From contig JAGQME010000003.1 of assembly GCA_020428795.1 (NCBI GenBank), positions 30,438 through 94,437 on the forward strand: DNA of 64,000 bases, given 5' to 3'. The DNA comes from Candidatus Kaiserbacteria bacterium (GTDB lineage: Bacteria > Patescibacteriota > Minisyncoccia > Phycocordibacterales > UBA918). The notes under the pieces are model-generated. The model was given only the letters and a program-made list of their open reading frames with translations. It ran no database searches and was not told the DNA's origin. Numbering within the stretch: the first letter of the stretch is position 1; each line of letters begins with the position of its first letter. The position numbers were made by a program, and so were the translations under genes. Shown here in pieces: positions 1-64,000 of this stretch.

Positions 1-679
1 GCACGTGGTCCCGTTTCTTTTGGGTTTACATAAGGAAGGCAGTAAAGATGGTCGTTCTTACACCTTAAAGGTGCGCGAGGAGGTCTTACCTTTTGTAGCC
101 AGAATCCCTAGTGCTCTTGATGAAGAGTATTTTGTCGGGGTGGTAGCTGAAGCTATCGGTAGCACCAAAGAAGCGGTTCGTCAGGATATGCAACGTTTTA
201 AACAAAAAACAGATAGTCCAGAGATAAAACCCGTAATTAGCAACGAACCTAATCTTAAAAAAGACACCAATAAGGCCAAGGATAGACTTCAAGATTTGGA
301 GCAATACGTAGCAGTAATGACGACGGTGTTGAATGATGATTTGGCTAAAAAAGTAAACAAGCTATTAACCAATGATTTGAAAATTGATTTAGACAAGGTA
401 CTCGATACCATGTCAGCTAGTAAGAAGAGTGAATTTACCTTTGGATTAGAAACTAAAGTCGCTGATAGTTCGTTACAACAGTTGCAAGAGGAGGTTATTT
501 CAGCGGTTACACAATTAAAAGCCTTAATTTTTTCTGCCCGATTAGCGGAACTTAAAGAAGCACTTAAGTTGGCCGAAAAAGAAAACGATGGTGCTAAAAG
601 CGGTGAGATTTTGCAGAAAATCACTGAATTGCAAAATCATAACCGAAACTTTGATCCAGAAGCGGTTATTTTAGGGTAG
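1..679 (+). CDS. dnaG: DNA primase DnaG, C-terminal fragment (5' end lies outside the window)
   Basis: The open frame enters from the window edge and ends about 90 bp upstream of rpoD, matching the conserved dnaG-rpoD synteny. It is a helical, acidic/lysine-rich C-terminal domain with no catalytic motifs visible, so the call rests mainly on synteny. Confidence 0.45.
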   Translation, partial: HVVPFLLGLHKEGSKDGRSYTLKVREEVLPFVARIPSALDEEYFVGVVAEAIGSTKEAVRQDMQRFKQKTDSPEIKPVISNEPNLKKDTNKAKDRLQDLEQYVAVMTTVLNDDLAKKVNKLLTNDLKIDLDKVLDTMSASKKSEFTFGLETKVADSSLQQLQEEVISAVTQLKALIFSARLAELKEALKLAEKENDGAKSGEILQKITELQNHNRNFDPEAVILG

Positions 680-770
680 GGTGGGAAAAGGGTGGTAGAA
701 CAATAGAGTGTTCCGACGAGCCTAAAATTGCTCTATTTGTATGGACTTTTTTCCTATTTAATGTATAGTT

Positions 771-2141
771 GTGCACATTATGGCTGCGCCAAAAAAAGCA
801 ACCAAAACCAAAAAAACAATCAAAAAAGCGGTCAAAAAAACCGTTTCTAAACCAAACAAGAAAGCTACTAAAAAAACAACCAAGAAGGTAGCTAAAAAAA
901 CCGTAAAGGGGAGCAAGACAAAAGTATCAAAGAAGGTGGTCAAGAAAACCCCGGCTAAAGCAAAGAAAACTACAGCCGCCAAAAAGAAGCCGGCGGTTAA
1001 AAAGGTGTCTAAGAAATCTAGTCAACCCAAAAAAGACACCAAAAAAGTATCTAAAAAAACTTCAAGAGTCTCGAGAGTGTTAGAAACCAAGGCTACCGAA
1101 TTGATGAAAATGGGTCGGGAAAGAGGTTATGTGACCTACGATGAGATATTGAAATTCTTTCCGCAGATTGAGAAAGATGTCATGTTTCTTGATGAGATGT
1201 ATGAGCGGTTTAGTATTGCCGGTATTGATGTTCTTAAGAGTGGTGGAATGTTGGGGGCTGACCCTAGTGTTGAACTGTTGGAAAGAAAGAACTCCTACCG
1301 CCGAAACGACAGTAGTTATGACTCGATCCAGATGTATCTACGGGAGATTGGTCAGTACCCACTTTTGACTGCACATGAGGAGCGAGTGTTGGCCAAGCGA
1401 ATCATGGAGGGTGATGAAGAGGCTCGAAATTTGCTAGCCAGAGCCAACTTAAGATTGGTAGTATCAATCGCTAAAAAATACGTTGGACGTTCACCGGATT
1501 TGACTCTTTTGGATTTGATACAAGAAGGTAATCTCGGTCTATTTAAAGCGGTCGATAAATTTGATTTCACTAAAGGTTTCAAATTTTCTACCTATGCTAC
1601 TTGGTGGATTAGACAAGCGATAACGAGAGCTTTGGCCGATCAGAGTCGAACAATCCGTATACCGGTGCATATGGTGGAGACAATGGCTAAATATAAACAA
1701 GTATCAAGGCGATTAGCTCAAGATTTTGGTCGTGACCCAATGCCGGAAGAGATTGCCACTGAGATGGGAGTAGAGGTTGAAAAAATCTACCAGATTGAAA
1801 AAATCAGTCAGGATACTATTTCTTTGGAGTTACCAATCGGTGACGATGATGACCGATCTCGTTTGTCTGATTTTATTGCTGACGATAAAATAACTGCTCC
1901 CGATCAAGAAGTGGCTCATAGTATTTTGACCGATCAGATTCAAGAAATATTGGATCATTTGTCCGACAAGGAAAGAAAGATACTGGAAATGAGACACGGG
2001 CTACTTGATGGGACTTATCATACTCTGGAAGAAGTCGGTAAAGAATTTGGAGTAACCAGAGAGAGAATTAGGCAGATTGAAGCCAAGGCTTTGGAGAAGA
2101 TTCGCCAACATGAAAAGGCTCGACGTCTGAAAAGCTACTAA
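771..2141 (+). CDS. rpoD: RNA polymerase sigma-70 factor RpoD with a lysine/alanine-rich histone-H1-like N-terminal extension
   Basis: Region 1.2/2 motifs are present: [57 protein letters not shown]. Region 4 HTH: [24 protein letters not shown]. The N-terminal ~100 aa consist of KKxAKK-type repeats. The true start may be the ATG at 780. Confidence 0.92.
786..1070 (+). repeat. Low-complexity AAA/GCN codon repeat encoding the KKAxKK (H1/AlgP-like) tail of RpoD
   Basis: Direct reading of the sequence shows reiterated aaaaaagc/accaagaag units. The antisense ORF 758..982 is a shadow of this repeat. Confidence 0.7.
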
Positions 2142-2162
2142 AATCTATATGCTTATTTAATA

Positions 2163-2200
2163 CCCAAACCGGTCGCAGGCAAAGCCTGCGACCGGTTTGG
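2163..2200 (+). terminator. Factor-independent terminator hairpin downstream of rpoD
   Basis: Perfect inverted repeat cccaaaccggtcgcaggc-aaa-gcctgcgaccggtttgg followed by a T-containing tract. Confidence 0.7.
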
Positions 2201-2230
2201 ATTTGGTACAATTAAGTTAACTAATTAAGT

Positions 2231-3007
2231 ATGCATCGAAAATTAATTATCTCAGCGATTGTAATCAGCTATTTGGTCTTGGTTACTTATGGACTACTAG
2301 CTCTTAACGCTCAAATTATTGTTACAAGTATCTTTTTGTTTGGTATACCAGCTTTATGGTTGGCGTATTTTTCAAGTGCTCCCAAGCCAGTCTTGATCTC
2401 TGTTAGTCTACTAGGGGTGGCCTTGGCGGTTTTCCTCGAAGGCCTAGCTCATATTTATGGCCTGTGGTATACGATGGGGGTGGATGAATCAAGGTTGTTT
2501 GGTTTGGCTCCAGTCGAAGCAATTTTTGCTACCGGTTTAGAAGTGGTATTTTTGGTGTTGCTTTATGAAGCTTTGTTTGATGATGGGGAGTATACCACTA
2601 AGCCAGCCCGTGAGCGGATGGGTATATTTTTTGTAATGTTTTTGGGTGCCATTGGTATTGTGGCTATTCATCAATACGTAATTAAAGATTTGTTTATCAA
2701 TAGTTCTTACCTCTGGATTATTAGCGCTCTGTTGGCTACTTGTTTTATGATGTTGTCTCTATACAGAACTTTCACTATTCGATTTTTGGATCGATTTGTT
2801 TACTTTACAGCCTTTGCTTCCATTCCCTTATTGTTAAATTTAATTGTATCAGTTTTGAACGTCCAAAAGGTCTACGCTCATTTCGCCTACGCTGCTAAGT
2901 TTAATTTTTTTGGGGAGATGGTTCCTTTGGAAGAAATATTACTTATTTTTACCGTCCCAATTTTAGTAGCTACGATCTACGAAATCTATCTTGATGACGT
3001 GGCTTAG
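2231..3007 (+). CDS. Polytopic integral membrane protein (about 7-8 predicted TM helices), function unknown
   Basis: Long ORF with hydrophobic segments throughout and no catalytic motif recognised. Confidence 0.5.
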   Translation: MHRKLIISAIVISYLVLVTYGLLALNAQIIVTSIFLFGIPALWLAYFSSAPKPVLISVSLLGVALAVFLEGLAHIYGLWYTMGVDESRLFGLAPVEAIFATGLEVVFLVLLYEALFDDGEYTTKPARERMGIFFVMFLGAIGIVAIHQYVIKDLFINSSYLWIISALLATCFMMLSLYRTFTIRFLDRFVYFTAFASIPLLLNLIVSVLNVQKVYAHFAYAAKFNFFGEMVPLEEILLIFTVPILVATIYEIYLDDVA

Positions 3008-3039
3008 ACGATATTGTTAATATAATATTTATACGGTTT

Positions 3040-3534
3040 CTAGCCAAACCAAGCGGAATTCTGTCCTAATTTTAAACCTTTAAAATTTGACCAAGGATCA
3101 ACGTTAATATAAGTATCATCTACTCTAACCCTTAAATACTGATGTATAAAAAAGTTAAATGGTCTGTGTATTATACGTATATCTTCTCCCTTAAAAAATA
3201 AACTTTTTTCTAAAATAGTTCTTAATATATAATTCTGGCCATTGCACTGAAGAAAACCTGGTGATTTATAAAGAGGATTACCAAAAGCTCTCCAAAAATA
3301 AAACACTGTCTTTATACGACTACCGTAGTATTGGCTTGTTACGTATTTATAAGCATTATCCAAAAATTCCTTCTTATTTTTAGAATTCAGATTCAATTCG
3401 TTAATAGTAGACTGTAAATCATTTGGAATTTTTTTTGGTAAGGAACTCTTTTTAAAGCCCATGTGAGGAACTAGTAATCTTAAAAGTATATGGACTACCA
3501 CTAAATATACTAAAAATATATATAAGACAATCAT
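3040..3534 (-). CDS. Membrane-anchored transglutaminase-like (papain-fold Cys-His-Asp) protein encoded in an AT-rich islet
   Basis: N-terminal TM helix. The order of residues C (FLQCNGQNY) ... H (IIHRPFNFFIHQY) ... D (VDDTYINVDPW) fits a transglutaminase-like cysteine-peptidase core. The DNA is visibly more AT-rich than its flanks. Confidence 0.4.
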   Translation of the reverse strand: MIVLYIFLVYLVVVHILLRLLVPHMGFKKSSLPKKIPNDLQSTINELNLNSKNKKEFLDNAYKYVTSQYYGSRIKTVFYFWRAFGNPLYKSPGFLQCNGQNYILRTILEKSLFFKGEDIRIIHRPFNFFIHQYLRVRVDDTYINVDPWSNFKGLKLGQNSAWFG

Positions 3535-3551
3535 TATTTCGTTAGCATTAA

Positions 3552-4010
3552 TTAAGCCTTATCTTTGATATTGAGAAAGTCTCCCAGAATGTGTTTTAGA
3601 CCCTGTCTTGATATGATACCAACCGGCCGACCTTCTTTATCGATTACTGGTATCCTAGCTCTTTGTCTTGAGACGGCTGTCGCTGCTACTTCAAATAATC
3701 CATCGTGGATGCCAACAGTATCAAAATCATAAGACATAAACAGACTAACCGGAGTGTCACGGGCCTCTTTGATGGCTGCCTCAAACTGATCTTCACTGGC
3801 GAAATGTTCTAATACATCATCACCATCAACATCCATCGGCACGACTGCATCCAAAAAGTCGGCCACTGACAATTCGCCGGTGAGTTTACCTTCCTCATCA
3901 ACCACCAAGAGGGTGTTGGTTTGTGAGCGGATCATCTTGGTCAGAGCTTCGGCGAAAGTGCTTTCTTCACCAATAATGTGCGCTTCTTTGATAATATCAG
4001 CGACTTCCAT
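3552..4010 (-). CDS. CBS-pair domain protein (paralog 1), last gene of the CBS-permease-CBS operon
   Basis: Two CBS-type repeats. The likely start is MEVADIIKEA (internal Met of ORF 3552..4070). About 45% identical by eye to the paralog at 5535..5993. Confidence 0.75.
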   Translation of the reverse strand: MEVADIIKEAHIIGEESTFAEALTKMIRSQTNTLLVVDEEGKLTGELSVADFLDAVVPMDVDGDDVLEHFASEDQFEAAIKEARDTPVSLFMSYDFDTVGIHDGLFEVAATAVSRQRARIPVIDKEGRPVGIISRQGLKHILGDFLNIKDKA

Positions 4011-4111
4011 TACTAATAGTTTAGCACCCCTGTAAAACTGCACAAGTCTGGTTTGTCTTAAGATCAACAAAATCCCCCTTAAAAGGGGGATTTTGTTGAT
4101 CTGTATAATGT

Positions 4112-5479
4112 CTAGTGTTTAATCGGAGCCGGTATGTTTGTTTCATTTTTAACGCCTTCAGCGCTGTGAGCTACTCCAGAATGGCTAGAGAACCACGGGG
4201 TGACTAGGGCCAAGCCTAGGGTAGCGATAAGTAGACCGATTATCATAGTCGGCGCTCCTTGTTTAATCCAGTCGATAAAGCTGATTGGATTTTCAGTTTT
4301 TTCTGATTTAGCTACCACAATCACACCAGCGGTTGAACCAATTGGTGAACCATTACCACCAAATCCAACACCGAACACCAATGCCCACCACAATAAATCA
4401 ATCGGTACTCCTTGGGTTCCTAGATAACTAATAATAGGGATCATAGCTACTGTAAGCGGAATATTGTCAACCATGGCGGACAAAATAGCGCTTGACCAAA
4501 GGATGATGATGGCGGTCAGTAGGAGATTATCATGAGCACCTGAGGTTAGTAGGCCAGCTGCTTTTTCAAGTACACCAGCGTTTTCTAGACCACCAACGAT
4601 CACAAATAGTGAACCGAAGAATAACAAAACTGACAACTCACATTTTTCAATAATACTCTGCGGGTCGTGTTTGGGAGCGACAATTATAAGCGCAAGTGAG
4701 GCTCCGATTAGAGCCACCATCGAGGCTTCTAGGTGTAACAAAGAGTGAGTAAAGAACATGGCTACTACCAAAGCAAAGATAAATAGCAACTTTTTAAGGG
4801 TTTTCTTATCTTTGATAGCTTCGTTTTCGTTCATCAACATCAGTTTGTCAACGTTCTGAGGTTCTTTTTTTAGGTCTTTATTAAAGAGAACTCTAAACAA
4901 AGCCAAAGTAGCTACCCAAGTTATGACTACTACTGGTAGAGCGTGAACTAGGAAATCGTTAAAAGAAAAACCAGCCGCTGAACCAATCATGATGTTTGGG
5001 GGGTCTCCGACTAGAGTGGCGGTACCACCGATGTTTGAAAGTAGGGCTTCAGCCATCAAGATAGGAATCGGGTTAATCTTAAGCATTTCAGCTATGATGA
5101 TGGTGATCGGTACTATCAAAATGATGGTAGTAACGTTGTCCAAGATCATTGATAGAGAGGCAGTAATACCAGAGAGAGCCACCATCAACAGCCAAGGATT
5201 GCCCTTGGTTTTTTTGGCGGTCCAGATTCCCAGATATTGAAAGACTCCAGTCTTTTCAAGCATACCCACCAATATCATCATGCCGAAGAGCAGGCCAAGA
5301 GTGTTAAAGTCTACTACTTCCAATACTTGTTCTGGATGATAAAAGTCAAAATAAATACCAGCTAGTACCATGGTTATGGCACCGACCAGTCCGATTACGG
5401 TGCGGTGAATTCTTTCAGTCAGGATGAAGAAGAATGTAACACCAAAGATTAGGACGGCAATTAGTTCAGTTGTTTCCAT
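4112..5479 (-). CDS. ArsB/NhaD-superfamily (CitMHS/YbiR-like) anion permease
   Basis: Polytopic membrane protein with the family-typical GDPPNIMIGS motif and a central hydrophilic loop. It is flanked by CBS-domain genes, as seen in many members of this family. Confidence 0.75.
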   Translation of the reverse strand: METTELIAVLIFGVTFFFILTERIHRTVIGLVGAITMVLAGIYFDFYHPEQVLEVVDFNTLGLLFGMMILVGMLEKTGVFQYLGIWTAKKTKGNPWLLMVALSGITASLSMILDNVTTIILIVPITIIIAEMLKINPIPILMAEALLSNIGGTATLVGDPPNIMIGSAAGFSFNDFLVHALPVVVITWVATLALFRVLFNKDLKKEPQNVDKLMLMNENEAIKDKKTLKKLLFIFALVVAMFFTHSLLHLEASMVALIGASLALIIVAPKHDPQSIIEKCELSVLLFFGSLFVIVGGLENAGVLEKAAGLLTSGAHDNLLLTAIIILWSSAILSAMVDNIPLTVAMIPIISYLGTQGVPIDLLWWALVFGVGFGGNGSPIGSTAGVIVVAKSEKTENPISFIDWIKQGAPTMIIGLLIATLGLALVTPWFSSHSGVAHSAEGVKNETNIPAPIKH

Positions 5480-5534
5480 AAATTGTTGTATATAAATATT
5501 AAAACGCTTTTACAAAAGCGTTTTAATGAAATCA

Positions 5535-5993
5535 TTAATTCGAATCAGGGATATTAAGAGCGTCAGCAATAATGTGTTTAATACCTCGTCTAGAAATAAT
5601 ACCGACTGGCTTATTTTCAGCGTCTACTACTGGTATGTGAGCTTTTCGCTTACTGATAGCGTTTGAAGCAATCGACATCAGTCCATCGCTTTCTTGTACC
5701 GGCATAATATCTTTAGACATAAAGAGTCTTACTTGTAGCTCGGTAGCGTCTTTGACAGCTTCTTCAAACATTTCAGAGCTGGCAAAATGGGCTGCTATAC
5801 TGTCGCCGTCTAGATATTCGGGGACAATAGCGTCTAAAATGTCTGATATATTAATTTCTCCCACTAACTCACCTTCATTGTTTATTACTAATAAAGAGTT
5901 AGTTTGTTTTTCCACCATAAGGCTGATTGCCTCTTTAAAAGAAGCGGAGTCTGATATAGTGACGGCTTCTTTGATTATATCTTTTACTTCCAT
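5535..5993 (-). CDS. CBS-pair domain protein (paralog 2), first gene of the operon
   Basis: The likely start is MEVKDIIKEA, and the rest is co-linear with 3552..4010. Confidence 0.75.
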   Translation of the reverse strand: MEVKDIIKEAVTISDSASFKEAISLMVEKQTNSLLVINNEGELVGEINISDILDAIVPEYLDGDSIAAHFASSEMFEEAVKDATELQVRLFMSKDIMPVQESDGLMSIASNAISKRKAHIPVVDAENKPVGIISRRGIKHIIADALNIPDSN

Positions 5994-6066
5994 AAGTTTG
6001 CTATCATACTCCTCTTTTTTTATTTGGCAATTCTCGCTATAAACAGTTAGTGATATACTCATCAAT

Positions 6067-9000
6067 ATGTCAAATTCCAAATCATCAGAAAAATCAGCCG
6101 GAGTAAGTAGTGATCCTACATTTTATACTGCTTACAAAAGACTAAATGACCGACAGCAGGAAGCGGTTGATACTATTGAGGGGCCGGTGATGGTGATTGC
6201 GGGACCCGGTACCGGTAAAACCCAGATATTAACTCTCCGCATAGCCAACATCTTGGCTCAAACCGACACCAAACCAGACCAGATTTTGGCTTTGACCTTT
6301 ACAGATTCGGGAGCCAAGGCGATGAGACAGCGGTTGTTTGAATACATTGGGTCGGCTTCCTACAAAGTGGCTATTTTTACCTTTCATAGTTTTGCTCAAC
6401 GCTTAATCGCTGATTATCCGGATGCTTATCCTAAAATAGTTGGCGGTCGACCGGCCAGAGATATTGAAAAAATTTCTATGATTAGAAATATCCTCGATCA
6501 AGGGGAGGTGGAGAATTTACGTCCGGCCGGTAATCCGCAGTATTATATAAAATCAATTCAGGGCATGATCAGTGATCTGAAAAGGGAGTATGTGACACCA
6601 GATAAGCTGGCTAAGATTATAAACGTTGAAGAAAAAGAACTTGAAAATACTGAGAAGATCCACCAAAAAGGGGCTCATAAGGGAAAGGTTAAAAAAGCTT
6701 ATAGCGACAAAGAAAAATCCATCGCCAAAAATAAATCATTACTGCATGTATATCGTCAGTATGAATCTTACCTAAAGGCCGAAAATCTTTTTGACTTTGA
6801 CGATATGATCCTAGAAACAGTGCGAGCGCTGGAAGGCGATGAATCGATGTTATTAGATTTGCAGGAACAGTATCAGTATATTCTGGCCGACGAGCACCAA
6901 GATGTTAATGGTTCACAAAATAGAATTCTGGAATTATTAGCTTCTTATCATGATTCACCAAATATTTTTGTAGTGGGGGATGAAAAACAAGCTATTTTTA
7001 GATTTCAAGGAGCTTCTCTAGAGAATTTTTTATACTTTGGTGAATTATTTAAAGATACAAAAACAATTGCCTTATCAGAAAATTATCGTTCTGGTCAGGA
7101 GATACTCGATGTTGCTCATGATTTGATACAGGTGGAGGAAGGTCCGCTTAAGGATTTAAGGGTCCCACTTCAGGCCTTTACGAAACAACCAGCAGAGGTT
7201 TCTCGACGTGACTTTTCTCACGAAGCAATTGAGGATGACTGGGTGGTTAAGCGGGTTTTGGAATCGATTGAAGAGGGTGTGCCTAAACATGAAATTGCGG
7301 TGATTGTTCGTTCAAACAAAGAAGTTGAACATTTTTCTAATCTGATCAGGCGCTCTTTGGTACCGGTACAGGCTTCGGCTGATAGTGATATTCTTGATCA
7401 TCCTATTACACACACGATTGAACAGTTGATGCAGGCGGTTATTTCTAATGACAATCTGGCTTTGTTTACAGTTTTGCACGGTGCCTATTGGGGAATAACT
7501 AGGAGTGATCTGGTCAGAATCACTTCAGCTCAGAGTTATGATAGAAACTTACTCCAGATTTTAGAAGATGATGATTTTTTGCGTATTTTAAAACTGGATA
7601 ATTTAGCAGCGGTTAATAATGTTTTGTCGGTCCTTAAGGAAGCCAGAAAGCGTTCAGTCACCGAAGTTCCTTATAATGTTTTAGCCTATTTGGTCGAGGC
7701 TAGTGGTCTCAAGGATTTTATTATGACGACTGATCCCTTAGAGACATCGAGGGTGGTTAGACGACTTTATGACGAGGTTAAAGAATTGGTAGAAAAAGAT
7801 AATTCAATTAGTTTGTCAGATGTAGCCGGGATTTTGAACCAGAGACGACAGTTTAATTTACCGCTAGAGGCCCCTTATATTACGGTGGGAAACGAGGCGG
7901 TTCAGGTCATGACGGCTCATAAGTCTAAGGGGTTGGAGTTTTCAGTAGTCATAGCGCCACATCTTAATGATGGTTCTTGGGGTGGTAAAGTTAATCGTAA
8001 AAACTTCGACATTGTTTTGCCGACCCATCTTAAGGAACCGCAGGCTGATAAAATGGACGATGAAAAAAGGTTGTTGTACGTGGTGATGACAAGAGCCAAA
8101 ACCAAGTTATATCTTAGTTTAAGTCAGACAAACTCTGAAGGCAAAATAATGTCACCGACTCGGTTGTTTGATGATATTAATCCAGATTTAGTGACGGTAG
8201 TTGATATATCTTTATACGAAGCAGAATTCCAACCACTGGATAATATAAATAAAGAAAAATCAGCTATCTCGGTTGATGAAAAATTATTGAAAGCTATTAT
8301 CTCTGAGAAAGGTTTTTCGGCTACATCATTTAATAACTACTTAAGCAGTCCTTGGACTTACTATTATCGTAATCTATTACGTATACCAGAAGTACAATCT
8401 TTGGTTTTGCAATTTGGAACGGCGGTTCATAATGTTTTACAGAAAGTAACGGTTGATTATTCTGTTAATAAAAAACTACCGAGCGACTCAATAATTGAGG
8501 GGTATCTAGAAAAAGAGTTGTCTCGGTTGCCGATTGGAGCCGAAGATTTTACTCGGTTGCATAAGAAAGGATTTGAAGCCCTCTTAACCTATCTACCAAA
8601 GGTGGTTAGCGGTTGGTATGAAAATATTAAGGTTGAAATGCCAATCAGGGTAATGCTGGAGACGGGACTTTTGAGTGTGCCTATGGTACCGCTGACTGGT
8701 AAGCTCGATCGTCTGGATATGGATGAAGCCGGTAGGGTTGTTAGGGTAGTTGATTATAAAACGGGTAAACCCAAGACTCGTAATGTTATTGAAGGGAAGA
8801 CAAAATCATCGGACGGTAATTATAAGAGACAATTGGTATTTTACGCTTTACTATTGGATTTATATGACGATGATCGTTATAAGTGTCGGGAGGGAGTATT
8901 ATCTTTTGTAGAGGCTGATAGCAAAGGGGAAATACATGAAGAGCCCTTTACTATCACTGATGAGGAGATAGAAGAATTAAAGCAACAGATAATAAGGGCT

Positions 9001-9105
9001 GTTGAAGATATTGCCAGTGGAGAATTTTTGAAGAGTGATTGTGATCCAAAGGTTTGTGATTATTGTCACTTGGTGGCATTGTTGACTGATTCAAAGATTG
9101 ATTAG
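6067..9105 (+). CDS. UvrD/PcrA-family SF1 helicase fused to a C-terminal PD-(D/E)xK (RecB/Cas4-like) nuclease domain
   Basis: N-terminal UvrD motifs are present: LNDRQQEAV, AGPGTGKT, ILALTFT. A later segment matches motif VI (KSKGLEFSVVI). The C-terminus carries VVDYKTGKP (the D..(D/E)xK lysine motif) plus a Cys cluster CDPKVCDYCH. Confidence 0.85.
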   Translation: MSNSKSSEKSAGVSSDPTFYTAYKRLNDRQQEAVDTIEGPVMVIAGPGTGKTQILTLRIANILAQTDTKPDQILALTFTDSGAKAMRQRLFEYIGSASYKVAIFTFHSFAQRLIADYPDAYPKIVGGRPARDIEKISMIRNILDQGEVENLRPAGNPQYYIKSIQGMISDLKREYVTPDKLAKIINVEEKELENTEKIHQKGAHKGKVKKAYSDKEKSIAKNKSLLHVYRQYESYLKAENLFDFDDMILETVRALEGDESMLLDLQEQYQYILADEHQDVNGSQNRILELLASYHDSPNIFVVGDEKQAIFRFQGASLENFLYFGELFKDTKTIALSENYRSGQEILDVAHDLIQVEEGPLKDLRVPLQAFTKQPAEVSRRDFSHEAIEDDWVVKRVLESIEEGVPKHEIAVIVRSNKEVEHFSNLIRRSLVPVQASADSDILDHPITHTIEQLMQAVISNDNLALFTVLHGAYWGITRSDLVRITSAQSYDRNLLQILEDDDFLRILKLDNLAAVNNVLSVLKEARKRSVTEVPYNVLAYLVEASGLKDFIMTTDPLETSRVVRRLYDEVKELVEKDNSISLSDVAGILNQRRQFNLPLEAPYITVGNEAVQVMTAHKSKGLEFSVVIAPHLNDGSWGGKVNRKNFDIVLPTHLKEPQADKMDDEKRLLYVVMTRAKTKLYLSLSQTNSEGKIMSPTRLFDDINPDLVTVVDISLYEAEFQPLDNINKEKSAISVDEKLLKAIISEKGFSATSFNNYLSSPWTYYYRNLLRIPEVQSLVLQFGTAVHNVLQKVTVDYSVNKKLPSDSIIEGYLEKELSRLPIGAEDFTRLHKKGFEALLTYLPKVVSGWYENIKVEMPIRVMLETGLLSVPMVPLTGKLDRLDMDEAGRVVRVVDYKTGKPKTRNVIEGKTKSSDGNYKRQLVFYALLLDLYDDDRYKCREGVLSFVEADSKGEIHEEPFTITDEEIEELKQQIIRAVEDIASGEFLKSDCDPKVCDYCHLVALLTDSKID

Positions 9106-9124
9106 TTTGGTATCGAGGGGAAAA

Positions 9125-9165
9125 ACAAGAGGCGGATCACTTACGTGATCCGCCTCTTGTTTTTA
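9125..9165. terminator. Bidirectional terminator hairpin between the convergent helicase-nuclease and dsbA-like genes
   Basis: Perfect 16-bp stem acaagaggcggatcac-ttac-gtgatccgcctcttgt, flanked by an A-run on the 5' side and a T-run on the 3' side. Confidence 0.75.
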
Positions 9166-9176
9166 AAAAATGAAAT

Positions 9177-9968
9177 CTAAGCTTCACTTTCAGCACTTCC
9201 TTCGGCTCCCTTGATTTGACTAAGTAGAGTTTCGATTATTTGACTGACATTACTGTATGGTTGAGCTCCATTTATGACACCTTGTTGGTCGCCAACGATA
9301 ACTACTGAATAAGGCGTACCTTTAGCTCCGGCGTTACGACCATCTATCATGTCTTGCTCCACAACACTTTTCATTTGGCCGGAATTTAAACATTCCTCAA
9401 AAGCATTTTTACTAGCACCAGCCGTAACAGCAAATTCAGACAGTCTGGCCATATTGGTTTGTTCATTGACCTCTCTTTCACCAAATACGAGGTCAGAGAA
9501 TTTCCAGAAAGCATCATTACCAGCCAAATCGGCTACACATTCTGAAGCTTGGGCCAGTCTAGGAGCGCTAGGGTGTAATTGTTCGATGGGGAATTGACGG
9601 TAAACCCAAGCCACTTGACCTTTGACGCCGTAACTCTCCATAATTCGAGTCATGGTTTCGTGATAGTTTTTACAGAAAGGACAATCGTAATCTGAATACT
9701 CCACTATTACAATCGGAGCGTTTGGATTACCTCGTATGTGATCATTCTCGTCTACCGGTCTAACTGGTCCGGTGGTTTCGGTACCGGTTTCTGCGTTTGG
9801 GTTTGGCTGATTATTATTTTCAGCGATTTTACTATTCCCGCCACTAAAATAGATAGCTCCGGCAATCATGGCAAAACCAATGACAATGGCGGCCGGAATG
9901 GCGTAAGGATTTCGGCTGTTAACGACAGTGGTTTGAACCGGATTATTACCTGATAGATTATTGTCCAT
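9177..9968 (-). CDS. DsbA-family thiol:disulfide oxidoreductase, membrane-anchored
   Basis: N-terminal TM helix and a thioredoxin-fold CPFC active site (YSDYDCPFCKNYH). Confidence 0.8.
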   Translation of the reverse strand: MDNNLSGNNPVQTTVVNSRNPYAIPAAIVIGFAMIAGAIYFSGGNSKIAENNNQPNPNAETGTETTGPVRPVDENDHIRGNPNAPIVIVEYSDYDCPFCKNYHETMTRIMESYGVKGQVAWVYRQFPIEQLHPSAPRLAQASECVADLAGNDAFWKFSDLVFGEREVNEQTNMARLSEFAVTAGASKNAFEECLNSGQMKSVVEQDMIDGRNAGAKGTPYSVVIVGDQQGVINGAQPYSNVSQIIETLLSQIKGAEGSAESEA

Positions 9969-10108
9969 AAAACATTACATCATTACGTATATGCGCAAAT
10001 TATAACATGATATTTCATTTGTCTTTCATTTTAGGTAAGGAAATCTAGATTTTCGACTACGCACAAATTAGGTTGATAATAAGCTTAATCATACGTTACA
10101 ATTCTGTA

Positions 10109-10918
10109 ATGGGAATTTTTGACGCTATTATTTTGGGTTTTGTTCAAGGTCTGACTGAGTTTCTACCCATATCATCATCAGGGCATTTAGTTTTAGCTAG
10201 AACCGTATTAGGTATCGAGATGAATGGGGTATTGGCTTTTGATGCCATATTGCACTTTGCTACCGTGTTGGCGGTTATTGTTTATTTTTTTCCAGATATA
10301 TGGATTTTAGTTCAGACTTTGTTGCGTAAATTGGGTAGATTGCCGGTCAACGCCAGAGACGAAATATTGCTATTGTCACTTTTGGTGGCCACCATACCGG
10401 CGGCCTTGATTGGATTTTTAGCAGAATCTTATCTAGATCGTTTGTTTAGTTCGCCAGTAATAGTCTCCATGATACTTTTTATGGCGGCTTTTTTCTTTAT
10501 TTTTGCCGAATGGAAATATTCTACAACACCAAGACAGAGTGATATTAATATTCAAAAGGGATTTAAAATTGGTCTATTTCAAGTTTTAGCTCTTATGCCA
10601 GGGTTTTCTCGATCGGGTGCCACTATCGGAGGCGGAATGATTCTGGGATTAACTAGAATAGAGTCGGCTCGATTCTCGTTCTTACTATCGATACCGATTA
10701 TTTTAGGAGCCGGACTTAAGAAAATGTTAGATTTTATAACTTCACCAGAAGCCGTTAATTGGGTACCGGTCTTTGTCGGTTCGGCCACCGCCTGTATAGT
10801 GGCTTTGATCGTCATTCATTTCTTTCTAAACTTTATTAGAAGATATACCCTGTGGCCATTTATTTGGTATACCTTGATCCTATCGACTTTTCTGTTATTC
10901 GTTTTCTGGTTTGGCTAG
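10109..10918 (+). CDS. uppP: Undecaprenyl-diphosphatase UppP/BacA
   Basis: Hallmark GFVQGLTEFLPISSSGHLVL and a second conserved block PGFSRSGATI in an 8-TM protein. Start taken at MGIFDAI. Confidence 0.85.
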   Translation: MGIFDAIILGFVQGLTEFLPISSSGHLVLARTVLGIEMNGVLAFDAILHFATVLAVIVYFFPDIWILVQTLLRKLGRLPVNARDEILLLSLLVATIPAALIGFLAESYLDRLFSSPVIVSMILFMAAFFFIFAEWKYSTTPRQSDINIQKGFKIGLFQVLALMPGFSRSGATIGGGMILGLTRIESARFSFLLSIPIILGAGLKKMLDFITSPEAVNWVPVFVGSATACIVALIVIHFFLNFIRRYTLWPFIWYTLILSTFLLFVFWFG

Positions 10919-10930
10919 AGAGTTTCAGTT

Positions 10931-11506
10931 TTAGAATGGTAGGGAATGAGTAACCGAAGAATCCTCTTTAACCTTCCAAGACGAAACGTCCAAAGGAATT
11001 TCTTTCTTACGATAACCATCTTTAAAAAGTACGTGGCCATTTTCGAGGGCGTAATCAAAAATCTTTTTGGTTACTTTTACATCCTGTTCACAGTATTTTT
11101 TAATCGCAGCGATATTACCTTCCCGCCACCAGCGGACAGCTTGTAGACCATCGGCGCTTTTTTTGGCCCCAATGGTGGCTTGTGCCACACTATCGAGCCT
11201 CAAACGTCTACCAAGTGAGTCTTTAATAGCTTCCAATATATCAATGCTTTTGATGTGGGTTAAGTCACCAGGGTAGTATTTGTTTAGGAGGGGTATGTCA
11301 AAATGGTTGCTGTTATAACCAACTAAAGCGTCAGCACACTCTATAATTGGCCACAGCAAGTTGAGCTCAGTTATGTCAACTGTAGTGTATTTGTCAGTGT
11401 GACTATCATAGACAGTAGCGACTGATATATCTAAATCAGCTGGGTCATTACTGCCAATATCACTAAAAACATTTTGCGTCTCTAAGTCAAAAACAATATA
11501 TCTCAC
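10931..11506 (-). CDS. DEDDy-type 3'-5' exonuclease (DnaQ/RNase D-like fold), stand-alone
   Basis: Exo I IVFDLETQ, Exo II LVGYNSNHFDIPLL, Exo III YCEQDV (Y-x3-D). Confidence 0.6.
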   Translation of the reverse strand: MRYIVFDLETQNVFSDIGSNDPADLDISVATVYDSHTDKYTTVDITELNLLWPIIECADALVGYNSNHFDIPLLNKYYPGDLTHIKSIDILEAIKDSLGRRLRLDSVAQATIGAKKSADGLQAVRWWREGNIAAIKKYCEQDVKVTKKIFDYALENGHVLFKDGYRKKEIPLDVSSWKVKEDSSVTHSLPF

Positions 11507-11510
11507 AATT

Positions 11511-12767
11511 TTAAGTAGTTAGATTATTTATTAATTCAGTAAGTGTACCAGATTGTTCTGTGCCGTCGGTTAGATTCTTGAGCGTAAATGTACTGCTGTT
11601 TAGTTCGTCTTCACCAAAAATTAAGGCAAATTCTACAAACTGTTTTCCAGCGTCACTAATTTTTTTACCAACCTTCTTCTGACTCATGTCGGTCGCTACT
11701 TTGATATCCGCTTCACGAAATTGTTTAGCTATTTTTTGAGCTTCTATATTAAGATTAGTTTCAGCCGGTATAACCATAATGGTTGGAGAAGTGATGTTGG
11801 CGGTCAAAAGATCATGGGTCTCCAAAAAATCACGCATGGTGACATCACCCATGCCAAAACCGATACCAGTAACAGTGTTACCACCGAACATGGCCGTTAG
11901 ATTGTCATACCGACCGCCGCCAAGTAAGGCACGGTTATTTTCTGGTGATTTATCAAATATTTCAAACACTGTACCGGTGTAGTAATCAAAACCACGGGCA
12001 ATTGAACGATCTATGGTGGCGTTGTTTATACCAAGGGTAGCCAAGCCTTTTATTAGTTCATGATCTGTTACTTTTTCCTCTACCATCTTTATTACGGCCA
12101 AAGTTAGTTTTCTATCTTTAAGTATTTTCTCCATTGACTCAGTGTAATCAGCTTTAGATATCTTGGCTTTTTGGTCGTTTAGTTTGGTTATTTTGTTCAC
12201 CAACTCTTCGTCGTTTATACCAAGCTCACTGTATAGCTTGGTCATTTCGGCTCGGTTGTTGACTTTTATTTCAAACATGTCTTCAGTGGCCCCAAAGTTT
12301 ATAAGCATTTGGTGTGCTAAAGCCAATATCTCAATATCGGCTGAAACATCGTCAGCACCGAAGAGGTCACAGTTTAATTGCCAGTGTTCACGAAGTCGGC
12401 CTCGTTGGGCTCTCTCGTATCTAAAAAGGTTTGGTATAGAGTACCAGCGTAGCGGAAAAACCAATTCATGACGTTTGCCAGCTACCATTCGAGCTACAGT
12501 CGGAGTCATTTCTGGACGCAAGGTGACTTCTCTTTCTCCTCGATCTAGAAAGGTGTAGGTTTGCTCGTTCACCAACTCTTCATTCTCAGCTCCTTTACTT
12601 TTGTATAAAATAGCCGGTTCTAACACTGAGGCGTCGTATCTCTCATAACCAAAACTTTCGGCTGTTTGACTCCATACGTCAAAAATATAGCTCTGTATAG
12701 CCATATCATCTGGATAAAAGTCACGGACACCCTTGTACGAGTCAGTTGATAAAAATTTGTCTTTCAT
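11511..12767 (-). CDS. hisS: Histidine--tRNA ligase
   Basis: Class II aaRS motifs are present (YKGVRDFYP..., motif 2 region RYERAQRGRLREHWQ, GGGRYD near the C-terminal anticodon-binding domain). Size is 418 aa. Confidence 0.85.
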   Translation of the reverse strand: MKDKFLSTDSYKGVRDFYPDDMAIQSYIFDVWSQTAESFGYERYDASVLEPAILYKSKGAENEELVNEQTYTFLDRGEREVTLRPEMTPTVARMVAGKRHELVFPLRWYSIPNLFRYERAQRGRLREHWQLNCDLFGADDVSADIEILALAHQMLINFGATEDMFEIKVNNRAEMTKLYSELGINDEELVNKITKLNDQKAKISKADYTESMEKILKDRKLTLAVIKMVEEKVTDHELIKGLATLGINNATIDRSIARGFDYYTGTVFEIFDKSPENNRALLGGGRYDNLTAMFGGNTVTGIGFGMGDVTMRDFLETHDLLTANITSPTIMVIPAETNLNIEAQKIAKQFREADIKVATDMSQKKVGKKISDAGKQFVEFALIFGEDELNSSTFTLKNLTDGTEQSGTLTELINNLTT

Positions 12768-12816
12768 AGATAAACCTGATTGTAGGGGAGTGGGTCTTGC
12801 TTTGCAAGTTAAAAAA

Positions 12817-13383
12817 TTAATCTAATTGTTGGTTGGGGTGTTGAAATACAACTTTTAGTCTGGCATCGGTCGCTTTTTGGATGGTGGCTTGTAAGGCTCT
12901 GGGGTCGGGTAATCCTTTTGATTCAAAATTATTATCAGCCGCTCCGGCGGTTTGAGCTCGCATAGTGCCGTAATTTAGTAGAGTGGGAATGATTCCATTC
13001 ACCGAAACTTTTATGTCTTGCATTCGTTCTAATCTAAAACTGCTGACCTTGCGACTAAAAAACCTGATTTGATCTACCACAATTATTCTTCTGTCAGTGA
13101 TAATCCACAAATCCAGATAGTAATGAGTCCAAATCATGGCGGTGCCCATGATACACACCACCAACCAACCGCAAATTGTAAATATCAAAAGAGCGCCTTG
13201 TCCAGCCATGACTTCGCTATGAGATATGTTTTCGGGTAGGAGAATAAAACCGATGTATAAAATAATGGGTAATATGGCTAAGAAAAATATTCCGATTAAT
13301 TCGGCAAACAAGATAAACCAGTGTTTGCGGACGGTATTGATGACGATCTCATCTTTTTCTAATTGTATTTTTTCCAATAACAT
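12817..13383 (-). CDS. Membrane protein with a bacterial PH (bPH_2/YdbS-like) domain
   Basis: Two N-terminal TM helices are followed by a ~100-aa cytoplasmic beta-rich domain (ITDRRIIVVDQIRFF...). The assignment is by resemblance only. Confidence 0.4.
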   Translation of the reverse strand: MLLEKIQLEKDEIVINTVRKHWFILFAELIGIFFLAILPIILYIGFILLPENISHSEVMAGQGALLIFTICGWLVVCIMGTAMIWTHYYLDLWIITDRRIIVVDQIRFFSRKVSSFRLERMQDIKVSVNGIIPTLLNYGTMRAQTAGAADNNFESKGLPDPRALQATIQKATDARLKVVFQHPNQQLD

Positions 13384-13386
13384 AAA

Positions 13387-13611
13387 TTATGAAAATATAA
13401 CAATGAATCCCATAATCAATAGTAATGGCAGACTAGTGCCAAAGTATATCCAGCTGGTTAGAACGTAGGTACTTTTTTCAGTGCCGTATGATTTCCAGTG
13501 GTAAAGCAAGATGACTGAAAAAATCAGGTAAACTACAATCATTACGTAATAAATAAGTTGACTGATCGAGTGTAGATCAGTTCCGAGTAGACTGAGAGTG
13601 ATTGTAGACAT
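13387..13611 (-). CDS. Small two-TM membrane protein, hypothetical
   Basis: 74-aa ORF, hydrophobic, with tight spacing between flanking genes on the same strand. Confidence 0.3.
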   Translation of the reverse strand: MSTITLSLLGTDLHSISQLIYYVMIVVYLIFSVILLYHWKSYGTEKSTYVLTSWIYFGTSLPLLLIMGFIVIFS

Positions 13612-13616
13612 TGATA

Positions 13617-14360
13617 CTATTTTGACACATTAATTAGTGTCAGTACACTGAAACGCAGTAGATTATATTGATCTTTATGGGTCGCTACGTTGAAACCAAA
13701 TTGGCTAGCTAGTTTGTGAATAGTTGGGACTTGTTCTGGTTCATGTTCCAGCCATAACTGACCATTGGAGGTGAGGAAGGTTGGTGCACCCATAATAATT
13801 GCTTCTATGAACTCAAGGCCACCATGTCCGCCATATAGAGCGTGGTGTGGTTCGTGATTTTTAACTGACTTGGTGGTACGGTCTAAGACTGGATCAATGT
13901 AGGGAGGATTCGACAAAATAAAGTCGTATTGGTCAGAAATATTTGCAAATAGGTCCGACTGCCAGATTCGATAGTCGGTGCAAGCGATCTGGTTTTCTTT
14001 TAGATTTTTGCCGATGGTTGGTAGGTGACGAATGTCGATTTCAGCAAAATGCACCATAGCCGATGGTACATGATGGGCGATAGCTACTCCAATACAACCG
14101 CTACCAGCACAGAGGTCAAGCACTTTTGCTCCGGAAACATTTTTTATTTCTGGAATGGCTTTTTCGACCCAAAACTCAGTCTCGGGGCGAGGAATAAGCG
14201 GGTGGGAATCTAGCCAAATTTTGCAACCAAGGAAGGGGATAGAGCCGATTAGGTAGGCAAGCGGTTCGCCATCGGCTAGTCGTTTAGCATCAGCGTGGAA
14301 AGCTTCGCTTTCCACGCTACTGTATTTTTCCCTTAACAACCACATTTTTTCTTGATCCAT
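13617..14360 (-). CDS. prmC: Release-factor glutamine N5-methyltransferase PrmC/HemK
   Basis: SAM-binding motif VLDLCAGSGCIG and substrate motif NPPY. Confidence 0.85.
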   Translation of the reverse strand: MDQEKMWLLREKYSSVESEAFHADAKRLADGEPLAYLIGSIPFLGCKIWLDSHPLIPRPETEFWVEKAIPEIKNVSGAKVLDLCAGSGCIGVAIAHHVPSAMVHFAEIDIRHLPTIGKNLKENQIACTDYRIWQSDLFANISDQYDFILSNPPYIDPVLDRTTKSVKNHEPHHALYGGHGGLEFIEAIIMGAPTFLTSNGQLWLEHEPEQVPTIHKLASQFGFNVATHKDQYNLLRFSVLTLINVSK

Positions 14361-14467
14361 AAGTCTTTTTAACTATGCTTTTTCCGACTGGTAATGTCAA
14401 ATTGTTTATTAGTCATATCTACTAATGAAATACTACGTTTGTCATCTGTATCGTATAGGTTTATACT

Positions 14468-15217
14468 TTGTTAAATATGGCAGACACCCCAATGCTCGAA
14501 ATTAAAAACCTAGTAAAGGTATACGGTAGGGACGAAAGAAGAGCAGTCGATGATATTTCCTTTACAATTGAAAAAGGGGCTTTCTTTGGTTTATTAGGAC
14601 CAAACGGAGCTGGAAAAAGTACCACTATTCACTGTATTACCGGTATTGCTCAACCAACTAGTGGAGAGATTCTGGTGGACGGTGTCAATGTTGTTACTGA
14701 TTATAAGACAGCCAGAACAAAAGTCGGTCTTTCGCCGCAGGAGTTTAACGTTGATATTTTTGCTACCCCAGAACAGCTAATGGATTTTATGGGTGGATAT
14801 TATGGTATTAAAAAAGAAGTCAGGGAGAAAAGGATTGAAGAGTTGATTGAGAGATTTGATTTACAAAAACACCGACACATGAAGTTTCAGAAACTTTCCG
14901 GCGGTCTAAAAAGGCGAGCTATGTTGGGTCGAGCTTTGGTGCACACTCCGGATTTGTTGATTTTGGATGAGCCTACGGCTGGTGTTGATGTCGAGCAAAG
15001 ACATGACCTTTGGCAATATCTCAAAGAAATGAATGAACGGGGAAAGACGATTATTCTAACCTCTCATTATTTAGAGGAAATTCAATACTTATGCAACGAA
15101 ATTGCCATAATTAACAACGGCAAGATTGTAAAACAGGGAAGTAAGGAGGAGTTTATGCGAGATGGTAAGTCAGTCGAACAGACATATCTTGAAGTCACTA
15201 AAAATCTACGAAAATAA
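14468..15217 (+). CDS. ABC transporter ATP-binding protein
   Basis: Walker A GPNGAGKST, signature LSGGLKRRA, Walker B ILDEP. Confidence 0.88.
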   Translation: MLNMADTPMLEIKNLVKVYGRDERRAVDDISFTIEKGAFFGLLGPNGAGKSTTIHCITGIAQPTSGEILVDGVNVVTDYKTARTKVGLSPQEFNVDIFATPEQLMDFMGGYYGIKKEVREKRIEELIERFDLQKHRHMKFQKLSGGLKRRAMLGRALVHTPDLLILDEPTAGVDVEQRHDLWQYLKEMNERGKTIILTSHYLEEIQYLCNEIAIINNGKIVKQGSKEEFMRDGKSVEQTYLEVTKNLRK

Positions 15218-15222
15218 TTTTT

Positions 15223-16059
15223 ATGAGTGATAATAATAAAACCAATCAAGAGTTCAGTGATGTAAGTAATGTTGAGGCTTTGAGTAGCTTCAAAGGAGTC
15301 AACTGGGTCGGCTTGTACACCATGTTTAGACGGGAAGTCATCCGTACTTTTAGGGTGGTCACTCAAACCTTGGTCGCTCCTGTTATATCAGCCGCTTTGT
15401 ATATATTTATCTTCGGATCAGTAATCGGTACCAGAATTGATGATTTTGCTGGTGTGCCCTATATATCGTTTGTGTTTCCAGGGGTTTTGATGCTTTCGAT
15501 TATAAACGCTTCTTTTGCCTCAGCCTCATCAGCTCTGTATTTTATGCGTTTTACAAGAGGGATTGAAGAAATACTGATTGCTCCTTTTTCGTATCTAGAA
15601 ATGTTAATCGGCTTTGTGGGGAGTGCGGTAACGAGGGCTCTCATGGTAGCATTTTTGATCTTGGGGGTTGGTTTGTTGTTTGGGGCGGTTCAACTAGAGC
15701 ATCCGATCTTATTTGTCTTGTACGTATCAGCTGTATCGGCTATTTTTGCTATGCTCGGTATTATTGTGGCTTTGTGGGCCGAAGGGTTTGAACAATTGCA
15801 GGTTTTGAATACCTTTGTGATCACCCCACTAACTTACCTCGGTGGAATATTTTATTCAGTCACTTTTTTACCAGAATTGGCCGCCACACTAACCAAGCTT
15901 AATCCATTTTTCTATTTTGTAGATGGAATTAGAAGTAGCATGATTGGTTACAGTGAAGCCAATACTATGATTGGGGCTTTAGTAACCGCTTCTTTGGTGA
16001 TTGGGCTCGGTACCTTGGTTACACAATTATTTAGACGAGGTTGGAAGATAAGAAATTAA
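15223..16059 (+). CDS. ABC-2 type exporter permease
   Basis: Six-TM profile immediately downstream of the ABC ATPase, with a 5-bp gap. Confidence 0.7.
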   Translation: MSDNNKTNQEFSDVSNVEALSSFKGVNWVGLYTMFRREVIRTFRVVTQTLVAPVISAALYIFIFGSVIGTRIDDFAGVPYISFVFPGVLMLSIINASFASASSALYFMRFTRGIEEILIAPFSYLEMLIGFVGSAVTRALMVAFLILGVGLLFGAVQLEHPILFVLYVSAVSAIFAMLGIIVALWAEGFEQLQVLNTFVITPLTYLGGIFYSVTFLPELAATLTKLNPFFYFVDGIRSSMIGYSEANTMIGALVTASLVIGLGTLVTQLFRRGWKIRN

Positions 16060-16158
16060 CTCTTCAGAAAGTTTTATAGATGGTTGGCTAGATTATAACA
16101 ACCCAACATTTATCTACACAGTTGACCCTTTGGTAAGCAGGGTTACTTGATACACTAG

Positions 16159-17190
16159 GTGTATATGTCAGATTCAAAAGCCCTTCATAAAATAGCTAAG
16201 TCATTAGTAGTTCCCCGCAAAGGTATTTTAGCCGCTGACCAAAGCCCTGGTTCGATGAACAAACAACTAGCTGCCTTGGACATTCCGGAGACACCAGAAA
16301 TGCGTCGTAAGTATCGTCAGTTGTTGTTTACTACGCCGGGTATAGAGGAATATGTAACCGGAGTGATTATGCATGATGGTACGATTCGTAATTACACCGA
16401 CGAACGTGTGCAGTTTTCTGACGTGTTGATTTCTAAAGGTATAATTCCAATTATAAAAGTCGATACCGGTACCGTTCCTCATAATAATTTCCCTGGAGAA
16501 GTGGTAACACAAGGACTTGATGGTCTTGAGGGTCGTTTACGGGAGTATTATGATATGGGAGCAAGGGCTGCTAAATGGCGGGCAGTTATCACTATTTCTG
16601 ATGACACGCCAACTCTAGAAAATCTGCGAACTGATTCTATGTCCTTGGCTAGATACGCTGCCATGTGTCAAAGTGTTGGTATTGTACCGATGGTGGAACC
16701 GGAGGTTCTCTACGCTGGTTCCCACAGCCTAGAGAGAGCTGAAGCGGTGACAACCGAGACTTTAAAGATTTTATTTACTGCCTTGAAAGAGCAACGAGTT
16801 GATTTATCTGGCTTGATTCTAAAAAGTAGTATGGTCCTAGCTGGTAGTGAATATAATGAGCAGTCGTCTCCAAGAGAGGTGGCGGAAGCCAGCCTTAGAA
16901 CCTACAAAAATTCTGTACCAGAAGAGGTGCCGGGCATCGTCTTCCTTTCTGGCGGACAAACTCCAGAACGTGCAACCGAGAATCTAAACGCCATCGCTAT
17001 GAAAGAAAAAGAGGTTGGTGGTTACCCTTGGGAGTTTGCCTTTTCCTACTCCAGAGGTCTTGAACAACCGGTTCAACAGGCTTGGTTGGGTGACGACAAA
17101 AATGTGAAAAAAGCTCAAGAGGCGCTCTTGAATCGCTTGCGCTTAAACAGCATGGCTGACTCGGCGGAGTATACGGCCTCAATGGAATAA
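16159..17190 (+). CDS. fba: Fructose-bisphosphate aldolase, class I
   Basis: Class I FBA hallmarks: N-terminal GILAADQSPGSMNK, the Schiff-base lysine region, and C-terminal FSYSRGL. Confidence 0.85.
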   Translation: MYMSDSKALHKIAKSLVVPRKGILAADQSPGSMNKQLAALDIPETPEMRRKYRQLLFTTPGIEEYVTGVIMHDGTIRNYTDERVQFSDVLISKGIIPIIKVDTGTVPHNNFPGEVVTQGLDGLEGRLREYYDMGARAAKWRAVITISDDTPTLENLRTDSMSLARYAAMCQSVGIVPMVEPEVLYAGSHSLERAEAVTTETLKILFTALKEQRVDLSGLILKSSMVLAGSEYNEQSSPREVAEASLRTYKNSVPEEVPGIVFLSGGQTPERATENLNAIAMKEKEVGGYPWEFAFSYSRGLEQPVQQAWLGDDKNVKKAQEALLNRLRLNSMADSAEYTASME

Positions 17191-17223
17191 TTTAATAGTA
17201 TAAGAAGTCCTCTGTGGTGTTTT

Positions 17224-17267
17224 AACTAAAACAAAGCGCTCCCTTCGGGAGCGCTTTGTTTTAGTTA
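17224..17267. terminator. Bidirectional terminator hairpin between fba and the convergent small gene
   Basis: aactaaaacaaagcgctccc-ttcg-ggagcgctttgttttagtt. Confidence 0.75.
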
Positions 17268-17270
17268 TTA

Positions 17271-17489
17271 CTATTTCTTTTGTTTATAGACAGTATGTGT
17301 CTTAGCGATTGGGTTATATTTTTTGGCCTCGTATTTCTTGCTAGGGTCTTTTTTGTTCTTATTATTGTACGTACTGTAGTAGGTATGATTTTTACCCACG
17401 CCATTTTTGTCGCCCTGAGTTACCATTTTTATAAGTCTTTCTTGTGACATAGTGGTGCTGATTCTAACAGAACAGTCTATTTTAGTCAA
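17271..17489 (-). CDS. Small basic protein, hypothetical
   Basis: 72-aa K/Y/N-rich ORF ending right at the terminator hairpin. No homology recognised. Confidence 0.3.
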   Translation of the reverse strand: MTKIDCSVRISTTMSQERLIKMVTQGDKNGVGKNHTYYSTYNNKNKKDPSKKYEAKKYNPIAKTHTVYKQKK

Positions 17490-17637
17490 TGATGGATAAT
17501 TAAATATTTAGTTAATGAATATTAGCTAAAATACGGTGTATATCTTATCTCTTTACAAAGACCTCATGATAGAATGAGTCTTAAGAAGCCTACTTTAATA
17601 CTAGGTTTCGGTCCTTCGTAATGAAATCAATTACAAC

Positions 17638-18861
17638 ATGAAGGTACTGACATTTGGTTGGGATTTTCCACCACAAACTACCGGTGGTCTTGGTATCGCT
17701 TGTCAGGGTCTCACAAGAGAAATCGCTCAAGAGGGAGTCGAGGTCATTTTTGTACTGCCTAAGTCTCAGATCGTTGCGGGAACGCAGCGTTTTATTTTTG
17801 CTGATAGCTCAAAATCAATCAAAATCCACGAAGTATTTTCTAGCTTAGTGCCATACGGAACAGAGAGAACCATGGTAGATGTTTTCGATCGAATTACCGG
17901 CCGAAGACTTTATTCAAGAAAATTGATGGAAGAAGTACGAGAGTATGCCAACAAAGCAGCTAAAATAGCTGAAGAAGAGGACTTTGATTTAATTCACGCC
18001 CATGACTGGACGGCTTATTTGGCTGGGGTAGCCGCTAAGGTGGTTAGTGGTAAAAAGTTGATTATTCATGTCCATGCCACTACCTTCGACCAGGCGGCCA
18101 GCGATAATATTGATCCGGAAATTTTTAATATTGAACTTGAGGGTTTCAGTCAAGCCGATCAGATTATTGCGGTCAGTCATTACACCAAGAAGATGTTGGT
18201 TGAAAAACATAAAGTTCCGGCTGGTAAGATATCGGTGGTTCATAATGGTTGTGATACTGAAGATCCACCTTGTTATGAACCAACTCTACAAAACCTAAAA
18301 CAACAGGGTAAAAAAATAGTTCTTTATCATGGTCGCATTACCGTTCAAAAGGGAGTGGACTATTTTGTAAGAGCGGCTCGAATTGTGGTCGATCACGATC
18401 CGAATGTAGTATTTGTTATTTCTGGTAAGGGGGATATGGAAGCTCAGATTATGCAGCAGGTAGCCAGTCAGGGTCTATCAGATCACGTGATATTCGCTGG
18501 GGCTTTATGGTATGAAGAGCGAGATAGGATGTATCAAAGTGCCGATTTGGTGGTCATGCCTTCGGTGTCAGAACCATTTGGTCTGGTGCCACTTGAAGCT
18601 TTACAAAACGGTTCTCCGTCATTAATCTCTAAACAGTCAGGAGTAGCGGAGGTTATCTCTCATGTCTTGAAGGTAGATTTTTGGGATGTCGAAGAAATGG
18701 CTAATAAGATTTTAGCTACTTTACGTTATCCGGTTATGCAACAACAGTTGGTAAACGAAGGTAAGCGAGAGTTACAAAAGCTATCATGGCGTGAAGCAGC
18801 TAGAAAAGTGTTACAGGTTTACGAGCGAGTAATGCAGTTCATGCATCAAGAAGTATGTTAA
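17638..18861 (+). CDS. Glycogen-synthase-like retaining glycosyltransferase (GT-B; archaeal GlgA/GT4-GT5-like)
   Basis: N-terminal MKVLTFGWDFPP..GGLG (KxGGL-like) motif and a C-terminal GT1-type nucleotide-sugar binding region (EPFGLVPLEA). Confidence 0.75.
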   Translation: MKVLTFGWDFPPQTTGGLGIACQGLTREIAQEGVEVIFVLPKSQIVAGTQRFIFADSSKSIKIHEVFSSLVPYGTERTMVDVFDRITGRRLYSRKLMEEVREYANKAAKIAEEEDFDLIHAHDWTAYLAGVAAKVVSGKKLIIHVHATTFDQAASDNIDPEIFNIELEGFSQADQIIAVSHYTKKMLVEKHKVPAGKISVVHNGCDTEDPPCYEPTLQNLKQQGKKIVLYHGRITVQKGVDYFVRAARIVVDHDPNVVFVISGKGDMEAQIMQQVASQGLSDHVIFAGALWYEERDRMYQSADLVVMPSVSEPFGLVPLEALQNGSPSLISKQSGVAEVISHVLKVDFWDVEEMANKILATLRYPVMQQQLVNEGKRELQKLSWREAARKVLQVYERVMQFMHQEVC

Positions 18862-20273
18862 GTGTCTGTCCTTATTTTCATGTTCATCAACCGTACCGAG
18901 TCAAACAGTATCGGGTTTTTGACATTGGAAATGACACAGAATATTTTAACGATTCCGGATTGTCTGATCTAAATAATCGAAAAATTATAGAAAAAGTGGC
19001 AGACAAATCTTATCGACCAATGAACCATTTGCTTCACCAGATGCTCGAAGATCATCCTGAATTTCGTTTCGCCCTATCTTTTTCTGGTACGGTGTTGGAT
19101 CAATTTGAACAGTACGCTCCGGATGTTTTGGCGAGTTTTCAAAGTCTGGTCGCCACTGGTCGAGTTGAGGTGTTGGCCGATACTTATCATCACTCATTAT
19201 CATTTTTTTATTCTATACCAGAGTTTGAAAGACAGGTAGCTAAACACGCCAAGCGAGTCTACGACCTTTTTGGTTATACTCCGGCGGTATTTCGAAACAC
19301 AGAATTATCCTACCGTAATGATTTAGCAAAATGGTGTGAAGATCACGGCTACATCGGTATTATGGCTGAGGGTTGGGATCCTATCTTGGGTTGGCGTAGC
19401 CCTAATCATCTTTATCGTCCGGTTGGCTGTGCTCGTATTAAGGCCTTGCTCAAAAATTACAAACTCTCTGATGATATCGCTTTCCGCTTTGGTAATCGAG
19501 CTTGGGAAAGCCACCCCCTGTCAGCTGAAACTTTCGCCGACTGGATATTCAAACACCACGGTGATGCCAGTACCATCAATCTTTTTATGGATTACGAGAC
19601 CTTTGGTGAACACCAATGGGAAGATACTGGGATTTTTGATTTCATGGCGGCTTTGCCAGATAAGTTGTTAGCGCACCCTGATACCACCTTTAAAACTCCC
19701 ACTGAAACAGTCAAGGCCTACGAGGTGGTAGGGGAAATTGATGTACCCGATGTTCTTACTTGGGCGGATACTGATAGAGACCTGACAGCTTGGACTGGAA
19801 ATGATATTCAAAAAGACGCTTTGAGTCGGACCTACGCTATGGAGTCAGACGTTATAAATACTGGTGATGATTCTCTGACAGAAACTTGGCGTAAACTAAC
19901 CACTTCTGATCACTTTTATTACATGTGCACCAAATGGTCTGCTGATGGTGATGTACACGCCTACTTTAGTCCCTATCAATCCCCATATGACGCATATGTC
20001 GCTTTCATGAATGCGCTAAGTGATTTACAATTACGAGTATCACATGCGCTTCAACAAAAAAGCGTTCAGGAGGAGTTGCTTAAAGCGGAGACTGAGGCGA
20101 TAGAGAAACCGGTCCCAAAAGCAAACGAACCCGCCTATGGTTTTTGGAAACGGATAGTATATTTTGTTTCCACCAAGGTAAAATATATTATCGGTTCTTT
20201 AAAAGTTCATTTTTATAAAAAATATGCCAATCAAAAAACCAGCCACCAAAAAAGTAGCCAAAAAGACAGCTAA
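18855..20273 (+). CDS. Glycoside hydrolase family 57 protein (alpha-amylase / 4-alpha-glucanotransferase / branching-enzyme family)
   Basis: N-terminal HQPYR motif, conserved GH57 blocks (EGW..., ETFGEHQWED) and a C-terminal helical domain. Confidence 0.8.
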   Translation: MLSVCPYFHVHQPYRVKQYRVFDIGNDTEYFNDSGLSDLNNRKIIEKVADKSYRPMNHLLHQMLEDHPEFRFALSFSGTVLDQFEQYAPDVLASFQSLVATGRVEVLADTYHHSLSFFYSIPEFERQVAKHAKRVYDLFGYTPAVFRNTELSYRNDLAKWCEDHGYIGIMAEGWDPILGWRSPNHLYRPVGCARIKALLKNYKLSDDIAFRFGNRAWESHPLSAETFADWIFKHHGDASTINLFMDYETFGEHQWEDTGIFDFMAALPDKLLAHPDTTFKTPTETVKAYEVVGEIDVPDVLTWADTDRDLTAWTGNDIQKDALSRTYAMESDVINTGDDSLTETWRKLTTSDHFYYMCTKWSADGDVHAYFSPYQSPYDAYVAFMNALSDLQLRVSHALQQKSVQEELLKAETEAIEKPVPKANEPAYGFWKRIVYFVSTKVKYIIGSLKVHFYKKYANQKTSHQKSSQKDS

Positions 20274-20640
20274 AAAAGTTGTTGCTAAAAAAACTATCGG
20301 TAAGAAAGTGGCCAAGAAGGTTACTAAAAAAGTCGCTAAAAAATCGGTCGCTAAGAAGACTAAGTCAAAAACCAGAGTCTTGGTCTGTGCCAGTCCGGAC
20401 AATTGTTTTTGGACAACTGACGGTCAGATTTTGCAGGATTTAAATGAGTTACAAATCGCTCTCTCGGCTATGGAAGAGGCGGTGTTTAATTATCATGTTC
20501 AAGCTGACAAAAACGATTTTGCCAATTGGGTGGAGGCTGTCTTGGATGATGCTGATTGTGCTTTTGAATTAAGAAGTGCTACCGCTCCCAATGAAGCCAG
20601 ATCAATCGTGGTGCGACATTTGCGGACATATAATTTTTAA
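20224..20640 (+). CDS. Histone-H1-like lysine/alanine-rich protein with a C-terminal globular domain of unknown function
   Basis: N-terminal ~55 aa of KKVAKK repeats, followed by a ~80-aa non-repetitive domain. It overlaps the 3' end of the GH57 gene by ~50 nt in another frame. Confidence 0.5.
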   Translation: MPIKKPATKKVAKKTAKKVVAKKTIGKKVAKKVTKKVAKKSVAKKTKSKTRVLVCASPDNCFWTTDGQILQDLNELQIALSAMEEAVFNYHVQADKNDFANWVEAVLDDADCAFELRSATAPNEARSIVVRHLRTYNF

Positions 20641-20645
20641 TTTTC

Positions 20646-22616
20646 ATGGCTAGAGCGGCAACTTTGGGAAATGGCAATATATTAGTCGGCCTTGATTATC
20701 GAGGTCAGGTTAGGGATTTTTATTACCCGTTTGTTGGTCATGCCAATCATGTTAGTGGTGCTAGTGGGAACTATGTACATCGCTTAGGTGTCTTTGTTGA
20801 CGATAAAATATCGTGGTTAGATGAAGAGTCTTGGGATGTTACCGTCGGAGCTGATCCTGAAACCGTGACCGGTAGTGTAGTGGCGATAAATACCAAGCTC
20901 GGTATTACTTTAAAAAGTATTGATGTTGTCCATAACGAAGAGAATATTTTTTTGCGTTCCTTCACTCTCACTAACGATAAAAAAACTAAGCGTGAGATAA
21001 CCCTCTTCATCTCACAGCAGTTTAGAATTTCTGAATCGAGGCGTGGTGACACCGGTTTCTACGATCCAAGGGTGGGGGCGATTATTCATTACAAGGGTAC
21101 GGATACTTTTTTGGTAAACGCTTTTAATGGTGACAAACAATTCACTGAGTATAATATTGGTCTGTTTGGTATTGAGGGTCGGGAAGGTACTTATCATGAT
21201 GCTGTCGATGGAGTCTTGGAAAAAAATCCAGTGGAACACGGTTCGGTTGATTCGGTCATTGGGATGAGTGTTAATTTGGCTTCTGGTGGCACCAGTGATT
21301 TTTCCTACTGGATCGTCTGTGGAGCTAACATTAGTGAAACTCACAAACTTAATCAACTGGTGTTGGAGGAGACTCCTGAAGCCTTGGTTAGAACTACAGA
21401 AAAATACTGGAAGGCTTGGATAAGTAAAGATGCCCGGGATCTCTCTTTATTATCTAAACCTTTACAAACCCTTTATACTAGATCATTGACTACCATCAGA
21501 GTTCATACCGATAATCGTGGTGGAATAATTGCTTCTAGTGATACCGATATGCTCCACCATGGGCGAGATACTTATAGTTATGTCTGGCCAAGGGACGCCG
21601 CTATTATTGCGCACAGCCTTGATTTGAATGGTTACTCAGATGCAACCAAACAATTTTTCAGTTTTATGGCCAAACGCCTAGAACCAGATGGATACTTGAT
21701 GCACAAATATCGTAGTGATGGAACTTTGGGCAGCTCATGGCACCCGTGGATGATAGATGGTCGGCCAGAGTTACCGATTCAAGAAGATGAATCAGCTCTG
21801 GTGTTGTATATGCTATGGCAACACTACGCTTTGGTAAAAGATTTAGAATTTATTGAGTCACTTTATAACGATTTTATTGAACCGGTGGCCAACTTCATGT
21901 CTGAGTTTATGGTTGGTGAAACTGGTCTGCCTGAAGCCACTTATGATTTGTGGGAGGAAAAGTTTGGTACTCACACTTACACCGCTTCGGCAGTCTATGG
22001 CGCTTTGCTGGCCGCCTCATCCTTTGCCAACTTACTGGGCAAAGAAGAACCAGCTCGTACCTACAGCGCCGTGGCACAAAGAATACAAAGCTCAATTATG
22101 TCACAATTATATGATGAGGAGACTGGCATGTTCATTAAGTGCCTAAGAGCTTATGATGATCGTGATGTCGAATATGACAAGACAGTAGACATCAGTAGTT
22201 TTTTTGGACCGATTTATTTTGGAGTTATTGATATAGATGACGAAAGAGTTGAAAGAGCGATTAAGGTGATTGAAGCTAGATTGAGGGTTCAGGCTTCGAG
22301 TGCTGGTTATATGAGGTATGAAAATGATAATTACTACACTTTACAAGATGCTGGTTCACCAAATCCGTGGGTAATTACGACTCTATGGGTCGCTCAGTAC
22401 CACATCATGAAGGCAAAAAATATTGATGAATTAAAACCGGCCTATGATCTATTGGAATGGACCTGTAGCCACGCTACCGCCGGTGGAGTATTGTCCGAAC
22501 AAATGCATCCACACACCAGAGAACATCTATCCACTTCACCTTTGATTTGGAGTCACGCCGAGTTTGTGATTACGGCTGATGCTTATATTAAGAAATATCA
22601 AGAGTTGATAGTGTAA
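20646..22616 (+). CDS. Glycoside hydrolase family 15 (glucoamylase/glucodextranase-like)
   Basis: N-terminal beta-sandwich region plus an (alpha/alpha)6 catalytic domain with GH15 blocks (YSYVWPRDAA, LWEE..G.HTYT). Confidence 0.8.
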   Translation: MARAATLGNGNILVGLDYRGQVRDFYYPFVGHANHVSGASGNYVHRLGVFVDDKISWLDEESWDVTVGADPETVTGSVVAINTKLGITLKSIDVVHNEENIFLRSFTLTNDKKTKREITLFISQQFRISESRRGDTGFYDPRVGAIIHYKGTDTFLVNAFNGDKQFTEYNIGLFGIEGREGTYHDAVDGVLEKNPVEHGSVDSVIGMSVNLASGGTSDFSYWIVCGANISETHKLNQLVLEETPEALVRTTEKYWKAWISKDARDLSLLSKPLQTLYTRSLTTIRVHTDNRGGIIASSDTDMLHHGRDTYSYVWPRDAAIIAHSLDLNGYSDATKQFFSFMAKRLEPDGYLMHKYRSDGTLGSSWHPWMIDGRPELPIQEDESALVLYMLWQHYALVKDLEFIESLYNDFIEPVANFMSEFMVGETGLPEATYDLWEEKFGTHTYTASAVYGALLAASSFANLLGKEEPARTYSAVAQRIQSSIMSQLYDEETGMFIKCLRAYDDRDVEYDKTVDISSFFGPIYFGVIDIDDERVERAIKVIEARLRVQASSAGYMRYENDNYYTLQDAGSPNPWVITTLWVAQYHIMKAKNIDELKPAYDLLEWTCSHATAGGVLSEQMHPHTREHLSTSPLIWSHAEFVITADAYIKKYQELIV

Positions 22617-23432
22617 TTACTTATATTGTTTTTTCCAGTAACCAAAGCCGAAAGGAAGTTTTTGGTATTGGCCAATTTTTTCTCGGTGAATGCTAAAAGC
22701 CAGACCGGTGGTGTCTAATTCTTTGGCGATTACTTCAGCCAAAGTTCGCATGTAGGTACCGGAGGAAGCGATACAGGTGAAGGTGGCTATTTGGTATTTG
22801 GATTGACTGGGTTTTTCTTTAAAGGATTGCCATGACTGACGAACATCGACTCTTCTAAAATCAGCCCCTAGCGCTTTTCTTTCATCGGTGACTTTAGGAA
22901 TTGTCTCTATCTTAGTGGTGGCGGTTTCTATGATTTCGTCTTTGCTTTTGGTTGTTAGATTGTTAAGTTTTAATTTGTAAATGGTTGATTTTCGGGTGGG
23001 AATGATAATCTCACTTAAACGACCCTCAAGGGTCCAGGTGTGAAGAGGTTTGCCAGCGACTGTCTTCGAGGAATAGTGGGGATAGGGAAGAGTGATGTTG
23101 CCGGTTAGTTTTTTTAATACTTCAGATATTTCTTTAGCCTGATAGAGAGGGGTTTCGTTGTTGTTTATTATTCCTAATACATCGGCAGTGTCAGAACTTA
23201 CTCCTAATAAAACTTCAAAACGATACTCCTTGTCTAGTTTGTGGTATTTTTCTTGTTGCTTACATTCCTTACCAATCAAAATCAATAATTTTCCCGAAGC
23301 CATGGGATCGAGTCGGCCAGCGTAAGCCATAGGTACTGACTGGTATTTTGGGTGAGAATTTTTATAGCCCACAACAACATCAAGTGGTGTTTGGCCAACT
23401 TCTTTATTAAGAATAATAAAACTCCGCATTAC
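22617..23432 (-). CDS. truB: tRNA pseudouridine(55) synthase TruB
   Basis: Catalytic Asp motif YAGRLDPMASGKL. Start taken at MRSFIILNKE; the longer ORF extends to 23483. Confidence 0.75.
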   Translation of the reverse strand, partial: VMRSFIILNKEVGQTPLDVVVGYKNSHPKYQSVPMAYAGRLDPMASGKLLILIGKECKQQEKYHKLDKEYRFEVLLGVSSDTADVLGIINNNETPLYQAKEISEVLKKLTGNITLPYPHYSSKTVAGKPLHTWTLEGRLSEIIIPTRKSTIYKLKLNNLTTKSKDEIIETATTKIETIPKVTDERKALGADFRRVDVRQSWQSFKEKPSQSKYQIATFTCIASSGTYMRTLAEVIAKELDTTGLAFSIHREKIGQYQKLPFGFGYWKKQYK

Positions 23433-23498
23433 GTGAGTGTAACACAGAGTGTGGTGGTCGGGGATGGCCCCGGTTGGGGCCATCGGTCGTTTTCAGGA

Positions 23499-23870
23499 TC
23501 ATGGATTACAATTTTCTTCCATGATTTTTTCAAATGCATAGTAACTCATCGGTGGGAGGCTCCAGGCCTCCGGCGGTAATACCAATATCAAAAGCCAAGG
23601 TGGCTCATCTCCGGTAAATATACCCTCAGAGAATTGAGTGTACACAACCAGCTCGGCTGGTCGGTTTGATATTCTCTTGTAGGAAATGTTACAGAATCGC
23701 TCTCCGTCTGCCCCGATTATCCCTTCGAATCCGGTCACCTCGATGACGGAGTAGGGGACAAAAGTTCCCATTCCATCCTCGCTGATCCAAGGGATGACTT
23801 CGTAATGGGGCGAGGAAACACTCGCCGCCAACAAAATCGCCTCGATGGTCTGCTTCATGCCACTTAGCAT
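23499..23870 (-). CDS. Hypothetical protein (locally GC-richer)
   Basis: 123-aa ORF with nothing recognised. Confidence 0.3.
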   Translation of the reverse strand: MLSGMKQTIEAILLAASVSSPHYEVIPWISEDGMGTFVPYSVIEVTGFEGIIGADGERFCNISYKRISNRPAELVVYTQFSEGIFTGDEPPWLLILVLPPEAWSLPPMSYYAFEKIMEENCNP

Positions 23871-23945
23871 AATTGTCCTGCCTTTTTTATTCTGACCTGC
23901 CTCTTTATATTATACCATAAATTGGTATAAAAGTACAGTATTAGA

Positions 23946-24908
23946 CTAATTTACATCATCTTCATCCTCAATTTCAAATTGGATAATCTCTTCAATAATA
24001 TCTTCAAGCGTGATTACACCAAGGAAATTATCACTTTTATTCTTGACGATGGCCATGTGCTTGTGTTTTTTAAGCATGATGCCAAGTACAATGTCTAGAT
24101 GAGTATTTGGTTTAATGGTTAAGAAATTTGATTCCACTGCTTCCTTGGTGTCTTTGAGAGCTGTACCGGTTTCTTCCGATAACAGATCTTTGGTAAATAA
24201 AATGCCAACAATATTGTCTGGATTTCCGCTATATACCGGATACCTCGAAAAATTATGTTCAGATATATCGTCGGTCAAATCATCAGTCAGTCTGACATTT
24301 ATATCATAAGTAAAAACTCTCTCTTTGGGAGTCATTACTTCTCTAACGGTGGTGTGGGAAAATTGCAGAGCACCGTGAATAATCCGCTCCTCGTCTTCAT
24401 CGAGTGGACTGTTTTCTGAATCTTCTAGTTCGGAGACAATCGCCATTAACTCACGTTTGCTATATAAACTGTGTATTTCGGTACCAAGGATTTTGTTTAA
24501 GAAAAAGGTGATGGGCCAAGTAATGGGGTAGGTTAAAAACATCAAGACTTTTACAAACGGAGCCGCTCTGGAACCAACGTACATAGCGTGCCTAGCGAAG
24601 GCGGCCTGTGGAATGATTTCACCAAAGAGGAAAATCAAAACAGTGGCTATGATGACAGCCACTAATCCAGTGGCAATAGAAGATAAATAGACTGACAAGA
24701 CAGCGTTTACGGCTACGTTGCCAAGTAATAGGGTGGTCAATAAACGATTGCTGTGTTCTCTGATTGGTAAGATTAGTTTGGCATCTTGGCTACCGAGTCC
24801 GGCTTTTCGTCTAAGGGTTTGGGTATTTAAAGAAAAGTAACCTAAAGTTAGTCCGGAGAAAGTAGCTGATAATAAAATTAATACTAAAGAGATAATATAA
24901 GCTTCCAT
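23946..24908 (-). CDS. CNNM/CorC-HlyC family transporter (DUF21 membrane domain plus CBS pair)
   Basis: Four N-terminal TM helices (DUF21-like) followed by two CBS motifs. Confidence 0.8.
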   Translation of the reverse strand: MEAYIISLVLILLSATFSGLTLGYFSLNTQTLRRKAGLGSQDAKLILPIREHSNRLLTTLLLGNVAVNAVLSVYLSSIATGLVAVIIATVLIFLFGEIIPQAAFARHAMYVGSRAAPFVKVLMFLTYPITWPITFFLNKILGTEIHSLYSKRELMAIVSELEDSENSPLDEDEERIIHGALQFSHTTVREVMTPKERVFTYDINVRLTDDLTDDISEHNFSRYPVYSGNPDNIVGILFTKDLLSEETGTALKDTKEAVESNFLTIKPNTHLDIVLGIMLKKHKHMAIVKNKSDNFLGVITLEDIIEEIIQFEIEDEDDVN

Positions 24909-25095
24909 AACGGTAAAAACAGGAACAATTAAGAGACAAAGGCATTGACTAACAAAAGCAAGATGAAGGCCCCGATGGCCAGAAATATAGTTTTCATTAT
25001 CTGTTGATTATAACATAAGAATCTTTAGTCGGTGGGGTGATGGTCAGTTTTTGCTTTGGGTTTGGAGGTAGATTTTAACTTGGTATACTTAGAAT

Positions 25096-25713
25096 ATGTT
25101 AAAAATATACCTTACTCGTCACGGTCAGAATCAGGATAATGCTGATGGTATTTTGAATGGACACCGAGATGAGTCACTGACAACGCTCGGTCTCGATCAG
25201 GCTAAGATGACGGCTGATTATATTAGAGAAGCAAAAATAGACTTTGATAAAATTTATACGTCACCCTTGCTACGAGCTAGCCAAACGGCCAAAGTAATTG
25301 CTAATGAATTAGGAGTTAATGAGCCGGAAATCATACCAGAATTGATTGAACGGGATTTTGGTTCAATGACGGGTAAATATGTTTCAGATATAAAAGCCTT
25401 GTGCCAGCCGGACATTATTGAAACAGATACGGTCACTTACTTTTTAGCCCCGGATGGGGCAGAAACCTTTTCTGATTTAGTGAGAAGAGGGGAGGTGGTT
25501 ATTGAGTTAATAAAAGAAAAACACCCGAGTGGTTCAGTATTATTGGTTACGCATGGTGATATTGGTAAGATGATGTACGCTGCCTACTATGATTTGGATT
25601 GGCGAGATGTTCTAATAAATTTTCATTTTGGTAATTGTGAATTATTGTTACTTTCAGAAGATTCACCAGCTAGTGAAGTTCACGTTTTTAAACAAAATCA
25701 ACATAATCATTAG
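25096..25713 (+). CDS. Histidine phosphatase family protein (phosphoglycerate-mutase-like)
   Basis: N-terminal LTRHGQ (RHG catalytic motif) and a downstream His in VTHGD. Confidence 0.8.
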   Translation: MLKIYLTRHGQNQDNADGILNGHRDESLTTLGLDQAKMTADYIREAKIDFDKIYTSPLLRASQTAKVIANELGVNEPEIIPELIERDFGSMTGKYVSDIKALCQPDIIETDTVTYFLAPDGAETFSDLVRRGEVVIELIKEKHPSGSVLLVTHGDIGKMMYAAYYDLDWRDVLINFHFGNCELLLLSEDSPASEVHVFKQNQHNH

Positions 25714-25902
25714 CTGTGGTTTGGTCTAGGGTTTTTACCTACCGGTGTTTTTTTGTGATAATCTAATAATACATGTACGTGATAATCACCATACTTTTTC
25801 TGGTTATTTTATCAGTAGCAGGCTTTATTTTGTTTTGGAATCAAACGGAGAAGTTTAGTTTTGGAAATATTATTAGAAAGATTTGGCGCTGGTGGCTGGA
25901 AT

Positions 25903-25938
25903 AAGTAAAAGTGACGCCTTTGGCGTCACTTTTACTTA
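25903..25938. terminator. Bidirectional terminator hairpin
   Basis: aagtaaaagtgacgcc-tttg-gcgtcacttttactt, with T-runs on both sides. Confidence 0.7.
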
Positions 25939-25941
25939 TTT

Positions 25942-27270
25942 TTAGGTGTTTTGGATAAAGGTTAGAGCGGTTCCTTTTTCTTTACCACGACCGGTTCTAC
26001 CGATTCGGTGGACATAATCTTCAAAGGTGTTTGGTAGATCGTAATTGATTACGTGTGATACATTATCAACGTGGATACCTCTAGCTGCTACATCGGTGGC
26101 TACTAGGACTCTGGCGTTACCACTTTTGAACCTCTTTAAGGCCGCTTGTCTTTGACCGTGTGATTTATTACCGTGAATAGCGTCCGATTTTATGCCGGCT
26201 GAATTTAATTCTTGACTCAATTTTTCAACACTGTGCTTCATGGCTCCAAAGATGAGCACTCTCTTAAATTCTTCACCGACTAAAAGATCAGTTAAGGTCT
26301 TGAATTTATCGTGATGATGGTATCTGACCACATCTTGAAAAATACTATTAGTAACATCTTTTTTTCTGACCGATATAGTAACTGGGTCATTTAAGAAATC
26401 ATTTACTAATTTTTCGATATCTTTCGACATGGTAGCCGAGAAAAATAGTGTTTCGTGATCAGAAGGAATATCTTCGAGGATTTTTCTCATATCATGGATA
26501 AATCCCATATCGAGCATTCTATCTGCCTCGTCCAGCACCACTGTCCTTAGGTATTGTGGTTTTAAGTGACCTCTCTCAATCAAGTCTAATACTCGGCCGG
26601 GAGTACCGATTATGAAGTGATTCTTTCGTCTTAGTCCCTGTATTTGAGGACGGATATTTGTACCACCGACACAGACGGTAGAGTAGATTTTGTTTCCAAC
26701 GGTAAACTTACGAAGTTCCTCTTGAATCTGTAGAGCCAGTTCTCTGGTCGGGGTTAAGATTAGGGTCTGGCGACTATATTCTTTTAAGGTCTTGTGGATC
26801 AGTGGTAGTAAAAAAGCAGCCGTTTTTCCGGTACCGGTCTGAGCGAGGCCAATTACATCTCTTCCTTCCAGTATCAGGGGAATGATCTGATCTTGGATTG
26901 GTGAAGGTGAGGTTAGTTTGTTATTTAAAACCGCAGTGACTAATTTTCTCTCCAAACCAAAATCTGTAAATTTGTGCTTTGGTACGTAGACCTCTTCGTT
27001 GGTTTCAATCGGATTGGTGTTGATGAATTGTGAAGGGTCGAAGGTTGGAATCTTTCTAGCTCCATTTCGGCCACTGTTGCTCCGGTTTCTATAACCAGTT
27101 TTAAAGTTAGAAAATTTACCATCGCTGTGAGGGCGGTTTTTATGGTTGCCTCTTTGGTTGTTTTTAAAACCACTATTAAATGAGCTGGACGAAAAAGTCC
27201 GTCTTTTCTTAGTTGGTGAAGCGTTACGATAATTCGCCCGCCGCACTGGTCGGTTGGTGTTTTGTTCCAT
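25942..27270 (-). CDS. DEAD-box ATP-dependent RNA helicase with a basic low-complexity N-terminal tail
   Basis: Q-motif region, AQTGTGKTAAF, PTRELA, DEAD (VLDEADRMLD), SAT, HRIGRTGR. Confidence 0.9.
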   Translation of the reverse strand: MEQNTNRPVRRANYRNASPTKKRRTFSSSSFNSGFKNNQRGNHKNRPHSDGKFSNFKTGYRNRSNSGRNGARKIPTFDPSQFINTNPIETNEEVYVPKHKFTDFGLERKLVTAVLNNKLTSPSPIQDQIIPLILEGRDVIGLAQTGTGKTAAFLLPLIHKTLKEYSRQTLILTPTRELALQIQEELRKFTVGNKIYSTVCVGGTNIRPQIQGLRRKNHFIIGTPGRVLDLIERGHLKPQYLRTVVLDEADRMLDMGFIHDMRKILEDIPSDHETLFFSATMSKDIEKLVNDFLNDPVTISVRKKDVTNSIFQDVVRYHHHDKFKTLTDLLVGEEFKRVLIFGAMKHSVEKLSQELNSAGIKSDAIHGNKSHGQRQAALKRFKSGNARVLVATDVAARGIHVDNVSHVINYDLPNTFEDYVHRIGRTGRGKEKGTALTFIQNT

Positions 27271-27474
27271 TTATGTATTCTATTTATTAGGGTAGTGATA
27301 CAGGATTGTATACTACGGGCTGTGTAGGTAATAATTTATGACACTAGAGAGTGTTTCTACCTAAGAGCCCCACACAAGTTTCTCAAGCGCCATAAAGTTA
27401 ACACGTAAATAAGGGTTAGTCAACATGATTTGACTGACCTTGGTCTGAATATTAGTATTGAATCAATTGACTTC

Positions 27475-27687
27475 ATGAAAACGGAAACTATTAACAACAT
27501 TGTTGCCATTAAGCGAAAAGAAAGAGGGGTTACACAAGAGGAGTTGGCTTTTATGGTCGGTGTAACCAGACAGACAATCATTTCGATTGAGAAGGGTAAT
27601 TACATACCCTCAGTTTTGTTGGCTATGAAGCTGGCAGTTTTCTTCGGAGTTGCTGTCGAAGAAATTTTTAATATTAAACTGAAATAA
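27475..27687 (+). CDS. XRE-family helix-turn-helix transcriptional regulator (short form)
   Basis: Classic [30 protein letters not shown]. Start taken at the internal MKTETI. Confidence 0.7.
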
Positions 27688-27694
27688 GTATTTT

Positions 27695-28051
27695 ATGAAA
27701 CTTACCTTTCTAATTCCGTTGATAGTAGTAATTTTGGCTACCGTGCTACTTGATCCCTTTATGATACTGATGTCGGCCAACATGGTCTACACTTTGTTGG
27801 TGTTACTTTTTATTACTTTTGTATTCTACGCTTTATTGATAGCCAAGGAATCAAGTAGTGATGAGCGAGAGGCTAGTCATCGAGGATTTGCTGGTCGAAT
27901 TGCTTATTTGGTTGGTTCAGGAATGATGGTGGCTGGGATCATATACCAAGCCTATTTTATTCATACAGTTGACTCTTGGTTGATACTGGCTTTAGTGGCT
28001 ATGACCATCGCAAAATACACAGCCTTATTTATAGCTGAAAAATTCCATTAA
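27695..28051 (+). CDS. Small membrane protein co-transcribed with the XRE regulator
   Basis: About 4 TM helices, 7 bp downstream of the HTH gene. Confidence 0.5.
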   Translation: MKLTFLIPLIVVILATVLLDPFMILMSANMVYTLLVLLFITFVFYALLIAKESSSDEREASHRGFAGRIAYLVGSGMMVAGIIYQAYFIHTVDSWLILALVAMTIAKYTALFIAEKFH

Positions 28052-28089
28052 GATTTTTTATTTATCCTGAATCTTTGGATAGGCTTAAG

Positions 28090-28704
28090 CTATATTTCAC
28101 AGGTTAGACCACAGCTCTCCGGTGGCGGCAGTCCTTTTTCCGGACAAGTGCCAGAGAATATACAAGCGTTTTCGGTGACTGATTTGAGGTAGGTATTAAG
28201 GTTCGGTGAGTCAGGTGCTCCGTAATAAAGCAAAATCTGGTCCTCTTCTTGGTTTATGTAGTTATTCAAAGGACTGATTTTTTCTCCGTTTACGTATAGG
28301 GCAAGGACATGGTCTTCGTCGGTACAAAATTCTTCGCCGGTATCATTGGTTAAACAGTCTTCAGTTAGGGTGTAGCCCAAAGAAGCTAGGAATTGAACCA
28401 AGGTAATACCGTCGGCGTGTCTATGGATAACCTCATCATCATTATCATGAAGGTGCATGTCTTCTAGTAGTACGTGGTTGGTGGTGGATTGATACTTATC
28501 ATCGGTAAAATGGATTTGTTTGTCATTTATATACAAAGCAAAATCACTGTGGACATGCACTTCTTCATGGTCTGGTTCATTATTCAGGGTGGAGAAATGG
28601 TTATTGAGCCAGTAGCTGATATTTCCGTTTAAGGTATTGCCGATTAATAAGGATAAGCCGAGTCCTAGGACAAAGGCGATATTTGGTTTGGATGGTTTTG
28701 TCAT
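28090..28704 (-). CDS. His/Asp-rich, Cys-containing exported protein (N-terminal signal/anchor), possibly a metal-binding partner of the adjacent ATPase
   Basis: N-terminal hydrophobic segment. His clusters HEEVHVHSD, HLHDNDDEVIHRHADG, and a C-terminal C-x-C region. Divergently transcribed from the P-type ATPase. Confidence 0.4.
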   Translation of the reverse strand: MTKPSKPNIAFVLGLGLSLLIGNTLNGNISYWLNNHFSTLNNEPDHEEVHVHSDFALYINDKQIHFTDDKYQSTTNHVLLEDMHLHDNDDEVIHRHADGITLVQFLASLGYTLTEDCLTNDTGEEFCTDEDHVLALYVNGEKISPLNNYINQEEDQILLYYGAPDSPNLNTYLKSVTENACIFSGTCPEKGLPPPESCGLTCEI

Positions 28705-28776
28705 TGGTCAGAGTATATCACTAATTATTAAATTTTGGTGTTCTAAATGTCGTCAGGCTGATGTTATTATATTGGT

Positions 28777-31437
28777 ATGAAAGTTCCCGCAGTTAGTTCG
28801 ATGGTGTTTTGGTCGCATTCGGTAGAAGAGGTAGTGACGGTTTTGGAGACTGATGTTAAAAATGGCCTAACTGATGATGAGGTAGCTAAAAGAAAAAAGG
28901 AGTTTGGTAGTAATGACGTTGAAGATGCTCATGTTAGTAGTGATTTGGTGATGCTGGCTAGGCAATTTAAGAGTCCGCTAATTATTATCTTGCTTTTGGC
29001 CGCCGGAGCTACCTTTTTTCTAAAAGAGTGGTTTGATGCCAGTATTATTATTTTGGCGATTCTGGTTAATGCGGTATTAGGGTTCTATCAAGAAAATAAA
29101 GCAGAGAATGCCATCAGTCATTTGCGGTCTTTTATTAAAGTTCGGGTCAGGGTTATTAGGAATGGTAAGGAGCTAGAAGTAAACGCCAAGGATGTAGTGC
29201 CCGGTGATTTGGTTCATTTGACTCTTGGTAGTCGGGTTCCGGCCGACGGTCGAATAATTTCTGAACGTAATTTACGAATAGACGAAGCGGTATTAACCGG
29301 GGAATCTTTGCCGGTATCTAAACATTCCAATGTTTTGCCGGAGGCGACACTTTTGGCTGATAGAGTAAATATGGCTTTTGGGGGAACCTTGGTGGCTGAG
29401 GGTAATGGTTTGATGATCGTAACTGGTACAGCTATGAATACTGAGTTTGGCAAAATTGCCAATCTGGTTGGGGTTACCAAAAAAGAACAGACTCCGATTC
29501 AAAAGTCTGTGGCCGAGCTGTCTTGGATAATAACCATTCTGGCTTCGTTGTTGGTGGTGGTTGTTTTTGGTTTGGGGATTTCGCGGGGAGAATCATTCGT
29601 AGACATGTTTCTTATTTCAGTGGCGGTGGCAGTTGGTTCAATTCCGGAGGCTCTACCGATTGGTCTCACTGCCGTTTTGGCGGTGGGGGTAGAACGTCTA
29701 GCTAAACGGAAGGGAATTATGAGAAATCTCACCGCCGCTGAGACGCTCGGTTCAACCACAGTGGTGATGACAGATAAGACCGGTACTTTAACAGAGGCCA
29801 AATTACAATTGGTAGATATCTTAACTGTCAATAATATAAGACAGCATCACGTTGCTTCAGTCACAGATTCACTTAGTCTAAAACAAAAGGATTTATTACA
29901 TGTGGCGGCTATGGGTAGTGATGTGATTGTCGAGAACCCAAATGACGAGATTGATATGTGGCGGGTGGCTGGTAGTTCGCTTGAAGCTACTATTTTAAAG
30001 AATGCTACAAAGTATAAGGTGGCCAGTCTGGCCAGTTTGACTGATCAAAAAAGAAAGGTAGTGATTCCTTTTAATTCTAAAAATAAATTTTCGGTTTGTG
30101 AAAGCTTACTTGACCTTCAGTCTGATCTAACTAGCCGTAAAAAAGGTTATGCTCAGATAATCATCGGTGCCCCAGATATTCTGCTTAAGAGATCAACTCT
30201 ATCAAAAGACGACTATCTAACCCTGCTAGAGAGTATAGAAAAATATTCTTTAGAGGGAAGACGGATGGTTGGGGTGGCTGTTTCTTATTTAAACAAGGCT
30301 GGTCAAACTCATGGTCGTTACAAACCAGACGAGATTAAAGACATTGAATTTATTGGACTTTTGTCATTTTTTGATCCGGTAAGAAAAGAGGTGCCGGAGG
30401 CAATTAAAAAAATCGAGAAATTTGGAGTTAGGGTTGTAATAGCGACCGGAGATTTGCCAGGTACAGCGATGGCCGTAGCTAGACAATTAGGTTGGGAAAT
30501 AAAGGAGTCAGAAGTTTTAACTGGTGACGCTATTGGTCAAATGGATGATTCTGAATTAAGAGACTCACTTAGTCATGTAAAAATATTTGCTAGAGTGGCT
30601 CCGAAAGATAAGCTTCGGGTCGCCAAGCTCTTTCAATCTAGGGGCGAGGTGATTGCTATGACTGGTGACGGGGTCAACGACGCTCCATCTCTAAAAGCAG
30701 TAGATATTGGGATTGCCGTTGGTTCCGGCAGTGATGTTTCAAAGGGGGTGGCCGATCTCGTATTGCTTGATGATAATTTTAATACAATTGTAGCGGCTAT
30801 TGAGGAAGGGAAACGGGTGCTTAAAAATATCCGCAAGACATTTGTTTATTTAATGTCTAGCTCACTCGATGAAGTAATCTTGATTGGTGGTAGCTTATTA
30901 TTGGCTATACCTTTACCTCTCACCGCTGTTCAAATTATTTGGGTAAATTTCTTTACTGGCAGTTTACCAGCCATTGCTTTTGCTTTTGACAAAGATATTG
31001 ATGAGGCTCATACCAAGAAGCAACATAAGGACAAGATTATTAATAGTGAGGTCAGAGCCCTTACCACCTTGGTGGCAATTATCACTTCGGGGGTGTTGTT
31101 TTTGTTGTACTACTTACTGTTAAAGACTGATTTTGATTTGCTTATGATCAAGACCTTTGTCTTTGTTTGCTTTGCTTCTTATATTTTGTTTATTTCTTAT
31201 TCATTTAGAAATTTACAAAAATCCATCTTTTATTACAACCCTTTCTCTAATCAGTTATTAAACGTCGGTGTTGTAGTCGGCCTCGTTTTACTTTTGGCCA
31301 CTGTCTACGTACCTTTTTTGCAGACAGTGTTTCATACTACCGCTTTAAACGCTATTTGGTTGGTCGGAATATTTGCTTGGGTGGCGGGTAATATGCTTTT
31401 TGTGGAGACCATTAAATGGTTTTTCTACCGAAAATAG
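28777..31437 (+). CDS. P2-type cation-transporting ATPase (Ca2+/cation pump-like)
   Basis: TGES, the phosphorylation motif DKTGTLT, MTGDGVNDAPSLK, and 10 TM helices. Size is 886 aa. Confidence 0.9.
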   Translation: MKVPAVSSMVFWSHSVEEVVTVLETDVKNGLTDDEVAKRKKEFGSNDVEDAHVSSDLVMLARQFKSPLIIILLLAAGATFFLKEWFDASIIILAILVNAVLGFYQENKAENAISHLRSFIKVRVRVIRNGKELEVNAKDVVPGDLVHLTLGSRVPADGRIISERNLRIDEAVLTGESLPVSKHSNVLPEATLLADRVNMAFGGTLVAEGNGLMIVTGTAMNTEFGKIANLVGVTKKEQTPIQKSVAELSWIITILASLLVVVVFGLGISRGESFVDMFLISVAVAVGSIPEALPIGLTAVLAVGVERLAKRKGIMRNLTAAETLGSTTVVMTDKTGTLTEAKLQLVDILTVNNIRQHHVASVTDSLSLKQKDLLHVAAMGSDVIVENPNDEIDMWRVAGSSLEATILKNATKYKVASLASLTDQKRKVVIPFNSKNKFSVCESLLDLQSDLTSRKKGYAQIIIGAPDILLKRSTLSKDDYLTLLESIEKYSLEGRRMVGVAVSYLNKAGQTHGRYKPDEIKDIEFIGLLSFFDPVRKEVPEAIKKIEKFGVRVVIATGDLPGTAMAVARQLGWEIKESEVLTGDAIGQMDDSELRDSLSHVKIFARVAPKDKLRVAKLFQSRGEVIAMTGDGVNDAPSLKAVDIGIAVGSGSDVSKGVADLVLLDDNFNTIVAAIEEGKRVLKNIRKTFVYLMSSSLDEVILIGGSLLLAIPLPLTAVQIIWVNFFTGSLPAIAFAFDKDIDEAHTKKQHKDKIINSEVRALTTLVAIITSGVLFLLYYLLLKTDFDLLMIKTFVFVCFASYILFISYSFRNLQKSIFYYNPFSNQLLNVGVVVGLVLLLATVYVPFLQTVFHTTALNAIWLVGIFAWVAGNMLFVETIKWFFYRK

Positions 31438-31447
31438 TTTGATCATC

Positions 31448-32149
31448 TTACCACTCGATCGGTACTAGATTGTGTTTCTTAAGATAGTTATTGGTCTGAC
31501 TAAAATGATGATTGCCAAACCAACCGGTATGAGCTGAGAGTGGTGATGGGTGAGAAGACTCCAGAACTAAGTGCTTGTTTCTATCTATATGTGAGCCTTT
31601 TTGTTTGGCGTAATTGCCCCAGAGCAAGAAGACCAGATTTTCTTTTTGGTCTGATAATTTAGAAATTACGCTATCGGTAAATTCCTCCCAACCCTTACCT
31701 TTGTGGGAGCCAGCCTTATGAGCTTCGACTGTTAAGGTTGAATTCAATAATAGGACACCCTGCTCGGCCCAGTGGCTGAGATCGCCGTTTTTGAGGTTTG
31801 ATTGTCCAATATCGTTTTGAATTTCTTTAAAAATATTTTTTAAAGAAGGAGGAATTCCTACGGTCTCTGGTACCGAGAAGCTCAATCCGGTGGCTTGACC
31901 TTGACCGTGGTAGGGGTCCTGTCCGAGAATAACCACTTTTACCTTATCAAAAGGACAAAGGTTAAAAGCGGCGAATAGATTGGCTGGTTTTGGATAGATA
32001 ACTTTATGTAAATAAGCCTTCTTAACAAAGTTGGTTAAATCCAGAAAATATTCCTTTTCAAATTCGTCAGCCAGGATATTTTGCCACGAAGCTTCAATTT
32101 TTACATTCATAAAATTGAAATAATTATGAGTATAACACAAAGCTTTCAC
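31448..32149 (-). CDS. ung: Uracil-DNA glycosylase, family 1
   Basis: GQDPYHGQGQA, HPSPLS, and the water-activating-loop motifs. Confidence 0.9.
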   Translation of the reverse strand: MKALCYTHNYFNFMNVKIEASWQNILADEFEKEYFLDLTNFVKKAYLHKVIYPKPANLFAAFNLCPFDKVKVVILGQDPYHGQGQATGLSFSVPETVGIPPSLKNIFKEIQNDIGQSNLKNGDLSHWAEQGVLLLNSTLTVEAHKAGSHKGKGWEEFTDSVISKLSDQKENLVFLLWGNYAKQKGSHIDRNKHLVLESSHPSPLSAHTGWFGNHHFSQTNNYLKKHNLVPIEW

Positions 32150-32188
32150 TGGCTCTGTTATAATATTTAGGTTTGTTATAATATTTTC

Positions 32189-33487
32189 ATGAGATTACTT
32201 GTCCACCAAAATATCGAAGTCAACAGTGAGTACGCCAATCTTTTGCGACCGTACATTGAATCCTTGCGATCGGTAGCCGGTCAAAGCAATTACGAAAGTG
32301 ATGAATCCTCAATCAATTTACCTTTTGATGATTCGGTTTACCAATCGGTAGAGGAGATGGTGCAGAAAAAAGTTAATTCATCTCTAAAATATATTTTTCT
32401 GATCGGTATTGGTGGTTCCAATCTCGGAACTAAAGCTATTTACGAGGCGCTTAATTTTGAGTCAGAAGAGGGGTCAAAAAAACGACCAGAGCTGATATTT
32501 GTGGATACTAATAATAGTCGAATTCTAGATCAAATACGTATCGAGGCGGTTTCTAATATAGAAAAACCCGAAGATTTTCTACTAATTTCTATCAGCAAAT
32601 CAGGTGGTACTACCGAGACTTTGGCTAACACAGAGATTCTGGTGGACTGGCTCCAGTCAAAACTTGGCGATATAAAAGACCGGCTAGTGGTGGTAACAGA
32701 CGCTGGTTCGAGCTTTGATTTGGAAGCTAAAAAAAATGGAATTGAGGTGCTAAATATTCCGCACAAAGTGGGCGGACGTTACTCTGTTTTGTCGGCGGTT
32801 GGTCTTTTGCCTCTTAAGGCCGCTGGTTTTTCTATAGCCGATTTATTACAAGGCGCTAAAGATATTCGTCCGTATTGTTTAGAACCAGATATTCAAAATA
32901 ATCCAGCCGCTCAATCAGCTCTTATTTTGGCCGAGGCTATGAGGTCTGGTATTAATGTCAGTGATACCTTTGTCTTTAATTCTGAGTTGGAGTCGCTTGG
33001 TAAATGGTATCGTCAGTTAATGGGTGAAAGTATTGGTAAACAATACGATCGTGAGGGTAATGAGGTTCGGGTTGGACTAACGCCGACGGTGTCAGTTGGT
33101 TCGACTGATCTTCACTCGGTTGGACAACTATATTTAGGTGGTCCAAAGGATAAGATTACCACTTTTATCTATAACACAGATACTGACAATAGTTTTGCTG
33201 TGCCAGCTAAACGCTTATTTAGTGAGGTGGTGGAAATGATTGATGGCAAAAACACCAGTCAGATTATGGAAGCAATTTTGGGCGGAGTTAAAATTGCCTA
33301 CCAAAACAACGATTTACTCTTTATGGAAATACAGTTATCTGGCATCAATCCTTATGAAATAGGGGCTTATATGCAGTATAAGATGATTGAAATGATGTAT
33401 CTGGGCCGGATTCTAAACGTGAATCCGTTTGATCAGCCTAATGTTGAGTCGTATAAGATCGCTACCAAAGATATCCTGAGCCGGTAA
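32189..33487 (+). CDS. pgi: Glucose-6-phosphate isomerase (short bacterial/archaeal-type PGI)
   Basis: SIS domains carrying the PGI signature ISKSGGTTETL. Confidence 0.8.
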   Translation: MRLLVHQNIEVNSEYANLLRPYIESLRSVAGQSNYESDESSINLPFDDSVYQSVEEMVQKKVNSSLKYIFLIGIGGSNLGTKAIYEALNFESEEGSKKRPELIFVDTNNSRILDQIRIEAVSNIEKPEDFLLISISKSGGTTETLANTEILVDWLQSKLGDIKDRLVVVTDAGSSFDLEAKKNGIEVLNIPHKVGGRYSVLSAVGLLPLKAAGFSIADLLQGAKDIRPYCLEPDIQNNPAAQSALILAEAMRSGINVSDTFVFNSELESLGKWYRQLMGESIGKQYDREGNEVRVGLTPTVSVGSTDLHSVGQLYLGGPKDKITTFIYNTDTDNSFAVPAKRLFSEVVEMIDGKNTSQIMEAILGGVKIAYQNNDLLFMEIQLSGINPYEIGAYMQYKMIEMMYLGRILNVNPFDQPNVESYKIATKDILSR

Positions 33488-33545
33488 TTTATTTACAAAG
33501 TAGAGACTAGGGTTGGTTTGCTATATACTACTAATATTGCTTTTT

Positions 33546-34970
33546 ATGGTTATGAGTGAGTCTTGGTTACAAAAATATAATCATCCAACCTCAATTGTGA
33601 TTTTTGGTGGGACCGGAAATCTAGCCGAAACCAAGCTCCTGCCAGCCTTACTGGCTCTTTACATAAAGAATGTATTACCAGATTCTTTTAGAGTGATCGG
33701 TCTCTCTAGAAAAAAATTGTCTAATGAGGATTATCGGTCTTATGTGAGACAGGTGGTGGCGGGTGGCAATCATTCAAAATCAGAGTCTGTTATAGAAGAT
33801 TTTTGTCGAAGGTTTTATTATGTGGCTGGTGATTTCGATGACAATCAATCATACGAAAACGTGATAAAGGAGTTAAAAGATTTTGATGATGAACTAGGAC
33901 AATGTACTAGCAAATTATTTTATCTAGCCGTACCCCCAGTTTTTTATAAAACTATTTTTAAAAAACTAAAAACTCACGAAGCCTTAAATTTGTGTGATGA
34001 GATAGGCTCTTGGTCTAGGTTGTTGGTGGAAAAACCGTTTGGTAATGATTTGGCCACAGCCAAGGAGTTGGAAAAACAATTATGTGATTCATTTAATGAT
34101 GACCAAATTTATCGAATTGACCATTATTTAGCTAAAGATGCCATAGAAAATATCATTTCTCTTCGGTTTGCTAACAGTATCTTAGCCGACTCTTGGAACG
34201 GTCGTCAGATAGAATCAATTACGATTAAGTTGTTTGAAACTAAAGATGTCTCAACTCGGGGTTCGTTTTACGACGGAATCGGAGCCTTAAGAGATGTCGG
34301 TCAAAATCATTTACTTCAAATCTTGGCTCTTTTGACCATGTTGCCAAGCAACGTTCACGATGCTAGTGAAATACGTCAAGCTAGAGCCAAAGCTCTGGGG
34401 TCTTTATCAAAAAAAGTGTCAAATAATGTAATTCGTGGACAATACGCTGGTTATCAAGATGAGCTCGGGGTGGAAAAAGATTCAGTCACCGAAACTTATT
34501 TTCAGATTACTACTGAAATGGAATCTGAAAACTGGCGGGGTGTACCAATTGTTCTAGAGTCCGGTAAGGCCTTAAGCGAATCTAAAACAGAGGCCCTGAT
34601 AGTTTTTAAAGGTTTGGATAAATGTAGTTGTGATGCAGAATCAGAAAATCATTACCACAAAAATACTTTACGCCTAACCTTTTCACCAGAACAAATGATT
34701 AAGCTGAAGATGTGGTTTAAAAAACCGGGCTTTGATTTTACGCTGGAGGCAAGGGACTTTACTCTCTCAAAGAGTGAAGCCGTTGATACCTATTCGCCCG
34801 AAGCCTACGAAAAGGTTCTATTTGACTGTATCGCTGGTAATCAGACTCGGTTTGTCAGCGGAGAAGAGGTGGTGGCGGCTTGGGAATTTATTGGACCAAT
34901 CCTTGATAATTTCGATAAAAACACGCTCCATATATACGAAAAAGGTTCAACTGGTCCGTCGTCGTTATAA
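33546..34970 (+). CDS. zwf: Glucose-6-phosphate 1-dehydrogenase
   Basis: N-terminal NADP site IFGGTGNLAETKLLPAL and the active-site peptide RIDHYLAKD. Start taken at the internal Met of ORF 33513..34970. Confidence 0.85.
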   Translation: MVMSESWLQKYNHPTSIVIFGGTGNLAETKLLPALLALYIKNVLPDSFRVIGLSRKKLSNEDYRSYVRQVVAGGNHSKSESVIEDFCRRFYYVAGDFDDNQSYENVIKELKDFDDELGQCTSKLFYLAVPPVFYKTIFKKLKTHEALNLCDEIGSWSRLLVEKPFGNDLATAKELEKQLCDSFNDDQIYRIDHYLAKDAIENIISLRFANSILADSWNGRQIESITIKLFETKDVSTRGSFYDGIGALRDVGQNHLLQILALLTMLPSNVHDASEIRQARAKALGSLSKKVSNNVIRGQYAGYQDELGVEKDSVTETYFQITTEMESENWRGVPIVLESGKALSESKTEALIVFKGLDKCSCDAESENHYHKNTLRLTFSPEQMIKLKMWFKKPGFDFTLEARDFTLSKSEAVDTYSPEAYEKVLFDCIAGNQTRFVSGEEVVAAWEFIGPILDNFDKNTLHIYEKGSTGPSSL

Positions 34971-34989
34971 ATATTATTTAAGGTAAATT

Positions 34990-35889
34990 ATGAAAAAACA
35001 AATTGGTCTAATTGGATTAGGAAGAATGGGTTTAAATATGGCCATTCACTTGGTTGAACAGGGTTATGAAGTGGTGGCGACTGATACTGACGAAAACAGT
35101 CGCAAATCAGCGAGAGAGGCTGGTGTAATAGTGGTGCAAAATCTAGCCGATTTGGTCAAAAAATTAGATCAACCAAGACTGGTGTGGTTGATGATACCCA
35201 GTCAGTTTGTTGACGATGTTCTCACAGAAATAATTCCACTGTTGGATTCCGGTGATGCCATAATTGATGGTGGTAATTCCTTTTATCAAGATTCAATCCG
35301 TAGACACCGCTCTGCCAATGAGTTGCATATTGATTATCTTGATTGTGGTACATCGGGTGGGGTGTCTGGCGCTCGCAAAGGAGCCTCTTTGATGGTTGGT
35401 GGCAGAGCTGAGGTATTTCAAAAACATGAACCGGTCTTCAAAGCTTTGGCTACTCAAGATGCCTACGCTCTAGTGGGTGACGCTGGAGCCGGACATTTTG
35501 TAAAGATGGTTCATAACGGTATTGAATATGGCATGATGGGTGCAATTGCTGAAGGTGTATCGCTTTTGCACGATAAGGAGGATGAATTAGGAATTGATTT
35601 ACAATCGGTTTTTAAGCCTTATGAGCACGGCAGTGTGATTACCAGTCGGTTGGTTACTTGGCTGAGACAGGCTTATGAAGAAGGTTTGATTGATAAGATC
35701 GCTGGTGTGGTACCAAAAGGGGAGACTGAATCGGAAATGGAGTATTTGGTTGGTCTTGGCAGTCTGCCGGTCTTAGAAGCTTCACTTAGGCAGAGAAAGG
35801 AAACCAGAGAACAGCCATCTTATCTAGGTAAACTGGTAGCAGCCATGCGTAATAAGTTTGGTGGACACCAGACAGTTGATAAAGGTTAA
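34990..35889 (+). CDS. gnd: 6-phosphogluconate dehydrogenase (decarboxylating), short ~300-aa form
   Basis: Rossmann IGLIGLGRMGLNMA, and gnd-like blocks DGGNS, HNGIEYGMM. Confidence 0.8.
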   Translation: MKKQIGLIGLGRMGLNMAIHLVEQGYEVVATDTDENSRKSAREAGVIVVQNLADLVKKLDQPRLVWLMIPSQFVDDVLTEIIPLLDSGDAIIDGGNSFYQDSIRRHRSANELHIDYLDCGTSGGVSGARKGASLMVGGRAEVFQKHEPVFKALATQDAYALVGDAGAGHFVKMVHNGIEYGMMGAIAEGVSLLHDKEDELGIDLQSVFKPYEHGSVITSRLVTWLRQAYEEGLIDKIAGVVPKGETESEMEYLVGLGSLPVLEASLRQRKETREQPSYLGKLVAAMRNKFGGHQTVDKG

Positions 35890-35891
35890 TT

Positions 35892-36590
35892 ATGGAGATA
35901 GTAGAAACAAAAACACCAGTGGTCACGGCCGGAAAAATCTTAAACTTTAAATTAAGTGAACTCATAAACACCCCGACCTTGTTTCTGACTTCTGGTGGCT
36001 CAGCTTTAGCTTTGCTTGATCAACTAGATATTAAGATGCTAACCGAAAATTTAACCATTGGTGTGGTTGATGACAGATGTTCTGTTGATCCAGATATAAA
36101 TAATTTTACGAAACTAACCAAGACGGGTTTTTATGAATCAGCCAAAGTAGCCGGGGTAAAATTCATTGATACCAGACCAAGAAATGAGGATTGTGACCCG
36201 GCTACTTTGGCTGATTATTTTCAAAGAGAGTTAAAAAAATGGCGAACAAAATATCCTGAGGGTAAAATCTTGGTTACGCTTGGTATGGGAGAGGACGGCC
36301 ATACAGCTGGTATTTTTCCCGAGGTATCGGTAGTTGATTTTGCCGGAGCTGACTGGGTGGTCGGCTATCAGGTTCCTAAATCAGTCAATCAGTATCAAGA
36401 CCGTATAACTACCACCTACACTTTCTTGCAAGACATGGTTGATGAAGTCTTGGTCTATGTGACTGGTGAAAGTAAGACGGCTCAACTAAAAACCATCTTC
36501 GCGAGACTTGATTTTGACCCTAATTTACCCATTAGTATTATTCATAAACTAAAGTCAGTCACGTTGGTTACAGACTCGTTGTTACGGTAA
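35892..36590 (+). CDS. pgl: 6-phosphogluconolactonase
   Basis: LTSGGS and GMGEDGHTAGIFP motifs of the DevB/NagB superfamily. Confidence 0.75.
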   Translation: MEIVETKTPVVTAGKILNFKLSELINTPTLFLTSGGSALALLDQLDIKMLTENLTIGVVDDRCSVDPDINNFTKLTKTGFYESAKVAGVKFIDTRPRNEDCDPATLADYFQRELKKWRTKYPEGKILVTLGMGEDGHTAGIFPEVSVVDFAGADWVVGYQVPKSVNQYQDRITTTYTFLQDMVDEVLVYVTGESKTAQLKTIFARLDFDPNLPISIIHKLKSVTLVTDSLLR

Positions 36591-36659
36591 TACATAACAG
36601 AGGTTTTGGGTTTGGGGTGGGTTTGATTTTAGTCAAAATTGTGCTAGTATTTTGCACCT

Positions 36660-37925
36660 ATGTCAATATCCAGATCAAACAGACACCAATATGACGTGAT
36701 TGTGATTGGGGCCGGAGCGTCGGGCATGATGGCTGCTGGTCGGGCCGCCGAGCGTGGTCTTAAGGTTTTGTTGCTGGAAAAAAATAAAAAAGTTGGTAAA
36801 AAACTCTCGGTTACTGGTGGTGGTCGGTGCAATATTCTAAATTTTGAAGAAGACACCAAAAAACTCTTGGCCAACTATGGTGAAGCTGCTAAGTTTTTGT
36901 ATTCACCATTTTCCCAACATGGTATGAGTGATTCAAAAAAGTTTTTTGAATCAAAGGGTTTGCCGATTGTGGTCGAAGCAAGACAAAGAGCTTTTTCAGC
37001 CTCACAAAAAGCGGAAGATGTAACAGCTTGTCTCAAACGCTACGCCACTGAAAATAACGTTGAACTAAAATGTTCTACCAGAGTGGATAATTTTATTGTC
37101 GAAAAAGGGGAGATTGTGGGAGTTAGTACCAATCGTGGTGATTATGAGGCTAGATCATATATTTTAGCCACTGGTGGACTGGCTCATAAAAACACTACTT
37201 CATCGGGGGCTGGCTTAGACTGGGTGGCCAAAATTGGTCACACTGTTCATGAATCCAGTCCCAATATTGTGCCACTTGTGGTTCAGGAAGAGTGGGTCAA
37301 GAAATTATCTGGTCTCACCTTGTCATTTATGAAAATTACTTTTGGTGCTGATTACACAAAGGAGGCAGGACGGTTTTCAAAGACTGGTAAAATCCTCTTT
37401 ACTCATTTTGGTCTCTCTGGTCCTTTGATTTTGAATTCAGCCAATGAGGTTAGGAACTTGCTTAAATCTGGTCCGATCTTGGCCACTATTGATCTTTATC
37501 CAGACACCGAGGTGAATGTATTGCGAAATCGAGTGTTGGAGGTGTTTGATAAGAATAAAAACAAAGAATTAAGGAACGTGTTAAAAAATTTGGTGCCGGC
37601 CGGAATGGATAAAGCGGTAGCTGAACAATTTTCGCCAGAATTACAAAAAATGCGAGTACATAGTGTGAGTAAAGAGGAGCGTTTTGCGTTAGTCGATCGT
37701 ATTAAAGCTATGCCAATGACCATTACCGGTACTATGGGTATGGATTGGGCGGTGATTTCTGATGGGGGAATTCCTTTGGAGGAGGTCGATACCAAAACCA
37801 TGCAATCTAAGAAATTTTCCAACCTTTATCTAACCGGTGATGTTCTTCACATCAATCGACCAAGTGGTGGTTTTTTGCTACAGCTTTGTTGGACGACTGG
37901 CTTTGTGGCCGGATCACACGTGTAA
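36660..37925 (+). CDS. HI0933-family FAD-dependent flavoprotein (YhiN/BaiN-like)
   Basis: YDVIVIGAGASGMMAA FAD-binding motif and GGGRCNILN. Confidence 0.8.
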   Translation: MSISRSNRHQYDVIVIGAGASGMMAAGRAAERGLKVLLLEKNKKVGKKLSVTGGGRCNILNFEEDTKKLLANYGEAAKFLYSPFSQHGMSDSKKFFESKGLPIVVEARQRAFSASQKAEDVTACLKRYATENNVELKCSTRVDNFIVEKGEIVGVSTNRGDYEARSYILATGGLAHKNTTSSGAGLDWVAKIGHTVHESSPNIVPLVVQEEWVKKLSGLTLSFMKITFGADYTKEAGRFSKTGKILFTHFGLSGPLILNSANEVRNLLKSGPILATIDLYPDTEVNVLRNRVLEVFDKNKNKELRNVLKNLVPAGMDKAVAEQFSPELQKMRVHSVSKEERFALVDRIKAMPMTITGTMGMDWAVISDGGIPLEEVDTKTMQSKKFSNLYLTGDVLHINRPSGGFLLQLCWTTGFVAGSHV

Positions 37926-37927
37926 AC

Positions 37928-37972
37928 GCCACTACGGGCTCAATCGACTTGTCGATTGAGCCCGTAGTGGTG
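37928..37972 (+). terminator. Terminator hairpin after the HI0933-family gene
   Basis: Perfect 20-bp stem ccactacgggctcaatcgac-ttg-tcgattgagcccgtagtgg. Confidence 0.75.
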
Positions 37973-38230
37973 GTATTAGTGATAATTTATCCTTCACAAC
38001 TGGTGCAGATTGAGTCACCAATGTTATGAATTCGTACTTTGGCTTTGGCCGAACTTGCTACTTCTGGTAAATCAAAGTCTACGTCAAACTGTTCCTTATT
38101 CATATGTAGACATTTTAACATACCCCCAAATTGGTTATACACAGTTAAATTTAATATTATACGTAGGTTTTTGCTAACTGGTTAAGTGTATAGGCTGTAA
38201 AATTATGAAAAGTTTTGTTATTACATCTGA

Positions 38231-38674
38231 CTATAAGCCTCTTGTGTCGTAGGCCCAATGCAACAAAGCCTGTCTTTGTCGGCGTCGGCAACTGTTGTCA
38301 TTGAGGCGGCAGTTGTGGGCTATTTGAGCCACGTGTCTTCGCATCGCCCGCCATCTTTTTATCTGACGTTCATCGTCTTCGTGTCTACGGCCGAGGTAAT
38401 AACGACAGTACCACTGAAACCAACCTCTGGGATCATCTTTATGAATCCAGCCTTTATTTTGCCAAACTTTAAGTGGTTGACTAGCGTTTACACCATAGAA
38501 GTTTAATTCTTGATGTCGTTTACCGTCATCAGATAACTTTGCTTTCTTAAACCAAGTCTTAGGAAATTCTTTGGGTTTATCACTGAAATAAAGCCCACCA
38601 AAAACACCCAATTCCAACATCTCTTTAGGAGTGAGCTGGGGTTTAAAATCAGGGTGAAAATTCTTTTTAGACAT
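38231..38674 (-). CDS. Conserved hypothetical protein (W/R/Y-rich), translationally coupled to the upstream ATL-like gene
   Basis: About 147 aa from MSKKNF. Its start overlaps the stop of the upstream gene by 8 nt. Confidence 0.45.
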   Translation of the reverse strand: MSKKNFHPDFKPQLTPKEMLELGVFGGLYFSDKPKEFPKTWFKKAKLSDDGKRHQELNFYGVNASQPLKVWQNKGWIHKDDPRGWFQWYCRYYLGRRHEDDERQIKRWRAMRRHVAQIAHNCRLNDNSCRRRQRQALLHWAYDTRGL

Positions 38675-38990
38675 AGTCTTCAAAATCGAAAAGGACTTCT
38701 TCAAAATCAATGATTATCCCTTTTTCGTTAAGTCTGATTCCTTCTTTTTTATATAATTTACGTCTTTTGTTCTCACACTCGTTATTCAGCCAAACCTTAC
38801 CACCAGCGTAGACGATCCGGTGATAGGGAATAACGCCTTGTTTGGGATATTTACCTAAAATATTGCTAACACTTCTAGCGGCTTGACCACCGCCACCAGC
38901 TGCTTTGGCCAATGAACCATAGGTTGCCACTCTACCGGCTGGTATGGCTAGGGCTAATTCACAAACTCTTTGACTAAAAGTAGGAGTCAT
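38667..38990 (-). CDS. MGMT-family DNA-binding domain protein lacking the active-site Cys (alkyltransferase-like, ATL-type)
   Basis: Helix-turn-helix and Asn-hinge region of the MGMT C-terminal domain. The canonical PCHRV is replaced by PYHRIV. Size is 107 aa. Confidence 0.65.
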   Translation of the reverse strand: MTPTFSQRVCELALAIPAGRVATYGSLAKAAGGGGQAARSVSNILGKYPKQGVIPYHRIVYAGGKVWLNNECENKRRKLYKKEGIRLNEKGIIIDFEEVLFDFEDYV

Positions 38991-39061
38991 TGAGAATTAT
39001 TATAACAAAAGCCTTTATTTATTTTAATTACCGGCTTGAATCGTGATACAATGCCGACATT

Positions 39062-40225
39062 ATGCACGGAGCTGATCATTTGTTGTTGGAGTTTGTCTTG
39101 GTAATGTGTGTGGCTTTAGGGGTTTTGCTTTTATTCTACTGGCTAAAACAACCTTCGGTAGTGGCCTACATTGTGGCCGGCGCCATCGCTGGTCCCTTTG
39201 GCTTTGGTATTATCACCAATGCTTCCACTATCGAGGTATTGGGTGAGTTTGGATTGTTAATGCTACTTTTCTTTATTGGAACTGAGATTTCAGTATCTTC
39301 TCTTATAAGAAACTGGCGGATTGTGGTGTTGGGTACTATTTTTCAGGTGTTGGGCAGTCTCTCTATTATGGCGATTTTGGGACATTTTCTGGATTGGGAC
39401 TGGCCACGAATCATATTGCTAGCTTTTGTAACCAGTCTTAGTAGTACGGCTGTAATTTTGAGTTACTTAGAGTCAAAGGGTATTCTGAACAGTCGTTCTG
39501 GTCGTGATGTAGTTGGTGTTTTGTTGGCGCAGGATATTTTAATCGTCCCAATGTTGATTGTTATATCAGCTATGGGTGGTGACTTTCACCCTAGTACGAT
39601 TGTCACCCAAGTCTTGGGAGTTATAGTGATTGGGGGAATTGCTTATTTTGCCCTCAGGAAACAAATTGAACTGCCAAAGCTAATTCGCAGTCATTCTCCC
39701 ACCAATGATCATCGGCTTTTTGTCGCTTTGATTTTATGTTTTGGAGCAGCCTTGATTACTAGCTTGTTTGAATTGTCGCTCGGATTAGGTGCTTTTATTG
39801 GGGGTATGATTGTAGCCAATATAAATAATTTTGGCTGGGTGAAAGGGGAGTTGCATAGTTTTAAGACCTTATTCGTAGCCCTCTTCTTTGTTTCGATCGG
39901 ACTCTTGATTGATGTTTCTTTCTTACTGGATAATTTTATTTTCATCTTCATAATCTTAGTGTCAGCTTTTACTTTAAATACCTTAATAAATGCCACGGTA
40001 TTTTGGTGGCTACGAGGTTCTTGGCGCTATAGCTTTTATGTCGGGGCTGTCTTGGCTCCTTTGGGAGAGTTCAGTTTCTTCTTAGCCTCGGCCGGTCTGC
40101 AGACCGGAGCGATTGAATCATTTGCTTATCAGACATCTGTCATTGTGATCGCTTTATCACTGATATTTAGTCCGCTTTGGGTTCAAATTTTCACCCCCAA
40201 AAACCAAGCCAAATTAGTGTCTTGA
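39062..40225 (+). CDS. CPA2-family monovalent cation:proton antiporter (Kef/NhaP-like membrane domain only)
   Basis: 12-13 TM helices with the conserved N-terminal block of Kef-type antiporters (AGAIAGPFGFGI). No C-terminal KTN domain. Confidence 0.75.
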   Translation: MHGADHLLLEFVLVMCVALGVLLLFYWLKQPSVVAYIVAGAIAGPFGFGIITNASTIEVLGEFGLLMLLFFIGTEISVSSLIRNWRIVVLGTIFQVLGSLSIMAILGHFLDWDWPRIILLAFVTSLSSTAVILSYLESKGILNSRSGRDVVGVLLAQDILIVPMLIVISAMGGDFHPSTIVTQVLGVIVIGGIAYFALRKQIELPKLIRSHSPTNDHRLFVALILCFGAALITSLFELSLGLGAFIGGMIVANINNFGWVKGELHSFKTLFVALFFVSIGLLIDVSFLLDNFIFIFIILVSAFTLNTLINATVFWWLRGSWRYSFYVGAVLAPLGEFSFFLASAGLQTGAIESFAYQTSVIVIALSLIFSPLWVQIFTPKNQAKLVS

Positions 40226-40285
40226 TGTACGTAATACATAAAGATAATAAATTATTTTCAGATATTAGAAACGTCAAACAAAAAA

Positions 40286-41185
40286 TTACTTCCAAAATTC
40301 AATAATAAAAACCCCAAAAGTAATTAAAATAATTGCCATCCATTGGGTTGGTGAAATTTGGTTCCGTTCATGGATGGGGAATAGAAAGAAAATAATAAGT
40401 AAGAAAATACTCTGTACACCACCTAAAGCAGTTACATAGGCTCCTAAGGGAGCCAGTGAGATAGCTAGCATTACAAAAAGGAAAGAAATTTGAGATATAG
40501 TCTCGTTTAATAAACTAAAACCGAGAAAGTTGCCTCCCTGATTCTTTACTCGATATAAGAATCCATCACGATACGGTTTAATTAGACTGACCAAAAATAA
40601 TCCAATTACACCAATCCCTACGTATTGATAAAAGAATACCGTCAGTACGCTCGTTTCTGCAGAAGCCAATCTAACCAAGAAAAGTGATACTGACCACATT
40701 AGTGAAACCGGCAACATGATTAATAGAAGTTTGGTGGGAACTTTCCATCTAAAAGTATCAGAATCAAGTATGTAAGCACCCAAAACCAACACCCCAATTC
40801 CTAACAAAGCAGTAAAGGTAACATGAGCACCAAATAATAATTCAATAACCAATAGCCAGATACTGCTCAAACCAAATAGGGGTACAACCTGATGGGCTGG
40901 GTAGATAAGGAATAAATAGAAGTAGGCAGTCCATAAAATAACCATAGGTACGGCAGAAGCTAAGGCCAGATAGAGTGAGTGGTTGCTTATACTTAAGTCA
41001 CTAATATATAAACCAAGGCTAGCAATAGTCACAACACTAAGTAGTGTAGAAATAATGATCACACCCCCGATTCTTTTATGGGGACTTTCTTGGTCGGTAA
41101 CTTTGTTGTTTGACGTTAAATACTCGTCAATATAATTGACGAGGGCCATGGTGAAACAGTGAATAATTGTATAGACAAACCACAT
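40286..41185 (-). CDS. DMT-superfamily (EamA-like) membrane transporter, putative
   Basis: About 10 TM helices in two 5-TM halves. Confidence 0.45.
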   Translation of the reverse strand: MWFVYTIIHCFTMALVNYIDEYLTSNNKVTDQESPHKRIGGVIIISTLLSVVTIASLGLYISDLSISNHSLYLALASAVPMVILWTAYFYLFLIYPAHQVVPLFGLSSIWLLVIELLFGAHVTFTALLGIGVLVLGAYILDSDTFRWKVPTKLLLIMLPVSLMWSVSLFLVRLASAETSVLTVFFYQYVGIGVIGLFLVSLIKPYRDGFLYRVKNQGGNFLGFSLLNETISQISFLFVMLAISLAPLGAYVTALGGVQSIFLLIIFFLFPIHERNQISPTQWMAIILITFGVFIIEFWK

Positions 41186-41255
41186 GTAATTATTAAATTA
41201 TAACAGAAGTAAGCATCTATATAATAGAAACTTCGATTATTCTAATTTATCATAC

Positions 41256-41299
41256 AAAATGGTACGTACATAAGTACGTACTTATGTACGTACCATTTT
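41256..41299. repeat. 44-bp perfect palindrome rich in GTAC cores
   Basis: aaaatggtacgtacataagtac|gtacttatgtacgtaccatttt, an exact dyad symmetry with no spacer. Confidence 0.85.
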
Positions 41300-41362
41300 A
41301 CTAGTCCGTCAAGAATGATCCGTGGCGTTAGAGTGAGGAGGAGGTGGGATGGCTAGGCGGAT

Positions 41363-41488
41363 TTTTACATACTATGCAGATATTATGCTAATAATTTTTT
41401 TAAGACGGTCCGGTTTAAAATTTGGGAACTTTTTTATTCTCTTAAGAGACTTTTTGAATCTACTGCTATAGTGAACTGTGTATTTCAT
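41363..41488 (-). pseudogene. Truncated yafQ/relE-family toxin remnant (41 codons, then a stop and unrelated sequence)
   Basis: Translation MKYTVHYSSRFKKSLKRIKKFPNFKPDRLKKIISIISA* aligns with the N-terminal half of YafQ-type toxins. The ATG lies 2 nt after the antitoxin stop. All three frames carry stops beyond this point. Confidence 0.5.
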
Positions 41489-41490
41489 AA

Positions 41491-41763
41491 CTACAGCTCT
41501 AGGTCGGCAAAGAGTTCGTCTAGGTTATGGTAACCTTTGGAACGCTTTGCTTTCTTAACGTCAGAAACTAGGGCCTTTTCTTGTGCAGGAGTGAAGCCAT
41601 TTTCAGTTTTTAAATCCAAAGGTACACCTTTTCGGTTTATTACATTTATTAAAAATAATTTAATGGCACTAGACATATCTAAACCAACTCCATCGAGTAT
41701 TTTTTTGGCATTCTTCTTGGTCTTAGAGTCAATTCGTATTTGTATAGTATCTTGATAATTCAT
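41491..41763 (-). CDS. DinJ/RelB-family type II antitoxin (ribbon-helix-helix)
   Basis: IQIRIDSKTKKNAKKILDGVGLDMSSAIKLFLINV matches the DinJ N-terminal RHH. Size is 90 aa. Confidence 0.75.
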   Translation of the reverse strand: MNYQDTIQIRIDSKTKKNAKKILDGVGLDMSSAIKLFLINVINRKGVPLDLKTENGFTPAQEKALVSDVKKAKRSKGYHNLDELFADLEL

Positions 41764-41812
41764 AATAGGAGTTTATAATTTTGTAATGACAATGTAAATA
41801 CATTTTATGTTT

Positions 41813-41827
41813 CGGCGGTAGGATTCG
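41813..41827 (-). repeat. 15-bp exact direct copy of the tRNA-Asn 3' region (T-loop/acceptor); att-like scar
   Basis: cggcggtaggattcg recurs at 42840..42854 inside the tRNA, in the same orientation, about 1.03 kb away. Confidence 0.5.
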
Positions 41828-41919
41828 TTCTTATGGTTTGTAATTTTCTACGTTCTTGACGACCACGATACAAGTCTCACTTGTCTAAGCATTATTGCTA
41901 GAAACAAATACAAGAAAGT

Positions 41920-42270
41920 CTAATTTTCTTTATACCAATACACTGGAGTCCCTGATTCTCCATATTGCTCAATCACGTCATCAAGTGGGTCCAGCCATTC
42001 TTCACTGCAACCACGTTCTGTAACCCAAGCGTTCCAGGTATCCATCTGAATATTTACATCAGATTGCGGATATTTGGTTAGATACTCATAAGACCATGCA
42101 TTCCAAAAGTCATTGAAGTTACCTTCAGTCGGGCATTGTAAAAATTTAGTGTCACTATCATCTAGATTAGATGTGGCAAGATATAAATCAATAAATAAGA
42201 TGTCATAAACAACAAGACCTGCCATAAACGCACCTATGACTATCATTATGAATTTTAGTTTTCTACCCAT
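41920..42270 (-). CDS. Hypothetical exported/membrane-anchored protein (Trp-rich)
   Basis: N-terminal TM helix. Lies inside the att-like bounded segment. Confidence 0.35.
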   Translation of the reverse strand: MGRKLKFIMIVIGAFMAGLVVYDILFIDLYLATSNLDDSDTKFLQCPTEGNFNDFWNAWSYEYLTKYPQSDVNIQMDTWNAWVTERGCSEEWLDPLDDVIEQYGESGTPVYWYKEN

Positions 42271-42662
42271 GCTTTACAACCCTCATTAAATGATTTTGAT
42301 GTATTTGGACACTCACTTTTCCACATAATATTATTTTTCATAGCCCAATTGTAGCCCGCTTCATGACCACTGCAATCTTTTGTGCAATTATACCCATGGA
42401 AATATTGGGGCCTGTTTTCTATTCTTTCTTTCAAATCTTTGTCAGTCACTCGTTCGTCTGTGGGAATAGAAATATAATTTAGAAAGCCAAAAAAGAATCC
42501 AAAGGCAATAATCGGCCCAAGCCCAAATAATATAAGCTTAGGGAATGTGTCGATTTCCAATCGTTTCTCTTTTTCCTGACGCTCTCTAGATGCTTGGAGC
42601 ATACGTTTACGGAATTCCTCTTTAGTTAGTTTTTCGGTCATAAAATACAAAAAGCCCACCAC
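42255..42662 (-). CDS. Hypothetical protein with a central TM helix and a Cys-rich C-terminal region
   Basis: 135-aa ORF overlapping the downstream ORF by 16 nt. Lies inside the att-like bounded segment. Confidence 0.35.
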   Translation of the reverse strand: MVGFLYFMTEKLTKEEFRKRMLQASRERQEKEKRLEIDTFPKLILFGLGPIIAFGFFFGFLNYISIPTDERVTDKDLKERIENRPQYFHGYNCTKDCSGHEAGYNWAMKNNIMWKSECPNTSKSFNEGCKAWVEN

Positions 42663-42833
42663 ATATGGCGTGGTCTCTCGGCCACCGATACCAGTTTCCC
42701 AGGACGGCCCGTCAGAGCTAACCTCACAAGATAAATTATATAATATAAAAATTCATTTTTATATTAATTTCGAGTGCAGTTCAAGAAAACTCTGCTTACG
42801 ACAATTCGTTAACAAAATAAAAAAATCATTTGT

Positions 42834-42908
42834 TGGCTCCGGCGGTAGGATTCGAACCTACGACCAATGCGTTAACAGCGCACTGCTCTACCGCTGAGCT
42901 ACGCCGGA
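42834..42908 (-). tRNA. tRNA-Asn (anticodon GTT), 75 nt with encoded CCA
   Basis: Manual fold gives acceptor TCCGGCG/CGCCGGA, D-arm GCTC-AGCGGTA-GAGC, anticodon arm GTGCG-CTGTTAA-CGCAT, T-arm GTAGG-TTCGAAT-CCTAC, discriminator G, CCA. Confidence 0.9.
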
Positions 42909-43195
42909 GCCAATAAATGATTTTAATTATTTGAGCGCCCCTTCTTACAGAAGTTGTAAACCTTTATGATATCTTTCATGCTTCAATATATCTATAAAGG
43001 TCTTGCGAAGGTGTTTATAAACCTTCTCACTCTACCCCTCGGCTACGCCGTAAGAAGTAGCCGCATAATCTGTCAAAGCGTGACAGAGTAGTGCTATTGT
43101 ACAGAAAAAAGAGACTATTTCAACTAGGTTGGTGGTGATGTTGGGTGCTTCTATGTAACATATTTTAAAATAACGTTTTTTGGTACAATGTCCAA

Positions 43196-44062
43196 ATGCC
43201 TGAGTTACCAGAAGTCGAAACAGTTAGGGTTCAACTAATTGATAAAGTAGTAGGAAAGAAGATTAAAGGAGTCGAGGTTTTTCACGACAAAACAGTCGGT
43301 TTTGATGAAGATTTTGAACAGAAACTATTAGGTAAGATAATATCTGATATTGGCCGGGTCGGTAAATTACTTTTCTTTAGTTTCAAAAATGAATCTGATT
43401 TATTTATGTTGGCCCACCTCAAAATGACCGGTCAGTTTTTCTATGTGTCTAAGAATGAAGTGGTTACTGGTGGTGGACACTCAATGACTGAAAATGATAT
43501 GAGGGAATTTCCGGGTCGTCATACCAGATGTGCTTTTTATTTCGCTGACGGGACGAGTCTGTATTTTAATGATATGAGGATTTTTGGTTATCTTAGATTG
43601 GTAGACAAACCGGGTTTGGAAACAGCTAAAAGTGGCTACGGTCCGGAACCAATTGATCCAGACTTTGATATTGATTGGTTTTTGCAGAAATTAAAAAGAC
43701 GAAATACTAATATAAAAGCGGTTTTGTTGGACCAAACCTTTGTATCTGGGCTTGGTAATATTTATGTTGATGAAGCTCTTTGGCGAGCTAAAGTGCTTCC
43801 AGAAAGACAGGCTAGTAGTTTGAGTAAGCGGGAAGCGACGGCTTTAGCCGTCGCTTCCAAAGAAGTAATGCTGGAGTCTATTCTTAAAGGAGGGACCACT
43901 TTCCAGAGTTTTGCTGATACTGAGGGAAGAGAAGGTAATTTTCGAGATTATTTGAAAGTTTTTGGTAGGCAGGGTCAGATTTGTGAGAGGTGTGGGGGTG
44001 AGATAAAGAAGATTCGAGTAGCGGGGCGGGGTACTCATTTTTGCTCTAAGTGCCAACGTTAA
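43196..44062 (+). CDS. mutM: Formamidopyrimidine-DNA glycosylase
   Basis: N-terminal MPELPEVE (catalytic Pro2/Glu3), an H2TH region, and a C-terminal zinc finger CERCGG..C.KCQ. Confidence 0.9.
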   Translation: MPELPEVETVRVQLIDKVVGKKIKGVEVFHDKTVGFDEDFEQKLLGKIISDIGRVGKLLFFSFKNESDLFMLAHLKMTGQFFYVSKNEVVTGGGHSMTENDMREFPGRHTRCAFYFADGTSLYFNDMRIFGYLRLVDKPGLETAKSGYGPEPIDPDFDIDWFLQKLKRRNTNIKAVLLDQTFVSGLGNIYVDEALWRAKVLPERQASSLSKREATALAVASKEVMLESILKGGTTFQSFADTEGREGNFRDYLKVFGRQGQICERCGGEIKKIRVAGRGTHFCSKCQR

Positions 44063-44197
44063 AAATAAGCCCCCAGACTTAATCGAAAGAGTACCAAGCT
44101 AGAGCTGGACTTGGTTGATTGGCTTCAAGTTTCTGCGGATTAAATCAAAACGTAGTATAATGTTGATGGAGTTATTAACCAATAATCCAATCCTGAC

Positions 44198-44497
44198 ATG
44201 ATTCATTTATACTATAAGCAGACCTGTCGGTTTAGTCGTAATGTTCTGGCAGAAATTGATCGACTAAACATAAAGGTAAAATTAAAAGATATTATAGCTG
44301 AACCCGAATATTTGACCGAACTGATGGATCTTGGTGGTAAGAAGCAGACACCGTTTATTCATGATGATGCGACTGACATTAAGATGTACGAAAGCGCCGA
44401 TATTATTGCTTATCTACAGAATACAAACACTGATTCTGATTCATCACCTAAGAATACTCAGTTTACTTTGCACCAAGCGGATGCCAAGTGTGCTTAA
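44198..44497 (+). CDS. Glutaredoxin-like thioredoxin-fold protein with a CxxS motif
   Basis: MIHLYYKQTCRFSRNV ... TPFIHDD is the Grx/NrdH-like pattern with a monothiol CRFS. Confidence 0.55.
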   Translation: MIHLYYKQTCRFSRNVLAEIDRLNIKVKLKDIIAEPEYLTELMDLGGKKQTPFIHDDATDIKMYESADIIAYLQNTNTDSDSSPKNTQFTLHQADAKCA

Positions 44498-44530
44498 GTT
44501 ATTTTATTAACAATCCTAAATAAATTAAAA

Positions 44531-44896
44531 ATGTCATTCCCTAACATTCAATATAAGATTACACAAGTAGAGATAGAGCCAGCCATTAAGGCGTTAGTTG
44601 AGCAAAAATTTTCTTCACTGAGTAAGTTTATTGGTAATGAGACAGACGTAAAATGTGAAGTGGAGTTTGAAAAAGTAGCTCCCAAAAACAACGGTGAAGT
44701 GCACCGGTTTGAGACAAATCTCTGGATATCTGGCACTCTATACCGAGCTGAATCGACCGAAGAAAGTTTTGAAAAGGCTATTGATGTGGTTAGAAATGAG
44801 CTTGATAAAGAAATTCGCCGATCTCGTACCAAGCGGGAGAGTTTGTTTAGAAAGGGTGGTCGCAAGATTAAAAATATGATGCGTTTTGGTAAGTAG
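44531..44896 (+). CDS. hpf: Ribosome hibernation-promoting factor / RaiA (short form)
   Basis: YfiA/HPF fold blocks (ITQVEIEPAIKALVEQKFSSLSKF...VEFE...) and a basic C-terminal tail. Confidence 0.8.
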   Translation: MSFPNIQYKITQVEIEPAIKALVEQKFSSLSKFIGNETDVKCEVEFEKVAPKNNGEVHRFETNLWISGTLYRAESTEESFEKAIDVVRNELDKEIRRSRTKRESLFRKGGRKIKNMMRFGK

Positions 44897-45407
44897 GTTT
44901 ATGTTTGAAAAGATTTGGGGATCAAGAGTTACGCCACCTGGAGAAGAAGCTAAAGAACACGGTTTTCGGGAAAGAAAGGAAAGAGCTCAGAAAGCTATTG
45001 AGGCTGGTGTTTTGATTGACGGTAGATTGGGTGTTAGAGAAAAAATGCTTGCTGATTTGCCAGAATTAGCCGGTGAAAATGATCCAGATCTAGAGGTTAA
45101 GATAGACGAATTAGTGGCTTTTGCTAATAGATTTCACGAAAATATGTCAGAGCTTGGTATTGAATTAAGTGTCGAAGACCTGAAGGGATTTTATGTGGGT
45201 AGGATTCAAGGGTTTTCTGATCTATACACAAATAAGGTCGGTAATGCTGATTTTAATAGATATGAAGTCTACAAGGATTTACATCTTTCACTCAGAGACT
45301 ATCGGGACACCGGCGAATTTAACTCTATATTGAAGCAGATTGCTGGGGTGGAGTTTTTGACCGTGACGGCAGAGGAGACTTTTGGTGATGACGCCGTGGC
45401 TTCTTAA
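44886..45407 (+). CDS. Hypothetical protein
   Basis: 173-aa ORF co-directional with hpf. No motif recognised. Confidence 0.35.
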   Translation: MVSRFMFEKIWGSRVTPPGEEAKEHGFRERKERAQKAIEAGVLIDGRLGVREKMLADLPELAGENDPDLEVKIDELVAFANRFHENMSELGIELSVEDLKGFYVGRIQGFSDLYTNKVGNADFNRYEVYKDLHLSLRDYRDTGEFNSILKQIAGVEFLTVTAEETFGDDAVAS

Positions 45408-46303
45408 TCGAGGTTTTGGTAATTAAAATATTGATTAAAATTCATCTCGGCTTTACCTGCTGGAGTTACTGTTTCTATACACAGTTTTCCGTCTTCAGAA
45501 AGATGAGCCTGCTTAATTTTTATACGTTTTTCATTGTGCATAAAAAAAGTCTCTGGCCAACCGGTGTAGGCACGGATTTTTAATAGGGCAGAATAGGCCT
45601 CTTCTCCTTCTGGTAGGTGGTAGGGGTCAATCTGGAGCTGGCCCATCTCCTTGGATATTTTGCCACAGTAAGTGGCTTGGTCATGATCTTGGGCCACTGG
45701 TTGGATTTTTTTGTCTAACCAATCTGGTATAACCTGGGCCAATAATTCACCACCAAAGCTGGCCATTTTGTTATCCAGAATTAAGCCGGATAGGGGCCAG
45801 TCTTCTTTAGCGATAGCTATTTTTTCTTGTCTAAGAATGGGGCCATGATCCATTTCCTCATCCATTAACATAATTGAAACACCACAATTTTCTCTCATGT
45901 CGTTTAGGATGGTGCTTCTTATCGGGCTGGCTCCACGTAGTAGGGGCAACATAGATGGGTGAACATTTAAGGTGCCATACTTAGGTATATCTATGACTGA
46001 CTTGGGTAAAATTTTATTATAGGCCACTACTACAAATAAATCCCAGTTCACACTAGCTAGTATCTCTAATTCTTTTTCATCTTTTAGTGTTTCTGGTTGC
46101 CAGATCGGTATCTTTCTGTCACTTGCCCAAACTTTTACCGGTGGTGGGGTGGGGACCATTTTTCGACCCTGTCTGCGATCCGGGTTACAAACAACCAGGC
46201 TGGGTTTTAAACCAACCTTTTCTAATTCATTTAGAACAGGGACAGCAAGCGGTTCGCCACCAAAAAAAGCAAACTTGATTTCATTTTGTCTGACCTTAGA
46301 CAT
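45404..46303 (-). CDS. fmt: Methionyl-tRNA formyltransferase
   Basis: Formyltransferase motif LNVHPSMLPLLRGASPI and a C-terminal tRNA-binding domain. Confidence 0.85.
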   Translation of the reverse strand: MSKVRQNEIKFAFFGGEPLAVPVLNELEKVGLKPSLVVCNPDRRQGRKMVPTPPPVKVWASDRKIPIWQPETLKDEKELEILASVNWDLFVVVAYNKILPKSVIDIPKYGTLNVHPSMLPLLRGASPIRSTILNDMRENCGVSIMLMDEEMDHGPILRQEKIAIAKEDWPLSGLILDNKMASFGGELLAQVIPDWLDKKIQPVAQDHDQATYCGKISKEMGQLQIDPYHLPEGEEAYSALLKIRAYTGWPETFFMHNEKRIKIKQAHLSEDGKLCIETVTPAGKAEMNFNQYFNYQNLD

Positions 46304-46823
46304 CGTTTTCTTTATTTATTTTATCCATCTCTTCCTTAGTGAAAACTCGTTCGGCCCGATCAGTAAATAGGATTCCGTCTAAATGATCGTATTCGTGCTG
46401 AATTATTTGTGCCAAAAGTCCACCGGCTCCTCGTTCGTATTTCTTACCGGTTTCGTCATGTGCCCGCATGGTTACATTTACATATCTAACCACTTCACCG
46501 TATTTGTCTGGGACCGAAAGACAGCCTTCGCCCACCAAGTGAGTTTTTTTAGAGGTCTTGACGATTTTGGGATTTACCGCTACCAGATTGGGAATGGCAT
46601 CACGGTCTTTACTCTGATCTTCAATCAAGAAGACTCTTTTACTAACTCCAATTTGGGGAGCGGCGATAGCAATAGCTACATAGCCATCAACACTGTAGCT
46701 TTTTAGAGCGCTACGCATATCTTTAAGTAGCTTGGTCAGGGTGCCGTCACTAAACTCTTGTTCAGTGATTTCTTCAGCAATAGAATGTAGCGCTGGGTGG
46801 TTTTCGGGGACTAGTTTAGCCAT
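46296..46823 (-). CDS. def: Peptide deformylase
   Basis: Motifs IAAPQIG, EGCLS, QHEYDHL. Overlaps fmt by 8 nt. Confidence 0.88.
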   Translation of the reverse strand: MAKLVPENHPALHSIAEEITEQEFSDGTLTKLLKDMRSALKSYSVDGYVAIAIAAPQIGVSKRVFLIEDQSKDRDAIPNLVAVNPKIVKTSKKTHLVGEGCLSVPDKYGEVVRYVNVTMRAHDETGKKYERGAGGLLAQIIQHEYDHLDGILFTDRAERVFTKEEMDKINKENDV

Positions 46824-46909
46824 ATTGTTTTTGTGTACTATACAATAAATTGCCAAAAAAACCACTGACTGATTGGTGTCTAGCTAATCAGATCATTTTG
46901 TCTTTTTGG

Positions 46910-48805
46910 TTAGACTATTCTTTCAGGATTGACTTCAACTTTGATAAAAGGAGGTAGGGAACGAAGCTCGTCCATTAATTTTCGATCCGGCCAATTTGAT
47001 TTACTAATTCTTAGTAACCCGTGTCTGATGATTTTGGATTGGTGGGATTGCGGTGAGTTGTAGTAAGAGATTGGTTGGGAGGTAATAGTTGAATCTATCA
47101 TCGCTTCATAACTAGTCACTTGTTCTTGGGTGCCCATGATTGTTAAAAGTATAAAAATACAAAACGGCGGGTAGTTTAAAGCTTCTCTTATTTCTATTTC
47201 ATCGGTGTAGAAGGAATCTATCAAACCTCGTCTGGCTATTTTTAGAATGTCATCTGGTTCACTTCTGGTCTGCACGATACATTCTTTAAGAGTGTGTTCT
47301 TGGAGAGTGTATAGCAAAGAAAGTAATGTTTCATCCGCTCGCCAAGTAGCCAAGGCTCTGGCTGCTTCGTACGAAGTGACGACTGACACATCTATTGATT
47401 TGGGTAGATAGGGGAGCGACATGTGTGTACCAATCATTATGATGCCCTTTGTGCTAGAAAACTGCTTGGCTAGAGCGGTGGCTTTTTTGTGAGTTGTGGC
47501 GGTGGTGCGATCAAAGGTGATCTTGGGTACCTGAGGAAAGATTTTGCTTACTTCGTCTAAGATTTGTTGAATTCCAAAACCCTGTTCTCGTAATCGCCAA
47601 CTGTTGCAGCGAGGACAGACATCAGCGGCTCGGATTTTTTTGCCGGAGGTACTAGAGACGAACCAACGTCTCTCCACGTCACCTTCGACCGTTCTCATGA
47701 GTGAATAGGGGGTACCACTATCCGGACATCTAAATAGATAACCACAGTCATAACACAAGACTGCTGTCGCCAAACCCCGCCTGGCTGCATAAAGGAATAC
47801 CTTGCCTTTTAGGGTTAGGGTCCTTTTGATGGTGTCTATGGTGTCAGGTAACAAAATCTGGAAGTTTTTCTGGGGGACGGTCTCGGTTTCTTTGGCAGCG
47901 ATTATTAGATTTGAGCCAAACTGAATTCTTTGGGTGTGTTCTTCTAGGGTGCTGTATATTTCGTTTCTACGCAGAACCTCATCTTCGGTTGAAATAACCA
48001 TATCGCCTAGAATGACGGAACGTTTAGTGATTTTAGCAAATAATTTTAAGACATCTCGGAAGTCTAGGTAGGGTCTATTTTTTGACTTATAAAAAGTGCT
48101 ACCAGAGTCATCGATAATGATAGTGGAGACATCTTCTCTAGCAATCATGGCAAAGCTGGGGGTTGATACGATTAAAACAGCCTCTTTGGCTTCTTGTAAT
48201 GTCTTGTATGATTTTGCTAGATGACTTTTGCTATAGGTGCTGGCGAAAGTAATAACTCTTTTTTCAATGCCGTTTTCTAGTTCAGCTTTAGCCTTAGAAA
48301 CTTGAGCGGAGGTTGGTACGATAAACAAGACGGAGTTTTTGTGGGCGAAATTTTGTCTGATCTGTTGACGGTAAATAATCATCCTATCTTCTCTTCTGCC
48401 AGTAAAGACGGCCGGAGTAATATCGGTATCAACATCGGCTCTTTCTTTGGTGAGGTTTGGGTAGGGTCGAGCGCCGGCTCTGATGTCTGGCGGTAGAAGG
48501 GTGTATAAAATAGCGCCTAGTTTAGCCGGATAAAATTCAGTTAATTTCTTTGCTGTCTCAATAACTCCGATCGGTATAACAGGGCAGTTTTTTTGTACAT
48601 TCAACTTACGTAAAGAGAAAGTAGCGGCCCTAAGAGCAGTTTTGGCAGCTGACACCGGCTTGATTTCAGTCACTAAAGCCGTCACTTCTTTTTTTCTGAT
48701 TGGAACAAGAATCAGTGATCCGATCTGATATTCCTGACTAGAATAATAAGTCAGAGTTTCCACCTGACTACCTTTTATTAACGGTATAACTGAGACAATA
48801 AACAT
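46910..48805 (-). CDS. priA: Primosomal protein N' (PriA)-like, with degenerate helicase motifs and an intact Cys4 zinc-binding region
   Basis: N-terminal 3'-DNA-binding-domain-like region. A Cys-rich insert CYDCGYLFRCPDSG...CPRCNS. Conserved priA-def-fmt gene order. No canonical GxGKT Walker A visible. Confidence 0.65.
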   Translation of the reverse strand: MFIVSVIPLIKGSQVETLTYYSSQEYQIGSLILVPIRKKEVTALVTEIKPVSAAKTALRAATFSLRKLNVQKNCPVIPIGVIETAKKLTEFYPAKLGAILYTLLPPDIRAGARPYPNLTKERADVDTDITPAVFTGRREDRMIIYRQQIRQNFAHKNSVLFIVPTSAQVSKAKAELENGIEKRVITFASTYSKSHLAKSYKTLQEAKEAVLIVSTPSFAMIAREDVSTIIIDDSGSTFYKSKNRPYLDFRDVLKLFAKITKRSVILGDMVISTEDEVLRRNEIYSTLEEHTQRIQFGSNLIIAAKETETVPQKNFQILLPDTIDTIKRTLTLKGKVFLYAARRGLATAVLCYDCGYLFRCPDSGTPYSLMRTVEGDVERRWFVSSTSGKKIRAADVCPRCNSWRLREQGFGIQQILDEVSKIFPQVPKITFDRTTATTHKKATALAKQFSSTKGIIMIGTHMSLPYLPKSIDVSVVTSYEAARALATWRADETLLSLLYTLQEHTLKECIVQTRSEPDDILKIARRGLIDSFYTDEIEIREALNYPPFCIFILLTIMGTQEQVTSYEAMIDSTITSQPISYYNSPQSHQSKIIRHGLLRISKSNWPDRKLMDELRSLPPFIKVEVNPERIV

Positions 48806-48841
48806 GACAGCTTAGTATAACAAAATCTAAAAAAATCAAGA

Positions 48842-48873
48842 AAAAGGCGTTTTCTTTAGAAAACGCCTTTTTC
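48842..48873 (-). terminator. Terminator hairpin downstream of murA on the minus strand
   Basis: aaaaaggcgttttct-tta-gaaaacgccttttt. Confidence 0.65.
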
Positions 48874-48894
48874 ACTTTTTGTGATATCTGAAAT

Positions 48895-50397
48895 CTAGAA
48901 TTCTTCTAAATAGCTAACCTTGGCTCCCAAACTATTAAGTCTCTCGACCAATTTTTCATAACCACGATTGATGCTATAGATGTTGCGCAAAACACTTTGA
49001 CCCTTGGCCCCTAGCATGCCAATCAATAAGATGGTGGCTGGTCTAAGGGCTGGTGGACAGATGAGCTCGGCCGGTTTTAGGGTGGTTGGTCCATTTATAT
49101 AAATGCGGTGTGGATCAGCCAGTACGGTGTCAGCTCCTAATTTATCTAGCTCAGTAAAGTAGATAGCACGTTTTTCGTAGACCCAGTCGTGTATTAGGGT
49201 TTGACCAACCGCTTGGGTAGCGATAACGGCGAAGAAGGGAAGGTTGTCTATGTTTAGACCCGGATAAGGTCTGGCGTATACTTTTTCGTGCAAAGATACC
49301 AACTTCGAAGGTTTGGTGGTTATGTCTACCAAACGAGTTAAGCCATTATGGCTTAGGTAAGGCTTTGATTTGGTGTACTTGAAGCCCATCTTTTCTAACT
49401 TTAGTAATTCCAGTTCTAGAAAATCTATTGGACAGCGAGTGATTTTAATACTCGATTTTGTCACGATAGCGGCCGATAGGAAAAACATTGTATCGGTAGG
49501 ATCTTCGCTTAGGGTGTATTCGATTGGTGAATTTATCTTAGTCACGCCGGTTACTCTCAAGGTGGTGGTTCCAACTCCTTCAATCTTTACACCGCAAGTT
49601 TTTAGAAAAGCACAAATTTCTTGCACCATGTAGTTGGCTGAAGCATATTTGATAACAGTAGTGGTCGGAGTTAAAGCGGCTGCAAATAGAGCGTTTTCAG
49701 TAACGGTGTCACCTGATTCGTAGAGAATTATCTCCTTTGGTTCAGCTGGTTTAACTTTTACCTCAAAGTGTTCATTGGTGGTTTTTATATTGACACCATA
49801 ATGTTCTAGGGCGTAAAGGTGAGGTTGGACGGTCCGGCTTCCGAGTTTGCAACCACCGGACTGAGGTAGGGAGAAGGCTTTTAGTTTGTGGATTAAAGGG
49901 CCGATAAACATGACAATGCTACGGGTACGTTTGGCCGATTCCACATCTATTTTGTCCAAGTTTAATTTTTGGGGTGGGGTGATATAAAGGTCACTGTCTT
50001 TCCATTCAACTTTAACCCCAATACTTTCCAAAACTTCAATAATACGATGTACTTCTTCGATACGGGGTATGTTCCTTAGCTTCGTGGTACCGCTGTTTAA
50101 TAGGGAGGCGCATAGCAGGCCAACCGCACCGTTTTTTGAGGTGTTGGTTTCTATAGTGCCGGTTAACTTCAGGCCGCCATCAATAGATATATTTACCGAG
50201 CCAGGTTGGGCTGAAACAATGTTTCGTTTCAAAGCAACACTGATTTTTCTTAATAAATCGGTCGATACATTTTGTTTACCGGATTCAATTCTAGCCACAG
50301 CGCTTTGGGTGGTAGAAATCTTTGCGGCTAAATCTTTCTGAGTTAGTCCAGTAGCTTCTCTTAAGTGGGCAATTCTTACTCCAATATTTTCATTCAT
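48895..50397 (-). CDS. murA: UDP-N-acetylglucosamine 1-carboxyvinyltransferase (MurA; EPT fold) with an N-terminal XRE-type HTH domain fusion
   Basis: N-terminal HTH GLTQKDLAAKISTTQSAVARIESG. This is followed by EPT-family blocks (TNTSKNGAVGLLCASLL, two-domain inside-out alpha/beta repeats) through the C-terminus. Start taken at MNENIG. Confidence 0.75.
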   Translation of the reverse strand: MNENIGVRIAHLREATGLTQKDLAAKISTTQSAVARIESGKQNVSTDLLRKISVALKRNIVSAQPGSVNISIDGGLKLTGTIETNTSKNGAVGLLCASLLNSGTTKLRNIPRIEEVHRIIEVLESIGVKVEWKDSDLYITPPQKLNLDKIDVESAKRTRSIVMFIGPLIHKLKAFSLPQSGGCKLGSRTVQPHLYALEHYGVNIKTTNEHFEVKVKPAEPKEIILYESGDTVTENALFAAALTPTTTVIKYASANYMVQEICAFLKTCGVKIEGVGTTTLRVTGVTKINSPIEYTLSEDPTDTMFFLSAAIVTKSSIKITRCPIDFLELELLKLEKMGFKYTKSKPYLSHNGLTRLVDITTKPSKLVSLHEKVYARPYPGLNIDNLPFFAVIATQAVGQTLIHDWVYEKRAIYFTELDKLGADTVLADPHRIYINGPTTLKPAELICPPALRPATILLIGMLGAKGQSVLRNIYSINRGYEKLVERLNSLGAKVSYLEEF

Positions 50398-50507
50398 ACG
50401 ACATGAGTATAGCATATTTGCTATACTATAATAATAATTTTTGGGGAAAGTTGATTTGTCATATATAAGACTTGGCATTTTCTTAAAAACAGCTACTATA
50501 CATATTC

Positions 50508-51521
50508 ATGCTTAATCGTTTTTCACCAAAAATTGGAATAGATTTGGGGACGACTACAGTCTTGGTGTATGTACCGGGTCAAGGAATCGTTTTAAACGAA
50601 CCATCGGTGGTCGCCGTTTCAGATAATAATCAAGTCTTGGCGGTTGGGGCAGAGGCTAAATTAATGATTGGTCGTACTCCGGAAAACATCAGAGCCTATC
50701 GGCCGATGAAAGACGGTGTAATTGCTGATTATCGAGTGACCGAAGCCATGCTTAGATATTTCTTTAGAAAATCGCTAGGGAAATATCATGTGTTCCGGCC
50801 GGAGGTGATGATTTCTGTTCCGGCCGGAGTGACCTCTACTGAAAAAAGAGCGGTGGTCGAAGCGGCTGCCAACGCTGGGGCAAAAAATGCCTATGTTGTG
50901 AAAGAACCCATTTTAGCAGCCATTGGGGCTGGTCTGCCTATCTATGAACCACGGGGTCATATGATCGTTGATATTGGTGGTGGAACTATTGATGTGGCTG
51001 TAATTGCTCTTGGCGGTATCGTGGCGGCCAACTCGGTGAAATGCGCCGGTAACAGGATTGATACGGCCATCATTGATTATGTGAAGAAGAGTAAGAATTT
51101 GTCTATTGGAGATAAGACCGCCGAGGAGGTTAAAATTAAAATCGGTTCAGCCTTACCACTTGAAGAAGAATTAACAATGAGCATAAAAGGTCGTGATGTG
51201 GTCACTGGTCTACCAAGAACGACTGAAATGAAGACCAATGAAATAGTTAGAGCCATTAGTCGTGAATTAAGGGAGATGGTGTCAGCGATTAAAGAGGTCT
51301 TCCAAAATACACCACCGGAACTAGCTTCAGATATTATTGATCACGGCATAATTATGACGGGCGGGACTTCACAATTGAGAAATTTTCCGGAACTGATTAG
51401 ACGACGGACCGGAGTCAAGGCGATTTTGGCGGATCAAGCTTTGTTTTGTGTGGTTAAAGGAACTGGTATGGCTTTGGAGCATTTAAATACCTACAAACGA
51501 TCGATTTTAACCAAAAGATAA
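50508..51521 (+). CDS. mreB: Rod-shape-determining actin homolog MreB
   Basis: IGIDLGTTTVLVYV phosphate-1 motif, DIGGGT phosphate-2 motif, adenosine motif MTGGTS. Confidence 0.9.
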   Translation: MLNRFSPKIGIDLGTTTVLVYVPGQGIVLNEPSVVAVSDNNQVLAVGAEAKLMIGRTPENIRAYRPMKDGVIADYRVTEAMLRYFFRKSLGKYHVFRPEVMISVPAGVTSTEKRAVVEAAANAGAKNAYVVKEPILAAIGAGLPIYEPRGHMIVDIGGGTIDVAVIALGGIVAANSVKCAGNRIDTAIIDYVKKSKNLSIGDKTAEEVKIKIGSALPLEEELTMSIKGRDVVTGLPRTTEMKTNEIVRAISRELREMVSAIKEVFQNTPPELASDIIDHGIIMTGGTSQLRNFPELIRRRTGVKAILADQALFCVVKGTGMALEHLNTYKRSILTKR

Positions 51522-51588
51522 TTTAAGTAGGGATTTGTTTTCCACTTAAGTAGCCGAAATATATTAAAAAATTACCTATAATAAGGTA

Positions 51589-54363
51589 ATGAACGAATAC
51601 GCTCCGCAAAAATTCGCCTCACCAGAGGAGGAGATTACTTTTTTACGTAACCAGATCGCATCCAAAGAGCGAGAGCTACTGGAGCGTAGTCCTGAAGCTG
51701 ACCGAACTGATCTAGAGTCGATAGCTAAACATGAGCTACTTGAATACGGTACTTTCACTCCAAATTCTGTATTAGATAAGGCTCATCAATTACCTGACAA
51801 AGAGGTGACAGAGTCAGTCATAAAGGTCGAAACCACCCTAGAACCAATCGAAGAAATCATACAGATCGCCAAAGAAAAAGGCATTCATAACGCCTTAACA
51901 GTTTTAGAAAAAACCAAGAATGCTTTCACTACCGATGAAGTACATCGTCGGTTAATCGAGTTGATAAAATCTGACGTTGCTATCCAGAATTTAAAAGAAG
52001 GTGTACCACCGTGGCAGATACTTCATATGACTTTATTTGAGGTTTCCTTGCCAGAAATCTCTGAACATCACGGCCAAGCGTATCAGTTGAGCGAGATTAT
52101 TAGCATGATGGAGCAGTTCTTTTCGGGTATGCAAAACGTCGGTCAATATGAAAAGAATCTGCATTATGTAATCGAAATAGCTGTCGCTGATAAAAGTGAC
52201 GAGATTGTTTTTTATGTAGCGGTACCGACCAACTACGTAGATTTGTTCCAAAAACAGATTTTGTCACTATATCCACACGCTGAATTAACCGAACAGGTCC
52301 ACGACTACAATATCTTTGTGGAGGGGGGAGAGTCGATAGTGGCTAGAGCTGAATTAAAGAAACATCATGTGTATCCGATTGCTCAAAAGGAGTCGTTTGA
52401 GTCTGATCCTTTGTCAGTTATATTAAATGCTTTTTCGAAGATTGAGAGGGAGGGCGGCGGAGCCGCCCTCCAATTTGTGATCAAAAGAGCACCTCAAAAA
52501 TACACTTCAGTCTACGAAGGCATAATCAAAAGAGTTCGAGACGGAGTAAAACCAAGCGAGGCAATTGCTAGAAGCTCGCTTCGTGGTGAAATATTTTCAA
52601 GTTTTAAGGAGATCGCTTTTTCCGGTACCAAAAAGAAAGACTACAGTGCTTTGCCGACTCATGACCACGTTGATCAAGATGCTCTGGAGTTATTTAACGA
52701 AAAACTAAAGTTTCCGGTGGCTGATGTAAATATAAGGATTGCTGTATCCAGTCGAAGTGAAGCTCGGTCTAAGCAAATACTCTCTGAAGTGGAGTCAGCT
52801 TTTAATCAGTTTGAGAGAACGCAGGGTAATCGTTTTGTTTTTAAAACTCTAAAAGGCTCCGCTTTAACTCAAGCCATCAAAGCTTTTTCTTTTCGAGAAT
52901 TTGTGGCTTCAACCACTTTACCGTTAACTTTTCGAGAATTAGCCACTGTCATTCATTTTCCAGGGGCTGGTATAAACACCTCGCCACAGTTTAAACAATC
53001 AAGAGCCAAAACCGCCGCCGCTCCGGTTGATATGCCTAGTTCCGGCACCTTACTTGGTATAAATTCTCATCGAAGTATTCAGAAAGAGATTTATATCACC
53101 GAAGAGGATCGTATGCGACACTTTTATGTGATTGGACAGACCGGTACCGGTAAGACGACTCTAATGAAAAATATGTTGGTTCAGGATATTCAGGCTGGAC
53201 ATGGTGTTTGCTTTATCGATCCACACGGTACCGATATTGAGGACGTCCTCTCAGCGGTTCCGCGTGAGCGAGAGCAAGACATTATTTATTTTGATCCGTC
53301 TCGTACTGACCAAGTGGTAGGTCTAAACATGCTGGAGTACGACATCAATAAACCCGAACAAAAAACCTTTGTAGTAAATGAGCTATTTTCAATTTTCCAA
53401 AAACTGTACGGTGCCAATCCAGAAAGCATGGGTCCGATGTTTGAACAGTATTTCCGAAATGCCACTTTGTTGGTGATGGAGGACCCTGAGAGTGGTAATA
53501 CTTTGATGGATATTAGTCGAGTGATGGCCGACGCTAAGTATCGTCGTATGAAACTAGAAAAAGCGACCAATCCAGTCGTTACTCAATTCTGGCGAGAGAT
53601 TGCTACCAAAGCCGGTGGGGAAGCTTCGCTTGAAAATATCGTGCCTTACATCGTTTCAAAATTCGATGTATTTACCGCCAACGATTATATGCGACCAATT
53701 ATCGGCCAACAGAAATCGGCTTTTAATTTCCGTCATATTATGGATGAGAAGAAGATATTGTTGGTAAATCTATCCAAAGGTCGCCTCGGTGAGATTAATG
53801 CCAATCTGATCGGTATGATTATTGTCGGGAAGATACTGATGGCCGCTCTTTCAAGAGTGGATGATCCAACCAAGGGCTTTCCGCCATTTTTCTTGCATAT
53901 GGATGAGTTTCAAAATGTCTCTACCGATTCTATTTCCGCTATTCTTTCAGAAGCTCGTAAGTATAAACTTGGTCTAACCATCGCTCATCAGTTTATCGCT
54001 CAGTTGGATGAAAAGATTAAAGATGCGGTGTTTGGTAACGTGGGTTCTATGGTGGCTTTTAGAGTGGGTCCGGAAGATTCACAATTTCTAGAACAACAGT
54101 TTTCTCCAACTTTCACCGCCAACGACTTAATGAACATCCCTAATCGAAATGCCTATGTTAGAGCGCTGGCCAATGGTTCACCAACTAAACCGTTTAGTAT
54201 GTCAACCATCGCCCCAATGGAAACCGACTTGAATCGAGTTCAGTCACTTATTTTGGCTAGCAATCAAAGAAATGGTCGGCCAAGGGAAGAAGTTGAAGCC
54301 GAGATTTCTGCCCGTTATCAAAAACCAACCCTACCAGAATCTAATCCGTTTGCTAAGATATAG
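51589..54363 (+). CDS. Large FtsK/HerA/VirB4-clade P-loop ATPase (AAA_10/TraC-like C-terminal half; N-terminal ~500 aa of unknown function)
   Basis: Walker A IGQTGTGKTTLMKNM, followed ~25 aa later by CFIDPHGTD. Walker B FFLHMDEFQN. Sensor region ARKYKLGLTIAHQFIAQ. No TM helix. Confidence 0.65.
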   Translation: MNEYAPQKFASPEEEITFLRNQIASKERELLERSPEADRTDLESIAKHELLEYGTFTPNSVLDKAHQLPDKEVTESVIKVETTLEPIEEIIQIAKEKGIHNALTVLEKTKNAFTTDEVHRRLIELIKSDVAIQNLKEGVPPWQILHMTLFEVSLPEISEHHGQAYQLSEIISMMEQFFSGMQNVGQYEKNLHYVIEIAVADKSDEIVFYVAVPTNYVDLFQKQILSLYPHAELTEQVHDYNIFVEGGESIVARAELKKHHVYPIAQKESFESDPLSVILNAFSKIEREGGGAALQFVIKRAPQKYTSVYEGIIKRVRDGVKPSEAIARSSLRGEIFSSFKEIAFSGTKKKDYSALPTHDHVDQDALELFNEKLKFPVADVNIRIAVSSRSEARSKQILSEVESAFNQFERTQGNRFVFKTLKGSALTQAIKAFSFREFVASTTLPLTFRELATVIHFPGAGINTSPQFKQSRAKTAAAPVDMPSSGTLLGINSHRSIQKEIYITEEDRMRHFYVIGQTGTGKTTLMKNMLVQDIQAGHGVCFIDPHGTDIEDVLSAVPREREQDIIYFDPSRTDQVVGLNMLEYDINKPEQKTFVVNELFSIFQKLYGANPESMGPMFEQYFRNATLLVMEDPESGNTLMDISRVMADAKYRRMKLEKATNPVVTQFWREIATKAGGEASLENIVPYIVSKFDVFTANDYMRPIIGQQKSAFNFRHIMDEKKILLVNLSKGRLGEINANLIGMIIVGKILMAALSRVDDPTKGFPPFFLHMDEFQNVSTDSISAILSEARKYKLGLTIAHQFIAQLDEKIKDAVFGNVGSMVAFRVGPEDSQFLEQQFSPTFTANDLMNIPNRNAYVRALANGSPTKPFSMSTIAPMETDLNRVQSLILASNQRNGRPREEVEAEISARYQKPTLPESNPFAKI

Positions 54364-54367
54364 TAGT

Positions 54368-56002
54368 ATGAGTACCGAAAATATCAAAACAAGCTTAGGT
54401 AATAATGAAGAGAATAATGAGTCTTTTGTTGATCCATCTGTGATTGATTTTAAAAGACGATTGGAGAGTTTTTCTATTGATTTAGATTTGTCTAAATTTG
54501 GGCATATTGATAGTGATGAACATGGTGAAGCTGGGGAAATCTCACTGGGGGCAAGAGAAGTTATTGATGATAATGTCAATGAATTAAATATTCAATTATC
54601 AAGTCAGAGATCAAAACTGTTCAATAAGAGTGAGTCTCCCTATTTTTCTGAATCTAGCGAACGACCACTTAAAATGAGCGAGGTGAATAATCTTTTTTTC
54701 AAGACTTTGGAGAGTGAAGGTTATCCGGTGCCAGTTGTCCATAAGATAATGGATATTCATGTTTATCCTTCAGCATCGCAAGTCTATGATGAAGGTTCAA
54801 ATCAAAAGAAAATCAATGAAGAAAAAAGACAATTGAAAGAAGACAAAGTCGTCGATACAGAAAATCCTTTTGCTACTTTAGTTGCTCAAGATGTAAGTTC
54901 TTCAGAAGAGGAGGTTAATTATTATCACACGGCATTGATTAGACATTTTCAACTATTACATAATATTCTGAATCACCCTGAAGAATTTGGTTTAAACAAG
55001 GAAGAGTTGCCTGACAAATTGCATGAAGTTAAATTAACCACAGAAGAATTTAAACAAAGATTAAATGATTCTGATTTACCCATCCATGAAATATTTATAG
55101 TGAACGGAGTAGAGGTAAGAACTGCTGTTAAAAGTCAGATTGTTAAAAAATTAATTTCTGAAAAATTCAATACCGAATTCCCACACCAAACTGATGTACA
55201 AAAAGAAAAAACTGAAGAATTAAAATTATCTTTTTTAAGAAATATTCCATTCACTATAATTCATGATATGTATGAATTAGAAAAGAAAAAAGATTCGGTT
55301 AGGTATTCACCTAAAAATAAAGAAGTTCTTGCTGTACTCAATGCAAAGTTAGTTACTTTGCTTGAGGATTTTTTAGATGAAGGTGATGAAGGTTCTGGTA
55401 GAAAATCAGGTTTTGTTAGGTATGGAAATTTATTAATCAACGGCCTTGATGATGAAAATAATGTTTATGATTGGCCGTCACTGACTTTGCGTCTACCATT
55501 AGCGGTTAAGTATGCAGTTAATACCGAGAGAAATCCAGCCAGAAGATCTGAGCTGAAGGATAATTTTTATCATGAGCTGGTTACTAAAAGATATAATCCT
55601 GAAAAGTCTGAATTACTAAAAGCTACGTATTTAGGTAACGCAAGTGATTCTCTGGAACTAATTCATACCGATGAGGCTGGAGACAAGCCTGTTAAATTGA
55701 TTATTGCTGAAGTCAGGTATTTACTAGAAGAGGTGGGTTATAATGAAGAAGATCAAATTAAAGCTTTAGGAAATATAGGAGTTTCTTATTTTGATGAACT
55801 CAATTACTTAAGAAATAGTTTGAATGAAATTAAAGGCAAGCCAGATACAAGCAATAATGAAATAAAAGCTATTAAAGTTAGGATTAGAAATGAAACCAAA
55901 TCCTTCGTTGTTGCTGTTAGAAATAGACTCAACGATCCATCGGGTACTCTTAAAATTCTAGATGCCGGAATAAAACCCCAAGAACTTGAAAAATATGAAT
56001 GA
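54368..56002 (+). CDS. Hypothetical acidic protein (about 545 aa), second gene of the ATPase-led operon
   Basis: Starts 4 nt after the ATPase stop (MSTENIKTS). No recognisable domain. Confidence 0.4.
   Translation: MSTENIKTSLGNNEENNESFVDPSVIDFKRRLESFSIDLDLSKFGHIDSDEHGEAGEISLGAREVIDDNVNELNIQLSSQRSKLFNKSESPYFSESSERPLKMSEVNNLFFKTLESEGYPVPVVHKIMDIHVYPSASQVYDEGSNQKKINEEKRQLKEDKVVDTENPFATLVAQDVSSSEEEVNYYHTALIRHFQLLHNILNHPEEFGLNKEELPDKLHEVKLTTEEFKQRLNDSDLPIHEIFIVNGVEVRTAVKSQIVKKLISEKFNTEFPHQTDVQKEKTEELKLSFLRNIPFTIIHDMYELEKKKDSVRYSPKNKEVLAVLNAKLVTLLEDFLDEGDEGSGRKSGFVRYGNLLINGLDDENNVYDWPSLTLRLPLAVKYAVNTERNPARRSELKDNFYHELVTKRYNPEKSELLKATYLGNASDSLELIHTDEAGDKPVKLIIAEVRYLLEEVGYNEEDQIKALGNIGVSYFDELNYLRNSLNEIKGKPDTSNNEIKAIKVRIRNETKSFVVAVRNRLNDPSGTLKILDAGIKPQELEKYE

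Positions 56003-64000: not shown

Follow-up and report, generated by a model that had tools for sequence, protein, structure and literature searches.

The primary sigma factor (RpoD) encoded in a 64-kb stretch of Candidatus Kaiserbacteria DNA (the whole of which is referred to here as the window) begins with a long lysine-rich tail, which sequence comparisons indicate to be a clade-wide feature of the primary sigma factor of Parcubacteria/Paceibacteria. Translated, disordered by prediction, polycationic, found throughout the clade and joined to sigma region 1.1, this tail would probably give sigma, or the holoenzyme, an affinity for nucleic acids that is independent of sequence. The features that define the gene and its tail, all on the forward strand, are as follows.

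5..679, + strand: dnaG, 3' end only (C-terminal region of the primase), truncated at the start of the window (BLASTP)
780..2141, + strand: rpoD, complete, 453 amino acids plus stop, primary sigma-70 factor (Pfam, NCBIfam, NCBI protein match)
780..1070, + strand: coding sequence of the polycationic N-terminal tail, residues 1-97, predicted to be disordered (composition, AlphaFold2)
1071..1337, + strand: sigma region 1.1 and linker up to region 1.2, residues 98-186, net charge −3 (Pfam)
2164..2200, + strand: perfect 17-bp hairpin just 3' of the rpoD stop, probable terminator (CCAAACCGGTCGCAGGC-aaa-GCCTGCGACCGGTTTGG)

A lysine-rich tail on the primary sigma factor

The product of 780..2141 is a primary sigma factor, with regions 1.1 to 4 present and dnaG upstream. 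Pfam Sigma70_r1_1, r1_2, r2, r3 and r4 were matched in this order, each above its gathering cut-off, and make up a complete sigma factor from residue ~95 onward. The same 453-amino-acid protein is held at NCBI as a Candidatus Kaiserbacteria sigma-70 (100% identity, 100% coverage, starting at the ATG at 780). Its best NCBIfam match was NF006666 (PRK09210 RpoD; 432.8 bits vs a cut-off of 572), and it scored 346.1 with TIGR02393 (RpoD_Cterm; cut-off 354). The product thus falls just short of the curated RpoD equivalog cut-offs of both models, which derive from cultivated phyla. Its nearest family is clearly RpoD, though it stays below the NCBI model threshold. The open reading frame at 5..679 matched the C-terminal 210 amino acids of a 588-amino-acid DnaG (BLASTP, E = 2e-20), encoded upstream of rpoD in a related locus (L005) and carrying Pfam Zn_ribbon_DnaG, DNAG_N and Toprim. 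The order dnaG-rpoD, a canonical gene arrangement, occurs in the window, in L005 and in one further locus (L081), and represents a housekeeping gene context. Downstream of rpoD, the hairpin at 2164..2200 is absent from the list of the consensus terminator scan because its T-run is weak.

The lysine-rich tail on sigma-70 proposed in the original prediction was confirmed: residues 1-97 include 41 Lys (42%) and carry a net charge of +41. The whole sigma factor has a net charge of +34, and residues 213-453 one of −3. AlphaFold2 assigned a pLDDT of ~30 and no secondary structure to residues 1-93, with helices beginning at residue 96, and the tail is accordingly predicted to be disordered. Among the tails of relatives, Lys autocorrelation peaks at lags of 1, 4-5 and 8-9, with ~14 KK dipeptides per tail, and this recurrence of KK every 4-5 residues is a periodicity at the protein level. 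As for the A-rich DNA repeat that had been described as encoding the tail, the A-richness was borne out (51% A on the coding strand), whereas repetition in the DNA itself was weak (Tandem Repeats Finder; periods of 9-24 nt, 2-4 imperfect copies, scores of 30-69). Over its first 150 nt, the predicted mRNA folds into weak hairpins only (−21 kcal/mol, z = −2.2), which we judged not to be meaningful. A Pfam scan of the tail alone returned no family at E ≤ 10; hence, the likeness to histone H1 is one of composition only. A phmmer search through all PDB sequences, with the tail as query, matched only a de novo designed protein (E = 2.7) and no H1.

Comparison of rpoD N-termini among relatives, as had been suggested, recovered a basic tail in all 318 relatives with a readable N-terminus (52-150 amino acids, net charge +22 to +64). 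It was found in 120/120 close homologues (~74-124 amino acids, median 89), in 119/119 proteins of a second Parcubacteria branch (net +22 to +64) and in 77 of 80 species-representative genomes (55-138 amino acids, net +23 to +47), the tail being frameshifted or contig-truncated in the remaining three loci. While the sigma core is nearly invariant, the tail holds composition alone, its charge and approximate length being maintained and its sequence not. Alignments likewise indicate that the tail changes fast, through substitutions and in-frame repeat-unit indels. Relative to the closest species (L001), DNA identity was 77% in the core vs 58% in the tail, which points to a split of long standing with little constraint on the tail sequence, and not to hypermutation in recent time.

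Putative nucleic-acid affinity and charge of the sigma N-terminus

The affinity that the tail would confer on sigma and the holoenzyme is electrostatic and sequence-independent, with duplex DNA as its most likely target. Such a tail could keep sigma and the holoenzyme on the nucleoid. It may also speed promoter search, by sliding or hopping, or hold on to flanking DNA and stabilise promoter complexes in this way, or both. Non-specific DNA binding, which the original prediction attributed to tails of this kind, is a reasonable inference by analogy with the lysine repeats of Streptomyces TopA and DdbA; in the literature, we found no report of DNA binding by a sigma tail itself.

Polycationic disordered regions bind any polyanion, and it is possible, although in our view doubtful, that the tail acts mainly off chromosomal DNA. 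It might bind RNA (nascent transcripts, rRNA, ribosomes) or a different polyanion, for instance polyphosphate, or fold back onto acidic surfaces of sigma or core RNA polymerase as an intra- or intermolecular regulator of holoenzyme assembly. Ribosomal protein uS19 of Parcubacteria has an Ala/Lys-rich extension at its C-terminus (PMC9297842), which would be in keeping with RNA as a target, and a second protein in the window bears a tail of the same kind in a carbohydrate-metabolism neighbourhood. Fold-back, however, would find little negative charge on sigma (−3 in region 1.1-1.2 and −3 in residues 213-453). Moreover, sigma acts on DNA, and the tail is joined to region 1.1, which occupies the downstream DNA channel in known holoenzymes. 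The second tailed protein is encoded as follows.

20224..20640, + strand: NCBI hypothetical protein KC845_01320, with a Lys-rich tail (residues 1-52) followed by a conserved 86-amino-acid C-terminal domain

In a six-frame scan of the window, rpoD and this gene were the only real open reading frames that reached at least 14 Lys per 30 residues. A basic tail was present in 118/120 homologues of the second protein (median 48 amino acids, 38% Lys, net +19). Its C-terminal domain had a sub-threshold match to DUF5752 (E = 0.012) and its tail a sub-threshold match to Pfam HC2 (E = 0.11, 13 bits vs a cut-off of 40), and no recognisable DNA-binding domain was found in the product. The gene lies between a GH57 and a GH15 gene, and the location of a tailed protein among glycoside hydrolases indicates that the tails of this lineage are not limited to obvious DNA-transaction proteins. 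The two tails had been described as closely similar; they are indeed of the same kind, but the resemblance is in composition only (BLASTP of tail vs tail, E = 24).

In primary sigma factors, region 1.1 is generally regarded as an acidic DNA mimic that bars free sigma from DNA and gates the DNA channel of the polymerase. Pfam Sigma70_r1_1 matches residues 105-155 here (E = 3.5e-11), and the segment spanning region 1.1 to 1.2 has a net charge of −3 (median over 120 homologues, −5), against −19 in Bacillus subtilis SigA. The latter is the closest solved homologue (7CKQ_F; residues 5-369 align to 93-453 here, E = 5e-107) and differs further in having no N-terminal extension. Across 41 diverse representatives, the median charge of the region 1.1 segment was −8.5 where a basic N-extension was present vs −13 otherwise (Mann-Whitney P = 0.006). 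With a tail added and the acidity of region 1.1 and the linker lost, the N-terminal part of sigma is net basic, and not an acidic DNA mimic.

A major uncultured lineage has a sigma factor of net charge +34, in which region 1.1 is near-neutral and the polycationic tail conserved; its minimal cells may therefore differ in how they search for promoters or form open complexes. A bolder reading, which we consider rather unlikely, is that the N-terminal module of the Parcubacteria housekeeping sigma is charge-inverted, the acidic, DNA-mimicking and auto-inhibitory region 1.1 of textbook sigma-70 having turned near-neutral behind an added tail (net +25 to +60), and that free sigma is DNA-resident. 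If so, free sigma, beyond the holoenzyme, would partly resemble a nucleoid-associated protein, and tiny, factor-poor cells would have a different means of promoter search and open-complex stabilisation. The leaderless promoter of rpoD, tightly conserved and with a palindrome spanning its start site, could then also be a target of direct autoregulation.

Length variation, start codon and translation of the tail

It is quite improbable that the tail has no function of its own and arose neutrally, through mutational drift towards A and repeats that expand readily where the N-terminus tolerates them. Such an origin would accommodate its low complexity, its unconserved sequence, its fast evolution by indels and the similar tails of unrelated proteins in the lineage. 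Nonetheless, all of the ~320 relatives that were compared have the tail, and its net charge never falls below +22. It is kept, moreover, at core GC contents of 38-60%, where the Arg share of basic residues increases with GC (Spearman rho 0.46, P = 3e-5), Lys giving way to Arg instead of charge being lost. Long A-runs are avoided by codon arrangement, and a promoter and ATG are fixed directly upstream.

The length variation anticipated by the original prediction was evident among relatives (52-150 amino acids), in part as repeat-unit indels of 5 and 8 residues that distinguish alleles with 100% identical cores. The repeat had also been called slippage-prone, which holds for changes by whole repeat units but not for homopolymer slippage. 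No A-run exceeded 7 in the tail of the window, or 9 in a set of 78 tails made up of this one and those of 77 related loci. Runs of 8, 9, and 10 or more were observed 36, 1 and 0 times in these tails, compared to 80, 35 and 14 expected from synonymous shuffles, and this depletion of runs of at least 8 suggests selection against homopolymer slippage. We regard it as highly improbable that the tail is a phase-variable contingency locus, in which A-run slippage would often switch the expression or length of sigma. Six A7 runs within 291 nt, the repeat-unit indels among identical-core alleles and a frameshift inside the tail in 2 of 80 species loci (L010, L024) would fit such a locus. However, errors at homopolymers during assembly may account for both frameshifts, tails are identical within several near-identical allele sets (P0011-P0015), and the depletion of A-runs of at least 8 is 2- to 35-fold, with none reaching 10. 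Since rpoD apparently encodes an essential housekeeping sigma, switching it off by frameshift would also be lethal. No long homopolymer or perfect short tandem repeat, as expected of a contingency locus, was found in the tail.

Upstream of the tail, three short features bear on where translation begins.

742..769, + strand: rpoD promoter-like block, with a −35-like TGGACT (742-747), a 16-nt T-rich spacer and a −10 TATAGT (764-769) (consensus scan)
770..779, + strand: 10 nt separating the −10 box from the ATG, with the palindrome TGTGCACA (770-777) (sequence reading)
780..782, + strand: rpoD start codon ATG (NCBI protein start, conserved N-terminus in relatives)

A promoter block (cTGGACAtTTTt..ggtTTTtCTGTATAGT) ends 8-12 nt 5' of the ATG in 42 of the 78 loci, the gap being 9-11 nt in 38 of these 42. 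Its conserved form is TGGACA-N16-TATAGT, the TATAGT positions being 97-100% conserved, and the block at 742..769 is the only match of its kind in the window. With the usual −10 to +1 spacing taken as the guide to both the start-site position and the leaderless start, transcription is predicted to begin at ~775-777 and to yield a 3-5 nt leader without a Shine-Dalgarno sequence. The absence of the latter is uninformative, because a Shine-Dalgarno core was found for only 3 of 46 long open reading frames in the window. The original prediction had offered starts at 771 and 780, of which the ATG at 780 was upheld. It is the start of the NCBI protein, and the N-terminus is conserved as MA(A/T)KKATKK in relatives, although N-termini of database proteins are gene-caller predictions. 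The GTG at 771, which sits 2 nt 3' of the −10 box, was discarded. The next in-frame ATG is codon 109, within the region 1.1 helix, and in-frame GTG occurs at codons 53, 76 and 100.

To define the tail, we took the first ATG of the open frame and compared the open length with the stop density of the other frames. The frame 5' of region 1.1 was open for 64-158 codons in all 77 complete species-representative loci, vs 426 stops in 7,246 codons (~1 per 17 codons) in each of the other two frames of the same tail DNA. This open frame, the conservation of promoter and ATG, the exchange of Lys and Arg with GC content and the depletion of A-runs of at least 8 place the tail within the protein, as first proposed, and on these grounds it is translated and not a 5' untranslated region. 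That the A-rich stretch is an untranslated leader, with translation starting downstream (the case that the original prediction had itself named as refuting it), is scarcely credible and already contradicted by sequence evidence: the ATG at 780 without a preceding Shine-Dalgarno and the three in-frame GTG codons could be read in its favour, but the frame is kept open in all complete loci, the ATG is conserved with a promoter ending 9-11 nt upstream, Lys-to-Arg compensation follows GC content, near-identical alleles differ by in-frame indels only, Shine-Dalgarno sequences are lacking genome-wide (as gauged from the long open reading frames of the window), and no Rfam element was detected in or upstream of the tail (scan of 1..2400, E ≤ 1). 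The annotated rpoD start codon is thereby confirmed, and near-leaderless starts without a Shine-Dalgarno in these genes matter for gene calling in the group.

Comparison with known lysine-rich tails

We found no literature on Lys-rich, basic or disordered N-termini of primary sigma factors, or on sigma tails in Patescibacteria or the Candidate Phyla Radiation; the nearest are passing remarks on HrdB and Bordetella pertussis RpoD, together with a note on uS19. Likeness to the C-terminal domain of histone H1, to Hc1/Hc2 and to AlgP consists of ~100 residues of ~40% Lys that are disordered and polycationic, with short-period KK. The histone-H1-like description in the original prediction is apt for composition but did not extend to domain or motif: Pfam linker_histone, Hc1 and HC2 gave no match to the sigma tail at E ≤ 10, and S/TPKK motifs averaged 0.27 per tail over the 78 tails, with none in that of the window. 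Linker histone H1/H5 has a globular winged-helix domain, whereas a Pfam scan of the whole sigma protein found sigma domains only. In addition, the rpoD tail is rich in Val (13%) and Thr (9%), not Ala and Pro, and is without KPAA repeats.

In Streptomyces DdbA (SCO2075), a Lys-rich, H1-like N-domain, able to bind DNA and to condense it in vitro, is fused to a DksA-like domain that binds RNA polymerase (PMC3643593). The likeness here lies in a Lys-rich N-terminal extension of ~93 amino acids, with pentapeptide repeats of the (S/T)(A/T)AKK type, on a protein of the transcription machinery. Its partner domain, however, is a DksA-like secondary-channel factor and not sigma, DdbA is developmentally regulated and non-essential, and no sequence homology to the rpoD tail was detected. 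Closer in taxonomy, uS19 of Parcubacteria has an Ala/Lys-rich C-terminal extension (PMC9297842), which is likewise a Lys-rich, low-complexity addition, specific to this bacterial lineage, on a protein that binds nucleic acid. It differs in being short (~25 amino acids), C-terminal and on a ribosomal protein, where it presumably contacts RNA, and it fits RNA binding just as well.

Lysine repeats have been listed for the C-terminal domain of Streptomyces TopA, for HupS, Ku, FtsK and HrdB, and for B. pertussis RpoD; they stabilise the enzyme-DNA complex of Streptomyces TopA and were linked by the authors to GC-rich genomes (Strzalka et al. 2017, PMC5714199). Like the rpoD tail, the Streptomyces repeats are low-complexity, Lys/Ala/Thr-rich additions to DNA-transaction proteins, a primary sigma factor among them. 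They differ in being tied to GC-rich genomes, whereas the window has 40.4% GC and the tails occur at core GC contents of 38-60%, and in position, the rpoD tail being at the extreme N-terminus, before region 1.1. The HrdB repeats lie elsewhere, after region 1.1. With multiple short Lys-containing repeats in a low-complexity terminus, the rpoD tail belongs to this already known lysine-repeat type of add-on, a class defined by composition and motif and not by homology. An add-on that was earlier tied to GC-rich Actinobacteria is thereby extended to low-GC Parcubacteria, where it is found on several unrelated proteins.

The rpoD gene and its lysine-rich N-terminus

The product of rpoD (453 aa) is a complete primary sigma factor from residue ~95 onward, preceded by a lysine-rich tail. 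Sigma regions 1.1 (aa 105-155), 1.2, 2, 3 and 4 were each matched over the Pfam gathering cut-off, and the match to the top NCBIfam model, RpoD PRK09210, begins at residue 95 (433 bits, below the curated value of 572). Residues 5-369 of the nearest solved structure, B. subtilis SigA (7CKQ_F), align to residues 93-453 of the rpoD product, the tail being a pure N-terminal addition relative to SigA. The window has a GC content of 40.4%; the features relevant here are as follows.

Features of the rpoD locus and of a second gene for a lysine-rich tail (window positions)
5..679: C-terminal part of the DnaG primase, upstream of rpoD
742-747 (TGGACT), 764-769 (TATAGT) and 780 (ATG): window copy of the rpoD promoter-like block
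771 (GTG) or 780 (ATG) to 2141, + strand: rpoD, from ORF reading
780-1070 (residues 1-97), + strand: tail coding sequence, 41 Lys (42%), net charge +41
1071-1337 (aa 98-186): region 1.1 and linker to region 1.2, net charge -3, nearly uncharged
2164-2200: perfect 17-bp GC-rich hairpin, 23 nt past the rpoD stop codon
20224..20640: second tail protein, NCBI hypothetical KC845_01320, 138 aa with a 52-residue Lys-rich N-terminus

The upstream DnaG fragment indicates the classical dnaG-rpoD arrangement. The downstream hairpin is a likely terminator, missed by a consensus terminator scan because the T-run following it is short; an Rfam match over it (“mir-1420”, E = 0.63) was dismissed as noise. At the rpoD locus of a distant tail-bearing relative (P0211, locus L081), the next gene (2913-3482) encodes a ribosomal protein S16 of 189 aa. 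The usual S16 is about half this length, so this may be another lineage-specific extension.

The original prediction described a histone-H1-like tail encoded by an A-rich DNA repeat. The coding strand of the tail is indeed 51% A, but repeats at the DNA level are weak (Tandem Repeats Finder: periods of 9-24 nt, 2-4 copies, scores 30-69), and the periodicity resides in the protein, with KK pairs every 4-5 residues and Lys autocorrelation peaks at lags 1, 4-5 and 8-9. The likeness to H1 is likewise one of composition only, as the tail alone matched no Pfam family even at E ≤10 and gave no meaningful match in the PDB, and S/TPKK motifs are nearly missing from tails. AlphaFold2 (40-sequence alignment) predicted residues 1-93 to be without secondary structure (pLDDT ~30), and the first helix to begin at residue 96. 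Two Phe/Leu/Val-rich ORFs on the minus strand (758-982 and 20199-20402; 74 and 67 aa) were rejected as genes, since they are mirror images of Lys-rich coding sequence (AAA/AAG read as TTT/CTT).

Translation of the tail

Several independent lines of evidence say that the tail is translated, as had been proposed. Among database homologues, the 120 closest to the rpoD product (76-96% identity) are all 430-480 aa long, and a Lys-rich N-terminal stretch of ~74-124 aa (median 89), usually starting MAAKKATKK, is present in 120/120. With the sigma core alone as query, we also found 80 species-representative genomes, all of them Paceibacteria (Kaiser-, Nomura-, Adler-, Taylorbacteria and similar), whose DNA was read without gene calls. 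A basic tail starting at an ATG was present in 77 of the 80 (55-138 aa, median 93, net charge +23 to +47); at locus L039, the tail is interrupted by the contig end. Upstream of region 1.1, the reading frame stays open over 64-158 codons (77 loci), whereas each of the two alternative frames of this DNA contains 426 stops in 7,246 codons (~1 per 17); zero stops in frame 0 is true by construction, and the open-frame length is the informative quantity.

A promoter-like block, cTGGACA-N16-TATAGT, is strongly conserved directly upstream of rpoD (window 742-782; L001-L080, the species-representative loci), and in 42 of 78 loci the block cTGGACAtTTTt..ggtTTTtCTGTATAGT stops 8-12 nt (mostly 9-11) short of the ATG. 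Based on the usual -10 to +1 distance, the transcript would begin at ~775-777 and have a leader of 3-5 nt, such that the position of the block suggests an rpoD mRNA that is leaderless or nearly so. The gap between the -10 box and the ATG often holds a palindrome of the TGTnnACA type, a possible operator across the transcription start site; it reads TGTGCACA in the window (770-777) and TGTCGACA in L013. The GTG at 771 is not the start codon, because it lies only 2 nt past the -10 box, and the next in-frame ATG after 780 is codon 109, within region 1.1. A Shine-Dalgarno sequence is missing before rpoD, which is uninformative given that only 3 of the 46 window ORFs of ≥150 aa have a GGAG/GAGG/AGGA/AAGG core ≤20 nt upstream of their first ATG. 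A TAnAnT hexamer ends 6-13 nt before the ATG in 13 of these 46 ORFs (a raw count). Translation initiation in this organism seems to proceed largely without Shine-Dalgarno sequences, and its transcripts are possibly often leaderless. Given the homologous N-termini, the long open frame, the adjacent promoter-like block, the position of the next ATG and the lack of any Rfam family matching the tail region, we reject the alternative that the A-rich stretch is a 5′ UTR with translation starting downstream, to which we assign next to no probability.

Conservation of charge and variation in length

Across 40 aligned homologues, the core is nearly invariant and the tail keeps its composition only (pooled tails: K 36%, A 16%, V 13%, T 9%, P 6%, S 5%, R 3%). 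The Arg share of basic tail residues grows with GC (rho = 0.46, P = 3e-5; core GC across loci, 38 to 60%), indicating that positive charge is retained rather than A-rich DNA. In a second, more distant Parcubacteria branch, sampled via relatives of the sigma protein P0127 and including Campbellbacteria and Pacebacteria, a basic tail (52-150 aa, net charge +22 to +64) is present in 119 of 119 sequences. It is thus unlikely that the tail is a neutral by-product, although its sequence is loosely held: nucleotide identity to the closest species (L001) is 77% in the core vs 58% in the tail, a divergence that is old and under loose sequence constraint rather than the result of recent hypermutation. 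Other primary-sigma lineages have basic extensions too: of the 150 diverse representatives (50%-identity clusters) closest to the core, 28 show a strongly basic stretch of 40 aa ahead of region 1.2.

Tail length varies among relatives, as anticipated, and alleles with 100% identical cores differ by clean repeat-unit indels. For example, P0058 has an extra 8-residue unit relative to P0052, within the VKK-repeat region, and P0120 lacks five residues (KKVAV) relative to P0116; tails were identical in the near-identical alleles P0011-P0015. These indels fit the suggestion of a slippage-prone repeat, but homopolymers stay short. No A run in the window tail exceeds 7 nt, a length reached six times, and runs of 8, 9 and 10+ A numbered 36, 1 and 0 in 78 tails, compared with 80, 35 and 14 expected from shuffling synonymous codons within each tail. 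AAA makes up 62% of Lys codons in tails vs 43% in the cores of the same genes (window 780-1070 vs 1071-2141, and 78 related loci), and is placed such that runs of >7 A are avoided. The shortage of long runs indicates that slippery poly(A) is selected against, and adds to the evidence that the tail is read as protein-coding sequence. Two of the 80 species-representative loci (L010, ~2300-2504; L024, ~2200-2504) are frameshifted within the tail, with the ATG and Lys-rich N-part in one frame and the remaining tail and core in another, which could reflect homopolymer assembly error or real slippage. Even with the indels, that the tail serves as a contingency locus is highly improbable.

Putative function and comparison with known systems

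In known holoenzymes, region 1.1 fills the channel for downstream DNA, from which it is expelled as the open complex forms. The tail, fused to the N-terminus of this region, is translated, polycationic and predicted to be disordered, and it is retained universally in the sampled relatives. By analogy with comparable Lys-rich segments in Streptomyces, namely the DdbA N-domain, which binds and condenses DNA (PMC3643593), and the TopA lysine repeats, which stabilise the enzyme-DNA complex (PMC5714199), the tail would confer salt-sensitive, sequence-independent affinity for nucleic acids, most plausibly DNA. Anchored at region 1.1, it could retain sigma, or the holoenzyme, at the nucleoid, assist the search for promoters in one dimension, or clamp the flanking DNA of the open complex. 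The main alternative, in which the tail has RNA or some other polyanion as its target or serves intramolecular regulation, is doubtful though far from negligible.

The adjoining segment is also unusual in charge, at -3 compared with -19 for the aligned segment of B. subtilis SigA, and its median is -5 in 120 close homologues (range -8 to -2). At +34, the net charge of the whole product is unusual among primary sigma factors. Among 41 diverse representatives with an alignable region 1.1, this segment was less acidic where a basic N-extension was present (median -8.5 vs -13, Mann-Whitney P = 0.006), an association that is only suggestive because the sample is small and taxonomically unlabelled.

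KC845_01320 had been thought to bear a closely similar tail. Its N-terminus is indeed Lys-rich, but the two tails do not align (BLASTP E = 24) and are hence alike in composition, not descent. The protein belongs to a small conserved family (262 database hits) with a Lys-rich tail in 118 of 120 homologues (median 48 aa, 38% Lys, net charge +19) and, behind it, a conserved 86-aa domain with a sub-threshold DUF5752 match only (E = 0.012). The neighbouring genes encode GH57 and GH15 glycoside hydrolases (18855-20273; 20646-22616), and the KC845_01320 start overlaps the GH57 ORF end by ~50 nt. Together with the Ala/Lys-rich C-terminal extension of Parcubacteria uS19 (PMC9297842), the two tails show that Lys-rich add-ons recur on proteins of this lineage.

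Databases already list the rpoD product with its correct start codon, the NCBI entry being the exact 453-aa protein from the ATG at 780 (“sigma-70 family RNA polymerase sigma factor”, Candidatus Kaiserbacteria bacterium). The literature searched yielded no paper on a clade-wide Parcubacteria sigma tail and none testing any sigma-borne tail. Prior mentions of lysine repeats on primary sigma factors concern Streptomyces HrdB and B. pertussis RpoD (PMC5714199); distinctive in the Parcubacteria tail are its extreme N-terminal position, the low GC of the genome that encodes it, and the loss of region 1.1 acidity that goes with it.

Follow-up and report, generated by a model that had tools for sequence, protein, structure and literature searches.

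The locus examined in this study raises the question of what a long and flawless palindrome is doing between the remains of a toxin-antitoxin cassette and a transporter gene in a metagenome-assembled genome (MAG) of Candidatus Kaiserbacteria, a member of the Candidate Phyla Radiation (CPR). The window, by which we mean the whole 64-kb stretch of DNA that was analysed (positions 1-64000), had been given an initial annotation that described a 44-bp spacer-less perfect palindrome built of GTAC cores. Several roles had been suggested for it, among them an operator for an antitoxin-type regulator, a cruciform-forming element, and a recombination or replication site of a putative island. We have considered these suggestions, together with other explanations, in the light of the locus itself, of the other hairpins in the window and of similar elements in other genomes.

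Sequence, folding and position of the palindrome

The description of the palindrome proved accurate. An inverted-repeat search returned two arms of 22 nt each, 41256-41277 (AAAATGGTACGTACATAAGTAC) and 41278-41299 (GTACTTATGTACGTACCATTTT), which are 100% complementary with 0 nt between them and together form a palindrome (41256-41299, no strand) that is the longest perfect inverted repeat within the 64-kb window. It contains three copies of the 8-bp palindrome GTACGTAC, at 41262-41269, 41274-41281 and 41286-41293, with a centre-to-centre spacing of 12 bp. The first box is followed by the spacer ATAA (41270-41273), and the second, which holds the dyad centre and the hairpin apex, by the spacer TTAT (41282-41285); the two spacers are reverse complements of each other, and the outer caps beyond the first and last boxes are AAAATG and CATTTT. 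When the window was searched with a 17-nt half-site, allowing up to 3 mismatches, four matches were obtained where 0.13 would be expected by chance, all of them within the 44-mer, and no second copy or half-site was found elsewhere in the 64 kb at this threshold. A 19-of-24 match at 17355-17386 was taken as coincidence, as it lies inside a minus-strand ORF for a lysine-rich protein of 59 aa.

The predicted folding of the 44-mer is stable and supports a hairpin- or cruciform-forming element. The 96-nt RNA that includes the flanks has a folding energy of -33.9 kcal/mol (z = -6.7) and the 64-nt single-stranded DNA one of -19.9 kcal/mol (z = -8.6), with -26.9 kcal/mol for the 44-mer alone. In RNA or single-stranded DNA, the fold is a 20-bp stem closed by an ACGU or ACGT tetraloop. 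A search of RNA families with the 44-mer returned only eukaryotic miRNA-precursor models far below threshold, as would be the case for a generic hairpin.

Perfect palindromes of this kind commonly break short-read assemblies. One contig (L002) starts within the palindrome and reads across its centre, and two others (L004 and L005) end at its edge. The possibility that the palindrome is a fold-back artefact of assembly was rejected, because its symmetry ends at 22 nt, its flanks are unique on both sides, and an identical 44-mer with the same unique flanks is present in an independent scaffold from another sample (L001), which is 99.8% identical over 6.8 kb. Four short-read contigs from different samples (L003, L006, L007, and L009) end within a few bases of each other, at about 41405-41412 of the window, inside the toxin remnant (...AAATTTTAAACCGGAC), which hints at a population variant or a drop in coverage.

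The possibility that GTAC is a word avoided because of restriction was also rejected, since its observed/expected ratio in the window is 0.86. A separate observation concerns CGCG, which is nearly absent from the window (4 observed versus 57 expected, a ratio of 0.07), with other 4-bp palindromes at 0.7 to 1.1. Such scarcity points to strong restriction pressure specific to CGCG, or else to biased mutation, in the Kaiserbacteria genome.

The position given for the palindrome was likewise confirmed: it lies between a YafQ-type toxin remnant and the start of an EamA/DMT gene, in the part of the neighbourhood with the lowest GC content. Read along the minus strand, tRNA-Asn (42908-42834) comes first, followed by two hypothetical ORFs, relB/dinJ, the toxin stump, the palindrome, and the DMT gene. 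The relB/dinJ antitoxin gene (41491-41763, minus strand; 90 aa), identified by Pfam RelB (E = 1.3e-12) and by its NCBI protein name, forms the transcription unit leading into the palindrome. The YafQ/RelE-type toxin remnant (41372-41488, minus strand) consists of codons 1-38 followed by a TAG stop, and its translation, MKYTVHYSSRFKKSLKRIKKFPNFKPDRLKKIISIISA, aligns with residues 1-38 of the intact YafQ-type toxins of 93-94 aa that are encoded by related cassettes. When the intact toxins from L152-L156 were compared with the window by tblastn, only residues 1-37 or 1-38 matched, and the remaining 55 residues (39-93) were not found in any frame at the locus. An intact toxin gene would extend to about 41207, and therefore the palindrome sits in former toxin coding space. 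Because the 44-mer occupies the place of the missing toxin codons, it must have arrived with or after the deletion and cannot have been the original terminator of the cassette. A search with the 40-aa toxin remnant, aimed at the state of the locus before the deletion, gave no match, and no related element was found downstream of the intact relB-yafQ cassettes, whose RelB proteins are 66-78% identical.

The EamA/DMT transporter gene (40286-41185, minus strand; Pfam EamA) encodes a protein 100% identical to the Candidatus Kaiserbacteria protein KC845_01420, which identifies the window as DNA of the CPR/Patescibacteria. In two related loci (L110 and L111), the sequence immediately before the called start also codes for the N-terminus of this protein, MWFVYTIIHCF. 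An extended -10 motif, TGTTATAAT, can be read from the sequence at 41197-41205 (minus strand), 11 nt before the DMT start codon and about 50 nt downstream of the 44-mer, and no Shine-Dalgarno sequence is present before this start codon. These features suggest a separate, near-leaderless DMT transcript, which is predicted to begin about 65 nt downstream of the edge of the palindrome.

Within about 12 kb on each side, the neighbouring genes are of a housekeeping kind (pentose-phosphate enzymes, UDG, Fpg, HPF, Fmt, Def, PriA, MreB, and an Na+/H+ exchanger). Elsewhere in the window, the minus-strand ORF at 48895-50478 has an unusual architecture in which an N-terminal HTH_3 (XRE-type) domain is fused to an EPSP_synthase/MurA-type domain, and the ORF at 51589-54363 (plus strand), which adjoins mreB, encodes a 924-aa protein with weak matches to VirD4/TraG-type coupling proteins and HerA-type ATPases.

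Operator and recombination-site readings

If the palindrome were an operator of the RelB/DinJ antitoxin, as had been proposed, it would be expected to lie in the promoter of relB and to share its sequence with the operators of related cassettes, and this was not what we observed. The promoter of relB has an operator-like palindrome of its own, TGTATTTACATTGTCATTACA (41782-41802, minus strand), which overlaps the TTGACA -35 box of relB and occurs as the same motif in related cassettes. The palindrome TGTATTGACA-N-TGTCAATACA is present upstream of relB in the window and in five related relB-yafQ cassettes (L150, L152, L153, L154, and L156), where the motif reads TGTATTGACAaTGTCAaTACA, and the RelB proteins of the six cassettes that carry it are 66-78% identical. 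This palindrome is a clean candidate for the autoregulatory RelB/DinJ operator of this CPR cassette family. The 44-mer bears no resemblance to it and lies downstream of the cassette, and no GTACGTAC element was found beside any intact related relB-yafQ cassette. An operator of the DMT gene was also rejected, because five orthologous loci (67-77% identity) have neither the palindrome nor GTACGTAC upstream and no gene order shared with the window. Furthermore, relative to the predicted DMT start site, the 44-mer extends over about -66 to -109, beyond the zone in which repressors usually act.

The vicinity of the tRNA-Asn gene brings in a different explanation, in which the palindrome is a tyrosine-recombinase core, with arms ...ACATAA and TTATGT... 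around an 8-bp overlap, GTACGTAC, that marks the boundary of a small variable patch beside the tRNA. CATAA-GTACGTAC-TTATG does formally resemble the cores of dif, lox, and att sites. The variable locus is about 1.5 kb from tRNA-Asn, whose 3' end recurs at 41813-41827, and the homology between copies of the element ends close to it in a Saccharibacteria MAG and in the L128/L132 pair that are described below. We nevertheless consider such a site very improbable, as there is no partner site in the window, no integrase, Xer, resolvase, or transposase gene within about 12 kb, and no GC-skew switch; in addition, a symmetric overlap region would give no directionality, and the att-like tRNA repeat differs from the palindrome in sequence. 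The broader suggestion of a recombination or replication site of an island found no support either. A scan of the 28 neighbouring ORFs revealed no recombinase, transposase, protelomerase, or GntR/PadR regulator within about 12 kb, and the palindrome has no second copy in the window. Integron attC, protelomerase telRL, and dif sites were rejected as well, since this locus has neither R-box nor GTTRRRY motifs, encodes no integrase or protelomerase, and shows no skew switch.

The repeat of the tRNA gene deserves a description of its own. The last 15 nt of the T-arm and acceptor stem of tRNA-Asn (CGAATCCTACCGCCG; 42840-42854, minus strand) are repeated exactly at 41813-41827, just upstream of relB, and this att-like direct repeat brackets about 1 kb with the two hypothetical ORFs (42255-42662 and 41920-42270). 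The related relB-yafQ cassettes in L150, L153, and L154 are flanked by tRNA T-loop-like motifs, GTTCGAAC or AGTTCG. It may be that the relB-yafQ cassette travels on small tRNA-targeting elements, as these flanking sequences suggest.

Hairpins at the ends of genes in the window

The palindrome had been thought too long and too perfect to be a terminator, and this argument is contradicted by the window itself. It contains nine other perfect hairpins of 30-45 nt, each of them 2-33 nt past a stop codon of one or both strands. Their stems measure 14-21 bp, their loops 2-4 nt, and their folding energies are -12 to -36 kcal/mol. Two of them, at 9121-9164 and 17223-17267, are 44 and 45 nt long, and the energy of the 44-mer alone is inside the range of the nine. 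Several lie between convergent genes, and most have complementary A-rich and T-rich outer ends like the AAAA...TTTT of the 44-mer, which lengthens the perfect palindromes. The same style of long perfect terminator was found at the loci of relatives.

One of these hairpins is accompanied by an unlisted minus-strand ORF at 17271-17450, which encodes the 59-aa lysine-rich protein (MSQERLIKMVTQGDKNGVGKNHTYYSTYNNKNKK...) and ends 4 nt before the hairpin at 17223-17267; this hairpin is therefore a terminator common to convergent genes. The only other GTACGTAC of the window lies within this ORF, at 17367.

The reading that we prefer is that the 44-mer is a terminator or insulator hairpin of a REP-like three-box GTACGTAC class in CPR, which we find plausible while stopping just short of calling it probable. 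In this class, the boxes are spaced by 12 bp, the 4-nt spacers are complementary to each other, and the short flanks pair as well. The 44-mer lies between two co-directional transcription units, 73 nt past the stop codon of the toxin remnant and before the TGTTATAAT motif of the DMT gene, and a scan with a terminator consensus flagged it on both strands, as a slipped 8-bp version. From its structure, its position, and its likeness to the other hairpins of the window, together with the recurrence and covariation of the design in other genomes that are described below, we infer a role in terminating or stabilising transcripts. In such a mechanism, the minus-strand RNA that contains relB and the truncated toxin would fold into the 20-bp stem with the ACGU loop, followed by UUUUGUAUGAU. 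This structure would stop or pause RNA polymerase, or would at least make a stable 3' hairpin, and the EamA/DMT gene, with its own predicted extended -10 promoter, would be insulated from read-through out of the decaying toxin-antitoxin cassette. At the level of the locus, the palindrome appears to be neither a toxin-antitoxin operator nor an island junction, and most likely it closes the decaying relB-yafQ cassette before the transporter gene.

There are several observations that argue against a terminator. In comparison with the other hairpins of the window, the 44-mer has a low stem GC content (32%), a short T run, and a greater distance from the stop codon (73 nt). Its tail on the transcribed strand is CAUUUUGUAUGAU, with 4 consecutive T and 5 T in the next 12 nt, and a stem with 32% GC and a 4-T tract do not make a textbook intrinsic terminator. 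With bidirectional intrinsic (Rho-independent) terminators, the 44-mer has in common a perfect stem-loop where a transcription unit ends and complementary A-rich and T-rich outer ends; it differs from them in its GC-poor stem, its repeated GTAC units, the lack of a loop spacer, and the distance and T tract already mentioned. Furthermore, among the members of the three-box family found elsewhere, some have no T-tract, some lie in probable operons (in L026, 6 nt before the next start codon), and others closely precede genes that look like regulators (a PadR gene in the case of L124, and L140).

The three-box design in other genomes

A scan of a genome collection, with one genome per species, for the pattern GTACGTAC-N4-GTACGTAC-N4-GTACGTAC gave matches of which, among those listed, many were artefact contigs of (GTAC)n or tandem 12-mers. 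A separate group consisted of discrete elements, 32 bp long and flanked by unrelated sequences, which were concentrated in CPR genomes. The Saccharibacteria MAG SRP263527_co1_153 has at least 20 copies with AYRT spacers, the Paceibacteria genome CJ05B_2.98 at least three copies with TTWG/CWAA spacers, and the Saccharibacteria MAG binchicken_co173_41 and the Parcubacteria genome BM705 at least two copies each; further three-box elements were found in Paceibacterota and Falkowbacteria MAGs. The spacer variant is specific to each genome. Among the matches listed, CPR account for 7 of about 15 genomes with spaced matches. By a rough estimate, only a small fraction of the bases in the collection come from CPR.

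Metagenomes were scanned with a 20-mer that spans two boxes and an ATAA spacer, without the requirement of a third box. Many of the matches were eukaryote-style microsatellites, and the others were discrete elements, of which about half (5 of about 10) had an exact third box although the pattern required only two. Two metagenome contigs, L117 and L124, contain a mirror-image perfect palindrome, CAG-GTACGTAC-TTAT-GTACGTAC-ATAA-GTACGTAC-CTG, and four others (L128, L132, L140, and L148) contain three-box variants. L128 and L132 represent the same locus in two diverged forms: the element and about 30 bp of flank are 100% identical, and the end of the adjacent gene is about 75% identical. A search of a viral collection gave one unrelated tandem-repeat match, and thus a phage origin was rejected.

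Members of the family are flanked by housekeeping genes unrelated to one another (RuvB, MurI/Mur ligase, MetRS, TatD, and malic enzyme). A quarter of the elements (8 of 32) start 0-22 nt past the stop codon of a long ORF, and the Pfam-confirmed genes upstream of elements include those for MetRS, MurI, and malic enzyme. Nine elements, including the copy in the window, precede a start codon by no more than 150 nt, and the PadR gene in L124 is among these cases.

When 24 elements from different genomes were aligned, the variable spacers and flanks were found to covary so that the dyad is kept: 63% of cells pair, compared with 40 +/- 2.5% in shuffled alignments (0 of 500 reached the observed value). 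In the spacer helix, pairing reaches 82% and every type of base pair occurs; the covariation score was 0.59, compared with 0.20 in shuffles, every slid control being lower. On the transcribed strand, as oriented by the upstream gene, there were 15 G.U wobbles and 11 A.C mismatches, which is no clear sign of RNA-specific selection. The GTACGTAC boxes themselves were fixed by the search patterns, and therefore their apparent invariance is partly an effect of the search.

It had been suggested in the initial annotation that the absence of the sequence from all related loci, together with the lack of a protected footprint, would mark it as a fortuitous local duplication-inversion. The sequence is indeed absent from the orthologous DMT loci and from the related toxin-antitoxin cassettes, but the three-box design is also found in other CPR genomes, at loci unrelated to this one, and for this reason the 44-mer is not simply a fortuitous local inversion. 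A similar explanation is that the palindrome is a neutral by-product of the truncation of the toxin gene: a short inverted repeat rich in GTAC would have undergone fold-back or template-switch repair, and the product would persist because it is young. Such an origin would fit the location of the palindrome where toxin codons 39-93 should be, its absence from all intact related cassettes and DMT orthologues, and its flawless symmetry, as expected of a recent event; moreover, its only other carriers are 99.8% identical strains, so that conservation is not demonstrable at this locus. However, a random event is unlikely to repeat the three-box, 12-bp-phased design, which occurs with other spacers and flanks in several CPR genomes and metagenomes; this design still fixes 12 independent bases given the dyad symmetry. 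One such element is conserved across the diverged L128 and L132 loci, and neither arm of the 44-mer continues into recognisable toxin or DMT-flank sequence. Taken on both sides, the evidence makes a neutral scar distinctly unlikely in our judgement.

The recurrence of the boxes could also be explained if each 8-bp GTACGTAC were bound by a dimer, such as a regulator of the GntR, PadR, or ribbon-helix-helix type or a CPR nucleoid-associated protein, with the array modulating the DMT promoter or local DNA organisation. The experimentally defined operator of AraR, a GntR-family regulator, is ATTTGTACGTACAAAT, whose core is GTACGTAC (PMC1950556), and the YefM-YoeB operator consists of paired GTAC-centred palindromes (TGTACA) that are 12 bp apart, within 80 bp upstream of yefM (PMC1802561). 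The 44-mer thus shares an identical 8-bp core and multiple phased boxes with the AraR operator, and GTAC-centred boxes, 12-bp phasing, and an adjoining type II toxin-antitoxin cassette with the YefM-YoeB and Axe-Txe operators. Among the metagenome contigs, the mirror-image element of L124 is 68 nt upstream of a PadR-family gene and the L140 element is 17 nt upstream of a small ORF. In the Saccharibacteria MAG with the AYRT spacers, the boxes are constant and the spacers variable and not always complementary, and an exact third box recurs even where the search did not require one.

These similarities have to be weighed against the differences. The positions that flank the core differ from those of the AraR operator, the host belongs to CPR, and there are no GntR or sugar-utilisation genes near the 44-mer; indeed, no GntR, PadR, or YefM-type gene is present within about 12 kb. 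In contrast to the YefM-YoeB and Axe-Txe operators, the 44-mer has three boxes instead of two, contains neither a complete TGTACA nor an AraR-type flank, and is placed after the cassette, not in the 80 bp that precede the antitoxin start, and the antitoxin here is of the RelB/DinJ (ribbon-helix-helix) type rather than Phd/YefM and has its own conserved operator. The location outside the usual repressor zone of the DMT promoter and the lack of such a site in the DMT orthologues do not favour a role in DMT regulation, and the unrelated housekeeping genes around family members give no regulon signature. Furthermore, independent boxes would need no complementary spacers or flanks, yet the spacers and flanks covary, and the invariance of the boxes is partly a product of the search patterns. 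We therefore regard a protein-binding array as unlikely.

A wider proposal, which we put forward only tentatively and which is on balance doubtful, is that (GTACGTAC-N4)2-GTACGTAC defines an undescribed intergenic family enriched in CPR/Patescibacteria (Saccharibacteria, Paceibacteria/Kaiserbacteria, and Parcubacteria), of which the 44-mer would be one copy. In this proposal, a protein conserved in the CPR would recognise the invariant boxes; it could be a mobilising enzyme, a global regulator, or a factor that organises the nucleoid or chromosome. Each genome would keep a spacer variant of its own, and the family would be a functional counterpart of REP/BIME or of matS/SBS-type sites in the reduced CPR genomes. 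The 64-kb Kaiserbacteria window holds one copy, and none was found in 58 kb of Kaiserbacteria-like loci; with a single copy here, the 44-mer is assigned to the family for its shared design and not for being repeated in the Kaiserbacteria genome. We infer that copies in different genomes may have a common function or generating mechanism. Within the limited coverage of our search of the literature on CPR repeats or terminators, no counterpart was found, and it appears that the GTACGTAC-phased, CPR-enriched hairpin variant is undescribed, a hairpin after a gene being a known feature.

The terminator or insulator hairpin that we prefer may be compared with the REP/BIME elements (REP, repetitive extragenic palindrome) of proteobacteria; REP elements are known to act as RNA 3' hairpins or terminators. 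Both are short extragenic palindromes that are often located just past stop codons or within operons, and both occur in multiple copies with genome-specific variants, as is the case for the three-box elements of the Saccharibacteria MAG with at least 20 copies. In contrast, the 44-mer has no GTAG/GTGG head, no RAYT (Y1 transposase) is encoded among the 28 neighbouring ORFs, the element is single in the 64-kb window, and the copy numbers of three-box elements are in the tens and not the hundreds. REP elements also lack the internal three-box periodicity of 12 bp.

The CPR have tiny genomes in which very few repeats or regulatory DNA motifs have been described, and three-box GTACGTAC elements are found in several of their lineages. 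If the genome-wide pattern holds, these elements would provide a searchable motif for termination, RNA processing, or DNA-protein recognition in hard-to-study CPR. Perfect palindromes also matter for the quality of CPR MAGs, since they break or fold back short-read assemblies. For instance, the contig L042 of Candidatus Paceibacteria CJ05B_2.98 (CAXRCZ010000007.1, 126,716 bp) is an apparent fold-back assembly artefact, in which perfect inverted arms of at least 642 nt are centred at about 63,359, the midpoint of the contig, and the hinge of the fold-back is GTACGTAC-TTTG-GTACGTAC-CAAA-GTACGTAC. In the Saccharibacteria MAG SRP263527_co1_153, intergenic regions with GTACGTAC (L058, L061, L069, L077, and L100) also contain GTCATTCTCGACCCGATCGAGAATGAC-type palindromes and (TTACGAT)n runs, and these mixtures of repeats form mosaic clusters that are reminiscent of BIMEs.

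Follow-up and report, generated by a model that had tools for sequence, protein, structure and literature searches.

Likely decay of a mobile dinJ-yafQ cassette into an orphan antitoxin and a toxin remnant in Candidatus Kaiserbacteria

The locus considered here consists of an antitoxin gene followed by the beginning of a toxin gene, as found in Candidatus Kaiserbacteria. The term ‘window’ is used to describe the whole stretch of DNA that was analysed, 64 kb in length, with coordinates being positions in that stretch. Read along the minus strand, i.e., from higher toward lower coordinates, there is a tRNA-Asn gene, then two small ORFs, the antitoxin gene with its predicted promoter, the toxin remnant, a tRNA-like fragment, a palindrome, and the gene for an EamA-family transporter. 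Housekeeping genes are found on both sides, these encoding Fpg, a glutaredoxin-like protein, HPF, Fmt, and Def on one side and a CPA2 antiporter and an MGMT-like protein on the other.

The antitoxin gene (dinJ/relB; 41763..41491, minus strand) is intact and encodes 90 aa. The encoded protein scores above cut-off in profile searches with both Pfam RelB (PF04221; 47.9 bits versus a cut-off of 22.4, over residues 6-77) and the NCBIfam profile TIGR02384, RelB_DinJ (68.4 bits versus 45.65, over residues 5-88), which bears out what the first-pass annotation of this DNA had described as a full-length ribbon-helix-helix antitoxin of 90 aa. Chains of E. coli DinJ (4q2u_A and 4ml0_A) are matched by the window DinJ as well (E about 1e-5), with residues 7-76 of the E. 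coli protein aligned. All 13 of the invariant and all 19 of the near-invariant residues of a 37-member alignment are retained, and in that same alignment the C-terminal NLDELFADLEL of the window DinJ is common to its closest homologues. As judged by these comparisons the antitoxin is a RelB/DinJ family member, and one that is without degeneration. The antitoxin itself was previously annotated, with NCBI MCA9361198.1 being its exact database entry. What is new is recognition of the adjacent yafQ pseudogene, the exclusion of artefact as its cause, and what look like two tRNA-end scars found around the cassette.

Upstream of the antitoxin gene is a predicted cassette promoter and operator (41770..41803, minus strand). 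A promoter scan places a -35 element, TTTACA, at 41798..41793 and a -10 element, TAAACT, at 41775..41770, with the imperfect palindrome TGTATTTACATTGTCATTACA, at 41802..41782, serving as a putative operator. The block TGTATTGACAATGTCAwTACA is found upstream of the antitoxin in six of the relatives that are introduced below (L009, L010, L013, L025, L035, and L045), with the -35 element lying within the palindrome and a -10 element then following. The TGTATTTACATTGTCATTACA and TAAACT of the window are found at the spacing seen in these relatives, and are two or three changes away from their consensus. The cassette promoter and operator, as so predicted, are retained in the window. As the -35 element (TTTACA) and the operator nevertheless both differ from the consensus of the relatives, expression could be weakened.

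The toxin remnant (yafQ; 41488..41372, minus strand) is recognized by its homology to intact toxins, and it starts 2 nt after the antitoxin stop (TAG TT ATG), just as had been described originally. It consists of 38 codons (41488..41375) plus a TAG (41374..41372), and therefore not of the 41 codons that had been counted. Similarly, though a T7/A7 homopolymer run does exist at 41395-41401, where it encodes the Leu-Lys-Lys-Ile of remnant codons 29-32, the stop that had been placed within that run is found instead 21 nt downstream of it. A tblastn search over the whole window with the partner toxin of the closest antitoxin homologue (L014) finds the remnant at 73% identity over 37 aa (E 4.6e-15). 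More generally, residues 1-37 of the remnant are 59-73% identical to those of the intact PF15738 toxins of L009, L010, L013, L014, and L025, versus 62-76% identity among the intact toxins over the same 37 residues. In terms of profiles, the 38-aa peptide scores 16.8 bits with PF15738, which is below the cut-off of 30 and covers only positions 1-33 of the 88 of that profile, and 13.6 bits with TIGR00053, below the cut-off of 87.25. The shortfall with PF15738 is because merely one-third of the domain remains. That is, the YafQ origin that was originally proposed for this peptide is borne out by identity to PF15738 toxins, but with the PF15738 score itself being below cut-off. Homology to intact toxins stops at codon 37/38, and missing in their entirety are the C-terminal motifs DH..L.G, RECH, and H.QLF, which we take to hold the catalytic or active-site His, Asp, and Phe residues of E. 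coli YafQ. By these alignments the 38-aa peptide is the genuine N-terminal third of a YafQ toxin, with the last two-thirds having been lost.

Seven distinct relatives of the antitoxin fall within a 60-78% identity class (L009, L010, L013, L014, L025, L035, and L045). In every one of these seven, the antitoxin is directly followed by a PF15738 toxin of 93-94 aa, versus 38 codons in the window, and a full-length toxin from these relatives matches YafQ-family structures, i.e., 4nrn/2otr (HP0892) and 4ml2/4q2u_B (E. coli YafQ), at E values of from 2e-18 to 1e-6. Their genomic contexts also differ in seven out of seven cases, these being SecDF/AA-kinase, Memo/DUF6176, glyoxalase, GDSL lipase, SpoU/SurA, response regulator/ABC, and acetyltransferase/DUF1653. 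As the toxin is intact in all seven relatives, and each of those relatives is found in another context, the module may be viewed as a mobile dinJ-yafQ cassette from which the toxin has been lost here. The comparison with homologous loci that the first-pass annotation had proposed thus finds the window alone to be shortened, and it supports that annotation's view of a type II toxin-antitoxin (TA) module which has lost its toxin (residues 38-93 are missing from the window) while retaining its antitoxin.

Certain other potential comparisons were set aside. Parallel toxin loss in P0033 contigs was rejected, as the toxin is unlisted in three of those contigs, yet its ORF is intact in all, i.e., what is seen is an omission by the gene caller. 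Antitoxin relatives found on viral contigs are merely 34-40% identical and therefore are uninformative as a guide to cassette boundaries. With L009, a dinJ-yafQ unit of 0.7 kb lies between 156-nt direct repeats (2746-2901 and 3601-3756) which are 95.5% identical, and the second of these copies makes up the 3' end of the neighbouring AA_kinase gene. It appears, that is, that insertion of the L009 cassette duplicated the 3' end of a gene.

Past the remnant of the window comes the GC-rich sequence ccatcccacctcctcctcac. This had been described as unrelated sequence possessing stops in all frames, and stops indeed are present in all three frames past the remnant, but the start of the sequence resembles the 3' end of a tRNA-His. 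This tRNA-3'-end-like fragment, AATCCGCCTAGCCATCCCA (41345..41363, minus strand), starts 8 nt past the remnant stop and, upon comparison with tRNAs, is most like tRNA-His. Its layout consists of the end of a T-loop, the 3' strand of a T-stem, the 3' strand of an acceptor stem (TAGCCAT), C73, and CCA. A pattern made up of the fragment plus a canonical T-loop is found in a genuine metagenomic tRNA-His(GTG), in L020, which is identical to the fragment at positions 58-71 as well as C73. The 3' end of E. coli hisR agrees with the fragment at 15 of 19 positions, this being the best match of that 19-mer anywhere in the window, with both strands considered, versus 10 of 19 positions for the 3' ends of Arg, Leu, and Pro tRNAs and of the window's own tRNA-Asn. 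By the author's estimate, about 0.15 matches to hisR at 15/19 would be expected to arise by chance in 64 kb. The exact 19-mer has no matches in a collection of species-representative genomes, and the window is without a tRNA-His gene. The fragment is probably the scar of a tRNA-His 3' end, as based on these 19 nt. Should the 3' end of this genome's tRNA-His read ...TTCRAATCCGCCTAGCCATCCCA, then the fragment would be a genuine His scar, while a different end would weaken that reading.

Other origins for the GC-rich piece were considered. That it might be a second tRNA-Asn scar was rejected, as there is no significant alignment to the window's tRNA-Asn. A 26-mer of the piece has no matches in metagenome contigs, and a 17-mer matched two viral contigs, there in unrelated coding sequence, and was dismissed as a chance match. 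An Rfam search of the junction returned solely spurious, microRNA-type matches to the palindrome that is found further along.

That palindrome (41256..41299), as identified by repeat search, is 44 nt in length and perfect, i.e., it consists of two 22-nt arms, 100% complementary and without spacer, that are flanked by A4/T4. It is unique in the window, has no matches in viral contigs, is terminator-like on both strands (fold z-score of -4.4), and sets the EamA gene apart from the cassette scar. It resembles a terminator that acts in both directions. Two short contigs from the same population break at this palindrome.

The EamA-family transporter gene (40286..41185, minus strand; Pfam EamA) is the first gene past the cassette scar. 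Its protein has no match in species-representative genomes, and an exact look-up finds the same population only. Its closest homologues (L017, L018, and L019; 67-77% identity), which are from related Patescibacteria, have unrelated genes upstream. These EamA relatives are non-syntenic upstream, and so give no guide to the ancestral state of the locus. In several relatives a tRNA or tmRNA gene is found close by in what are otherwise non-syntenic EamA neighbourhoods. In L018, a tRNA(CAT)-like gene which is split by a group I intron (4553-4895, with the intron, RF00028, matched at 58.5 bits over 4573-4845), and which is not called by ARAGORN, immediately precedes the EamA homologue and is itself followed by a terminator hairpin. 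The window's layout of tRNA-like fragment, spacer, and palindrome is alike. L017, with the EamA most closely related to that of the window (77% identity), has smpB and a gene for tmRNA (1607-2847) about 1.1 kb upstream of EamA.

On the other side of the cassette is a tRNA-Asn(GTT) gene (42834..42908, minus strand; ARAGORN and Rfam RF00005, 73.6 bits), which is intact, has its CCA encoded, and anchors the variable segment that contains the cassette. A repeat search finds a direct repeat of the 3' part of this tRNA, CGAATCCTACCGCCG, extending from the T-loop into the acceptor stem, at 41813..41827 (minus strand). The two copies, 42840-42854 and 41813-41827, are exact over 15 nt and in the same orientation, with the second lying 1,027 bp downstream of tRNA-Asn and being the sole other copy in the window. 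Weaker similarity to tRNA-Asn reaches as far as 41796 (local alignment score of 32 versus a maximum of 27 in 500 shuffles), and the conserved cassette promoter starts within about 10 nt of the repeat. The repeat, as the signature of an att-type duplication, looks like an att-like scar of the tRNA-Asn 3' end. Horizontal origin, which the first-pass annotation had suggested, is supported by the seven unrelated contexts in which the cassette is found together with this 15-nt repeat that is directly beside the window copy, about 1 kb from tRNA-Asn.

Two overlapping ORFs encoding small, membrane-anchored proteins lie in the interval that separates tRNA-Asn from its 3'-end copy (41920..42662, minus strand), one of 135 aa (42662..42255) and one of 116 aa (42270..41920). 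Neither has matches to Pfam, NCBIfam, or PHROG profiles, and together they are probably a leftover of an integrated element. The 135-aa ORF possesses a transmembrane segment and, toward its C-terminus, a motif rich in Cys, GYNCTKDCSGHEAGYNWA...CPNTSKSFNEGC. No integrase gene or integrase remnant is found among the ORFs of 41,200-42,830 using Pfam, NCBIfam, and PHROG. 

With tRNA-associated islets, insertion is integrase mediated and occurs at the T-loop or 3' end of tRNA genes, leaving att repeats. The window resembles these islets in its 15-nt tRNA-Asn repeat along with the second tRNA-3'-like fragment which is found across the cassette, both of them starting in the T-loop. It differs in that there is no integrase gene or remnant near the locus, the segment is only about 1.5 kb in length, and the second fragment is His-like without there being a tRNA-His gene in the window. 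In terms of what defines a tRNA-integrated island, that is, the bounding direct repeat is present whereas an integrase within the island is not. The cassette nevertheless looks to be bracketed by two tRNA-end scars, of tRNA-Asn and of a His-like tRNA, and the roughly 1.6 kb extending from tRNA-Asn to EamA may be viewed as scarred by earlier movements of mobile DNA.

Among known members of the family, E. coli YafQ and H. pylori HP0892 are mRNA endoribonucleases with a RelE fold, and loss of the toxin is a common route of decay of such mobile modules. The locus is very likely what remains, after decay, of a small and mobile type II TA cassette, dinJ-yafQ. When intact, such a cassette would consist of one operon, i.e., a sigma-70-type promoter under a palindromic operator, a ribbon-helix-helix DinJ of 90-91 aa, and a YafQ of 93-94 aa. 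In the window, co-oriented adjacency and a shared promoter/operator, both as expected of a type II TA operon, are present, while only one of the two partners is of full length. Presumably the cassette was acquired horizontally, at a hot spot close to tRNA-Asn. Deletion or recombination would then have removed yafQ from codon 38 on, along with the 3' end of the cassette, such that the stump came to be joined to a short, His-like tRNA-3'-end fragment ahead of the hairpin terminator and EamA. Active toxin presumably is no longer made by the locus, and with no toxin made the locus would no longer be addictive. The promoter would still drive DinJ, dimers of which probably would bind the operator and thereby repress their own transcription. 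The 38-aa peptide, lacking catalytic residues, may also be made, by translational coupling. The result would be a harmless orphan antitoxin though, by analogy, also one which could blunt addiction by incoming, related YafQ-bearing elements. As the divergence of the remnant from intact toxins (59-73% identity) does not exceed that among those toxins themselves (62-76%), and as the antitoxin is undegenerated, the loss looks to have been fairly recent, this being the simplest reading.

An alternative is that the truncation is a product of sequencing or assembly, with an A6/A7 indel or a chimeric join masking what in fact is an intact TA pair. Homopolymers do exist at this locus, and several short contigs from the same population end in or just past the remnant, 79-108 nt beyond the antitoxin stop. 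The remnant, though, is collinear and in frame with intact relatives on both sides of both homopolymers, continuing in frame for 5 codons past the A7 run (IISIIS versus TISILA). As frame is kept beyond that run, the truncation is a deletion or replacement junction rather than a homopolymer frameshift or a nonsense event. Toxin residues 38-93, furthermore, are encoded neither in any of the three downstream frames, as translated, nor elsewhere in the 64 kb, as searched by tblastn with intact toxins against both the locus and the whole window, and tblastn finds no other RelE/YafQ-like gene in these 64 kb. With no C-terminal remnant found by either approach, rescue of the toxin via frameshifting is ruled out. 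Contigs from different samples (L001, L003, and L004) also match the window base for base at the A7 run, the stop, and the downstream junction, another (L007) covers the A7 run, and two (L001/L015) extend from tRNA-Asn to past EamA. The exact antitoxin is present on contigs from several different metagenome samples, and contigs of this population are all at least 99.8% identical to the window. The source samples are SAMN08389211, SAMN08389212, SAMN08389228, and SAMN08389236, all of WANG18, along with SRR6747736. Since independent metagenome assemblies hold identical sequence, the truncation is not a sequencing error. The homopolymer error that had been raised as a possible refutation has not materialized, that is, no indel restores the toxin, the remnant is in the correct frame to codon 37, and independent assemblies agree. 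Artefact is effectively refuted as an explanation, its chances of being correct being negligible.

Taking the truncation as real, the antitoxin might be maintained by selection, i.e., as anti-addiction immunity, as a neutraliser of a YafQ found elsewhere in the genome, or as a ribbon-helix-helix transcription factor, and this idea is an established one for orphan antitoxins in general (PMC7192599). Every invariant residue, the C-terminal region, the promoter, and the operator are all kept, and the cassette family is common and mobile among Patescibacteria, so that exposure to related toxins is plausible. The toxin stump is equally undecayed, however, so that a recent deletion explains the antitoxin's intactness just as well, and there is no second toxin in the 64 kb. 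The contigs compared, moreover, all are at least 99.8% identical to the window, and therefore supply no evolutionary depth by which recent neutral decay might be separated from selection acting on the antitoxin. A selected antitoxin I consider to be unlikely. Far less likely still is that function resides in a small peptide, whether that of the 38-aa YafQ fragment, as a DinJ-binding co-repressor or stabiliser, or that of a new small gene of 40 aa found on the plus strand, antisense to the toxin stump (41349..41471, or 41333-41471 with its Shine-Dalgarno sequence, GGAGGAGGTGGG-ATG). Translation of the former by coupling is conceivable, as its ATG is found 2 nt past the antitoxin stop, and the latter possesses a textbook ribosome-binding site, GGAGGAGGTGGG-ATG. 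Neither peptide, though, appears among the called proteins of a set of about 15 billion sequences, and the plus-strand ORF is without a match in Pfam. That ORF's Shine-Dalgarno sequence and ATG, in addition, simply complement the tRNA-like fragment's CAT-C-CCA end plus flank, with the rest of the ORF being antisense to a lysine-rich gene. The ORF therefore is probably spurious, and on the same grounds it was rejected as a candidate for the stump of a lost gene.

Decay of a mobile cassette also places the locus among better-known systems. The E. coli DinJ-YafQ (PDB 4Q2U, 4ML0) and H. pylori HP0892/HP0894 (4NRN, 2OTR, 1Z8M) systems share with it an antitoxin-first order and tight spacing. There is, in addition, the likeness of a ribbon-helix-helix RelB/DinJ antitoxin, of toxins (those of the relatives) that match YafQ-family structures, and of a palindromic operator which overlaps the promoter. 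The differences are a window toxin that is cut to 38 codons with its C-terminal motifs gone, a host which is a member of the Patescibacteria (CPR), and low sequence identity to the E. coli proteins. Where species have been sampled well, orphan antitoxins with degraded toxins next to them are plentiful (PMC7192599), and there are catalogues of orphan antitoxins and degraded TA loci for Klebsiella pneumoniae (PMC7192599) and for E. coli (PMC10790755). There, as here, an antitoxin is kept next to a truncated or absent toxin, and the same explanations apply, i.e., passive decay, anti-addiction, or service as a regulator. The window locus differs in being known from a single population.

Some of the cassette's relatives are found in arrays. 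In L045 (451-2850; also L046 and L047) there are seven direct copies of a 30-nt repeat, AAGTTCRAACATCGTCCCATACAGCCAGC, which begin 0-5 nt after the stop codons of small genes. That array consists of at least six small-gene cassettes, a dinJ-yafQ unit with its own promoter being among them, with its genes being those for an acetyltransferase, a 140-aa ORF, a CutA1-like protein, DUF1653, dinJ-yafQ, and a 44-aa ORF. Several of the copies are then followed by a hairpin and a promoter-like module. Related repeats (ARGTTCRAAC-RTCRTCC...) are found around dinJ-yafQ at 2550 and 2925 in L010, at 2024 in L013, and at 2733, 3870, and 3924 in L025, and a member of the repeat family is found just past the toxin stop in L010, L013, L025, and L035. 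The first 10 nt of the repeat are the tRNA T-loop consensus, and the sequences, which are from unrelated genomes, diverge immediately outside of the repeats. No copy of the 30-nt repeat is found in the 64-kb window, nor does the repeat have an Rfam match.

TA gene cassettes occur as well in chromosomal integron arrays, e.g., the Vibrio superintegron. The likeness here is that relatives L045, L010, and L025 carry dinJ-yafQ among small genes that are each followed by an approximately 30-nt direct repeat. The difference is that, upon folding, the repeats of the relatives display neither an attC-like hairpin nor inverted R'/R'' cores, no integron integrase was seen, and the window lacks the repeat. 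The attC hairpin that marks the 3' end of an integron gene cassette is absent, that is, from the relatives' repeats and from the window alike, and the idea that the 30-nt repeats are canonical integron attC sites is rejected for now, as they possess neither hairpin nor inverted cores. A full-text literature search found no paper on integrons in Patescibacteria. A more speculative and, I judge, quite improbable possibility is that the dinJ-yafQ unit belongs to an undescribed cassette system of the Patescibacteria, one consisting of promoter-bearing small genes that are split by a 30-nt repeat, ARGTTCRAAC-RTCRTCC-MAYAMG..GC. These genes would be moved by site-specific recombination at the repeat's core, with real tRNA T-loops serving as occasional secondary sites, and the toxin would have been clipped in an aberrant event. 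Were that so, then it would explain why the window copy has lost both of its repeats and lies between tRNA-Asn and tRNA-His 3' fragments that start in the T-loop.

The appropriate annotation of this locus is that of an orphan DinJ antitoxin accompanied by a yafQ pseudogene. By itself the locus is of little consequence, being one more TA module that has lost its toxin first, in this case in the reduced genome of a member of the CPR. Arrays of the L045 type, with their T-loop-like 30-nt repeat, may have a bearing on how gene cassettes move in Patescibacteria.

Follow-up and report, generated by a model that had tools for sequence, protein, structure and literature searches.

A short segment of a tRNA-Asn gene recurs about 1 kb from it, which raises the question of whether the DNA between the two copies is the remains of an integrated element, as a first-pass annotation of this locus proposed, and if so by what route it arrived. 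In the window (the whole 64-kb stretch of DNA analysed) there are exactly two copies of CGGCGGTAGGATTCG, in direct orientation and 1027 nt apart (Table 1), and no further sites even when two mismatches are allowed. Position arithmetic agrees with the annotation in placing the repeat at tRNA-Asn nt 55–69 (42908 − 42854 + 1 = 55; 42908 − 42840 + 1 = 69), a span that covers the final 5 nt of the T-loop, the 3′ strand of the T-stem and the first five of the seven nucleotides of the acceptor 3′ strand. The exact recurrence is also beyond chance, as had been estimated, with two matches reproduced in 0/100 dinucleotide-preserving shuffles (mean 0.02 at ≤2 mismatches), and because the tRNA gene is on the minus strand the distal copy is on its 3′ side, the correct one for integration at a tRNA 3′ end.

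The repeat and the interval it bounds

The distal copy stops at nt 69 of the 75 in the tRNA, where the next bases are AAACAT as against GAGCCA in the gene, and on either side its flanks match the tRNA at 5/11 positions, which is chance level. Apart from the real gene there is no match to the tRNA model at E≤1 between 41000 and 43300, so the wider tRNA-derived sequence that the annotation had named as the alternative to an att scar is absent here. Nor is there a third copy of the tRNA-derived core further left (at ≥16/20 matches), and the suggestion that the distal copy is the inner boundary of a larger element was not borne out.

Table 1. Features of the tRNA-Asn locus, with coordinates in the window
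Feature	Coordinates	Strand	Basis
Perfect 44-nt palindrome	41256–41299		Unique in window; terminator score on both strands
Outer flank, not shown to be element	41256–41798	−	
yafQ remnant, 38 aa, N-terminal	41372–41488	−	Pfam YafQ 16.8 bits (cut-off 30)
relB/dinJ	41491–41763	−	Pfam RelB 47.9 bits; TIGR02384 68.4 bits
relB promoter-like site	41798–41770	−	
Distal copy of CGGCGGTAGGATTCG, read as an att-core-like relic	41813–41827	−	Exact match; flanks unrelated to tRNA
92 nt between p116 stop codon and distal core, presumed element arm beside att relic	41828–41919	−	
p116, 116 aa, ORF intact, 16-nt overlap with p128	41920–42270	−	ORF; homologues
p128, 128 aa, ORF intact	42255–42641	−	ORF; 69% identity to element copy P0001
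5′-truncated LOOT RNA (Rfam RF03000, model 56–121 only) and 3′ hairpin	42657–42736	−	DNA alignment to complete LOOT copies
tRNA trailer with AT-rich terminator-like hairpin	42741–42833	−	Inverted repeat; L025 similarity
tRNA-Asn(GTT), 75 nt, CCA encoded	42834–42908	−	ARAGORN; Rfam tRNA 73.6 bits
Proximal copy of CGGCGGTAGGATTCG, inside tRNA-Asn	42840–42854		Exact match
tRNA-Asn promoter-like site and ~190-nt leader	42909–43123	−	Promoter scan
18/21 copy of tRNA nt 3–23, at leader start	43030–43050	−	Repeat family D10
tRNA-Asn promoter-like site	43123–43096	−	Promoter scan

The interval has a GC content of 0.35–0.38, compared with about 0.40 elsewhere, and contains two overlapping minus-strand ORFs (coding for p128 and p116) and a 5′-truncated LOOT RNA. 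The LOOT fragment itself is at ~42670–42736, and a terminator-like hairpin (42657–42674) precedes the start codon of p128 by about 16 nt. It scores 12.6 bits (E=1.9) over model positions 56–121, against a gathering score of 46.4 for RF03000, and ordinary Rfam scans of the window report no LOOT match. The cut at model position ~56 coincides with the point where homology to the related elements described below ends, and blastn homology to one of these (L080) stops at 42732. A reading of this GC-rich patch as a novel RNA was rejected, the patch being the truncated LOOT.

The two ORFs are small and lack Pfam matches, and no recombinase or primase was found anywhere in the 64 kb by tblastn with three large serine recombinases (LSRs) and two primases, all of which agrees with the annotation's account of the interval as two small overlapping ORFs and no integrase. 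p128 has a single transmembrane helix and a C-terminal four-Cys domain (GYxCTxDCSGHEAGYNWA...C...SFxEGC), and p116 has an N-terminal transmembrane helix and a small helical Trp-rich domain with two conserved Cys; their dN/dS values are 0.17 and 0.15–0.22, and their AF2 models have pLDDT values of 78 and 73, respectively. Neither protein matches an entry in Pfam, PHROG, NCBIfam or PDB; GenBank phages gave no tblastn match to p128, and IMG/VR gave none to a p116 alignment. The p116 homologues are 42–67% identical (alignment values), and five of them adjoin LOOT inside elements. For the 92-nt segment between p116 and the distal copy, neither the retrieved loci nor the ~200-nt tRNA-linked units described below gave a significant match, which left the possibility that it is a remnant of such a unit without support.

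Beyond the distal copy, the outer flank has what appears to be a RelB/DinJ–YafQ type II toxin-antitoxin pair in which the antitoxin domain is present and an intact YafQ-type toxin is absent. Neither relB nor the yafQ remnant has a counterpart in any of the element copies, and the palindrome looks like an ordinary terminator for both strands; the idea that these three features belong to a larger element thus finds no support.

On the other side of the interval, the trailer that separates the tRNA from the LOOT fragment is 79% identical to the spacer after the tRNA-Asn of a related locus, L025, which together with L024 has a leader alignable with that of the window. The first 16 nt of the trailer pair with the tRNA leader and lengthen the acceptor stem, and this helix is present in both loci (15/18 pairs in the window, 14/18 in L025) with different sequences, being upheld by three compensatory double changes between them. 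With this pairing and the similarity to L025 the trailer looks native; the ~93 nt immediately following the tRNA are probably host sequence rather than element-derived, and the tRNA itself is probably not the proximal boundary. A recombinase C-terminus hidden in the trailer, as in locus L015, was not found. A weak promoter-like site is present at 42767–42740. We also considered the leader as a group I intron relic and rejected this, as it does not resemble the introns present in L018 and L024.

LOOT-bearing elements and tRNA-derived sites in other Patescibacteria

Complete LOOT followed by p128-like genes, p116-like genes or both is present at five independent loci (L003/L080, L005/L078, L006, L015 and L081, the last being the sole locus added by a metagenome scan with the p116 alignment). 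Complete LOOT scores 47–68 bits in these (47.2 the lowest), above the Rfam gathering score, and in L015 it is followed by a 311-aa ORF. All three of the loci whose contigs reach far enough (L078, L080 and L015) encode an LSR, and L078 and L080 also encode a primase-helicase (Prim-Pol/AAA_25); the recombinases are composed of Resolvase, Recombinase and Zn-ribbon domains. As reconstructed from these loci, one arm of the element family would carry the LSR and the primase-helicase, and the other would carry genes for 110-aa and 182-aa proteins, LOOT, the p128-like and p116-like genes, and variable defence cargo. The window lacks the LSR and the primase-helicase, and tblastn with the 110-aa and 182-aa proteins gave no match in it, while the order and orientation of truncated LOOT, p128 and p116 are kept. 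This block is 75–82% identical to the element module in DNA and 63–69% in protein, with 42182–42732 matching L080/L003 (75%) and 41929–42154 matching L006/L078 (80–82%), and the succession of tRNA, LOOT, p128 and p116 is the same in the window and L080, as is their orientation. In each of these complete copies LOOT immediately precedes a gene for a small membrane protein and closes with a terminator-like hairpin, features that would suit a 5′ leader better than a free-standing sRNA; the main text of Weinberg et al. (2017) does not discuss LOOT.

The L080 element spans 14,092 bp between two GGGTCACCAAT cores. L080/L084 carry it; L082, L083 and L085 do not, and in these three sister samples the attB is uninterrupted and the flanks are 98.6–100% identical. 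Judged from these empty sites the element is demonstrably mobile. Its attB forms the end of a partial, 23-nt copy of tRNA-Glu located 212 nt past the real tRNA-Glu gene, and the same attB is also occupied by a second, different LSR element (L078). In the one case where the att core of the family is resolved, it is 11 nt long and located at the extreme 3′ end of the tRNA-like sequence, and the attP is dyad-like. The recombinase ORF in the related elements reads through the tRNA-like att site, and the recombinase gene directly adjoins that site in L015, L078 and L080, whereas the window has a plain trailer and terminator. In L015 (contig JACKGC010000002) the 3′ end of the LSR gene overlaps the orthologous tRNA-Asn beside fpg, with LOOT 3.6 kb further on. 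Comparison of these sites shows that the element family inserts at sequences derived from tRNA 3′ ends.

Partial tRNA copies of this kind are not confined to element boundaries. Direct partial copies of the tRNA-Asn 3′ end are present 132–700 nt downstream of the gene in L025, L020, L043 (two copies) and L014, and the positions at which a partial copy matches its own tRNA differ from lineage to lineage. One example is L025, in which the tRNA and the homologous trailer are followed by a 26-nt copy that keeps the tRNA end and there is no LOOT block, a comparison limited by the outer flanks (TATTTACATT), whose similarity to the window is not significant (1549/20000 shuffles) and does not support a shared ancestry. 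A second example is provided by the tRNA-Glu strains L082, L083 and L085, which likewise have the copy and no element. The spacer units of the relatives are ~200 nt long, have a conserved architecture that includes the end of the local tRNA as an inverted copy split by a hairpin, and persist in element-free strains.

No empty or intact-element version of the window's own tRNA-Asn locus was found; the sole other copy (L001) is identical and occupied. Relatives (Fpg ≤66% identical) keep the adjacency of tRNA-Asn and fpg and do not keep left-flank synteny, the exact tRNA-Asn nt 1–69 has no match in JGI metagenome contigs, and an exact look-up of the window Fpg protein returned no record.

Origin of the interval

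We consider it probable that the interval is the immobilised remnant of a Patescibacteria LSR integrative element that entered through a pseudo-tRNA site. The annotation's reading of a degraded island with att boundaries is supported for the content, which is element-derived, and less so for the boundaries, for which there is no empty site, a distal copy that is 6 nt short and a trailer that looks native. The absence of a recombinase and the breaking off of homology inside LOOT point to a deletion remnant, and the lack of an empty site, the missing nt 70–75 and the native-looking trailer together make a pre-existing pseudo-tRNA site the likelier route. Because it ends 6 nt short, the distal copy is not what the classical model calls for, namely the tRNA's own former 3′ end in displaced form. 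Most probably the element recombined not with the tRNA itself but with a partial copy of the tRNA-Asn 3′ end already located ~100 nt past it, comparable to the copy in L025 today and to the tRNA-Glu strains with and without an element. The distal 15-mer would then be a relic of the att core at the cargo-side end of the element. Later deletions would have removed the junction next to the tRNA, the recombinase and primase genes, the two small genes, half of LOOT (its 5′ part) and any cargo, and the residue would be the trailer, truncated LOOT, p128, p116, the 92 nt and the core. p128 and p116 are still intact, probably having been retained as membrane proteins of the host. Without a recombinase the remnant can no longer move, and excision is not expected.

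There are several observations that sit awkwardly with this account. It needs at least two independent deletions, and the one demonstrated core of the family is 11 nt at the 3′ end of the tRNA copy, not nt 55–69. Displaced tRNA ends normally keep nt 70–75, as the 26-nt copy in L025 does. The exact 15 nt beside fully diverged flanks are unexplained unless the core is recent or selected, and the inner flank of 92 nt has no match.

A direct repeat on the 3′ side is most simply read as the product of an element that recombined in the T-loop/acceptor region of tRNA-Asn itself, with the present 3′ end and trailer supplied by the element and the distal 15-mer being the eroded original end. The T-loop, in which the repeat starts, is reportedly an integration sublocation of tRNA-targeting integrases, the LSR element in L015 adjoins the real tRNA-Asn at the orthologous locus, and the CCA encoded by the window tRNA, which most relatives lack, would be consistent with a replaced end. 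However, the displaced copy should keep GAGC(CA) and has AAACAT, and simple decay is an improbable source of this, as the probability that all six changes would spare the central 15 of 26 positions is by our own count 462/230230 (~0.002). Moreover, the trailer is homologous to that of L025 and its compensated pairing is with the host-side leader, as expected of native sequence, and the recombinase gene that adjoins the tRNA-like site in L015, L078 and L080 is replaced here by the plain trailer and terminator. Direct use of the tRNA is thus unlikely.

Less likely again is that the 15-mer is an older feature intrinsic to the locus, such as a maintained pseudo-tRNA site, an RNA or a protein-binding element, with the LOOT fragment having arrived between it and the tRNA by illegitimate or homologous recombination. 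The partial copies without an element in L025, L082, L083 and L085 are consistent with this, as are the lineage-varying positions at which copies match their own tRNA and the form of the fragment, which is cut short on one side and lacks a recognisable element terminus on the other. On the other hand, truncated LOOT, p128 and p116 have the same order and orientation relative to the tRNA as in integrated elements, and the family uses such pseudo-tRNA copies as attB, so that site-specific integration accounts more simply for the adjacency.

It is very improbable that the 15-mer is what is left of a second, tandem tRNA (a tRNA-Asn duplicate or a tRNA-Ala) that decayed to a pseudogene. L021 and L022 do have a tRNA-Ala 46–48 nt after tRNA-Asn, and partial copies of the tRNA 5′ end are present upstream of the tRNA in the window, L024 and L025. 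But the absence of a tRNA-model match or tRNA-like flanks around 41813 argues against it, the acceptor and T-arm sequence of tRNA-Ala differs, and element genes rather than a tRNA spacer lie between the copies. Chance recurrence, for which the shortness of the match (15 nt) may be cited, is effectively refuted by the shuffles, by the GC-rich composition of CGGCGGTAGGATTCG in a genome of 38–40% GC and by the like repeats beside tRNA-Asn in four relatives.

Significance and comparison with known systems

Read as an LSR-element remnant at a pseudo-tRNA site, the scar in the window is itself routine, an immobile fragment of an integrative element beside a tRNA gene being of a known kind. The broader setting is informative in several ways. 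The tRNA-Asn/fpg locus emerges as a hot spot for integration in a lineage that is uncultivated and genome-reduced, and the orphan LOOT family is placed on Patescibacteria LSR elements, always directly upstream of small membrane-protein genes, a biological setting that can be put to the test. The related loci provide a complete set of attB, attL and attR with recombinases for tRNA-derived pseudo-sites, which might be developed into tools for the genetics of candidate-phyla-radiation (CPR) bacteria. p128 and p116 are candidate domesticated element proteins. A more general proposal, which we put forward as a long shot, is that partial copies of tRNA 3′ ends in Paceibacteria are maintained landing pads, the window 15-mer among them, and that LOOT is a cis-acting leader and not a free sRNA. 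Such pads, 100–700 nt past tRNA genes and often within ~200-nt units with an inverted, hairpin-split copy of the tRNA end, could capture LSR elements without endangering the tRNA, and the 15-mer could have been kept exact by selection or turnover.

The locus resembles the islands and prophages at tRNA 3′ ends (P4-like and others with tyrosine integrases) in its direct repeat of tRNA 3′ sequence located on the 3′ side, and it resembles these and their decayed remnants in having foreign genes of lower GC content between the repeats and in being an integrase-less, immobile scar. It differs in that the repeat ends 6 nt before the end of the tRNA, that intact relatives of the remnant use LSRs rather than tyrosine integrases, and that the proximal boundary was probably a pseudo-tRNA copy and not the tRNA gene. 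Classical LSR elements (phiC31, Bxb1, A118, SPbeta; SCCmec/Ccr) mostly target protein-coding genes. The related elements are like them in the Resolvase, Recombinase and Zn-ribbon composition of their recombinases and, in the one resolved case, in the 11-bp core and dyad-like attP, but they target tRNA 3′ ends or partial copies of these, and their recombinase ORF crosses the att site; the window itself has no LSR. Complete LOOT RNA (RF03000, typed 'Gene; sRNA') has a homologue in the GC-rich patch that precedes p128, although the window copy is partial and well below the cut-off (12.6 versus 46.4 bits). Finally, the arrangement of a tRNA, a short spacer and a partial copy serving as a further att site (L078 and L080 compared with L082) is reminiscent of tandem island accretion and secondary attB sites, but the ~200-nt units of the relatives go beyond ordinary att scars in being kept in element-free strains.

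The 15-mer repeat and the interval it bounds

Two exact copies of CGGCGGTAGGATTCG are present, one within the tRNA-Asn gene (42840-42854) and one at 41813-41827, and there is no further match in the window with up to two mismatches allowed; none of 100 dinucleotide-preserving shuffles gave this two-match outcome. The 15-mer corresponds to tRNA nt 55-69, comprising the last five T-loop bases, the 3′ strand of the T-stem and five of the seven acceptor 3′-strand bases. The distal copy is in direct orientation and 3′ of the tRNA gene, confirming the first-pass annotation of an exact repeat beside tRNA-Asn on the side expected for integration at its 3′ end. The distal 15-mer does not belong to a wider tRNA-like sequence: an Rfam scan of 41000-43300 finds no second tRNA at E≤1, and the flanking bases match those of the tRNA at 5 of 11 positions, which is the chance level. 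A repeat search stretches the pair to 32 nt at 75%, although this AT-rich extension is unconvincing. The distal copy lacks GAGCCA; the identity block stops short of the tRNA end.

Read in the tRNA sense, the interval runs from the trailer through a GC-rich patch (LOOT′), the small membrane-protein genes p128 and p116, and a 92-nt stretch to the distal 15-mer. Both genes are intact, and a second sample (L001) has identical copies; their dN/dS relative to the element copies is 0.15-0.22, and homologues are rare (seven matches each among 5.8 billion proteins). The C-terminal domain of p128 has four conserved cysteines (GYxCTxDCSGHEAGYNWA...C...SFxEGC) and no Pfam model; it is also found in small signal-peptide proteins of unrelated non-CPR bacteria (P0003-P0007; L079 10001-10285), in ordinary chromosomal contexts. 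No tblastn match in the 64-kb window is obtained for three recombinases, two primases or the element proteins of 110 aa and 182 aa, in agreement with the earlier description of two small overlapping ORFs and no integrase.

It had also been proposed that the repeat is the inner boundary of a larger element including dinJ, the toxin remnant and the palindrome, but relB, yafQ and the other left-flank genes are in no element copy compared, and there is no further tRNA-derived repeat left of the distal copy. That reading is unsupported, though conceivable. A 40-aa hydrophobic ORF (41349-41471, plus strand) runs antisense to the yafQ remnant, immediately on the inner side of the palindromic terminator. 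Its ribosome-binding site (GGAGGAGG) is strong; no protein family matches the ORF, and it could be a chance occurrence.

Coordinates of features in the window and in compared loci (L-numbers)
Feature	Locus	Coordinates	Details
tRNA-Asn(GTT)	window	42834-42908	minus strand; sole tRNA gene of window; Rfam tRNA 73.6 bits
tRNA-Asn leader region	window	42909-43123	
tRNA-Asn leader region	L025	3876-4020	
tRNA-Asn leader region	L024	443-612	
Leader/trailer stem extension	window	42813-42844 / 42902-42933	~16 bp
Leader/trailer stem extension	L025	around 3787-3803 / 3876-3892	~16 bp
tRNA trailer	window	42741-42833	~93 nt
GC-rich patch (LOOT′)	window	~42657-42736	aligns with 3′ half of LOOT RNAs
p128 ORF	window	42255-42641	128 aa
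p116 ORF	window	41920-42270	116 aa; 16-nt overlap with p128
p116 to distal 15-mer	window	41828-41919	92 nt
Promoter-like site	window	41798-41770	left of distal copy
relB/dinJ antitoxin gene	window		left of distal copy; intact; Pfam 47.9 bits, TIGR02384 68.4 bits
yafQ remnant	window		left of distal copy; 38-aa N-terminal; 16.8 bits, below cut-off
Perfect palindrome	window		left of distal copy; 44 nt; unique in window; scores as intrinsic terminator on both strands
Full-length LOOT	L003/L080	L080 8083-8215	60.5 bits
Full-length LOOT	L005/L078	L078 9599-9725	47.2 bits
Full-length LOOT	L006	1790-1899	55.2 bits
Full-length LOOT	L081	1695-1809	56.8 bits
Full-length LOOT	L015	3785-3906	minus strand; 68.0 bits
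LSR ORF over att site	L015	5963-7576	tRNA at 7537-7609
LSR ORF over att site	L080	1358-3049	
LSR ORF over att site	L078	3334-4905	
Partial tRNA-Asn copy	L025		26 nt, 132 nt away
Partial tRNA-Asn copy	L020		17 nt, 214 nt away
Partial tRNA-Asn copies	L043		19 nt and 15 nt, two tandem ~202-nt units
Partial tRNA-Asn copy	L014		14 nt, about 700 nt away
~200-nt unit	L043	7428-7852	
~200-nt unit	L020	7541-7776	
~200-nt unit	L014	6681-6880	
~200-nt unit	L022	~6400-6560	after tRNA-Ala
~200-nt unit	L078	3135-3369	
~200-nt unit	L080	1149-1383	
~200-nt unit	L082	7868-8102	

A family of integrative elements carrying LOOT RNA

Five of the p116 matches sit in a recurring gene arrangement on Patescibacteria contigs. 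One arm encodes a large serine recombinase (LSR; Resolvase and Recombinase/Zn-ribbon domains) and a Prim-Pol/AAA_25 primase-helicase, and the divergent arm contains genes for proteins of 110 aa and 182 aa, a structured RNA, and p128-like and p116-like genes. The recombinase is present in all three loci with sufficiently long contigs (L078, L080 and L015), and the primase-helicase in two (L078 and L080). The structured RNA is Rfam LOOT RNA (RF03000), and all five full-length matches exceed the Rfam gathering score. Every complete LOOT seen is on an integrative or phage-like element, just upstream of a co-oriented small membrane-protein gene, and each complete copy closes with a short hairpin and U-run that stop a few bases short of the start codon. 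We suggest that LOOT acts in cis as a leader and is not the free sRNA implied by its Rfam type.

The window's GC-rich patch, scanned as a 5′-cut fragment, matches only LOOT model positions 56-121 (12.6 bits), and blastn homology with L080 (42182-42732, 75%) ends there. The element homology thus breaks off inside the LOOT gene, with helix P1 gone and the long hairpin left without its 5′ strand, a signature of deletion and not of a natural element end. The interval is a fragment from this mobile family, and the most fitting description for it is the remnant of an integrative element family of LSR type; a literature search of narrow breadth found no account of that family.

L078 and L080 share a host species, with 97% identity between their versions of a neighbouring 289-aa gene, and in both, tRNA-Glu(CTC) has an exact copy of its 3′ end (23 nt) lying 212 nt downstream. 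The contigs are identical through the final base of this copy and unrelated directly beyond it, and two different LSR genes start at the divergence point on the opposite strand, their 3′ ends reading through the copy. Extension of L080 by exact look-up of its cargo HsdS protein recovered L084, which holds the far junction, as well as three contigs (L082, L083 and L085), all from other samples and all lacking the whole LSR-to-GIY-YIG block. The attB joins ...CCCCGTAGGGTCACCAAT to TAGAGAGTC, attL joins ...CCCCGTAGGGTCACCAAT to AGCATATTC, and attR joins ...CATGCTAGTGGGTCACCAAT to TAGAGAGTC; two GGGTCACCAAT cores delimit the element, which measures 14,092 bp between them, and the flanks are 98.6-100% identical. 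This is clean empty-site proof for the family, and it shows that element-free strains already have the partial tRNA copy, which acts as attB. The LSR ORFs end inside or read through tRNA-derived att sequence on the opposite strand, such that their C-terminal residues are att-encoded and would be altered whenever the element excises or integrates.

tRNA-Asn loci of related genomes

The orthologous L015 locus, with tRNA-Asn beside fpg, has an LSR (Resolvase, Recombinase and Zn_ribbon_recom) that overlaps the real tRNA-Asn by its final 40 nt. Full-length LOOT is found 3.6 kb past it, followed by a gp3-like small terminase subunit (95-736; PF16677, 41.7 bits), given which some family members at least may be prophages. 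The window's source is of Paceibacteria/'Kaiserbacteria' type. In the nearest genomes of the species-representative collection Fpg is just 59-66% identical; at least ten of them keep the tRNA-Asn/fpg adjacency, whereas gene content beyond the tRNA is not conserved, so that alignment of these loci provides no clean empty site at this distance. Even so, part of the tRNA-Asn 3′ end is repeatedly found copied, in direct orientation, downstream of the gene. The most informative case is L025, which aligns with the window at 79% over leader, tRNA and some 90 nt of trailer, and the 26-nt copy comes 107 nt on with ordinary chromosomal genes past it; L025 therefore resembles the window locus without the LOOT′-p128-p116 block. 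The outer flanks (TATTTACATT) of the two loci, however, show no significant similarity.

In the window, the acceptor stem is lengthened by pairing between the tRNA leader and the initial 16 nt of the trailer (15/18 pairs). L025 keeps this helix (14/18) with a different sequence and three double compensatory changes, indicating that the trailer co-evolved with host sequence. The stem extension is absent from most other relatives and may be a pre-tRNA processing signal. At the start of the leader, part of the tRNA 5′ end is copied (43030-43050, 18/21) at normal distance from a TTGAAA-16-TACAAT promoter-like site, and the intact tRNA is thereby bracketed by a 5′-part copy upstream and a 3′-part copy downstream. 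A conserved structured stretch follows (..GAGTGAG-hairpin-CGCAAGA...CTTCTGTAAGAAGG); it is unrelated to the group I introns that split the tRNA-Asn anticodon loop in relatives (L018 6492-6726, L024 156-433 and L011 ~6321-6528; Rfam 80.8 and 77.1 bits, with L011 below threshold). Such introns in Patescibacteria are already published (PMC13011429).

Several relatives have a recurring ~200-nt unit downstream of tRNA genes, for which there is no Rfam match. It comprises a terminator hairpin, an inverted, hairpin-split copy of the tRNA's own acceptor-3′/T-arm segment, about 100 nt partly conserved between genomes (AAGCTTTTGAGTCAGAT...CTGTCCAAAAGGTATACTGGTCATGTAATGACC), and a direct tRNA 3′-end copy. 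The inverted and direct copies both vary in step with the local tRNA. Strains without an element also have the unit, the terminal copy of which serves LSR elements as attB.

Proposed history and comparison with known islands

Classical integration into the tRNA, with the trailer as element DNA and the distal copy as the displaced original 3′ end, fits the side on which the copy lies, but is argued against by the missing GAGCCA and by the pairing of trailer with leader, maintained in L025 through compensatory changes. We favour instead a route patterned on the tRNA-Glu case. A partial tRNA-Asn copy would have been present beforehand just past the terminator, the element would have integrated there with its recombinase end facing the tRNA, and later deletions would have taken everything from the proximal junction to the end of LOOT's 5′ half, plus any cargo; this order of events is the one we infer. 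LOOT, p128 and p116 have the same orientation relative to the tRNA as in L080, and the exact 15-mer between flanks unrelated on both sides looks like a core common to attP and attB.

The degraded genomic island of the first-pass annotation stands insofar as LOOT′-p128-p116 is a fragment of a mobile LSR family, and less well at its tRNA boundary. The scar itself is ordinary; what is worth pursuing is the link between LOOT RNA and LSR elements, together with the pre-existing pseudo-tRNA attachment sites. Unlike an active tRNA-associated island, the window feature is without a recombinase and its identity block does not reach the tRNA end; in how it works, it is like a decayed tRNA-associated genomic island.

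Follow-up and report, generated by a model that had tools for sequence, protein, structure and literature searches.

An XRE-type helix-turn-helix domain fused to MurA in Candidatus Kaiserbacteria, with a candidate operator at the promoter of its own gene

The HTH-MurA gene, its product and its relatives

The stretch of Candidatus Kaiserbacteria DNA analysed here (64,000 nucleotides, hereafter the window) encodes on its minus strand a protein in which an XRE-type helix-turn-helix (HTH) domain precedes a MurA-like enolpyruvyl transferase (EPT). The gene, the parts of its product and the flanking elements are arranged as follows:

48840–48873, no strand: bidirectional intrinsic terminator after murA (15-bp stem, T-runs on both sides)
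48895–50397, minus strand: HTH-MurA coding sequence (500 aa plus stop; one continuous ORF with both Pfam domains)
48898–50193, minus strand: MurA (enolpyruvyl transferase) domain, aa 69-500 (NF006873 at 312 bits, MurA matches in the PDB, Foldseek, residue mapping)
50194–50223, minus strand: flexible linker of ~10 aa, aa 59-68 (minimum of AF2 confidence)
50224–50385, minus strand: XRE/Cro-C1-type HTH domain, aa 5-58 (HTH_3, AF2 helices)
50284–50313, minus strand: putative recognition helix TTQSAVARIE, aa 29-38 (best-conserved part of the HTH; residue 30 co-varies with an operator base)
50508–51521, plus strand: mreB, the divergent neighbour (MreB_Mbl, E 9.7e-131)

The longest version of the minus-strand ORF extends from 48895 to 50478 (527 aa); initiation at the ATG at 50397 yields the 500-aa product, in agreement with homologue lengths of 499-500 aa. 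An NCBI entry with exactly this sequence bears the name 'UDP-N-acetylglucosamine 1-carboxyvinyltransferase [Candidatus Kaiserbacteria bacterium]'. The initial annotation had described a fusion of an XRE-type HTH to a full-length MurA-like enzyme, and one uninterrupted reading frame indeed holds both domains: PF01381 (HTH_3) was matched at aa 10-58 (Pfam; E 7.6e-12, score 45.5 bits at a cutoff of 23), PF00275 (EPSP_synthase) at aa 73-487 (Pfam; E 1.8e-44, profile positions 2-417 of 417), and the peptide that had been quoted for the HTH, GLTQKDLAAKISTTQSAVARIESG, is located at aa 17-40. The AF2 model comprises four helices in the HTH (aa 5-15, 20-26, 31-38 and 46-56) and is least confident at the linker (block mean of 59 for aa 61-70, values below 50 for aa 62-65); according to this model, the HTH is an independent module joined to the enzyme via the low-confidence linker. 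Neither a frameshift nor a stop, as had been considered for a pair of separate genes, lies between the domains, and the homologues possess the same ORF. The suggested survey of relatives for the HTH extension revealed HTH plus EPT in all of the best 120 clusters at 90% identity (~500 aa); since these carry both domains at ~100% coverage, a split-gene sequencing error is excluded, and an assembly or sequencing artefact linking a small XRE gene and murA has a negligible probability, the same unbroken ORF recurring in hundreds of assemblies produced independently by different projects.

The enzyme part is MurA and not AroA, the point on which the initial annotation had allowed for error: it scored 312.3 bits with the MurA subfamily model NF006873 (NCBIfam; cutoff of 297 passed) and 300.9 bits with the murA equivalog TIGR01072 (NCBIfam; under the cutoff of 392.7). 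An identity as AroA (EPSP synthase) was rejected at 78.6 bits with TIGR01356, as compared with the required 287.25, and AroA structures were ranked by Foldseek under all MurA and NikO structures. The two-domain EPT fold is present in the AF2 model (pLDDT 90.7), whose best Foldseek matches in the PDB were all MurA (TM-scores 0.87-0.94); the best PDB sequence match to MurA chains had an E value of 9e-51, at ~25-28% identity to solved or characterised MurA proteins. The E. coli residues K22, N23, R91, C115, R120, D305, R371 and R397 correspond to K88, N89, R159, C183, R188, D384, R452 and R478 (the catalytic Cys183 codon occupies 49849-49851), and R410 is also present in the MurA domain; from these retained residues the enzyme is predicted to be catalytically competent. 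Several positions that line the UDP-GlcNAc pocket of the E. coli enzyme (K160, S162-G164, D369) are aligned with other residues.

Relatives of HTH-MurA form at least 245 protein clusters and are encoded in at least 493 species-level (GTDB) genomes. The carriers belong to the Patescibacteria (Kaiser-, Nomura-, Taylor-, Lipton-, Colwell- and Doudnabacteria) and include cultured Nonomuraea (Actinomycetota). The alignment to the query starts within the first four residues in 78 of 80 related loci, the other two being cut at the contig end, and the full KNRCRDRR catalytic signature is kept in 245 HTH-bearing proteins examined. Among fusions with only 32-54% identity of the enzyme domain, conservation within the HTH is highest at the putative recognition helix. 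In a close relative (P0122) the HTH is lost and the enzyme unfused, which is a secondary loss; in another protein (P0127) the HTH is decayed (17% HTH identity) next to an intact enzyme. The proposal of a lineage-specific phylogenetic marker thus stands only in part: The fusion, very common among Patescibacteria, is found in Nonomuraea as well, was lost or decayed in the two cases just named, and has a catalytically dead paralogous branch.

In this dead branch (P0132, P0133, P0139, P0145, P0148, P0214 and P0256) the counterparts of C115, R91, R120 and R371 are lost, and the HTH and fold-level similarity are kept. Two of the five dead-branch loci that were read (P0132, P0133) adjoin murA, murB, ddl or mur ligase genes: The dead-enzyme fusions are divergent from a murA-murB or murA-containing operon, with the operator in the intergenic region between them. 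The best 120 relatives of the canonical MurA encoded beside them bear Collierbacteria, WWE3 and other non-Parcubacteria labels; a Kaiserbacteria or Parcubacteria label is found for none of these 120. The branch documents an enzyme-to-regulator transition inside one family.

Because the terminator follows murA, the gene constitutes a monocistronic unit, with a priA-like gene beyond the terminator; the gene order mreB<>HTH-murA-priA-like-def-fmt recurs in other Parcubacteria. No cognate toxin gene adjoins the gene in an operon, the upstream neighbour being mreB and the downstream one the priA-like gene. No second MurA-like gene was found within the 64-kb window.

A palindrome at the putative promoter and its pairing with the HTH subtype

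The intergenic region towards mreB contains two overlapping elements:

50406–50427, no strand: candidate operator, a perfect 22-nt palindrome AGTATAGCA-AATA-TGCTATACT (single match in the window; kept in related loci)
50406–50414, minus strand: extended -10 promoter element TGCTATACT, identical with the right arm of the palindrome (weight matrix; 8 nt from the ATG)

The palindrome has the form ATAGCA-N4-TGCTAT; its core, ATAGC-N6-GCTAT at 50409-50424, is matched once in the 64-kb window, compared with 0.00 matches expected by chance. Of the 80 related loci, 78 have a single copy, in each case upstream of the HTH-MurA gene; in the remaining two the sequence ends at the 5' end of the gene, so that all loci retaining upstream sequence (78/78) possess it. 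The arms reach 2.0 bits per position in the related loci, the flanks less than 0.3 bits. In Nonomuraea, the corresponding element is ATCTCA-TATG-TGAGAT, 13 nt upstream of the ATG in a GC-rich genome.

The position weight matrix runs on asymmetrically to TGCTATAcT. A TGnTAnnnT motif at the same spacing from the ATG as in HTH-murA precedes 12 of the 52 window genes, and an SD-like motif is found at only six of the 52; as 8 nt separate the extended -10 element from the ATG, a leaderless mRNA is predicted. Among 79 loci, 64 have TGnTATAnT as the right arm and a palindrome core that ends 4-14 nt short of the ATG; the other 15 have the palindrome at a distance of 22-254 nt from the assigned start. 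The mirror position of the final T of the -10 hexamer is conserved in only ~28% of the loci, so that promoter function does not account for the left arm. In the unfused relative P0122, TGCTATACT is retained and the left arm is degenerate; in another locus (L083) the element sits between a TTGACA -35 and the -10.

The palindrome was also considered as a divergent mreB promoter and rejected as a general explanation, given the low conservation of the mirror T and a promoter-like site nearer the start of mreB (TTGGCA-16-TACTAT at 50472-50499, promoter scan); mreB is probably not under control of the operator. The intergenic region has no match to a known RNA element in Rfam. Additional operator copies beyond chance were found neither in the 64-kb window, with two mismatches allowed, nor elsewhere in the 9.5-kb related loci; therefore autoregulation alone, and not a regulon, is supported.

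A metagenome search for the exact 18-mer TATAGCATATATGCTATA provided 80 metagenomic loci for examination (452 kb). HTH-MurA neighbours had been expected at most of these sites; their presence at 17 of the 80 at first seemed to speak against specificity. A similar XRE HTH is, however, encoded at most 900 nt downstream of the 18-mer in 50 of the 80 loci: Besides the 17 with HTH-MurA, 33 belong to stand-alone XRE genes or RelE/Gp49-like toxin-antitoxin operons, and since the XRE genes at these 33 sites encode this HTH subtype too, the pairing of HTH and operator is strengthened. Every HTH match in the 452 kb (50/50) adjoins the palindrome. Thirteen contig-internal sites among the 80 lack a neighbouring HTH gene and may have arisen by chance, the DNA being AT-rich.

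The recognition helix of the stand-alone XRE and antitoxin partners conforms to T(K/T)QS..(S/A)R.E. Helices of the type xTQS pair with ATAGC (78 loci and L211 of Doudnabacteria), and TSQS helices pair with ATATC (L081, L083, L087 and L212). Residue 30 would accordingly specify the operator base, Thr going with G and Ser with T; few independent evolutionary switches appear to underlie this co-variation, and the NJ tree of the family is rough and carries no support values. The rule was predicted beforehand for two further proteins (P0292 and P0295) and then confirmed in both.

Autorepression and alternative readings

The reading preferred here, to which we assign a probability of roughly 0.75, is that HTH-MurA acts as an autorepressing trigger enzyme bound at its own promoter. 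At the level of sequence, an enzyme and a DNA-binding domain are found in one chain, with a candidate operator at the promoter of the same gene. The C-terminal 430 aa would function as a competent MurA (UDP-GlcNAc enolpyruvyl transferase), and the XRE HTH on its short linker would, as a dimer, occupy ATAGCA-N4-TGCTAT, the half-site centres of which are ~11 bp apart, i.e. one DNA helix turn. As the right half of the palindrome would coincide with the extended -10 of the gene's own, probably leaderless, promoter, occupancy would exclude RNA polymerase and the enzyme would repress its own synthesis, whereby MurA dosage would be fixed by negative feedback. DNA binding, dimerisation and repression as the direction of control are inferred from comparative evidence; because MurA enzymes are usually monomers, dimerisation must be assumed. 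Of the three roles offered in the initial annotation (autoregulation, moonlighting, or an adaptor function of the HTH), it is autoregulation that gains specific support, through a palindrome over the gene's own predicted -10 that is invariant (78/78) and single in each locus, recurs beside other genes for this HTH subtype, and changes in step with a residue of the recognition helix.

Because the dead sister branch keeps the HTH and the operator beside a canonical murA(-murB) operon, a further step is suggested, namely that the ligand state of the MurA domain (UDP-GlcNAc, PEP or UDP-MurNAc) modulates DNA binding. The open/closed transition of MurA is driven by ligand occupancy. In a wider and more tentative formulation, which we hold to have somewhat less than an even chance, the whole HTH-MurA family would consist of hitherto unrecognised transcription factors with a MurA-fold sensor: the active enzyme would read the precursor state and the dead paralogue would serve canonical murA-murB. 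Precursor occupancy would then lead to repression of the protein's own leaderless promoter in Parcubacteria, and the dead paralogue would do likewise for canonical murA-murB in other Patescibacteria.

Autorepression has to be weighed against the possibility that the fusion is only an enzyme, with a vestigial HTH or one serving as an adaptor, and that the palindrome is bound by an unlinked regulator or represents an unusual promoter. The enzyme can do without the HTH, since the latter was decayed in P0127 and lost in P0122, and the right arm is an ordinary extended -10 as at other window genes. However, the recognition-helix region remains 56-75% identical at an enzyme-domain identity of no more than 32-40%, the left arm has no role in the promoter yet does not vary, and it degenerated where the HTH was lost (P0122), the palindrome accompanies the same HTH subtype at unrelated genes, and helix and base co-vary as predicted in advance; taken with these observations, an enzyme-only function appears unlikely.

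About equally improbable is that the window protein serves mainly as a regulator, or as an enolpyruvyl transferase for another substrate, with a separate canonical murA elsewhere in the genome. Such a function would be in line with the missed TIGR01072 cutoff, the low identity to characterised MurA, the deviating positions K160, S162-G164 and D369, the coexistence of dead-enzyme relatives with canonical murA, and the Nonomuraea gene, which adjoins an integrase gene and may be an extra copy. On the other side, the core residues for catalysis and PEP binding are all retained, the NF006873 cutoff is passed, the window is devoid of a second MurA-like gene, and the canonical MurA beside the dead fusions has no relative labelled Kaiserbacteria or Parcubacteria among its best 120.

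An action of the palindrome as RNA, i.e. as a hairpin in the 5'-UTR with an effect on translation or stability, the HTH being unrelated to it, seems very improbable. The sequence can fold into a 7-9-bp hairpin, the change from ATAGC to ATATC is mirrored in both arms with pairing preserved, and the distance of 22-254 nt from the assigned start in 15 of the loci would suit such an element. Yet the predicted transcription start falls downstream of the palindrome, which is therefore predicted to be untranscribed; the 64 loci with a -10-like right arm close to the ATG, the position between -35 and -10 in L083, and the missing Rfam family all argue against an RNA, and the arms of the ATAGC class are invariant in sequence instead of varying with pairing kept.

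Relation to known systems and biological meaning

Peptidoglycan synthesis is committed at the step catalysed by MurA, the enzyme that fosfomycin targets. With MurA, MurAA and MurZ (EC 2.5.1.7) the window protein has in common the two-domain EPT fold, the flexible Cys115 loop and the catalytic residues. In contrast, the matched solved MurA chains (417-458 aa) all lack the N-terminal XRE HTH that it carries, and it belongs to a divergent subfamily of Patescibacteria below the TIGR01072 cutoff. Control of MurA as known so far is post-translational, by ClpCP/ReoM/PrkA proteolysis in Firmicutes, UDP-MurNAc feedback and LpxC coupling in Pseudomonas; to our knowledge, none of these routes involves a fused DNA-binding domain. 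No description of the HTH-MurA fusion was found in a literature search that left many subscription-journal papers outside its reach, and the arrangement with a candidate operator at the gene's own promoter seems not to have been reported for MurA.

The trigger enzyme concept is reportedly that of Commichau & Stuelke from 2008. Enzyme-repressor fusions include BirA (HTH and biotin ligase), PutA (RHH and proline dehydrogenase) and NadR (HTH and NMN adenylyltransferase). HTH-MurA resembles them in the combination of an enzyme with an N-terminal DNA-binding domain in one polypeptide and in a palindromic operator over the promoter of the gene itself or its pathway, but differs in the enzyme family and in the pathway, here peptidoglycan; BirA and PutA demonstrably bind DNA in a ligand-dependent manner, which for HTH-MurA is a hypothesis. 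XRE autorepressors and type II antitoxins (HigA/HipB-like; Cro/CI-type) have the PF01381 HTH and the operator 18-mer in common with it; unlike the antitoxins, HTH-MurA is without a toxin partner, and its HTH is placed on a 430-aa enzyme and not in a ~95-aa stand-alone protein. MocR/GabR proteins, in which an HTH is combined with an aminotransferase fold, are pseudoenzyme-sensor transcription factors. Their likeness belongs to the dead branch; the window protein, in which every catalytic residue checked is kept, is not a pseudoenzyme.

How MurA levels are set is an active question, for which a fused repressor domain with a precisely defined operator would offer a testable transcriptional feedback. 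Patescibacteria have tiny genomes and few regulators, and the arrangement is common to hundreds of their uncultivated members; the Nonomuraea carriers are cultivable, so that genetic tests are possible. The T/S-G/T co-variation represents a rare recognition rule of one residue and one base for XRE domains. If the family indeed consists of regulators with a MurA-fold sensor, it would constitute a direct circuit from precursor to transcription across much of the Candidate Phyla Radiation, with a testable code.

Domain architecture and distribution of the fusion protein

The HTH-murA gene and its surroundings in the window comprise the following features:
50478 to 48895, minus strand: HTH-murA, a single open reading frame (ORF) with no interruption
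50406-50427: perfect palindrome of 22 nt, directly upstream of HTH-murA
48840-48873: putative bidirectional terminator between murA and the priA-like gene (15-bp perfect hairpin, T-runs on both strands)
45404-51521: conserved gene order (also at the related loci L213 and L214 and in the context of protein P0296)
51589-59801, plus strand: three large consecutive ORFs (924, 576 and 1271 aa), almost unannotatable

Started at the ATG at 50397, the product has 500 aa, the same as homologue lengths (499-500 aa), and contains an XRE-type HTH_3 domain (aa 10-58; Pfam, E 7.6e-12) and a full-length EPSP_synthase/EPT domain (aa 73-487; E 1.8e-44). Among the NCBIfam models, NF006873 scored 312 bits (cutoff 297) and TIGR01072 301 bits, which lies under its strict cutoff of 392.7, and the aroA model reached 79 bits, far below the MurA models; the closest solved structures are all MurA (top: 5ujs, E 9e-51). 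In the AlphaFold2 model (pLDDT 90.7, pTM 0.84), an N-terminal four-helix bundle (aa 5-15, 20-26, 31-38, 46-56) is followed by a linker modelled at low confidence (aa 57-68) and then by the EPT body of two domains, whose best Foldseek matches are MurA structures (TM-scores 0.87-0.94), with NikO and AroA ranking lower. Alignment with E. coli K-12 MurA, taken from the annotated genome, revealed conservation of K22, N23, R91, C115 and R120 (K88, N89, R159, C183 and R188 in the window protein) as well as of D305, R331, R371 and R397 (D384, R410, R452 and R478). On the basis of both domains, the MurA scores and the retained catalytic residues, the fusion proposed by the initial annotation is therefore confirmed, and its enzyme part is classified as MurA-type and not as AroA, the alternative named there. 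A second MurA-like or HTH-like copy was absent from the 64 kb.

The exact protein is present at NCBI, labelled Candidatus Kaiserbacteria MurA; databases label such proteins automatically as MurA or 'helix-turn-helix domain-containing protein'. Both domains occur at full coverage in the best 120 clusters (90% identity), and in 78 of the 80 best loci (labels: Kaiserbacteria, Nomurabacteria, Paceibacteria, Parcubacteria) the match begins within the first four query residues; L067 and L071, the remaining two, end at a contig edge. Relatives are encoded in 493 genomes of a scan with one genome per GTDB species. A search begun from a distant member added at least 1,881 clusters (E <= 1e-20), and the best 120 matches are all HTH+EPT proteins, the named ones belonging to Lipton-, Taylor-, Colwell- or Doudnabacteria, Paceibacterota and Parcubacteria. 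The full catalytic signature is kept in 245 HTH-bearing sequences among the collected proteins of 400-560 aa.

The HTH extension is thus present in hundreds of genomes with many Patescibacteria labels; the presumed lineage specificity holds insofar as the fusion is common under these labels and fails insofar as it also occurs in Nonomuraea (Actinomycetota). Unexpectedly, cultured Nonomuraea species are the source of P0121 (cluster of 246 members), which among the representatives at 50% identity is nearest to the window protein: it shares 53% identity, has the fusion and keeps the catalytic residues. In the one locus examined, the gene (Nonomuraea sp. NEAU-A123, L090 5972-7530) adjoins a phage-type integrase gene, and horizontal gene transfer between Patescibacteria and Actinomycetota may account for this copy.

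As to the neighbourhood, the order (RRF-holB-)mreB <> HTH-murA - priA-like - def - fmt is shared by distantly related Parcubacteria; the 631-aa priA-like product of the window has no Pfam match at 1e-5. The only match within the ORF trio at 51589-59801 is a weak HerA/DUF87 ATPase match of the first, and the products of these ORFs may form an apparatus for secretion, for DNA translocation or at the cell surface.

A conserved palindrome at the HTH-murA promoter

Upstream of HTH-murA the sequence reads AGTATAGCA-AATA-TGCTATACT-CATGTCGT-ATG. The core of the palindrome, ATAGC-N6-GCTAT, matches once in the 64-kb window (0.00 expected from shuffles), and the palindrome is single-copy in 78 of 80 related loci, always 5' of the fusion gene, the two loci lacking it being those cut at the 5' end of the gene. 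A position matrix built from 79 upstream regions gives 2.0 bits per position within the arms and less than 0.3 bits in the flanks. The distance from core to ATG is 4-14 nt in 64 of 79 loci (most often 11-12 nt). Towards the right, asymmetric conservation gives TGCTATAcT, an extended -10 element; about 8 nt separate its hexamer from the start codon, and a leaderless HTH-murA mRNA is therefore predicted. The transcription unit would end at the strong terminator at 48840-48873. In Rfam, the upstream region has no match.

The murA promoter does not account for the conservation of the left arm. A divergent promoter including this arm was considered and rejected, the mirror of the hexamer's final T being kept in only about 28% of loci.

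Among the start regions of 52 ORFs in the window, an SD-like motif was found at only six, and TGnTAnnnT ending 4-11 nt before the start at no fewer than 12. Leaderless mRNAs therefore seem to be common in the source organism; judged from these regions, the extended -10/leaderless promoter style is normal for the window genes.

Pairing of the HTH domain with the candidate operator

The following sites in related loci bear on the pairing:
L091-L170 (e.g. L091 819-836, L092 413-430, L137 3661-3678): 18-mer before stand-alone XRE or antitoxin genes
L168 959-976 and 2013-2030; L170 498-515 and 531-548: 18-mer in duplicate, recognisable HTH gene nearby absent
L081 3482-3497; L083 5973-5988; L087 about 1453-1468: operators ATATCA-N4-TGATAT of the dead-enzyme branch
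L082 240-300: upstream region of the unfused relative P0122

Three independent lines agree on the palindrome as the candidate site of the fused HTH. Firstly, a metagenome search with the exact 18-mer TATAGCATATATGCTATA (80 loci, 452 kb in total) placed an HTH-MurA gene beside it in only 17 loci, and 33 adjoin other genes for a similar XRE HTH: stand-alone proteins of about 95 aa (beginning MKRQHLDF and containing GTKQSVISRLESG) or RelE/Gp49-like toxin + XRE antitoxin operons. All 50 HTH matches in the 452 kb have the palindrome upstream of them, at a distance of no more than 900 nt; 17 of the 80 sites lay too near a contig end to be judged, and 13 are internal to their contig with no HTH gene nearby. 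This points to an HTH-operator pair common to unrelated gene contexts, and stand-alone or antitoxin XRE proteins are a possible origin of the fused domain.

Secondly, helix and half-sites co-vary. An xTQS recognition helix accompanies ATAGC half-sites in 78 of 78 Kaiserbacteria-type loci with the palindrome, and serine at the co-varying position occurs in none of 38 recognition-helix motifs beside ATAGC palindromes of the metagenome loci; TSQS fusions have ATATCA-N4-TGATAT at the equivalent position (L081, L083, L087, L212). For two TSQS proteins, P0292 (Liptonbacteria) and P0295 (Paceibacterota), ATATC was predicted beforehand and found in both, 9 nt before the ATG and again as TGATATAA(T/A). 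P0391 (Doudnabacteria) has a TTQS helix and ATAGC half-sites, yet a rough NJ tree places it with TSQS sequences. Nonomuraea carries ATCTCA-TATG-TGAGAT 13 nt upstream of the ATG, in an AT-rich island of a GC-rich genome; the general operator form would be ATnnCA-N4-TGnnAT. Besides, in fusions whose enzyme domain shares only 32-40% identity with that of the window protein, the recognition-helix region is still 56-75% identical.

Thirdly, in P0122 (60% identical, without HTH, its gene likewise divergent from mreB) the TGCTATACT promoter element is preserved and the left operator arm has decayed to AATGCA, which looks like a natural loss of both HTH and operator, in a single example. Another relative, P0127, has a decayed HTH. 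An adaptor role of the HTH without DNA binding, next to an unrelated palindrome, is disfavoured by all three lines (metagenome pairing, co-variation, left-arm decay with HTH loss) and appears unlikely.

The dead-enzyme branch and proposed autoregulation

In a minority branch (P0132, P0133, P0139, P0145, P0148, P0214, P0256) the HTH is kept and C115, R91, R120 and R371 are lost; PEP-binding and catalytic residues are thus missing, with N23 and D305 kept in most members. The P0133 gene is divergent from a canonical murA-murB operon, with the operator inside the 60-bp intergenic region and ddl and a mur ligase gene downstream; that of P0132 is divergent (25 bp) from an operon with a mur ligase gene and canonical murA. 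Of the five loci read, two (L081, L083) have a canonical murA next to the dead fusion, together with murB, ddl or mur ligase genes. The dead-enzyme proteins resemble dedicated regulators with the MurA fold as sensor, and the branch is likely a pseudoenzyme regulator of peptidoglycan genes.

Among the best 120 relatives of the canonical MurA beside dead fusions, the labels include Collierbacteria, WWE3 and Chloroflexi, and none bears a Parcubacteria label; this fits, without proving, the view that Parcubacteria use the fusion as their working MurA. That the fusion is something other than the housekeeping MurA seems improbable. An RNA hairpin as the role of the palindrome is very unlikely, because the element contains the -10, so that it should escape transcription, and because its arms are sequence-invariant inside each class. 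A frameshift or assembly artefact joining two genes is ruled out by the conservation data.

The reading with the best support is that of a trigger enzyme which represses its own gene; among the roles offered by the initial annotation, autoregulation is favoured by the conserved, unique operator on the gene's own promoter, its pairing with the HTH and their co-variation. Each half-site would be bound by one HTH domain, the distance between the half-site centres being about 11 bp. Since the operator overlaps the -10 (in L083 it sits between a TTGACA -35 and the -10), binding would occlude RNA polymerase, and repression of the own promoter would keep MurA dosage under negative feedback. DNA binding may further be modulated by the ligand state of the enzyme domain, as suggested by the dead-enzyme branch.

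Composed of a PF01381 HTH and a divergent MurA, the protein functionally resembles trigger enzymes of the BirA, PutA and NadR type as well as XRE autorepressors and antitoxins. A literature search of incomplete coverage found no published description of the fusion, the operator or the dead-enzyme branch. For specialists in cell wall and regulation HTH-MurA would be moderately surprising, and its control is testable: it offers a defined 22-bp site, a one-residue, one-base specificity rule and, in Nonomuraea, a cultivable host.
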